From Eledone cirrhosa (taxonomy: Eukaryota): 64,000 bases of DNA. Positions 1 to 64,000 of this stretch are shown piece by piece; within the stretch, counting starts at the first letter, position 1; the number at the start of each line of letters is the position of its first letter. The notes beneath the pieces were generated by a model. That model made no database searches. It was not told the origin of the DNA and worked only from the letters and a program-made list of their open reading frames with translations. The position numbers were made by a program, and so were the translations under genes. The stretch covers positions 88,226,001 to 88,290,000 of the forward strand of contig OZ024741.1 in the NCBI GenBank assembly GCA_964016885.1. Reading direction: 5' to 3'.

Positions 1-228
1 ATCTCTTTCACCTCTCCCTTCTCTCTCTCTCTCTTTTCAATGGAGCAGATGATAGATAAGACTTAATGCCATACTCATTACTTATTTATTTCTGTGTTCT
101 TGTACGTAAATATTTAGTTCATGAATGTTTGAAGTAAATAAACTCAAACTTTCAAACAAGAACTATTGAGTTTTTAGGACATTTGACTTTTAAATCTAAA
201 AATAGCTAACATTTTTGAGGAAAACTGT

Positions 229-248
229 TACACACACGCACGCGCACG

Positions 249-335
<87 letters not shown>
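229..335. repeat. (CA)n microsatellite
   Basis: Long CA run; similar runs at 4123-4214 and 32906-33030. Confidence 0.95.
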
Positions 336-336
<1 letters not shown>

Positions 337-389
337 GAGGGGGGGGGGGGGTAACCACAATAAGTGAAGTACTCAATACATTAGTAAAG

Positions 390-489
390 TATATACAGAA
401 TTTAATATAGAAATGGCTTCAATAGGACTAATGATTTCTTAAAAATGAAACCGTTCTAGTCCTGTAGAAGCCATTTCTATATTAAATTT

Positions 490-497
<8 letters not shown>
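390..497 (+). ncRNA. Degenerate type I hammerhead motif inside a long hairpin
   Basis: Perfect 22-bp arms 399-420/467-488 enclose GGACTA-ATGA...GAAACCGTTC-TAGTCC. Confidence 0.5.
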
Positions 498-520
<23 letters not shown>

Positions 521-984
521 CTTTTTCAATTCTATTGATGAAAAAATACTCTAAAAAGAATAAACAACTTTGAAAATGTCTATTTTATTGGAGTCTTCTT
601 CCCTGTATTTATTCCCCTATAAAATTGTTGTTTCATTAGAAACAGTTTCATGTTATATAAACAATCTTGTTGTATCACCTATTACTGGTTTGCATTCCAA
701 ACATTTGATTTAAAACTAGAGGAAAAAAGTATTTAATAATAATTCTGAAAAATTATATTTATTTACTTATTTTAATTTTATGTTTTCTTTGTAACAGCTG
801 TGCCTGGAGAATTAAATACTAGTTCACATTCATTAAGTAATTTTTATTTTCCAGTATGATATCAAATTGAGTGTTTCCTGTTGCTGCTAATGAAAACAAA
901 CCATCTGGGATAAGTGGGAACTCCACAATGTGCTCTCCCACACACCTTTCTGTTAAGAAAATATAATCTGGAACTGTTCTTTAA

Positions 985-1285
985 CCCTTTTGATACGAAA
1001 GCAGCTCTGGTTTTACAATACTAAGCTGTTTATTTTAAAATGAAAACATCATCAACATCATTGTTATTTTTTTTTTTTAAATGGATATAAAAATGACGAC
1101 GATGATGAGGATGATGTTCACATTGATCTAAAATCCTACTATAATTTTATGTAAGAACATTTAAACTATGTTCCAAACACCAACTTAATAATGAGACAGT
1201 TATATTTCCCTCAAATACTTGATTATTTTCAGAATGATTTGAAAATCAGGCATTGTATTTCAATAGAAATATTGTAACGAAAGGG
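985..1285. mobile_element. piggyBac-like MITE
   Basis: TTAA|CCCTTTTGATAC ... GTAACGAAAGGG|TTAA: TIRs plus TTAA TSD. Confidence 0.7.
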
Positions 1286-2027
1286 TTAATGTTTAATTAA
1301 CCATTTCCCTGTTTCATATGTGCATATCTCCACCTTCTTTTCTGCCACAGTCTATGGTTGTTATATATTCAGCTACAGTGATCTTCTAGAGAAGCTAATC
1401 CAGCCAAATAAATTGTTACAGCTTATTACATATGCTTGAATATGCACACACACAGACATGTATTTTTCCTATTTTATACTTGTTTTGGCATTATATGTAT
1501 TAAATATACAAGTTGTGTGTGTGTAAATTTAAGATAAATTTAATGTAGGTGGAACTACAGTTTATAAACCTCACTTTGAAAAACATTCTTATTCTCTTTG
1601 TACACAAAAAAACCCCCCAGATATTTCCTTTGCATGTTTCACCGTTAGTTGACCACCTATCAGAAAATTTCCTTTATTCTTCTGTCTACAAGAGAGTTAT
1701 AGTCAAACACTATATTAAACATAAGCTAGGAATTAACTAAACTAGCTTATCTAATTTGCATAATGTGCAATAATTGACTGTGTAATTAATTAAACTGTAT
1801 GTATATCTGTATTAAGTTTATCCTAGTTTTCTTTTCTAATATAAGTTGTACCGTACTTAAATATTTATTATATATAAATATATTTGTGAGTGTGTCTTTT
1901 TGTCTAAAATCCTTTAATGTATCTGGTCTACTTAATCTTGTAGATGTGATATATAATACTGACACTGTGTAAAAGTGTGTTTCCATTTGGATTGATCTAT
2001 ATTGATATTTCTTACTATTTCTTTTAG

Positions 2028-2111
2028 TTGCTCCAGATGCAATTCACCATCATGTGAAAACGTACAGAGAAGACTTGAAAAATATGCACTGCATAGCACC
2101 AGAATATGAAG
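2028..2111 (+). CDS. NRBP1: NRBP/Madm pseudokinase, internal exon (phase 1-1)
   Basis: cttttag acceptor, gtaaaa donor; reads (V)APDAIHHHVKTYREDLKNMHCIAPEYE, matching NRBP1 VAPDTINNHVKTCREEQKNLHFFAPEYG. Confidence 0.93.
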
Positions 2112-3592
2112 GTAAAATTTAAGTCAGCAGCTAGAAATGATTCTAAACTATTTTTTTAATCTTTCATCTAATGGAATTTGATGATATTTCTTTTACTGCT
2201 AGAGGGGTTGAATTAATTCAAAAATTAAAGAACTTGTATCAAGAGCACAACAACCTTTCTAGTGGTGATTACATGGTAAAACACACCGTGTACATTTTAT
2301 AAAGTGGCTGGTGATAGAAAACTTGCTCAGGGTTGAGAGGACTCTTCAGGAATTTAGCATAGGAATGTAACTAGTATTTATGTTAGTAACAATGGTTAGC
2401 AAAGAAGTGGGTAAAGAATCTCCAGTGGTTCAAACGCTGGGCAGAAACAACTTATGTTGCAAATTTTTGTTACATTTAGTTATGGGTGGGACACTTTCAG
2501 AGGCAATTAAGCTATCTAAAACCATTTTATAACCTTCTGATTAACCCTTTCCATACCAATTCACTTCAGACCCATTTCAGGTTCCTTAGTACAGAAATCT
2601 CTCATTTTAGAATGTTCATATTTAAATCAAAGCGCTTCATCATAATTTCATGAAATAATTACTAATTAGGTAACCTAGGTAACAAAAGCTGTCAACTATT
2701 TCTTGGGAGCTGTGCTAGCATTTAACAGAACCTGATTCATATGTGCCCTGTCTGCTAACTGCTCCTTTGCATCTGTTGTATAGGATTTCCACATTTTTTG
2801 TTAGTCTACATATGACCCCACTATATCTCATGTGTCTCTGTGTGTCCATAATTTTCACTGAATATACAGTATGGAATTGTTACCTACCTCTTTTCTGTAT
2901 ATTAAGCATAGCCAATTCCCTGATGATATCAGGGAGTGTGGTGCTTTGCAGTTGTCTCACTAGAAAAACAGTGTCAGTAGTACTCATCCTAGCATGAAAC
3001 CAAACTACATGTCCTCTAGGCTAATTTTGTCCTTAATCAATTGTGCTATAACTATTGACCTGGTCAATAAATGTGATGCCTCTATAGTTTCTGCTTTCTA
3101 TCATATTTTCTTTACCCTTATAACAGTTGATGTCGCTGCTGCTAAGTTAGTCATTGGATATGATGCTATCCTCTACTATTTGATTGACTATGCATGAGCT
3201 ACTATGCCAGATATTTTCAGCATCTCAATGACTATACCTGAACATGTAGCTAACTTCATACCTTCCTATTGTTAATCACTATATCCATTGTATTACTGTC
3301 AACTCAGATGACTGATCCCTCTGTTGGGTCTCCTTGAGGTACCCACTCTTTCTCCTATGTAATTTCTTCAATTACATCTCATAACAGTGCTTCCATGCAT
3401 CTTTCTTTTCAGCATCAATGATGGCAAGTATGCCACTATCATTCTGAATGCTCTTCTCAACAAGATTTTGATTTTCTCTTACACACTATCTTGTAATCTC
3501 TCGCTTTATGTCTTAAATTGGCACTTGTAAATGTGTCATATATTTTATATTTTAACATCTTAATTTTAAATTATATATTCTTTTTCTTCCAG

Positions 3593-3651
3593 GGCCTGGT
3601 CAAGTAACAACCGCTGTTGATATTTATTCTTTTGGAATGTGTGCTCTCGAA
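3593..3651 (+). CDS. NRBP1: NRBP exon (phase 1-0)
   Basis: ttccag/gtgagt; (G)PGQVTTAVDIYSFGMCALE, kinase subdomain IX. Confidence 0.95.
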
Positions 3652-4120
3652 GTGAGTGGATGTTATTTTCTTCAGTTATTTCCTGTGCAACCCACACTCA
3701 TAATAATTGTTTCTATTTGATGGCACAAGGCCAGAAATTACCCCAGTATATTACCGGTGCTTTATATTATCGACCCCGTAAGGATGAAAGGCAAAGTTAA
3801 CCCACACATAATAATGACATGGTTTGTACACTTTACAGTAGGTCGCAAAACTCGGAATACTGGTAGAATCTTCAACACTGAATATAAAATTTATTAAGTA
3901 AAATCCTGGTAGATTTCATATCAAATATGAAAATAGTTGTCATTTATATATATATATCAATTGACATATACATTTAAAATAACATATCAATGCTCAGATT
4001 TATTCCTTGGAATCTTTCTTTGAGCTTCTCCTACATGTGATATGGTGCATTTTTGAAATTTTCTCAAACATGACGTCTATACTTTTGAATGTAATATATA
4101 TATATATATAAATATATGCA

Positions 4121-4217
<97 letters not shown>

Positions 4218-4524
4218 TAATATAAGACTCAAAAATATGTGTACGCACACAAATACACAACCACACCCATGACACACCTGTACCCTCTGCCTTGGACTCC
4301 ACTCTCGAATGCCGGACTACTCGCCTACCACCCCCAACCTTCTTAATAAATTTTTCCAAACTCTGATGTACCTACCTATTTTCTCTCTCTCCGAACTCTC
4401 CATTTCCTAACAAAGTGCTTCCATCTGAAGTGCCAAACTACTTCTTCTTAAGCGTGATCTTAAGACTTTGCTTTTGCATCCATGTTTGTTATTTCTTATA
4501 TATATATATATAGGAACAAGTAAG

Positions 4525-4618
4525 ACCCCGATGGCTGAGCTCAAGCCGTTTCGACGGCTAATTCTGGACTGAATGAAAATTTATTCTGGTATTTAAATAG
4601 CCGAGCTTATCAAGGGGT
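4525..4618 (-). ncRNA. Degenerate type I hammerhead motif
   Basis: Minus strand ACCCC-TTGATAA-GCTCGGCTA...TAGCCGTC-GAAAC-GGCTTGAGCTCAGCC-ATC-GGGGT; stems I-III pair, core has two changes from CTGATGA. Confidence 0.55.
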
Positions 4619-5016
4619 AATTCCATATATGGTCAAAGAGATAATCACCAGGATTGGTCACATCACAAGTTAGTAGTAAATCTGTGATGGCAAATTGGTG
4701 GGGGAAGGGGTAGCTGAACCTGCCGGTAGGAGAAAAAGGGAGAGGGGGTGGAGTAGACCCATTCATGCGTTGGTAGTGCCGGCTACAGCTGGGTGTGAGG
4801 TCAAAGAGGATACTGGGGAGGAAGTCGAAACGGTAAGTAGAACAATGAAGGGTAAAACTATAAAAAGTACTGAGAGAAAAAAAAAAAAAATAAGCAAAGT
4901 CTGGTTACTAAGACTTAAGTCTCTCGCTATTGCTAGGCTAAAGAAATACATAAATAAATAAATAAACAAATAAGTGAATAAAAGAATAGATAAATAAATT
5001 AAAAAAACACCCCTAA

Positions 5017-5604
5017 ATTTTCTTTAGGCTCATTGAAAAACACTTCCCACCACAACACCGCTACCACAAGATAATTAACAAAAATACCATCAAACTCTCT
5101 TACAGCACTACACCTAACTTCGCACAAAACATCGTCTCCTCCAACAACAAAAAACCCAACCCCGATGGAAGAAACAACCTAAATAGCAGTGGAGAGCCAA
5201 CCAGGAGGTGCAACTGTCCTGATAGATCCAGTTGCCCCCTCGACAACAGATGCAGAGACCGTAATGTGATCTACCAGTGCAATGTGAGCACGGACACCTC
5301 CAACAAAGCTTATATAGGATTAACCGCATGTGACTTCAAGACCCGGCTATACCAACATAGACATACCTTCCGAAACCCGGCCCGGCGTCACGCCACTACA
5401 CTTTCGGGCCACATATGGGACCTCAAGGACAACAACATCAACTATGATCTCACTTGGAAATTACTGTCCAGAGCCAACTCTTACACGGGAGGACACCGTC
5501 CGTGCAATTTATGCTCGGAGGAAACTTTACAAATGCTGTTTTCGACGGACCAACTCCTAAACAAGAAAGATGAACTGGTTACTGCATGTAAACACCGATT
5601 TTGA
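5017..5604 (+). mobile_element. Penelope-like element 3' ORF remnant: Cys linker + GIY-YIG endonuclease
   Basis: Open frame FFRLIEKHFPPQHRYHKIINKNTIKLSYS...CNCPDRSSCPLDNRC...VIYQCNV...AYIGLT...FKTRLYQH...CNLCSEE...LNKKDELVTACKH. Confidence 0.85.
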
Positions 5605-6106
5605 ACAGCAAAATTGAACGTTCACTTTACTGTAACCATCGTTTAAAAACGACTTTTTCTTTTTTTAAATGCATATAATGTTATCTTTTTACACCACCAT
5701 TTGCAAATTTTTATTATTTTTATTTCATATTTTTATATGTTTATACACACGATATCGCTTTTTATAATAATAGCACTAAACACTGTTTTTTAGACCCCTT
5801 TAGAAATATCCTGCTACTATAATAGCCCCAATAACTTGTCTATAATTCTGTACTACATTGACCCCTCTAACTAAATTTTGTCCAAACAACACCACTAGAA
5901 GAATTTACTTCCCCCGCCAACCCTAACACGTCTCATTTAGCTAACTGCTGCCAAAACATTTTCTTCTATACAATCTCTACTACTCTGACAGTCTTGAATC
6001 CTAAGACTACCGCCCCGTTACTTGCTTCCCTCTTCCTCTTCCCTTCCTACCTCCTACTTTCTCACATATCTAGTGTATAAAATATTCTCCTATCATTCTA
6101 CCATAA

Positions 6107-6223
6107 AGGTCTGACGACATGGTGTGTTCTCTTACAGTGTACCTACGATTTATGATAATATTTTTATATTATACAAATAGCGAGGTATAGGTAACCCACA
6201 CACTATAGAAACAATTGTTACCT
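6107..6223 (+). ncRNA. Type I hammerhead ribozyme at the PLE 3' end, extended stem II
   Basis: AGGT-CTGACGA-C-ATGGTGTGT...ACACACTAT-A-GAAA-CAATTG-TT-ACCT; palindromic CAATTG stem III as in PLE minimal hammerheads. Confidence 0.7.
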
Positions 6224-6269
6224 AGTAAATTCTTTATACCCGCATTTCCGTTTCATAAACTTCTTCTTC

Positions 6270-6304
<35 letters not shown>

Positions 6305-6864
6305 AAACCTCCTAGGCTTCCCCTTGAACCAGGACTTGACATCCATGTCTAATGTCTCAATGTAAGTTATGGCATTGCCCCTAAGGTCTTGCAGGAAGTA
6401 GTGAGAAGGCCTGATATGGCCCTTATTACTCACAGTGGCCTCCAAAACCATGTCAGTTGGGAATTTGTTGTACGTAAGAGTAAGGATCTCTGGGGTTGAA
6501 ACAGAGCTATTTATCATTCTGCTTGTCCGCCTTTTATTCTAGGTCAATAAATGGTATAAAGATGTTTATTGTCTGTTTTAATTTTCTCATAGGTAGGTGT
6601 AGAATATAGGCAAGCAAAATAATTGCTGTCCCTCATTTGACACATAGCAACAAAATTTGAACTTATGACCATGTGATCAGTAATTTATTATGTTAACATA
6701 ATGTTTACTGTGCCACCATGAATGTTTCAGTAAATAAACTTGCTCCCATATCCATTATTTATATATATATATATGATTTTTTATATGTGACTTGAGTAAT
6801 ATGTATTATTTGTGTCTTTATACTTAAATAATTAATAATCCCTCCACTCTTATTATTTGAACAG

Positions 6865-6960
6865 ATGGCAGCTCTAGAAATCCAAGGAAATGGTGAAGCC
6901 AATGTGACACCAGAAGCAATAAAATGTACATTAGAATCTTTAGAAGACTCATTGCAAAGG
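6865..6960 (+). CDS. NRBP1: NRBP exon (phase 0-0)
   Basis: acag/gtaagg; MAALEIQGNGEANVTPEAIKCTLESLEDSLQR. Confidence 0.95.
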
Positions 6961-7589
6961 GTAAGGGGCAGTGCACTGATACAACAATGTTGGTGTTGTT
7001 GCTGTTATTGTTTAATCCTTTTGTGACCATATTTCTAATGATATACATTCTATTTCAGTTAATGAAGAATTTTGATGGATTTGCTAAAATTATTAATTAT
7101 TTCATTAGTAAGATAGTAACCTAACATATAGTTCTTACATACAATTATGTTGGAAGATTTAAATGTAAATAACCCTTTAGATTAGGTAGTTTTGTTTCAT
7201 AAGACTGAGTTGGTAAAAAAAGGGTTAACGTTGCTACACATATCTAGGATGAGATTATTACAAATGCATCCACATGTATATATATGTATCTGGGCTAACA
7301 TTGTTACAGATGCACATGCACACACATGTACATATGTATCTGGATTGGCATTATTACAGATACTCATATACATATGTATCTGAGATATATAGATGCACAC
7401 ATACATGCATATGCAAACAATTTTCAAATTTATAATTCTTGGTTGAACTTGATTAATTTCCAATCTGGTTCCTAACTGTGTCTTGTAAAATCAGAGTTTT
7501 TCAACCTTTGCCATGTATCTAATCTTTAAAACATTTTTTTTTTTTTTGTCAAGTTTTTTTTTTAATCAAGTTTAGCATAACTCTTATTA

Positions 7590-7770
7590 ATTGTTTCTAC
7601 TTTTGGCACAAGGCCACCAATTATCCTAGTGTATTACTGGTACTTTATTTTATCGACCCCGTAAGGATGAAAGGCAAAGTTAAGCGCGATTTGAACTCAG
7701 ACCATAAAAGGCCGTAACTCTTTGCTGCAAGCATGGCGTCCGACCCTCGACCGATACTGCCAATCCACCG
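7590..7770 (-). mobile_element. tRNA-derived SINE (GCCTTTCATCCTTACGGGGTCGATAAAAT core)
   Basis: B-box-like GAGTTCAAATC plus shared core; related copies near 3705-3802, 8010-8220, 37980-38165, 38320-38465 (-) and 11350-11555, 35840-35925 (+). Confidence 0.75.
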
Positions 7771-8359
7771 CATAACTCTTATTAATGTTTTAAGGCTAGC
7801 TGTGGGTTTGTATTGTAAATGTGACATACATTCTTGTACCAACCTTAGGTACTGTTTTCTATACCATACCAAAAATGAAACAAAGTATGACCTTCTGACC
7901 TATGTTGGATGGCTGTAAATCCAAATTAAAACTAACTGGGACTAAGGCGATGTGGAAAGCTGATGTAAAATGATGACAATGAAGAGAAAACACTGTGCTA
8001 CAATATTTATTTCTAATTTAGGCACAAGACAGCAAATTTGGGGGAAGAAAAAAGTTGATTAAATCAACCCTAGTACTTGACTGGTGCTTATTTTATCAAC
8101 TCCAGGAGGATGAAAGGCAAAGTTGACCTTGGTGAAGTTTGAATTCAGAATGTAAAGAGTCGAAACAAATACCACAATGGCATTTTATCCAACGCTCTAC
8201 CAATTCTGTCTATCCACACTGCTACAATATTAAAAACAAAACCCCCAAAATTATAGTTAATGGAGGTGTGTCAGTGTCCATAACTTTTGCAAGCCCTACC
8301 AGGCTGGTAAGACAGATGCAATTGTTGTTCATTTTGGATTTCTGTAGGTTGGTATCATT

Positions 8360-8540
8360 GGATTGGCAGTATCGGTAGAGGGTCGGACACAATGCTTTCC
8401 AGCATAGTTAAGTCCCTTTACGATCTGAGTTCAAATCCCGCCGAGGTTGACTTTACCTTTCATCCTTACGAGGTCGATAAAATAAAGTACCAGTAATGCA
8501 CTGGGTATTTGCTGGCCTTGTGCCTAAATTAGAAACAATT
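8360..8540 (+). mobile_element. tRNA-derived SINE, same family, + strand
   Basis: TGGCAGTATCGGTAGAG...GAGTTCAAATCCC...CCTTTCATCCTTACGAGGTCGATAAAATAAAGTACCAG...GCCTTGTGCC. Confidence 0.8.
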
Positions 8541-8930
8541 ATCATTTAACATCTGTTTTCCCCGCTAACAACCCACTTGGATGGTAGACTTAATCCATTG
8601 CTCTATTTTAACACCACCAGCTGGCCCCTGATTGCCTTTAGTTGTGTCACTCAGTTGCAATCATTCAGGTCAGGTTTCCAGTTTGAGGACATGTTCCTCT
8701 TTCCCTACCTAAATAAATAGTAAAAAAAAAAAAGTAGGTCTTTTAACTTTTCTATTATATTTATAAAATATTTTGTTTTCTGTATTTTATTCCACTGTTT
8801 ACCTCTTAATTCTACTCTGTTTTCTGTCCTCCTGCTGTCTCGTTTTACATGTTTGTTGATATCATAAATCTGTAAATATATTAGTTAAACAATTAATTTA
8901 TCATTTGGACTAACTTATGAAGCATTCGGA

Positions 8931-9293
8931 AATTTGAAATTATATTCACCACAATGTAGATAACTGTAATAAAACTTGATAACTATAAATAATTGTTGAC
9001 GATATCAGATAAAGTAATCCTGGAGATGGCAAAAAGTGGACAAAGGTGGATGTGAGGAATTGAATCATGCATCTCTCATATGCCAGATGAGCACATTCAA
9101 CTATTATGCTTGGCATACAAGAGGTGCTTAGTTCAACTTCTTGCAGGTGTCTTTGTCCACTTTTTCTGTCTCCAGGAGTACTTAAGATTTATTCAACTAT
9201 TCACTATCATCGTCATTTTCCCTACTAGCAACAGTTGATCGTTATCAACTATTGTTATAGTTATCTGCATTGTGGAAACTCTATTCTCAAATT
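8931..9293. mobile_element. Foldback/MITE with nested inverted repeats and a tRNA-like centre
   Basis: Outer IR CCACAATGTAGATAAC../..GTTATCTGCATTGTGG; inner IR TCCTGGAGA..AAAAAGTGGACAAAG/CTTTGTCCACTTTTT..TCTCCAGGA. Confidence 0.75.
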
Positions 9294-9322
9294 AATTTAT
9301 TATTTTGATTTTCTTATTTCAG

Positions 9323-9455
9323 GATTTCATTAGACGTTGTATCGAACGGGATCCTCAGAAAAGGCCAGGGTCTCGTGAACTGCTTTTTCATGCTGTACTG
9401 TTTGAAGTACACTCCTTAAAACTGCTAGCAGGAAACTGCTTTGTAAAAAATTCCT
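9323..9455 (+). CDS. NRBP1: NRBP exon (phase 0-1)
   Basis: tttcag/gtaagg; DFIRRCIERDPQKRPGSRELLFHAVLFEVHSLKLLAGNCFVKNS. Confidence 0.95.
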
Positions 9456-9937
9456 GTAAGGAAATTTTTCTTTTTCTTTTTTCTACGCTTTTTCTACTTT
9501 TACAACAACAGCAGCAACAATAAAAAAGATTAATTGGAAAATGGTTGGTGGTGGGATGGGCATCCAGCCATAGAGAACTTGCCAAATAAAGGGTTGAGAA
9601 GACTCTTCTGTTGTACCAAAGATGTGACAATCTCCCTAGTGTTGGTGTTTCAATAAAATGTACCCAGTGCACTCTGTATAACACAGGAACATATGAAAGA
9701 TAAATGTGGTCACTAGCCCATCTTAGAGATCAGTAACTCTGATTAAGTACTGACTTGGTCTGTGACAACCTAACCAACCTTTGGTAGCAGGAAAAATGGG
9801 CCTTAAATGATGATGAGGATAATGATGGCAATGTACATCTGATAGACTTATATATAAGGAGGTTAACAGGACAGAGATGAGTTTATATCTTCTAAATTGT
9901 CAGACTTTAGCATAGTGAAAGTCACTCTTGTTCCCCT

Positions 9938-10075
9938 CTCCCTACTTTATATAACCATGAGAGTCTCTCTCTTATTCTTATCTCCCTACTTTATATAACC
10001 ATGAGAGTCTCTCTCTTATTTTTATCTCCATACTTTATATACCATGAGAGTCTCTCTCTTATTCCTATCTCCCTA
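9938..10075. repeat. ~42-bp tandem repeat, about 3 copies
   Basis: CTCCCTACTTTATATAACCATGAGAGTCTCTCTCTTATT repeated. Confidence 0.85.
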
Positions 10076-10601
10076 TTACGTCTGTCTATACACCACTTGG
10101 CATGATTATTTCTGTCTATTAACTACTGGACATCACTGTATCAACAACCTCATAGTTACCATTTGTACACTGATCTTCTATTATCAAACATCCATCTATA
10201 TCTCCCAACTCAATTCTACTCTTCTGAAGGCTGTTGTGGTTGCTGTTTATATATTAGTAGCTTTTCTTTCATTTAAAATAGTTTTGATATTAGTGATATG
10301 ATTATATGTACCATTGGTAGCAGTATCTCCTTATTTGCACCATAAATACTTTAGAACAGTCATGGGCAAACTGCAACCTGTTTCGCTTTCTGAATGGCAA
10401 TTTCAACGAGTTGCCTATGCCTCTCTTAAGATGATAACTTCATGACAAATGGATAAACAAAGTAGAAACTGAAGTAAAGTTTGAATGAGCTGACAGAGAA
10501 TCTACTGGTAGCATGGATGGAACTTCTAAAACTGTTATACCAAACATTTTGAACATTTCACCTTTTTTTTTTATCATTTTATTTTTATTTCTATTTTCCA
10601 G

Positions 10602-10707
10602 ATATTCTCCCAGGCAATATGGCAGAAGAAGCATATTTACCAAAAACTGATCCCTCCAAGGTGATTGGAGAGATTAACTTCAAAGAACATGGTTTTATGC
10701 AGTGGAA
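10602..10707 (+). CDS. NRBP1: NRBP exon (phase 1-2)
   Basis: ttccag/gtaagt; (Y)ILPGNMAEEAYLPKTDPSKVIGEINFKEHGFMQW(K); phases fit both neighbouring exons. Confidence 0.88.
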
Positions 10708-10945
10708 GTAAGTATGATAGAAAAGAGAAATCAATGTTTGTGAGACTCTCTCAAATGGCAGAGAAAATTTTTAAATATTAATGATAAAATAATAATAGAA
10801 ACAAGAGGAGTATTATTTATACTTTGTTAGTTGTGTTAAAAGTTTGTATTTCCTCAGATTAACATCTGCATAAAAAAAGTGAGTAGAGGGAGGAGAGACA
10901 TGTTGCTATTTAGCGACTACATCTCTACTTATATATAGATACTCA

Positions 10946-11139
10946 TGAGGGTCGGCTGAAAAGTTCATAGGTTATGTATGAACGATTGATGCTAGATTTG
11001 TGAAATCTTGCATGCATTAATTTCAGCTCTTCTTATTAATAACTGCAGTGTTTCTTTCCTGGGACTATATTGAAAAATAAAGCTAATTTGGTCATTCCAT
11101 GAGTGTATCTTGGTCAGCCTATAAACTTTTCAGCCAACC

Positions 11140-11143
<4 letters not shown>
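10946..11143. mobile_element. Tc1/mariner-like MITE
   Basis: TIRs TGAGGGTCGGCTGAAAAGTTCATAGG / CCTATAAACTTTTCAGCCAACCCTCA, next to a TA run. Confidence 0.75.
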
Positions 11144-11180
<37 letters not shown>

Positions 11181-11773
11181 GGGCAGTACCAACTTCACTA
11201 TCTTTAATTAATTGATTTATCAAATAGAATCAGTTACACTTATCTCCCTTAATATTGGTTGTATGTTTTGCGCATGTGCGGGCACACACATACATGTAAA
11301 AATGAACAGGTGTGTTTCAACTATTATTATTATTATTATTAGAGTCGGGGATTGGTAGAATTGTTAGAGCATTGAGCAAAATCTTTTGTAATATCCAGTT
11401 ACTGGTCTTTTTCGTCTGAGTTCAAATCCAACCAAAGTCAAAGTTTGCCCTTCATCTTGCTAGGGTTGATAAAATAAGTACCAGTCCACTACTAGGGTTG
11501 ATTTAATCACCCACCCACCCTCAAATTGCTGGTCGTGTGCATAAATTAGTCATAATTATTATTATGAAGGCTGGACAAGCTCTACATCTGATCTCTCACA
11601 CTGAGAATGCCATCTATATATTTAATAAGCTTATATTTAGTATCACTATTTATGTTGATTAAAAGGTAAATTGTTTCAGTTAATGAGGGATTTTTCATAT
11701 AAGTATTTTTCATTATAATCGTTATTGTCATTCTGTTGAATGTTTTTGTATCTTTTTTATTTTACCATTTCAG

Positions 11774-11824
11774 ATTTAGTCAAGTCGGCTCAATTGAATT
11801 AGAAAAGTTTTTAGAAGATGTCCG
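11774..11824 (+). CDS. NRBP1: NRBP exon (phase 2-2)
   Basis: tttcag/gtaagt; FSQVGSIELEKFLEDV(R), NRBP-typical ELDKFLEDVRNG motif. Confidence 0.93.
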
Positions 11825-12321
11825 GTAAGTTGTGTTTTATAATTAATTGAAGAATTCTGTTCTATTTACTTCAATTTTGATATTTTCTTTTATTCAGCAT
11901 TGTTACTTTCTGTAAACTGGTTGCTGAGAGGAATGGCATCCAACCATAGAAAATCTGCCAAACAAAGGGTTAAGAAGATTTTTCAACTATGCCAAAGACA
12001 TGACAACATCCTTAGTGTTGATACCATGAGAAAATGCACTTGGTAGAGTATGGAAGCATATGTCGGGCTCTGTTTGAATACTGATCGGTCTACAACTACA
12101 GATGTTAAACAATGATGATGATTAATAAATTTTTTACTAAGGTGGTGAAGTGGCAAAGTAGTAAGAATTTTGGATAGAATGCTTTGAGCTCTGAGTTAAA
12201 ATCATAATAATAATGATAATAATGAAATTATTGTGTAAAGTGCTCAGGTGCACTACAACTCGTCAAAGGTGCATGTATAGTACATAGAATAATATACAAA
12301 TGTCAGGGAAGTGAATAGTGT

Positions 12322-12630
12322 ATCATCATCATCATCATCGTTTAACGTCCATCTTCCACGCTTGCATGGGTTTGGACGGGAGTTTTTCCACTTGAGGCAA
12401 GATTGGTTGTCCTGCTCATATAGGACTGTCTGGCGGGTTTTCTACGGCTGGATGCCTTTCCTAACACCAATCACGTTTACAGTGTGGACTGGGAGGTTTT
12501 TACTGTGTTACCTACACGGCCACATAACAGTGTGGACTGTTTGTTTTTTTGTTGTGACACCTACACGTCTGGCGGGTTTTCTACGGCTGGGTGCCCTTCC
12601 CAACACCAACCACGTTTACAGTGTGTACTG
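12322..12630 (-). mobile_element. RTE 3' tail fragment (or RTE-tailed SINE)
   Basis: (CAT)n-CGTTTAACGTCC...GGATGCCTTTCCTAACACC, the reverse complement of the RTE 3' UTR seen elsewhere. Confidence 0.8.
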
Positions 12631-12669
12631 GTGTATGAGTCATGATATACATGTGTGTATGTGTGTGGA

Positions 12670-12805
12670 GGGGGAACATTAGGTGTAGTGTTGGCGAAAC
12701 TCGGGGAAGCATAGAGGTTTTAAAGGATGCAGTGTCTCGACAGCTAACAACTGATGCAGGTAGTTTGTTTCATGCTTCAGCAACACTGAGCGTGAAAAAA
12801 TGCTT
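12670..12805 (-). mobile_element. CR1-like LINE ORF2 C-terminal fragment
   Basis: Minus strand reads HFFTLSVAEA*NKLPASVVSCRDTASFK, resembling CR1 FF..RV..WN.LP..VV....FK. Confidence 0.6.
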
Positions 12806-14611
12806 TGCCATTCATCCTTTCAAGGTCAATAAAGTACTATTCTGGTACTAGGGTCAATTCTTCCTCTATATCTCTTTATAACTTCCCTTCCCTTTCTCAC
12901 GCTCTCTTTTCGTAGAAGAATTTAGCTCTGTTCAGACCTGGAGAGTGAGGGGCTCTACTAGGTTTAAATACCTGACACTATGTCATAACAGCAGTCCTAC
13001 AACTGCATAAGGAGTTATGGGCCTATGGTTGGATATCTTGGGCTATATTATTCAATGTGTCTTTTCCTTTTTAAGTTGTTAGGACAAGGTTTGGAATAGA
13101 TTTGGCTATTATTTCTAGCAAGCCAGTTAAGGATCACTTCTATTTACAGGTCTCTACAAGAACTACCGTATATACTTAAATATATGCCAATCTGAATATA
13201 AGCTGACTCCCTTTTTGTGTTTGACATATAGGCAAAAATCTAAATCCCTTGTATAAACTGAAACAGCTAATTAAGACATTGTGTTTAGAAAGAACGGTTT
13301 TGAATGAGTGAAGAATATATTTATGAAGTATTAATATTTTGATATTTAAAATGTTTCAAGTTGTTGTTTCCCAACTGCGTTATATAGTGATTTTTTTCTT
13401 ACCAATTTTCAACTGTTTTAAAGGCCATATGCATCCAAAGCACATCAAAAACAATAGAAAAAATAAATTTTACCTCCAATGTGAAAATATTTTAGCATCT
13501 CATTTACATAGAATTTGAAGTTTGGAAAATCAGCAAAATATAGATCTTAAATATAAGCCGACCCCATTTTACCATTGTTTTCTTTCATTTTTGTCATATT
13601 TCTCAATTTATATATGGTAATCAGTAGCCTCTTGTTATAAATAATTTCACTATGATTATGTGCAAACACCTTATCATTTACCAACTATTCAACATTTTAA
13701 ACTGCTACTTTTTAGTTTAATGACAATCTAAAGTAATAGTGCCATGATAAAATGCACCTAGTAAACTCCTTTAAAATAGCTGGTGATAAGAAAGGTGTCT
13801 AGCCTTAAAAATTATGCCAAAACAGAATGAGACATGAACCCTAACCTGTACTGATTATTTTAATGTGTAGTTCTAAATATAATTTTATACAGCAACTTTA
13901 CATTTTTTTGTGTAATACTGCATGTGTTTACGTGGTAAATGATGGTTAAAACACTCCTAAAATGTTTAAGATAGCTAATGCTTCTCAGACTCAGAGAATA
14001 TCAAATACTAGGTCATGGCTCCTGCTTCAAAGATTTGTGTAGTGCTAAAATTTCCTTAAAATAAATCCTGCCAACCCATCTGATAACTCAGAATAACAAC
14101 CCATGTTAGTATGTATATCCATGCTGACATGGGTTGGACAGGTCATCATGGTCAGCAGCATCTTATACACGTGACAAGAAAACCAGCCAACCTCCCTCAG
14201 TGTTATACATGTCTTACAGTTTGGACTGGGTGCATTTTATCATGTCACCACCACTAGAGAGATTGCCGCATGCAAGAAGGACTAAAGCATCCTTTCTATA
14301 GCATCATCACCATTTCACTTCCATTTCTCCATGCTAGCATGGATTAGACAAATTGTCCTGTTGTGGGCAATGCTAGGTCAGGTGACCATGTCTTGCACAT
14401 ACAGAACTGATTTTGGCTTCGTTTTTACAGCTGGATGCCCTTCCTAATGCCAACCTCATTTACAGAGAGTACTGGGTGCTTTTTGTCGTATATATATATA
14501 GAAATGTATGATAAAGTTACATGTGTGTATACAAAGTGGGTAACCAAGTCTGCACCAATCTGTATATAAATAAACACATATTTAATATGTAGGCACATAC
14601 AGCATCATTAT

Positions 14612-16471
14612 CATCATTAACTGTTACAAGGGTAAAGGAGATGCCCTAGATAGGAGTAACTATAGAGGCATTAAATTAATCGACCAGATCATGAAGGTCA
14701 CGGAAAAAGTAATAGCGCAACTAATCAGAGAGAGAATTGATCTAGATGAAATGCAGTTCAGTTTTGTGTCAGGCAAAAGTACCACAGACGCTCTTTTCAT
14801 TGTACGACAACTACAGGAGAAGTACCTAGCTAAAAGTAAACCCCTATACTTAGCTTTTGTTGACTTGGGGAAAGCCTTCGACAGAGTCCCCCGTTCCATT
14901 ATCTGGTGAGCTCTTAGAAAACTAAGTGTTGACGAATGGCTTGTGAGAGCTATATAAGCCATGTATAAAGAAACAGTCGGCAAGGTTAGAATTAACAACA
15001 AATATAGTGAAGAGTTTAGTGTAAAAGTTAGTGTTCATCAGGGCTCTGTTCTTAGCCCCCTACTATTTATTATTGCCCTTCAGGCTATAACAGTGGAGTT
15101 CAAGACCGGCTGCCCATGGGAACTCCTATACGCAGATGATCTAACGCTCATAGCTGAATCAATGGCCGAGCTAGAGAAGAAATTCCAAACATGGAAGCAC
15201 GGCCTAGAATCAAAAGGCCTTAAAATTAACCTGGCTAAGACTAAAGTTTTAGTTTGTAGGAAAGAAAATAAGGCGGCGGTCCCTTCCGGGAAATGGCCAT
15301 GCTCAGTGTGTAGGAAAGGCGTAGGTAGAAACTCCATTTTATGTCCCAAATGCAAAGTATGGGTGCATAAAAGATGTAGTGGGATCACAGGTAAGCTAAC
15401 TAAGAACATAGATTTTACATGTGGCCGGTGCTCTGGTGCAATAAGTAGCAGCAAGTGCCCACAAAATACTAGCTCTTTCAATTGCGCAGAGGGTTCTATA
15501 GAAATAGTGGACAGCTTCCGTGACCTGGGTGACAAAATCAGCAGTGGGGGAGGGTGCTCTGAAAGTACAGTAGCTAGAGTCAGAACTGGATGGAAAAAGT
15601 TCAGAGCTTATACCACTATTAGCCGCTAAAGGGTTCTCCCTAAAAATGAAAGGCAGGTTGTATGATGCCTGCATACGAACAGCAATGTTGCATGGCAGTG
15701 AGACCTGGGCATTGTGTGCAGAGGATATACGCAGACTAGAGAGGAACGAAGCTTGTATGCTCCGCTGGATGTGTAATAGTAATATACGTGAACGGCAAAG
15801 CATAAACGAACTAAGGAAAAAATTAGAAATAAAAGGGATCAGATGTTGTTTACTCGAGAGAAGGCTACTTTGGTATGGACACGTGATGCGCATGAAAGAC
15901 GACAGCTGTATAACAAAGTGCAGGGCAATAAAGATAGACGGTAGCCACGGAATAGGCAGACCCAGAAAAACCTGGGACGAGCTGATAAATTCCGACCTCA
16001 CACACTTACACCTCTCCAAGACAATGTCACTGGACCGAGACCTTTGGCGGTACTCAGTAATAGAGAAGACCCGCTTTACCTAAATACAAAGTAACACCTA
16101 CTACAGTCAGTAGGCATCTCTAACAAAATACACCCCGTCCCACTACCCCCACCCCATCCACACCGCCCCTTTCAATGTAAAGTTATGTTGGTGCCACAAC
16201 ATCCAGGCCGAAACAAATGAGATCGTGTAGGTGTCACGACAAAAAAAACACACAGTCCACGCTGTAATGTGGCCGTGTAGGCAACACGGTAAAAACCTCC
16301 CAGCCCCACACTGTAAATGTGGTTGGTGTTAGGAAGGGCATCCAACTGTAGAAAACCCGCCAGACAGTCCTATGCGAGCAAGACAATCACTCTTGCCTCA
16401 AGTGGGAAAACTCCCGTCCAAACCCATGCAAGCGTGGAACACGGACGTTAAACGATGATGATGATGATGAT
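14612..16471 (+). mobile_element. 5'-truncated, decayed RTE LINE (family A)
   Basis: RT with YADD, PHD insert and C-terminus broken by a stop and a frameshift; 3' UTR and (GAT)n tail. Confidence 0.95.
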
Positions 16472-16974
16472 ACACATGCCAGAAAATCCAAACTTCCTTG
16501 TAAATTGAAAAAATGATAAACACCTTTAATCGATGTCCGGACCTGATTGGGCCCTCATCCAAACAACCACAAAGGAACGTTATTTTACAATTTACAGGGA
16601 AATTCGTATTTTCTGGTCTGTTTACAAGCCTACATATTAAAAATATGTATAATTATATACATATTAGTGCAATCTGTTACCCACTCTGTGTATATATGTA
16701 CACACACACACACACACACACACTCTTAATGCCTTGTGATTACCAATTTTTAAACTAGCTACACTTTATCCCTACATGTCATTAGAGGTGATTAGAAAAT
16801 TTAGCAAAATATTCTCAAAGCATCCAGTCCAACTCATACCAGCATGGAAAAGGGGACATAAAAATGATGATGATGATGATGATGGTCATATGTCATATAT
16901 ACACCAGACACACACACATATACAACACTGGCTGCATGAATTCTTATTCATATTTATATTCTTATTCATATTTA

Positions 16975-17950
16975 CTCTCTCTCTCTCTCTCTCTTAGCTA
17001 CACACACACACATATATATATATAAGATAAATTCCCGTTCATGTTTATTCACTTTCGCCAAACAATTGCTGCTTCAACTACCCCTACTACGGTGTAACCA
17101 TGTAATCGTAACGTTCACGTTTTTCCTATCTACTCCACACACCACAATTTCGTACATAGTTCAAACATCCAATCTCGCAAAATCCGAAATCTGTATTTTT
17201 TGTTATTTATTAAGGTTTAAATACGGTGTTTTTGTCGTATTGAACAGAACAAATCTTGCAGTTTTGCTTTTTGTTACTCGCTGTTAAACATTCATAACCT
17301 TCCAGCTCCTCAATTCCTTAATTCTATCGTATTCTCCAATTCCTTAAATTCCTTAATTCCATCGTATTCCCAAACAAAAAACAAAATCCTTCCCATTCTT
17401 AATTCTATCGTATCCTCCAATTCCCTAATTCTATCGTATTCTCAAACAAAAAAAAAGAAACAAAACAAAATCCTTCCCATTCTACTTCTTATAATTTACT
17501 TTAAATATATATATCATGCTACCTCGAAAGTCAAAAATCCCGCTCATACACCCTTCACCCACCATCTTCTTCACGAGGGGTTGCGGTCAGCCACTCTCTC
17601 TCTCTCTCTCCCCCTTCCCACTCTCTCTCTCTCTCTCTTAGCTACACACACACACATATATATATATAAGATAAATTCCCGTTCATGTTTATTCACTTTC
17701 GCCAAACAATTGCTGCTTCAACTACCCCTACTACGGTGTAACCATGTAATCGTAACGTTCACGTTTTTCCTATCTACTCCACACACCACAATTTCGTACA
17801 TAGTCCAAACATCCAATCTCGCAAAATCCGAAATCTGTATTTTTTTTATTTATTAAGGTTTAAATACGGTGTTTTTGTCGTATTGAACAGAACAAATCTT
17901 GCAGTTTTGCTTTTTGCTACTCGCTGTTAAACATTCATAACCTTCCAGCT
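16975..17950. repeat. Two ~330-bp near-identical direct repeats (about 16975-17306 and 17620-17950)
   Basis: CTCTTAGCTACACAC...ATAAATTCCCGTTCATG...CATAACCTTCCAGCT occurs twice; spacer has TAATTCTATCGTATT repeats. Confidence 0.9.
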
Positions 17951-18140
17951 AGCTACCCCACATCCCTCCCACCCGCCCCCACACACCACCATTCTTAATA
18001 CGTGGACCAATCATAAGCCAGAGACCCCCCCCCCACACGCATCACCATTATTATTATAAGCCAGAGACCCCCCCCCCCACACGCATCACCATTATTATTA
18101 TTACGCGGACCAATCATAAGCCAGAGGCCTATACTATCGC

Positions 18141-21100
18141 TTGCACGGTTGCCTTCGATATATGATGGATGGATGGATGGATGGATGGACGGACTACGGA
18201 ATCCTGGAGAGTGGAAGGGAGAGAAAAATCTGGACGCTCAGAGCGAAAATGCCAATGCTAAAGTCAAATTCACCTCGTGGACGAGAATGCGAGCACTCCT
18301 CTTTGTTTCGCCCGCGGATGGCTAACATAACCCCATCTCCCCCCGCCCCCCACCACCCCCACCCTCCAAACGCGATCCAAAACTTCAGAGTTGGTACCAT
18401 AAATGTAGGCACCCTAAAGGGTCGCGCTAACGAGGTTGTAGAAATGCTTGAACGTAAGGAGGTCGATGATTGTTGTATTCAAGAGACCAGGTGGAGGGGT
18501 GGGTCTGCTAGATTCATTGAGGGTAAAAAACGATGTTATAAGCTTTTCTGGGTGGGAAACGACGATGGGCTGGGTGGAGTAGGAATCATGGTAGCAGAAA
18601 AGTGGGCAGATAAGATAATAGACGTAAATAGAGTGAACGACAGAATAATTAAAATACGACTTGTCCTCAATAGAACTACGGTGACAGTAATATCTGCGTA
18701 CGCACCCCAATCCGGACTGCCCGGCACTATAAAAGACAGATTCTATGAGACACTGATGCTCACTACCTCCCAAATATCTGACAGTGACTATATAATTATT
18801 GCAGGCGACCTAAATGGTCACGTTGGGCAACATTGTGACGGCTACGACGAAATCCATGGAGGCTATGGGTTTGGTACTAGAAATGAGGAAGGCTCCAGAA
18901 TCCTGGAATTCTGTGATGCAAATAACCTAACTATCTGTAACACTAACTTCAAAAAACGTGACAATCACCTGATCACCTATAGATCCGGGGAACACACAAG
19001 CCAGGTAGATTATATCCTTACCAGAAGACGTGACAGAGTGTCTGTTGTAAACACTAAATCCCTCCCCCATGAAGAATGCACCTCCCAACATAGACTGATA
19101 ATTAGCGACCTCATAGTCAGGACGAGACGTACTCGACAGCAGAAGAGGACTATCCTCAGGAGAAAAATATGGAAGCTAAAGGACCCCACAGCCAAAAATA
19201 AATTTCAAAACATATTACTTGATGCTTTCGACAGTAAGGAAGAACATTTAGAGTCGGACAATATAGAGGGACAGTGGGAATTTCTGAAAGCAAACCTGCT
19301 GTTGGCGACAGACGAAGTCTGTGGCTGGAGCAGGCCTGTAGGCAGGAGGAGAGTAACATGGTGGTGGAACAGTAAGGTGGAGGGGTCAATTAAGGCCAAA
19401 AAGCAGGCTTGGAAAGTATGGCGGGATGGGGGAAGTAGAGTAGACTATCAAGTGGCCAGGAGGGAAGCTAGGAGAGAAGTGTACTTAGCAAGAAGGGAAG
19501 CCGAGGAAAGAAAGTTCAAGCATGTCCTACAACGCGATGACCAAAAACGTGAGGTGTTCAGGATTGCTAGGCAATGCGTCAAGGAAAGCCGTGATATTGT
19601 CGGGGAGAAGTGTGTACTTAACGATGATGGCATACTTGCCATCACCGACACTGATAAGAAGGTAGCTTGGAAGTGTCACTATGAAAGGCTACTAAATGAG
19701 GAGAATAAATGGGAGAAAGACAGTCTCCCCCATGTCGACCCAATAGAGGGACCAGCAGTGTTAGTCGAGGGGAGTATAATAAGTAAGGCAATCAAGGATA
19801 TGAAGACAGGTAAGGCGGCTGGGCCTTCGGAAATAGTTGCTGAGATGCTGAAGGCATCTGGCACGGTGGGACACACCATGGTCACCCGCATAGTTAACCA
19901 AGTCGTACAGAATGGGGTTGTTCCGAAGGACTGGCATAGCAGCATCATCGTTAACTGTTATAAGGGTAAAGGAGACGCCCTAGATAGGAGTAACTATAGA
20001 GGCATTAAATTAATCGACCAGGTCATGAAGGTCACGGAAAAAGTAATAGCGCAACTAATCAGAGAGAGAATTGACCTAGATGAAATGCAGTTCGGGTTTG
20101 TGTCAGGCAAAAGTACCACAGACGCTCTTTTCATAGTACGACAACTACAGGAGAAGTTCCTAGCTAAAGGTAAACCCCTCTACTTAGCTTTTGTCGGCCT
20201 GGAGAAAGCCTTCGACAGAGTCCCCCGCTCCATTATCTGGTGGGCTCTTAGAAAACTAGGCGTTGACGAATGGCTTGTGAGGGCCATACAAGCCATGTAT
20301 AAAGAAACAGTCAGCAAGGTTAGAATTAACAACGAATATAGTGAAGAGTTTAGCGTAAAAGTTGGCGTCCATCAGGGCTCTGTTCTCAGCCCCCTACTAT
20401 TTATTATTGCCCTTCAGGCTATAACAGAGGAGTTCAAGACAGGCTGCCCATGGGAACTCCTATACGCAGACGACCTGACACTCATAGCGGAATCAATGGC
20501 CGAGCTAGAGAAGAAATTCCAAACATGGAAGCACGGCCTAGAGTCAAAAGGACTTAAAATTAACCTGGCTAAGACCAAAGTTCTAGTTTGTAGGAAAGAA
20601 AACAAGGCAGCGGTCCCTTCTGGGAAATGGTCGTGCTCGGTGTGTAGGAAAGGCGTAGGTAGAAACTCCATTTTATGTCCTAAATGCAAAGTATGGGTGC
20701 ATAAAAGATGTAGTGGGATCACAGGTAAGCTAACTAAGAACATAGATTTTACATGTGGCCGGTGTTCTGGTGCAATAAGTAGCAGCAAGTGCCCACAAAA
20801 TACTAGCTCTTTCAATTGCGCAGAGGGTTCTATAGAAATAGTGGACAGCTTCCGTTACCTGGGCGATAAAATCAGCAGTGGGGGAGGGTGTTCTGAAAGT
20901 ACTGTAGCTAGAGTCAGAACTGGTTGGAAAAAGTTCAGAGAACTTATACCACTATTAGCTGCTAAAGGGTTCTCCCTAAAAATGAAAGGCAGGTTGTACG
21001 ATGCCTGCATACGAACAGCAATGTTGCATGGCAGTGAGACCTGGGCATTGTGTGCAGAGGATATACGCAGACTAGAGACGAACGAAGCTTGCATGCTCCG

Positions 21101-21431
21101 CTGGATGTGTAACAGTAATATACGTGAACGGCAAAGCATAAACGAACTAAGGAAAAAATTAGAGATAAGAGGGATCAGATGTTGTTTACTCGAGAGAAGG
21201 CTACGTTGGTATGGACACGTGATGCGCATGAAAGACGATAGCTGTATAACAAAGTGCAGGGCAATAAAGATAGACGGTAGCCACGGAATAGGCAGACCTA
21301 GAAAAACCTGGGACGAGCTAATAAACTCCGACCTCACACACTTACACCTCTCCAAGACAATGTCACTGGACCGAGACCTTTGGCGGTACTCAGTAACAGA
21401 GAAGACCCGCCTTGCCAGTAGGCATCTCTAA
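18141..21431 (+). CDS. RTE polyprotein: AP endonuclease + RT + PHD finger; true start probably ATG 18249 or 18318
   Basis: GTINVG, CIQETRW, AYAPQ, GDLNGHVG, QGSVLSP, YADD, YLG; motif A reads FVGLEKAFD. Confidence 0.9.
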   Translation: MHGCLRYMMDGWMDGWTDYGILESGRERKIWTLRAKMPMLKSNSPRGRECEHSSLFRPRMANITPSPPAPHHPHPPNAIQNFRVGTINVGTLKGRANEVVEMLERKEVDDCCIQETRWRGGSARFIEGKKRCYKLFWVGNDDGLGGVGIMVAEKWADKIIDVNRVNDRIIKIRLVLNRTTVTVISAYAPQSGLPGTIKDRFYETLMLTTSQISDSDYIIIAGDLNGHVGQHCDGYDEIHGGYGFGTRNEEGSRILEFCDANNLTICNTNFKKRDNHLITYRSGEHTSQVDYILTRRRDRVSVVNTKSLPHEECTSQHRLIISDLIVRTRRTRQQKRTILRRKIWKLKDPTAKNKFQNILLDAFDSKEEHLESDNIEGQWEFLKANLLLATDEVCGWSRPVGRRRVTWWWNSKVEGSIKAKKQAWKVWRDGGSRVDYQVARREARREVYLARREAEERKFKHVLQRDDQKREVFRIARQCVKESRDIVGEKCVLNDDGILAITDTDKKVAWKCHYERLLNEENKWEKDSLPHVDPIEGPAVLVEGSIISKAIKDMKTGKAAGPSEIVAEMLKASGTVGHTMVTRIVNQVVQNGVVPKDWHSSIIVNCYKGKGDALDRSNYRGIKLIDQVMKVTEKVIAQLIRERIDLDEMQFGFVSGKSTTDALFIVRQLQEKFLAKGKPLYLAFVGLEKAFDRVPRSIIWWALRKLGVDEWLVRAIQAMYKETVSKVRINNEYSEEFSVKVGVHQGSVLSPLLFIIALQAITEEFKTGCPWELLYADDLTLIAESMAELEKKFQTWKHGLESKGLKINLAKTKVLVCRKENKAAVPSGKWSCSVCRKGVGRNSILCPKCKVWVHKRCSGITGKLTKNIDFTCGRCSGAISSSKCPQNTSSFNCAEGSIEIVDSFRYLGDKISSGGGCSESTVARVRTGWKKFRELIPLLAAKGFSLKMKGRLYDACIRTAMLHGSETWALCAEDIRRLETNEACMLRWMCNSNIRERQSINELRKKLEIRGIRCCLLERRLRWYGHVMRMKDDSCITKCRAIKIDGSHGIGRPRKTWDELINSDLTHLHLSKTMSLDRDLWRYSVTEKTRLASRHL

Positions 21432-21780
21432 CAAAATACACCCCGTCCCGCCACCACCCCCACCCATCCACACCACCCCGTCCTATGTAAAGTTATGTTG
21501 GTGCCGCGCCATCCAGGCCGAAACAAATGAGATTGTGTAGGTGTCACGACAAAAAAACACACAGTCCACGCTGTAATGTGGCCGTGTAGGCAACACGGTA
21601 AAAACCTCCCAGACCCACACTGTAAATGTGGTTGGTGTTAGGAAGGGCATCCAACTGTAGAAAACCTGCCAGACAGTCCTATGCGAGCAAAACAATCACT
21701 CTTGCCTCAAGTGGGACTACCCCCGTCCAAACCCATGCAAGCGTGGAACACGGACGTTAAACGTTGATGATGATGATGAT
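18161..21780 (+). mobile_element. Full-length RTE-clade LINE (family A)
   Basis: Single APE-RT ORF, ~350-bp 3' UTR and (GAT)n tail; begins with (GGAT)n. Confidence 0.95.
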
Positions 21781-22115
21781 TGTCCTAAGCATGTAGTTTT
21801 CAATGCAGCTTGCAGAGTCCACTTCTTGTATATTTCGTTTGTATACATACCAGCATTGTACTTATGTACTGGACCCACAAATCCTCAATTCAAAAAATAT
21901 GCTATATCATATATTTATGATTTTTCATATAATATGACAACCACCCTAGTGCTGGTGTCATGACAAAGTTTACCCAATACACTCTGTAGAGTACAGAACG
22001 TTTGTAAGTAAGATGGATTCTCTTGCCTGTCTGAGAGATCAGCTGCTCTGACTGAGTACTGACTTGTTCTGTGATGACCCATCCGACCCTTGCTAACAGT
22101 GAAAACATACTTTAA

Positions 22116-22323
22116 CTTTTTAGCATTTAAACCGGCTCTATCAAGCTCAAATTCTCTCACCTCTTTCTGTTCAAACCAGCCATAACTGGCCCCTCATACT
22201 GACATTAAGGTATTGTTCTCAAAATAAATAACATCAAAATCTCATAGATTCGATATCATGTGAGATAAAGTCTTTACCGTGAAAATACAATAGTAAATAT
22301 AGAGTAATGTAAATACTAAAGGG
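22116..22323. mobile_element. piggyBac-like MITE
   Basis: TTAA|CTTTTTAGCATTTA ... TAAATACTAAAGGG|TTAA. Confidence 0.6.
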
Positions 22324-22501
22324 TTAAATGATGATGATGAGATTAGTTGTAAAGAAGGTATACTGTATAACAATTTTATTCAATAAAATCCTGAAATAAA
22401 ATCAAGCCTTCTGAACTGCCTGATGATTTAACTGTGTAATTTAGTCTAACACTTCAACAACCTCACAGTCACATTGTGTTTTATTACTTTTCTCCTTTCA
22501 G

Positions 22502-22808
22502 AAATGGAATATACCCATTAACTGCCTTTGCATTACCTCGCCCCCCACCTTCACGCCCTCGTGCCATTACTCCTGAACTAGCTGAGTCTGTCAAGTCAGA
22601 GACTCCAGAACCTATGGATGTTGAAACACGGATGGTAACCAACATGGCATGTCAGATGCGTAAGCCAGATGAAAATTGCAACTTAAACTTAACTCTTCTG
22701 TTACGTATGGACGACAAAATGAACCGCCAGTTACAGTGTGAGATATCTCAAGAGGACAATGCTTCTACATTAGCTGAGGAGTTAGTGCATTATGGTTTTA
22801 TAAATGAG
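22502..22808 (+). CDS. NRBP1: NRBP exon (phase 2-0), C-terminal domain
   Basis: tttcag/gtaggt; NGIYPLTAFALPRP...TPEPMDVETR...LTLLLRMDDKMNRQL...LAEELVHYGFINE. Confidence 0.95.
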
Positions 22809-22862
22809 GTAGGTATACACTCCTTGTTGTCTTTCATCTCTCTGTCTCTCTCTATACATACA

Positions 22863-24406
22863 TCTATATATATAAAACTGAGGATGTCTGTCTGTGTGTG
22901 TGTGAGTTTGAATCCCTAAAACTCGAGAAGCACCCAACTGACTGTTTTCAAATTTTACACATGTAATACTTATGTTTCAGGGAGTGTTCTGAGCAAAAAA
23001 AAATTCAAATTTTCAATGCCCTAGGGACCGCATTAGGCGATTTAGCGATCTCTCTCTATAATTCTTAGTCTTTCTCTTTTTAGATAGATATAATGTCGTG
23101 CCCTTATAATATCTGTCTGTCTGTATGTCTGGCTGTCTGCATTACGTCACTTCCCACAATTCCCTCTTCGCCCAGAACGCGCTTTCATAATATGTCTGTA
23201 TGTCTGGCTGTCTGCATCGCACTCGGCGCGTCAATGTATGGCTGCTAAACGGACCCCGAACACATTCTGATTCATTCTAAAGGCTACCAGTGGAAGCAAC
23301 CGTAACACCCTCCAAATGTCAGAGAACGCAGTCAAAGTCACTATTAAGGGCTACAAGTGAACGCTCACATGGCCCTTTTTAGGGACACCACTTGAAATTG
23401 TTGATGGTTACCCCTCTTTACTGGGGTGTCAGTGAACGGCTTACAAGGTCCTTTTAAGGGCCCTTGAAATAACTGATGGCGTTTAGGGCTGCCAGTAAAC
23501 ACGCACACGCCTCGGGGCCCATTTTATTGTACCATTCCTCTTTAAATTTGTTAAATTATACCCACAGTTTGGTAAACGTTTGTCCAGTTGCGTTTACTTA
23601 CTAAGGTGCGGTGGACTCCTTCGAGAAGGTTCCACATACTGTACGATTGCATGTCATGCTTTGCTCAAGCATTGCAGACTTCCCTCTGACATAAGTAGTG
23701 ACATCTGTCCTGCTGACTCATGCCACTTTATTAAAGTACAAAGCACCAAGCCGATTTTCTCCACGTGGAGGGAGAAGCATACCTAATACTAATTGCATCA
23801 GAGCATTCGGTTTATTTTCTTTACATATTGTCCAGGCATGCAGTTTTTCCACGATTAGGTCTGTTGGCGGCCAGCGTTATGTTTCAGGGAGTGTTATGCA
23901 CATAAAAAATTCAACTTTTTGATCCCCTAATTAGGTGAAAAACTGCGTTTTTTTTTTTTCAGCTTTTTAGGGGTATTTTGAGGCGTTACATCAGACCGAT
24001 TTCCTGGAAACTGTAACTATGTATTAGTCAGTCTCTTCTACATACCGTGAGCAAAGAAAATCCAACTTTTTTATGACCTAGGGCCCGCATTAGATGAAAA
24101 ACTTCATTTATTCAGCTTTTTAGGGCTTTTTTTAGGCGTTACGTCTAGCCGATTTTCCCGAAGTTTCAAGACATATTATGAACATGAAAAGAATTCATTT
24201 TCTTGATCCCCTAGGGCCCGCATTAGGTGAAAACCTGCATTTTTCCTGCTTCAATGTGGAAAATCTTAAAGATTATCCAGCCATCAGAGTATTCGGTTTA
24301 TTTTCTTTACATATTGTTCAGGCATGCAGTTTTTCCACGATTAGGTCTGTTGGCGGCCTGCGTTCGAAAATACCTTATCCCGTGCAACACTGGGTACCAC
24401 TGCTAG
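22863..24406 (+). mobile_element. Non-autonomous Helitron
   Basis: A|TC 5' end (TCTATATATATAAAA then CTGT repeats), 3' hairpin CCCGTGCAACACTGGG and CTAG|T end; internal duplications (23796-23871 ~ 24281-24358). Confidence 0.8.
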
Positions 24407-24417
24407 TATATGTATGT

Positions 24418-26074
24418 AGGAGAAGTACCTAGCTAAAAGTAAACCACTATACTTAGCTTTCGTCGACTTGGAGAAAGCCTTCGACAGAGTCCCCCGTTCC
24501 ATTATCTGGTGGGCTCTTAGAAAACTAGGTGTTGATGAATGGCTTGTGAGAGCTATACAAGCCATGTATAAAGAAACAGTCAGCAATGTTAGAATTAACA
24601 ACGAATATAGTGAAGAGTTTAGTGTAAAAATTGGTGTTCATCAGGGCTCTGTTCTTAGCCCCCTACTATTTATTATTGCCCTCCAGGCTATAACAGTGGA
24701 GCTCAAGACCGGCTGCCCATGGGAACTCCTATACGCAGATGATCTAACGCTCATAGCTGAATCAATGGCCGAGCTAGAGAAGAATTCCAAACATGGAAGC
24801 ACGGCCTAGAATCAAAAGGCCTTAAAATTAACCTGGCTAAGACTAAAGTTCTAGTTTGTAAGAAAGAAAATAAGGCGGCGGTCCCTCCGGGAAGTGGCCA
24901 TGCTCAGTGTGTAGGAAAGGCGTAGGTAGAAACTCCATTTTGTGTCCCAAATGCAAAGTATGGGTGCATAAAAGATGTAGTGGGATCACAGGTAAGCTAA
25001 CTGAGAACATAGATTTTACATGTGGCCGGTGTTCTGGGGCAATAAGTAGCAGCAAGTGCCCAAAAAATACTAGCTCTTTCAACTGCGCAGAGGGTTCTAT
25101 AGAAATAGTGGACAGCTTTCGTTACCTGGGTGACAAAATCAGCAGTCGGGGAGGGTGCTCTGAAAGTACAGTAGCTAGAGTCAGAACTGGATGGAAAAAG
25201 TTCAGAGAGCTTATACCGCTATTAGCCGCTAAAGGGTTCTCCCTAAAAATGAAAGGCAGGTTGTACGATGCCTGCATACGAACAGCAATGTTGCATGGCA
25301 GTGAGACCTGGGCATTGTGTGCAGAGGATATACGCAGACTAGAGAGAAACGAAGCTTGCATGCTCCGCTGGATGTGTAATAGTAATATACGTGAACGGCA
25401 AAGCATAAATGAACTAAGGAAAAAATTAGAAATAAGAGGGATCAGATGTTGTTTACTCAAGAGAAGGCTACGTTGGTATGGTCACGTGATGCGCATGAAG
25501 GACGATAGCTGTATAACAAAGTGCAGGGCAATAAAGATAGACGGTAGCCACGGAATAGGCAGACCCAGAAAAACCTGGGACGAGCTGATAAATTCCGACC
25601 TCACACACTTACACCTCACCAAGACAATGTCACTGGACCGAGACCTTTGGCGGTACTCAGTAATAGAGAAGACCCGCCTTACCTAAATACAAAGTTAAAC
25701 CTACTACAGTCAGTAGGCATCTCTAACAAAATACACCCCCGTCCCACTACCCCCACCCCATCCACACCGCCCCTTTCAATGTAAAGTTATGTTGGTACCA
25801 CAACATCCAGGCCGAAACAAATGAGATCGTGTAGGTGTCACGTCAAAAAACACACAGTTCACGCTGTAATGTGGCCGTGTAGGCAACACGGTAAAAACCT
25901 CCCAGCCCCACACTGTAAATGTGGTTGGTGTTAGGAAGGGCATCCAGCTGTAGAAAACCCGCCAGATAGTCCTATGCGAGCAAGATAACCACTCTTGCCT
26001 TAAGTGGGAAAACCCTCCGTTCAAACCCATGCAAGCGTGGAACACGGACGTTAAACGATGATGATGATGATGAT
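24418..26074 (+). mobile_element. 5'-truncated RTE LINE (family A), frameshifted
   Basis: RT from EKYLAK onward, two frameshifts, (GAT)n tail. Confidence 0.95.
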
Positions 26075-26127
26075 GTATATGCGTGTAAGTATGTATATAT
26101 ATATATGTATATGTGTAAGTATGTATA

Positions 26128-26158
<31 letters not shown>

Positions 26159-26220
26159 GTCATAATGGATGCAGTAAAAACCTGTTGGACTAGTACTTGA
26201 TACTTGGGGTAGTAGAGTGT

Positions 26221-26318
26221 GGGACCCCCGATGGCTAAGCTCCTACCGTTTCAACAGTTATTTCTGAACTGTTCAGAAATAGCTGTTGAAACAGCAGGAG
26301 CTCAGCCATCAGGTTCCC
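26221..26318. repeat. ~100-bp imperfect palindrome
   Basis: GGGACCCCCGATGGCTAAGCTCC...TTTCTGAAC t GTTCAGAAA...GGAGCTCAGCCATCAGGTTCCC. Confidence 0.85.
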
Positions 26319-26348
26319 AAATTCTGTACATACATACATACATATATC

Positions 26349-26381
<33 letters not shown>

Positions 26382-26526
26382 CATCCTCATCATCATCGTT
26401 TAATGTCTATCTTCTATGCTAGCATGGGTTTAGACGGGAATTGTCCCACTTGGGGCAAGATTGCTTGGGAGACCGTGTCTCACTCGTATAGGACTGTCTG
26501 GCGGGTTTTCTATGGCTGGATGCCCT

Positions 26527-29500
26527 TCATCATCACCGTTTTACGTCCGTTCTTCCACGCTAGCATGGGTTAGACGGGTTGTCCTGTTGTGGGCAGTGTC
26601 TGGTCGGCTGACCATGCCTTGCTCATACAGGAACTGATCTGGCTTGATTTCTACAGCTGGATGCCCTTCCTAACACCAACCTCATTTACAGTGAGTGCTG
26701 GGTGCTTTTTCGTGGCGCCTACACGTCCACTTTACAGTGTGGGCTGGGTGCTTTTTTGCCGTGGCACCTCCACGACCACCTTGCGGTGGGGGGGGGGGGG
26801 GGGGGGGCATATTGTTTATATGCTTCAGCATGTACCCATGGGAGGTCGGGTACCCTGTATTACTGCGTGACGCCAGAAGTCACGGTCGTGTGTCATTGAC
26901 TTTGAGAGGTGTAGTTGGGTAAGGTCGGCTTTTATCACCTCATCCCAAGTCATCTTGGGTCTCCCCACTCCGCGGTTTCCATCAACTTCTAGTGCTCTGC
27001 ACCTTTTTATGCAGCTGTCATCCTTCATACGCATCACATGTCCATACCAGCGTAACCGCCTCTCCTGCACGCAGCATTTGATTCCTCTTATGCTCAGTCT
27101 CTCTCTCAATTCATTTATGCTTTGTCGTTCACGTATATTACTGTTACACATCCATCGGAGCATGCAGGCTTCGTTTCTCTCTAATCTACGTAAGTCTTCC
27201 ACCTTCAGCGCCCAGGTCTCACTACCATGCAACATCGCTGTTCGGATACACGCATCATACAGTCTGCCTTTCATTCTGAGGGAGAAGCCTTTTGCAGCTA
27301 GCAGTGGTAGTAGTTCCCTAAACTTCTTCCATCCCGTTCTTACCCTAGTTATTGTACTTTCTGAGCACCCACCTCCGTTGCTAATTCGGTCACCTAGGTA
27401 GCAGAAGCTGTCTACTGTTTCTACAGGGCCCTCCCAGAGATTGGTGGTACTTGTTTCCTGTGGCTGTTTGCTTGCTGTTTCAGCACAGCTGCTGCATGTG
27501 AATCCTACATTCTTAATTAAGCTTCCTGAGATCCCGCTACATCTCTTGTGTACCCATTGTTTGCATTTGGGGCAAAGAATGGAGTTCCTACCTACACCTT
27601 TCCTACATACTGAGCAAGGCCATTTCCCTGAGGGGATCTGGGTTCTGTTTTCTCGTCTACTTATAAGGACCTTAGTCTTTGTCATGTTGACTTTGAGGCC
27701 CTTTCTCTCTAGTCCCTGCTTCCAGGTTTGGAATTTATTCTCTAGTTCTACCATAGATTCAGCTATGAGTGCGAGGTCATCAGCATACAGGAGTTCCCAT
27801 GGGCATCCGGTCTTAAACTCCTCCGTTATTGCCTGCAGGACTATGATGAACAGGAGAGGGCTAAGAACAGAGCCCTGGTGGACCCCAACCTGTACGCTAA
27901 ATTCCTCGCTATACTCATTGCCAATCCTAACTTTGCTGACTGCTCCCCTATACATGGCTTGTACCGCTTTCACAAGCCATTCATCTACTCCTAGTTTTCT
28001 AAGAGCCCACCAGATTACTGCACGTGGAACTCTGTCAAAGGCTTTCTCAAGGTCGACAAATGCCAAGTAGAGTGGCTTACTTTTAGCTAGGTACTTTTCC
28101 TGTAATTGCCTCACAAGGAAGAGCGCATCAGTGGTGCCTTTCCCTGGAACAAACCCAAATTGCATCTCGTCTATATTCACCCGGTCCCTAATCAGCTGTG
28201 CTATAACTCTTTCTGTTACTTTCATGACCTGGTCCATCAACTTTATACCTCTATAATTTCCTCTATCTAGTGCATCGCCTTTACCTTTGTAGCAGTTGAC
28301 AATGATGCTACTGCACCAATCTTTTGGTATGGCCCCCTCTAGTATTACCTGGTTAACGATACGTGTGGTTATAGTGTGACCTACAGACCCAGATGCCTTC
28401 AGCATCTCGGCAGCTATACCCGATGGACCGGTTGCCTTCCCTATCTTCATATCTCTGATTGCCTTACTTACTACGCTGCCGCTGACTTGTACTGCTGGTC
28501 CCTCTATAGGGTCTACGTGGGGTAGGGTCTCTTCTTCCCATGCATTCTCCTCATTTAGTAATCTATCATAATGACTCTTCCATGCATCTTTCTTCTCAGC
28601 ACTTGTGAGGGCAAGCTCACCTTTATCATTCCGGATACACTTCTCTCCAATGACATCACAACTATCTCTGACACACTGCCTCGCAATCTTGAATACCTCC
28701 TGTTTCTGGTCCTCACGTTGTAAAACATGCTTGAATTTTCTATCCTCTGCTTCCCTCCTAGCTAAGTATACTTGTCGCCTAGCTTCCCTCTTGGTCTCTA
28801 TGTAATGTACCCTGCTCCCCCCGTTCTTCCATTCTTTCCATGCCTGTCTCTTGGCCTTGACTGCTTCATCTACCTTATTGTTCCACCACCAAGTCACTCT
28901 CCTCCTGCTTGAGGTCTTACTCCAGCCACAAACCTCATCCGTCGCCTCTAGTAAGTTATTTTTTAGGAACTCCCAGTTCTCTTCTACGTTAAATGTCTCT
29001 ATCTGTTCTTCTTTACTGTCGTAGGCGTTGAGTAAAATATCTTTAAATCTGTTACTGGTTGAGGGGACTTTCAGCTTCCAGATCTTTCTTCTCCAGGTTG
29101 GCCTCTGTTTCAGGGCTCGTCTAGTTCTGACCGTGAGGTCGCTGACAACTAAGCTATGTTGGGATGTACATTCCTCACTAGGGAAGGCTTTTGTGTTTAC
29201 GACCGTCCATCTGTCACGTCCTCTGATGAGGATAAAATCTAACTGACTAGAGTGCTCCCCTGATCTATAGGTGATCAGGTGGTTGTCGGGTTTTTTAAAG
29301 TTTGTGTTACATATCGACATGTCATTGGCGTCGCAGAATTCTAGAAGTCTGAATCCTTCCTCATTCCTTGTGCCAACTCCATGGCCTCCATGTACTCTAT
29401 TGAAGCCGTCGCAGTGTTTACCTACGTGTCCGTTAAAATCTCCTGCAATGATTAGGAAGTCCTTGTCGTCTGTTAGAGCAGTAGTGTGTATTAGGGACTC

Positions 29501-29996
29501 GTAAAACCTATCCTTAAGTTCGTCTGGCAGCCCCGATTGGGGTGCGTAAGCTGATATTATTGTGGTAATTGTCTTATTCAGGACTAGTCTGAGTTTAATG
29601 ATTCTTGCATTTACCCTGTACACTGAGATTACTTTATCTACCCACTTGTCAGCTAATAGTATACCTACACCACCCATCCCATCGTCATTTCCCACCCAGA
29701 AAAATTTGTAGCACTGGCTTTTTCCTACAAGGACTCTAGCAGACCCTCCTCTCCATCTAGTCTCTTGCACACAGCATACATCAACTTCCTTTCGCTCTAG
29801 CATTTCTACGATTTCTCCTGCTCTTCCTTTCATTGAGCCTACATTGATGGTACCAACTCGGAGTTTTGGGCATTTGTCGACACTCGTAGGGGAGGGTCTC
29901 TGGGTTGGCGCTTCACGTGGGTGCTTGGTAGCTCGCAGATTCATATTTCATCTATTGATTCAGAGTTGCTCGTGTATTCCCAGCTCATCCATCCCT
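26527..29996 (-). mobile_element. Full-length RTE LINE (family B)
   Basis: Uninterrupted ORF, short 5' UTR, 3' UTR with poly-C (sense) and GAT tail. Confidence 0.95.
26825..29944 (-). CDS. RTE polyprotein, 1039 aa: AP endonuclease + RT + PHD finger, catalytic motifs intact
   Basis: CVQETRW, GDFNGH, DLEKAFD, QGSVLSP, YADD, YLG; C4HC3 insert. Confidence 0.93.
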   Translation of the reverse strand: MNLRATKHPREAPTQRPSPTSVDKCPKLRVGTINVGSMKGRAGEIVEMLERKEVDVCCVQETRWRGGSARVLVGKSQCYKFFWVGNDDGMGGVGILLADKWVDKVISVYRVNARIIKLRLVLNKTITTIISAYAPQSGLPDELKDRFYESLIHTTALTDDKDFLIIAGDFNGHVGKHCDGFNRVHGGHGVGTRNEEGFRLLEFCDANDMSICNTNFKKPDNHLITYRSGEHSSQLDFILIRGRDRWTVVNTKAFPSEECTSQHSLVVSDLTVRTRRALKQRPTWRRKIWKLKVPSTSNRFKDILLNAYDSKEEQIETFNVEENWEFLKNNLLEATDEVCGWSKTSSRRRVTWWWNNKVDEAVKAKRQAWKEWKNGGSRVHYIETKREARRQVYLARREAEDRKFKHVLQREDQKQEVFKIARQCVRDSCDVIGEKCIRNDKGELALTSAEKKDAWKSHYDRLLNEENAWEEETLPHVDPIEGPAVQVSGSVVSKAIRDMKIGKATGPSGIAAEMLKASGSVGHTITTRIVNQVILEGAIPKDWCSSIIVNCYKGKGDALDRGNYRGIKLMDQVMKVTERVIAQLIRDRVNIDEMQFGFVPGKGTTDALFLVRQLQEKYLAKSKPLYLAFVDLEKAFDRVPRAVIWWALRKLGVDEWLVKAVQAMYRGAVSKVRIGNEYSEEFSVQVGVHQGSVLSPLLFIIVLQAITEEFKTGCPWELLYADDLALIAESMVELENKFQTWKQGLERKGLKVNMTKTKVLISRRENRTQIPSGKWPCSVCRKGVGRNSILCPKCKQWVHKRCSGISGSLIKNVGFTCSSCAETASKQPQETSTTNLWEGPVETVDSFCYLGDRISNGGGCSESTITRVRTGWKKFRELLPLLAAKGFSLRMKGRLYDACIRTAMLHGSETWALKVEDLRRLERNEACMLRWMCNSNIRERQSINELRERLSIRGIKCCVQERRLRWYGHVMRMKDDSCIKRCRALEVDGNRGVGRPKMTWDEVIKADLTQLHLSKSMTHDRDFWRHAVIQGTRPPMGTC

Positions 29997-30351
29997 ATAT
30001 AAATGTGTGTATTTGACTGTGTTATATGAGGAACCACAAACTTTGTATTGGATTTGACGATTGATTGTTCCAGGTATTTGGTTAGCAGAACCACATACTC
30101 ATTGTTTTACAGTTTAAGTGGCTCAGTATTCTACAGATACTGTACCATTACATGGCAATGTGTGTAGGTTACAATTGAATTACAGGTACAAGCCATCTAA
30201 TAAGTTTCCACACAGTTTCTGTCTACTCAATATCAGTCTGCTCTAATTACACAACTATAAACAAAAATCTTGAATTCCAAATCACATTATTTCTGTCTGC
30301 CCAATTACTCTCACAATCTGTAACTCTGCTAGAAGTCACGCATATGTGTGA

Positions 30352-30382
<31 letters not shown>

Positions 30383-31660
30383 AGTTTCTGCAATATTTGA
30401 TTGTGCCGAGCGTCGTTACCATGACGAATGGTGAGATGCTGTGCTAAAAAGGACCCATCCCACCCTTCAAGCAAGGAAAAGCGGACGTAAAATGACGATG
30501 ATGATATATATGTATATACAAACTTAAGAAAATTAACAGACAGGACATGACAACAAACGAAAAACAATTTTTTTTAAAATTGTTTTTTAAAAATAGAAAT
30601 AGAAATGGGCACAGAACTCCAGAGTCATCAGCTGGGATCACAGCATCTGACACAAGCCAAAGGCTGTCCAGTGGAGTAAGAGACAAGCGACAAAACATTA
30701 ATTTATAGCAATTAAGCTGCACATAGAGTTTTATGTGACATCAAGGAAAAAATGTGGTGCCTCTTGTAGCACAAGAGTCATGAATGAAATAGAAAAAAAG
30801 AAAGTAAGATATTGTGTTAAAAAATGTGTAAGCCATTGCAATAAATGCGGAGAGAAGCAATAACACATTCGACACATTAGTATTGATAAACTTAAGAAAA
30901 TTAACAAAAGAGGACAAGACAATGAACGAAAAACAATTTTTAAAGGGGAAATAGATAGATAGATGGAGAAAGGCATGAATGTAACCATATGTCACCTTGA
31001 GCATGTGTCTTCTATAGCCTTCGGCTGACAAATGCCTTGTGTGTAAAATTAGTAGATGAAGCTTGTTATATGTATATCTGTGTGCATGTGTATACCTTGC
31101 ATAAACAAATCCCATGGATGAGCAGTACAATATATGAGGATCTGTACCTTCCTTTAAAAAGACCCAATGTAAAGATTGGCATCATGAAGAGCATCTAATC
31201 ATAGAAAACTGTCTTTAAAATGTACCTTCTAACTTATGCTAGCAAGGAAAAACAGACATAAAAATGATGTATAAGTATGCATGTATACATACATCATCAG
31301 CATCACCATTTTACATTCATTAGATGGGTTGTCACATTCTGAGACTAGACAGGTGAGATAACATCTTGCTCATATGTATCGTTTCATTTTGGCATGGTTT
31401 CTACAGATGAATACTCTTCCTATCTCCTACCATTTTACAGTGTATACCTGGTACATTTAAATCGTGGCATTAGTACTATTTACAGCATGGACTGGGTGCA
31501 TTTCATCTTTAAATGGAAAAAAATACTTCAAAACCAATAAAGATATACAAGTAATTTAAAAACAGCAACAAATATTACTTTTAATTCTATGGAACTTGGG
31601 GAAACTCATTAACTTAATGTTTGACTTTTATGTCTGATTATACATAAAATACATACATTA

Positions 31661-31897
31661 ATTTGAAAATATTGTCGTCGTAATGCAGAATAATTATAAT
31701 AACAGTTGATAATTATGAGTAATTGTTGATTAAATCGAGTAAAGTGTCCCTGGAGATGAACAGAGATGTTTTCAGAGAATTTCTCATACAGAGGTGTGTG
31801 GTTCTGTTCACTTTTTTATGTCTCTAGGGGTTCTTTACCCTTTTAGCTATCTACTATCATTATAGTTATCCTCATTGTGATGACGATATTTTCAAAT
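31661..31897. mobile_element. Second, internally deleted copy of the 8931-9293 foldback element
   Basis: TIR ATTTGAAAATATTGTCGTC/GATGACGATATTTTCAAAT; shares CCTGGAGATG and TATAGTTATC..CATTGTG blocks. Confidence 0.7.
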
Positions 31898-31949
31898 CTG
31901 GTTTGCATCCATGAATATTTTTAACATTATCTTCTGTTTTCTTCTTCAG

Positions 31950-32051
31950 TTGGACAAAGACAAGGTTGCAACTTTGATTGAACAACACATACGGCAAGGC
32001 AATACTCACATGAATGGTCCAATGTCTCCAATTACTGTTCCTTCAGGTTGA
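31950..32051 (+). CDS. NRBP1: NRBP terminal coding exon
   Basis: Strong pyrimidine tract + cag; LDKDKVATLIEQHIRQGNTHMNGPMSPITVPSG*, in phase with previous exon. Confidence 0.85.
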   Translation: MDKDKVATLIEQHIRQGNTHMNGPMSPITVPSG

Positions 32052-32229
32052 ACATAAACCTAATATTTCTTCAGACAGTCTCAGCCCCCTCCTCTGCCAT
32101 TGGTTGCATCACCATGTGATGTGCCAAGGCAAACAAACAAACAAACAAACAAGCAAACGTGTACTTCCTACTCAATTTTCTTTGTTTTATTATTTGGGTC
32201 TTCATAGTTATTATAATAATAATAATATT

Positions 32230-32460
32230 TTCGACACAAGCCCAGTAATTAGGGGGGAGATGAAAGTTGATTTAAATCAACCCCAGTACTGGACCTTGGT
32301 GGGATTTGAACTCAGAACATAAAGTTCTGTGTTCAAATCTCATCAAGGTCAGTTTTGCCTTTTATCCTTCCGGGATCAATAAAATAAAGTAACAGTCCAG
32401 TACTGGAGTTAATTTAATTGACTTTCCTCTCCTCCAAAATTATCAGCCTTGTGTCTAAAA
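32230..32460. repeat. Head-to-head inverted SINE pair just 3' of the NRBP stop
   Basis: GACCTTGGTGGGATTTGAACTCAGAAC-ataaa-GTTCTGTGTTCAAATCTCATCAAGGTC plus outer arms. Confidence 0.8.
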
Positions 32461-32901
32461 TAGAAATGATTGTTATTATTATTACTACAACTATGAAGAC
32501 CCATTCCCACCATATAATTCTACTACTAATTTAGGTGACTTCAATCCTGCAGTCACCATATATTATTAAGAAGGTTCACTCTCACCATCTAACCTCAACC
32601 GCCCTTCCTGCTAATCTAGGTGACAGCTATTGCTAGTCACCACATACTACTACTATAAAGCCTAAACCCACCACTTAACCTCCTCCCGTCCCATCATCAC
32701 AGTGACATCAATGCTACAGTTATCACATTTTTTTTTTTATAATAATCTACCTCTTACAATAAACCAAAATTTAATCACATACCATAATGGAGGTGAGGGA
32801 ATGCTACAATTCTGGCCTGTACATACCTACATATATATATTTATATACACACACACACATACTTATACATGCATATATACATATACATATATATTTGTAT
32901 G

Positions 32902-33036
<135 letters not shown>

Positions 33037-34019
33037 AAACTGCCAGTTAAACTGAGCCAGCCACTTGTTTATCATCCCTAACTCTTCAGGAGTGTTTGTG
33101 TATACAAACACTCCATCACTATATAACTAGGTCTGCTGCTGCTGCAGTGATTTCATCGGATCAGAAACTATGATGATGATTTCGGAGGCATCCCAGACAT
33201 TCAGTCATCCACCCATTTGGCATCCAGCGAGATGAAAAAAAAAAGCAAGAAAAGAGCCCTTTAAAGTCCTTTATTTCTTCTTCCTGAAGGTCGTGCCTGT
33301 TTTAAATTTTACGCCAGTTTAAAACTGTTTTTGGTCATCTCCCATGGATGGTCAGGTAGGACCACTGCTATAGGACTTGACATTGCTAACAAAAAAGACA
33401 CAAAAATGATATACAAGAAGAGCAGAAGAGATATTTCACAACTGATGGTGATGATAATGATGATGGTGATGGTGGCGGTGAAGGTGATGATGACAATGAT
33501 TGTGATGATGACAATGATTATGATTTTATATTTTATTTCATAATTACTAATAATACAAATTAGTATGTTTTTTATTTCTTTATTTGTTTTGTTTCTTCTT
33601 TTTTTTTTTTTGTGCAATTTTGTACTTTCTGCCAACTCCTACATATCCTCTTCCTTGTGACAAAATTTCAGTTGAAAATCTTTCTGGCTTTATTAATTAA
33701 CTTTTTAATTTAAATGAATTTGTAATAGGTACTTTCAAATTTATCCTTTATTTTGTATATGTATATTCAGCAATACATATTTATGTACATCTGTGTATGC
33801 ATGTGTCTATATTATATTGTGTGTGTGTGTGTACACAGCAAGTAAACTTGTGTATAATCCAAGAAATATTTGACAAAAAGATTGCTGATAAAATGGGGGT
33901 GGACTTATATTCAAGGTCAATATTTTGCCAGTTTTTCCCCATATGTACATATGTGTGAGTGTGTGTGTGTGTGTATATATATATATGTGTGTGTGTGTGT
34001 ATGTATATATATGTATGTG

Positions 34020-34460
34020 TGTGAATGGCAAAACATTGAAGGTTGGGGATAAATTTGTATATTTAGGCGGCACAGTTAGCATTATAAACACTCTTGATGA
34101 TGAAATCTCTTTACAACTAAAGAAAGCGAGTGATTTTTTTTGGTAAATTAAATTTCTATTGATACAAAGTCTAACAGAAAATGTAGACTTTGTATGTAAC
34201 TGATGTATAGGGATAACTGGTAGTAAGAGCATCAGTGAAATAAAATTTTTCCAATCCCAGACAGGATCAATAGAAGTGGTCGATAAATTCTGCTGCTTAG
34301 GTGATCAAATTTGCAGTGGAGAGTGTTTTGTGAACATAGTAGCTTGAATAAGAATAGGATGAAAAAAGTTCAGGGCACTATTTTTCTCTACAAACAAAAG
34401 GCCAGCTGTATGATACCTGAGTCTGATAGTGTATAGTAGCAAGAAACAGGCAGTGAATGC
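34020..34460 (+). mobile_element. Old RTE ORF fragments
   Basis: NGKTLKVGDKFVYLGGTVS..LDDEIS; then GSIEVVDKFCCLGDQI, like families A/B. Confidence 0.6.
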
Positions 34461-37400
34461 AGAGGTAAATGTCCCCTCCACTCCTTTCTCACACTTAACC
34501 CCCTAAAAGACACTGGCACCGAACCATTTTATCCCTCTCCTTTCCCAAACTTAAACCCCCTAAAAGATAGACAATGGTTGCATTCAACCACTTTCTCTAA
34601 GGAAGAAGACAACCTAAATAAATTGGGTATTTTCAAAAAAGTAAGCTAAAGTGTTTGACTTCATCCTGTTAATTATTTTACCAGTGGATCATTGCCGTTA
34701 ACATTGATGACAATAGTGTTGAAGAACGTATTTAATGTTTAGAGTCCAGGGTTGGCATGCCTTATATACCAGGATTACCAGATGAACAATCGTATTTATA
34801 CAATCGTATAAACTGGGAATTTTGCTTTTTGATAAATTAATGGTTTGCATAAGAAAAACCCTATAGTTTATGTTAATTGCTGACACAAGAAAGTAATTAA
34901 AGATAAAAGTATATTTAAATCATTTATCTAATTATATTCTAGAAATAAATTTTCTAGGATTAAATGTGTGTATAACTTTGGAGAAATAACAATTTACAAA
35001 GGCAAATATAGGTTAAGAACCCAGGAGCTTGGGATTAAAAACTTCTTACTGTAGCAACCTGACTGAAATAGGAAATACATTGTGGAAGTATGCAAATTTT
35101 AATGAGTTACAGACAGATATATATATAAATATACAAACACACTTGGCATATTATTATGGCTGATTGGTTTTATCCATTGGACTGCAGTCATGCCACAGCA
35201 CCAAAGCCTTTTTAACTAATTATTTTGACCCAGTACTTGTTTTATCGATCTCCATTTGTCAGTTTGTGATAGGTCACTATTTGTGGAGTTACCTCCCCTT
35301 GAAATGTATCGCAATTACCACGAGGATTTTAAGCTGGTAAATATAAAAACCTACATCGACACAAGCACTCAATTGTTGGTGATTGTACGTATGTATATTC
35401 ATCATTTTAACATCTACACACAATGGGCTTCCACACAGTTTCTATCTACCAAAATTCACTCACAAGGTTCTATACATATTTTTTCCTTTTTTTTTCTTTT
35501 TTCATATTTTACATAATTTGGTTTGTTGTTGTTTAGATTTACATCAGCCCTGATTGAACAAACTAGTGATCAAAGTCTCAAGGGTATTCCAGTCATGACC
35601 ATTCCATTTATTTTTAGTTCATGTAAAGTGAGGACTACATTAGCTAATGTGACTGCCATTTCTAGCAGTTCCAACAGCGATTTAACTGATCATTCAATTT
35701 TGACCTATGAAAACTTCATAACTTCAGCCCTTCTCATAACTGCACTGCAACAAATTTCTATATATTTTTCATGTATAGTGTATCCTTTATTTCAGTGAAT
35801 TGTCAATTGTTAGAACATTAGATTAATATCTCACTGGCTGAGTGCATTGTGTTCAAATCCAGCTGAAATCAACCTTGTCTTTCATCCTTTCAAGGTTGAT
35901 AAAGTACTAGTTCGTTACTGGTTCTTCCACTACCTCTCTTTATCCTTAATTCTTTTTCTTTAGAAAAAATCAATTGTATACCAACCTGGAAAGGGCTGGC
36001 TTCTGTCAGATTTTAAATGCCTATGACATGCCATAGGTGTTAGGAAGGGCATCCAGCTGTAAAAAAACACCTGCCAGAGATGCTTCCATGTAAGCGAGAC
36101 ATGGTCTCTCGACCATTCACGCATCATAGAACAAAACCGTTTAACCCACGCTAGCGTGGAAGATGGACATTAAACGATGATGGTGATGATGATATGATGC
36201 CATATGTCAAGACTCTATCAACAGTTAGGGACTCTTTACTTCCTTTTCTTCAATACAATAATATATTAATTGAAAGAGAGTTGACTGCTATTTTTATTTG
36301 TATGGGATTTATTTGGTAAATTTCTAAGAAAGCAATCACTGCTTCGTGTCATTTCTGTTGTCAGTAGCACCAAAGAAATGCCTGTACAACATGGTTACAA
36401 ATAATGTTTGTTGGAAATCACCAGTTCATTGTTTTTTACGCTGATGTTAAAATCTTTTAGCAAAAAAAGTGAATGTAGCAAGGCAAACAGCCAAGAAGTT
36501 TGTTTCATAATCATTATATCCCGGTTTTAATTCCACTGCATGGTCTTTTGAGCAAGTGTCATTTACCATAGTCATGGGTCAACATGTGCCTTGTGAGTGA
36601 AACAGTAGATGGGAATTTTTTGGAATCCCATAAGATGTACTGTACATGTAATTCAATGGGCCAGCCTTATCACAACTGCCATTCTGAAACTTCCTGAAAA
36701 TTAGGTTATGGGTACACCTATCTGTAGACTGCTCAGCTAATTACATGTTAATTTCATGTACAGGCTGTTCCATTCATTGAACAACTGGAACACACCTCAT
36801 TAAAATTGACTGGCATACATTCAGTGAAAGATATACGCATTGTAAAAGACGCATTAGCCAAGGTTCTGCAGTGAATTTGAACCTGGAAACACATGGTTGC
36901 AAAGTGAGCTTCTAACCACACAGTCATTCCCGTGCCCTTCTTATGAGTTATAATATGTGTATGCCAGCTACAACAGAAGGCTGTGTCTTCCACCACACAC
37001 ACACACACATGGGGACCATTAAACAGCTTCAAGGTAACATTCCAACATCTTTATCATAGTTTTAACAATTATTGACCTATTTACATTTTGGTAGCCTTAT
37101 AATAAAACGCTATTTTCTAGACACATTCATTGAGCCAAATAACCAACTAATGCCTTCCCATCTTAAAAATAGATAAAAAGAATTGGAAAGAAGCCCCAGT
37201 AGAGGTAAACCAAGAAAGACCTGGGCAGAAGTGGTGAGAGCTGACCTCAATTTTCTGAGACTCACAGATGAGATGATGGAGGAACGCAGTGAGCGGAGAT
37301 ATGCTGTGCAGAGAAATACCCATCCAACCCATGCAAGCATGGAAAAATGAACATAAAAAAGATTAAATATACTCGATAAATATGATATAAATTTCTAACT

Positions 37401-55857: not shown

Positions 55858-55932
55858 TATTTATATATATATATACATATATATATACATATATATATAT
55901 ATATACATATATATTTATATATATATATATAC

Positions 55933-55977
<45 letters not shown>

Positions 55978-56008
55978 TATATACATATATATATACATAT
56001 ATATATAC

Positions 56009-56043
<35 letters not shown>

Positions 56044-56056
56044 CATATATATATAC

Positions 56057-56089
<33 letters not shown>

Positions 56090-56093
56090 CATA

Positions 56094-56126
<33 letters not shown>

Positions 56127-56197
56127 CATATATATATTTTATACATATATATATACATATATACATATATATATATATACATATATATATACATATA

Positions 56198-56544
<347 letters not shown>

Positions 56545-56545
56545 C

Positions 56546-56648
<103 letters not shown>

Positions 56649-56860
56649 CATATATATATATACATATATATATACATATATATATATACATATATATACA
56701 TATATATATATACATATATATACATATATATATATACATATATATACATATATATATATACATATATATAAACATATATATATATACATATATATAAATA
56801 TATACATATATATAAACATATATATATATACATATACATATATATACATATATATATATT

Positions 56861-56924
<64 letters not shown>

Positions 56925-57019
56925 ATACATATATATATATATATACATATATATACATATATATATATATTACATATATATATATATATATACATATATA
57001 AACATATACATATATATAC

Positions 57020-57052
<33 letters not shown>

Positions 57053-57144
57053 CATACATATTCAACAGATCTATGTACAAAATTATAGTTTGTATAATTT
57101 TGTATAATTTTGTATAATTTTGTACATAGATCTGTTATATATAC

Positions 57145-57175
<31 letters not shown>

Positions 57176-57410
57176 CATATATATACATATATATATATAT
57201 ACATATATATATATACATATATATACATATATATATATACATATATATACATATATTATACATACATATATATACATATATATACATACATATATATACA
57301 TATATATATACATACATATATATACATATATATATACATACATATATATAGATATATATATACATATTATATACATATATATATACATATACATATATAT
57401 ATACATATAC

Positions 57411-57499
<89 letters not shown>

Positions 57500-57505
57500 C
57501 ATATA

Positions 57506-58328
57506 TCATCATCATCATCATCATCAACGTTTAACGTCCGTGTTCCACGCTTGCATGGGTTTGGACGGGGGTAGTCCCACTTGAGGCAAGAGTGATTGTC
57601 TTGCTCGCATAGGACTGTCTGGCAGGTTTTCTACAGTTGGATGCCCTTCCTAACACCAACCACATTTACAGTGTGGGTCTGGGAGGTTTTTACCGTGTTG
57701 CCTACACGGCCACATTACAGCGTGGACTGTGTGTTTTTTTGTCGTGACACCTACACGATCTCATTTGTTTCGGCCCGGATGGCGCGGCACCAACATAACT
57801 TTACATAGGACGGGGTGGTGTGGATGGGGTGGGGGTGGTGGTGGTGGGACGGGGTGTATTTTGTTAGAGATGCCTACTGGCAAGGCGGGTCTTCTCTGTT
57901 ACTGAGTACCGCCAAAGGTCTCGGTCCAGTGACATTGTCTTGGAGAGGTGTAAGTGTGTGAGGTCGGAGTTTATCAGCTCGTCCCAGGTTTTTCTAGGTC
58001 TGCCTATTCCGTGGCTACCGTCTATCTTTATTGCCCTGCACTTTGTTATACAGCTATCGACTTTCATGCGCATCACGTGTCCATACAACGTAGCCTTCTC
58101 TCGAGTAAACAACATCTGATCCCTCTTATCTCTAATTTTTTCCTTAGTTCGTTTATGCTTTGCCGTTCACGTATATTACTGTTACACATCCAGCGGAGCA
58201 TGCAAGCTTCGTTCCTCTCTAGTCTGCGTATATCCTCTGCACACAATGCCCAGGTCTCACTGCCATGCAACATTGCTGTTCGTATGCAGGCATCGTACAA
58301 CCTGCCTTTCATTTTTAGGGAGAACCCT
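57506..58328 (-). mobile_element. RTE family-A 3' piece (RLASRHL variant)
   Basis: CAT tail through GFSLKMKG. Confidence 0.9.
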
Positions 58329-58348
58329 ATACATATATATATATATAT

Positions 58349-58412
<64 letters not shown>

Positions 58413-58423
58413 GTATATACATA

Positions 58424-58494
<71 letters not shown>

Positions 58495-58621
58495 ATATAT
58501 ATATACATATATACATATATATACATATATACATACATATATATACATATATATATATACATATATATATATACATATATATATATACATATATATATAT
58601 ACATATACATATATATATATA

Positions 58622-59592
58622 CATCATCATCATCATCATCATCAGGTTTAGCGTCCGTGTTCCACGCTTGCATGGGTTTGGACGGGGGTTTTCCCACTTG
58701 AGGCAAGAGTGGTTGTCTTGCTCGCAATAGGACTGTCTGGCGGGTTTTCTACAGTTGGATGCCCTTCCTAACACCAACCACATTTACAGTGTGGGGCTGG
58801 GAGGTTTTTACCGTGTTGCCTACACGGCCACATTACAGCGTGGACTGTCTGGCGGGTTTTCTACAGCTGGATGCCCTTCCTAACACCAACCACATTTACA
58901 GTGTGGGGCTGGGAGGTTTTTACCGTGTTGCCTACACGGCCACATTTACAGCGTGGACTGTGTGTTTTTTGTCGTGACACCTACACGATCTCATTTGTTT
59001 CGGCCTGATGTTGTGGGACCAACATAACTTTACATTGAAAGGGGCGGTGTGGAGGGACGGGGGTGTGTTTTGATAGAGGTGCCTACTGACTGTAGTAGGT
59101 TTTTTACTTTGTATTTAGGTAAGGCGGGTCTTCTCTATTACTGAGTACCGCCAAAGGTCTCGGTCCAGTGACATTGTCTTGGAGAGGTGTAAGCGTGTGA
59201 GGTCGGAATTTATCAGCTCGTCCCATGTTTTTCTGGGTCTGCCTACTCCGTGGCTACCGTCTATCTTTATTGCCCTGCACTTTGTTATACAGCTGTCGTC
59301 TTTCATGCGCATCACGTGACCGTACCAACGTAGCCTTCTCTCGAGTAAACAACATCTGATCCCTCTTATTTCTAATTTTTTCCTTAGTTCGTTTATGCTT
59401 TGCCGTTCACGTATATTACTATTGCACATCCAGCAGAGCATGCAAGCTTCGTTCCTCTCTAGTCTGCGTATATCCTCTGCACACAATGCCCAGGTCTCAC
59501 TGCCATGCAGCATTGCTGTTCGTATGCAGGCATCGTATAACCTGCCTTTCATTTTTAGGGAGAACCCTCTAGCGGCTAATAGTGGTATAAGT
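58622..59592 (-). mobile_element. RTE family-A 3' piece with internal UTR duplication
   Basis: CAT tail; ~58735-58830 repeated at ~58845-58960; ORF up to LIPLLAARG. Confidence 0.9.
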
Positions 59593-59688
59593 ACATATAT
59601 ATATATAACATATATATTTATACATATATATATATACATATACATATATATATATACATATATATATATACATATATATTTATACATA

Positions 59689-59720
<32 letters not shown>

Positions 59721-59805
59721 CATATATATATATACATATATATATATACATATATATATATACATATATGTATATACATATATGTATAAACATATATGTA
59801 TATAC

Positions 59806-59836
<31 letters not shown>

Positions 59837-59913
59837 CATATATATATATACATATATATATATACATATACATATATATATACATATATATATATATACA
59901 TATATATATACAC

Positions 59914-59990
<77 letters not shown>

Positions 59991-59995
59991 CATAT

Positions 59996-60056
<61 letters not shown>

Positions 60057-60057
60057 A

Positions 60058-60142
<85 letters not shown>

Positions 60143-60156
60143 TTATATATATATAC

Positions 60157-60311
<155 letters not shown>

Positions 60312-60312
60312 C

Positions 60313-60365
<53 letters not shown>

Positions 60366-60381
60366 CATATATATATATATA

Positions 60382-60458
<77 letters not shown>

Positions 60459-60467
60459 CATATATAT

Positions 60468-60539
<72 letters not shown>

Positions 60540-60550
60540 ATATATAATAT

Positions 60551-61702
<1,152 letters not shown>

Positions 61703-61770
61703 TAATTCCTATGTATATATATATATGTATATATATATGTATATATATATATGTATATTATATATATATG

Positions 61771-61801
<31 letters not shown>

Positions 61802-61808
61802 GTATATA

Positions 61809-61871
<63 letters not shown>

Positions 61872-61888
61872 GTATATATATATGTATA

Positions 61889-61938
<50 letters not shown>

Positions 61939-61945
61939 TATATAC

Positions 61946-62058
<113 letters not shown>

Positions 62059-62059
62059 C

Positions 62060-62090
<31 letters not shown>

Positions 62091-62093
62091 CAA

Positions 62094-62177
<84 letters not shown>

Positions 62178-62310
62178 CATATATATATACATATATATAT
62201 ATACATATATATATATATACATATATATATATACATATATATATATATACATATATATATACATATATATATACATATATATATATACATATATATATAT
62301 ACATATATAT

Positions 62311-62351
<41 letters not shown>

Positions 62352-62358
62352 TATATAC

Positions 62359-62393
<35 letters not shown>

Positions 62394-62406
62394 CATATAT
62401 ATATAC

Positions 62407-62693
<287 letters not shown>

Positions 62694-62726
62694 TATATAC
62701 ATATATATATATATACATATATATAC

Positions 62727-62769
<43 letters not shown>

Positions 62770-62840
62770 TATATACATATATATATATACATATATATAT
62801 ACATATATATATATATGTATATATATACATATATATATAC

Positions 62841-62892
<52 letters not shown>

Positions 62893-62893
62893 G

Positions 62894-62932
<39 letters not shown>

Positions 62933-62992
62933 GTATATATATATATATATGTATATATATATGTATATACATATATATATATATATATATAC

Positions 62993-63027
<35 letters not shown>

Positions 63028-63118
63028 CATATATATATACATATATATATATATACATATATATATACATATATATATACATATATATATATATACATAT
63101 ATATATATACATATATAT

Positions 63119-63149
<31 letters not shown>

Positions 63150-63150
63150 C

Positions 63151-63959
<809 letters not shown>

Positions 63960-64000
63960 TACATATATATATATATATATGTATGTATATATATATATAT

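Follow-up and report, generated by a model that had tools for sequence, protein, structure and literature searches.

A Penelope-associated hammerhead motif with a 90-nt structured stem II in Eledone cirrhosa

A hammerhead-like motif in the window (the whole 64-kb stretch of Eledone cirrhosa DNA analysed here) carries 90 nt between its two catalytic boxes, which raises the question of whether it is a genuine hammerhead motif and what such a long stem II might do. The CUGANGA, GAAA and NUH boxes are present at 6107-6223 together with three stems, of which stem I is open, and it is near certain that this is a type I hammerhead motif of a Penelope-like element (PLE) (Table 1). An earlier note on this DNA, made from the letters alone, had proposed a Penelope-associated type I hammerhead whose stem III is palindromic and whose long stem II pairs further, and the analysis supported these points. 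The boxes, stem I, the GUU triplet, the 9-bp helix and the C6118/A6207 mismatch all lie where they had been placed, the stem III palindrome is present and measures 8 nt, and the inner pairings TACCT/AGGTA and TAATAT/ATATTA fall within the predicted rod with pair probabilities of 0.92-1.0. The canonical G10.1-C11.1 pair is absent at 6118/6207. Self-cleavage is predicted after 6219, the position of the cut, after U17, being the one that we take to follow from established hammerhead numbering.

The relaxed motif search that the note had proposed was carried out with a type I descriptor on both strands. The result showed that 6107-6223 was the sole match in 64 kb, while 100 block-wise dinucleotide shuffles of the window gave none, indicating that the motif is not a chance occurrence. 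A search of Rfam with gathering and E-value thresholds matched the motif neither to a hammerhead nor to any other meaningful family. The Rfam hammerhead models also recognized none of six short-stem Hydra-like loci, and the miss is therefore not due to the long stem alone. Thus, the idea that this variant escapes the usual searches held for Rfam and for descriptors with a short stem II span, which would miss 6107-6223, but the long stem is not the sole reason. The 90-nt span also exceeds the helix II of up to about 8 bp with a small loop that is the criterion for minimal PLE hammerheads.

Table 1. Features of the hammerhead motif and of the insertion that contains it (positions in the window)
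Feature	Position	Strand	Basis or remark
NRBP exon, upstream	3593..3651	+	97% identity to Octopus NRBP entries
NRBP intron with insertion	3652..6864	+	GT...AG, phase 0
(TA)n tract, left insertion end	4497..4512		sequence
Family B distal 3′ UTR, inverted	4510..5007	-	90-95% identity to family B 3′ ends
Second hammerhead motif, family B	4525..4618	-	antisense to NRBP
Family B ORF end: linker CxCX5C, endonuclease region, CxxC, CxH	5015..5600	+	98% identity, 19/19 other B loci
Open frame of family B ORF end	5017-5604	+	translation
Family A 3′ part: last 25 codons, 3′ UTR, hammerhead, element end	5599..6273	+	92-99% identity, 29 A loci
Stem I, 5′ strand AGGT	6107..6110	+	pairs with ACCT 6220-6223
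Catalytic box CUGANGA (CTGACGA in window copy)	6111..6117	+	position 7 = 6115
Stem II, 90 nt	6118..6207	+	C·A at 10.1/11.1, 9-bp basal helix, interrupted rod, 4-nt end loop
9-bp basal helix of stem II	6119-6127/6198-6206	+	one G-U
Outer internal-loop motif	6135..6191	+	CAGUG 6135-6139 facing UAGG 6188-6191
Inner internal-loop motif	6147..6181	+	GAUUU 6147-6151 facing UAGC 6178-6181
Catalytic box GAAA	6208..6211	+	read from sequence
Stem III, 8-nt palindrome ACAATTGT	6211..6218	+	predicted dimer interface
GUU triplet	6217-6219	+	read from sequence
Predicted cleavage site, after U17 of GUU	6219..6220	+	hammerhead numbering
Poly(A)-signal-like hexamer AGTAAA, directly 3′ of stem I	6224..6229	+	family A comparison
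(TA)n tract, right insertion end	6270..6303		sequence
NRBP exon, downstream	6865..6960	+	97% identity to Octopus NRBP entries

The motif lies about 50 nt upstream of the 3′ end of its parent element, here called family A, which has at least 773 copies; among 1039 candidate copies, the 40 that were scored were all 98-100% identical. At locus L031, two hammerheads 3029 nt apart enclose a reverse transcriptase-endonuclease ORF, so that full family A copies carry a hammerhead in both flanks, as terminal repeats do. The ORFs contain RWK, DKT, CxCX5C, CxxC and CxH and have a C-terminal endonuclease; at their ends the copies have (TA)n or a shared tail. A linker CxCX5C (not CX2-5CxxC), with CxxC and CxH around E and N, occurs in families A to E, and, on inspection of the translations by eye, the CCHH motif appears to be missing from the endonuclease. 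RWK, DKT, CxCX5C, CxxC, CxH and (TA)n insertion are given as marks of the Hydra clade (PMC8557442, section 11). Judged by its protein motifs and (TA)n insertion, family A is a young Hydra-type PLE; a protein database search gave nothing closer to it than about 45%. With its 3029-nt unit and ORF, it differs from the short non-coding tandem units of non-LTR retrozymes. Numerous hits without an ORF may be truncated or non-autonomous copies.

The window copy itself is not a simple family A insertion. Its location in sense orientation within an NRBP intron, as the earlier note had it, was borne out by the two flanking exons on the plus strand. PDB and Atlas searches with these short exons gave weak WNK-kinase matches or none. 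The insertion at 4497-6303 is a chimera of two PLE families, in which an inverted 3′ end of family B is followed by the ORF end of family B in forward orientation and then by the 3′ end of family A, with (TA)n at both outer ends. In 20 of 29 other family A loci the match to the window starts at 5599. The join between the two families has a 2-nt overlap and was seen in none of the 29 other A loci or the 19 other B loci. The chimera could have arisen from a single event primed on two different RNAs or from nested insertion followed by deletion. The ORF at 5017-5604 was considered as the ribozyme's own and rejected; it belongs to family B, whose endonuclease region is 36% identical in protein sequence to that of family A, and a Pfam search with the window ORF gave no match. 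The family B hammerhead combines a U3-A8 core variant and a G-C first pair with a stem II that spans 55 nt and a stem III that is long and nearly palindromic; the window copy is changed at 16.2 (position 4532). In a sister subfamily of family B, copies with intact ORFs are arranged in tandem arrays of about 3.5 kb (L042-L059, L088, L095-L102), and at 26226-26316 the window has a self-complementary fragment with about 80% similarity to the stem III region of family B.

The window hammerhead is one member of a large class in the genome and not a one-off. The genome was searched with the pattern CTGANGA-gap-GAAACANNTGTH, which covers one stem III type only, and with reversed patterns as controls. 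The results showed 10,263 matches with a gap of 8-37 nt (87 in the reversed control), 3,021 with 38-59 nt (51), 10,102 with 60-89 nt (80) and 7,420 with 90-119 nt (82). Stem II spans of 60-119 nt thus amount to 17,522 matches against 162 in the control, a count that includes false matches, since a nearer core was present in three of the 81 examined. For this one stem III pattern, short-stem descriptors therefore undercount PLE hammerheads, which bears on PLEs reported as lacking them, such as the half-core Naiads (PMC8557442). Forty regions picked for diversity from the first 100 listed 60-89-nt matches and the first 30 of the 90-119-nt matches yielded 81 hits, of which 64 were distinct after removals and formed 31 clusters at 85% identity. 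The hammerhead lay 40-75 nt upstream of the element end, marked by a simple repeat or shared tail, in 61 of the 81 long hits. Elsewhere in the genome the stem II span is 55 nt in family B, 38 in C, 26-27 in D and 20 in E, with a range across families of about 11-100 nt. Among 78 Hydra-like metagenome loci, a hammerhead was detected in 55, with spans of 10-29 nt throughout, and 23 gave none.

Several other hammerhead types were observed in the genome. Family D (L069-L094) has two hammerhead motifs within one long 3′ UTR, the upstream one with G at 17. Family E (L176) is very young and has 832 codons, a CCGAAGA core variant, a short stem II and an 8-nt palindrome. Another very abundant short-stem family often occurs as close inverted pairs. 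A 93-97-nt stem II with a predicted two-hairpin branch was seen at L248, L249, L257, L262-L264 and L276, with no upstream ORF seen in the flanks examined, and a 47-62-nt group without the two-loop motif described below comprises many diverged families (L207, L208, L213, L216, L218, L226, L229, L241 and others).

The earlier note had named conservation of the core across family copies as a check and had suspected that the C·A mismatch weakens stem II. The 3′ core and stem I were fully intact in 44 of 50 family A copies. The mismatch is real but is not a defect of the window copy: it is the family state, with C at 10.1 in 761 of 773 matches to a 20-nt pattern over the 5′ core and another base in 12. 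In the 32 long-stem sequences analysed (the 31 cluster representatives and the window), the first stem II position was unpaired in 24 and G-C in none, and PLE-X1_cBra has the same C·A first pair (File S2, PMC8557442). Members of this group usually leave the first stem II position unpaired, and PLE hammerheads do not require G10.1-C11.1. Position 7 varied by subfamily among the 50 copies, with 27 C, 16 T and 7 A, the seven A copies having been chosen deliberately, so that the frequency of A does not reflect a random sample. In the 3′ core, none of 17 positions had shared variants against 32 of 297 upstream, although the numbers are small. Stem I reached 4 bp in 18 of the 32 and was short in 14. 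The hexamer downstream was AATAAA in 42 of 49 family A sequences, the window copy carrying the rarer AGTAAA, and A(A/T)TAAA occurred within 30 nt past the cut site in 29 of 31 representatives and upstream in one of 31.

The long stem II was analysed by folding and by comparison among copies. Positions 6118-6207 alone fold into a single interrupted rod at -26.4 kcal/mol (z = -4.0; one of 1000 shuffles was equally good), and the entire 131-nt region gave a folding z of -2.3. The rod of family A is under selection. Substitutions at 6127-6206 were compared among 50 copies found by their 5′ pattern, the first 30 taken by position and 20 by hand, seven of these for A at position 7, with the structure taken from the window sequence alone; a substitution was called shared when found in at least three copies and private otherwise. 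The result showed that none of 16 shared substitutions breaks a pair, compared to 16 of the 29 private substitutions (Fisher p = 1.8e-4; p = 5e-5 relative to random placement). The covariation check raised in the note had a divided outcome: both-side changes were found inside family A at 0 of 37 pairs (29 copies and the window, with L132 omitted for a deletion), but were found in 12 other sequences at 7 of 12 pairs. At A6148, in the inner loop, the window copy has the minority state, G being present in 41 of 50 copies.

Two nested internal loops, each 5′-YANUK facing 5′-YAGN and separated by a 5-7-bp helix, were found in 18 of the 32 sequences and in 26 of 6400 shuffles, by a motif that was defined by eye on the same sequences and that in one of the 18 (L236) is off register. 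Under a strict rule the motif was present in 11 of 32, the window excluded, and the figure of 18 allows a bulge. In the 12 non-A sequences it was RNAalifold that predicted the middle helix with the both-side changes given above; a wider 16-sequence alignment, in which four sequences were misaligned by one column, gave no consensus structure. For the named structure, 91% of cells were paired versus 84% in shuffles and 26-39% with slid partners, and 26 double changes were counted versus 11 in shuffles, with none of 500 shuffles as high, these controls ignoring the relatedness of the sequences; two measures based on pair counts did not exceed the shuffled values. Conservation is higher in the loop nucleotides than in the helix that separates them, and these loop nucleotides recur in families with a stem II identity of only about 50%.

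A model was built from the stem II interiors of the 12 non-A sequences, without the core and without family A. In the 64-kb window it ranked 6121-6204 first (18.1 bits, a rough E of 0.041), and four of five family A loci scored, weakly, at 15.8-18.2 bits. At E ≤ 2 it missed the L233/L220 and L273 hammerheads and some motif-bearing families, and its best E in the 78 metagenome loci was 0.96. In a tree of the 14 hits with enough upstream ORF for the endonuclease, which holds no named reference elements, 11 grouped with family A at 100/100 and three fell outside. The 11 comprise four other long-stem families, all motif-bearing, and the two-loop module appears to mark one PLE subclade. Long types without the module, 14 of the 32, include the type of about 60 nt and the branched 95-nt type.

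Earlier publications already describe hammerheads in PLEs, the Hydra clade, a Hydra family from octopus and first stem II positions that are unpaired, and the new part is the conserved 90-nt stem II common to a branch of elements. Like the window motif, the Hydra-clade hammerheads, including that of Hydra-1_Obim, belong to type I and sit close to the 3′ end of an element that has a C-terminal endonuclease and is inserted in (TA)n, with a short palindromic stem III and a first stem II position that is frequently unpaired (U·U); unlike it, the stems II listed are 3-7 bp with loops of up to 10 nt, as against 90 nt with two internal loops (Craig et al., 2021, PMC8557442). Across the entire table in File S2 of that paper, loop II does not exceed 34 nt (PLE-X1_sMoe), and Hydra-1_Obim and family A are different families as far as the hammerhead and the visible protein sequence tell. 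The minimal PLE hammerheads share the pLTR location, a 4-5-bp stem I, a palindromic stem III region with a predicted dimer and the U3-A8 core variant found here in family B, but their helix II measures 6-8 bp and G10.1-C11.1 is conserved, where the window motif has the C·A and rod (Cervera and de la Pena, 2014, PMC4209133). The Anolis Poseidon hammerhead PAc is likewise near the start of reverse transcription and is a functional precedent for protein-assisted cleavage; it belongs to another clade and overlaps the ORF start, and the available part of the paper reports no long stem II for it (Frangieh et al., 2024, PMC11167929). Non-LTR retrozymes are also type I, PLE-linked, high-copy animal repeats (PMC7229834; bioRxiv 10.64898/2026.07.22.740005), but as short non-coding tandem units they differ from family A, a 3-kb coding element (PMC7229834). 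Viral type I hammerheads with a 'long helix II' also exceed the usual length, although 'long' there means 6-8 bp, with a long helix III and monomer cleavage (PMC13725137). A literature search yielded no description of a long structured stem II, a result on which supplements on PLE hammerhead variants may bear, and the main text of a 2026 Octopus vulgaris repeat paper mentions neither hammerhead nor ribozyme (PMC13282606).

The role of the rod is less certain than the identity of the motif. Folding of the monomer gave a buried fold at -29.0 kcal/mol, in which the core pairs with the cut-site strand, versus -25.2 for an active-like fold, and the A15.1-U16.1 pair had a probability of 0.06. A double hammerhead joined through the palindrome was predicted at -61.6 kcal/mol versus -58.0 for two monomers, and a non-catalytic dimer was predicted to be more stable still (-66.6 kcal/mol). 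The reading that we favour, with a probability of roughly 0.5, is that the 90-nt rod would serve as a docking site for the element's own reverse transcriptase-endonuclease and gate the predicted dimer-dependent cleavage. It is favoured because metazoan PLE hammerheads cleave weakly and as dimers (PMC4209133), because the anole Poseidon hammerhead cleaves only with the element's protein, itself a predicted dimer (PMC11167929), and because of the paired loops: the spacing of two similar internal loops by roughly one turn of the helix suggests that a protein binds there. By folding prediction, a single copy alone would keep its core buried and two copies would pair through the 8-nt palindrome. 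In a full-element transcript, the two copies 3029 nt apart might then form a double hammerhead upon protein binding, the cleavage of which would release unit-length RNA. Reverse transcription would begin about 50 nt downstream of the cut site, and the template would therefore be uncut or re-ligated RNA. Against docking stand the greater predicted stability of the non-catalytic dimer, the absence of covariation at all 37 pairs in family A, the lack of the inner-loop A in most A copies, the weak model hits to family A, a stem I of 4 bp in no more than 18 of the 32, the insertion by the anole element in vitro despite catalytic mutations (PMC11167929) and the short-stem families that thrive in the same genome (10,263 matches), so that the rod is not needed by all PLEs. 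As a more tentative extension, this octopus PLE branch might have turned stem II into a two-site protein-docking rod, that is, a protein-switched ribozyme in thousands of copies, with one protein both finding the template and licensing cleavage. The role of the hammerhead in PLE retrotransposition is an open question (PMC8557442; PMC11167929), and a conserved covarying module inside a ribozyme offers a definite, mutable target for the study of protein-RNA recognition and cleavage control.

The conservation of the loop nucleotides above that of the intervening helix would also suit a rod that activates the ribozyme by RNA alone, its loops docking with stem I, or with the partner rod of the dimer, in place of the usual loop I-loop II contact and allowing protein-free cutting; contacts between stem I and stem II loops are what drives fast hammerheads (PMC3088659). 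The cut-site region and the 3′ strand of the outer loop are complementary over 7-8 nt in the same place in family A and a sister family. We consider this reading unlikely, as the loops are at least 15 bp from the core and far from the 4-bp stem I, and the complement, which occurs in just three of the 32 sequences (two families; p 0.11, 0.13 and 0.017), would block the core rather than help it; it is possible that it represents an off-state. In the window it pairs 6188-6194 with 6218-6224, and in the sister family (L272) plain stem I is only 1 bp. General pairing between cut site and rod was considered and rejected, being not above shuffles in most representatives.

A further reading, to which we would likewise give only a small share of the probability, is that the hammerhead is catalytically negligible and that core, rod and AAUAAA together form a 3′-end signal for RNA end formation or positioning of the reverse transcriptase. 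The hexamer past the cut site in 29 of 31 representatives (one of 31 upstream), the distance of 40-75 nt to the element end in 61 of 81 long hits, the lack of a G-C first pair in every representative, the short stem I in 14 of 32 and the unimpaired in vitro insertion of the anole element with catalytic mutants (PMC11167929), where cleavage is thus dispensable, are in its favour. However, a free position 7 with a fixed 3′ core is the pattern expected from catalysis, small as the numbers are, and U·U first pairs are tolerated in published active hammerheads. As a neutral hairpin expansion, the long stem II would be tolerated solely for holding the core boxes together, and its inner sequence would have no role; this would fit the wide range of spans among families (about 11-100 nt) and the other long types without the motif (14 of 32), but pairs distant from the core are preserved (none of the 16 shared substitutions breaks one) and the loop nucleotides recur despite stem II identities of about 50%. 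This reading is very improbable, being largely refuted by the pair preservation, covariation and paired-cell tests.

The earlier note had also inferred that the motif could cut the host pre-mRNA, a claim that the analysis did not support. The copy is in sense orientation in the NRBP intron with its core intact, and it might in principle cut NRBP pre-mRNA and so lower or regulate NRBP. However, the family has at least 773 young, nearly identical copies, this one shows no sign of conservation specific to its locus, and a second sense copy was found neither in the window nor in the preceding 60 kb (124 kb examined). Since the core is predicted to be buried in the monomer and a sense partner is lacking nearby, NRBP pre-mRNA is unlikely to be cut to an extent that matters, and a host-acting role for this copy is very improbable. 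The window copy would be a truncated passenger that likely cuts rarely, and for NRBP it is probably of no importance. A later NRBP intron contains broken ORF fragments of an RTE-like non-LTR retrotransposon on the plus strand (14586-16083).
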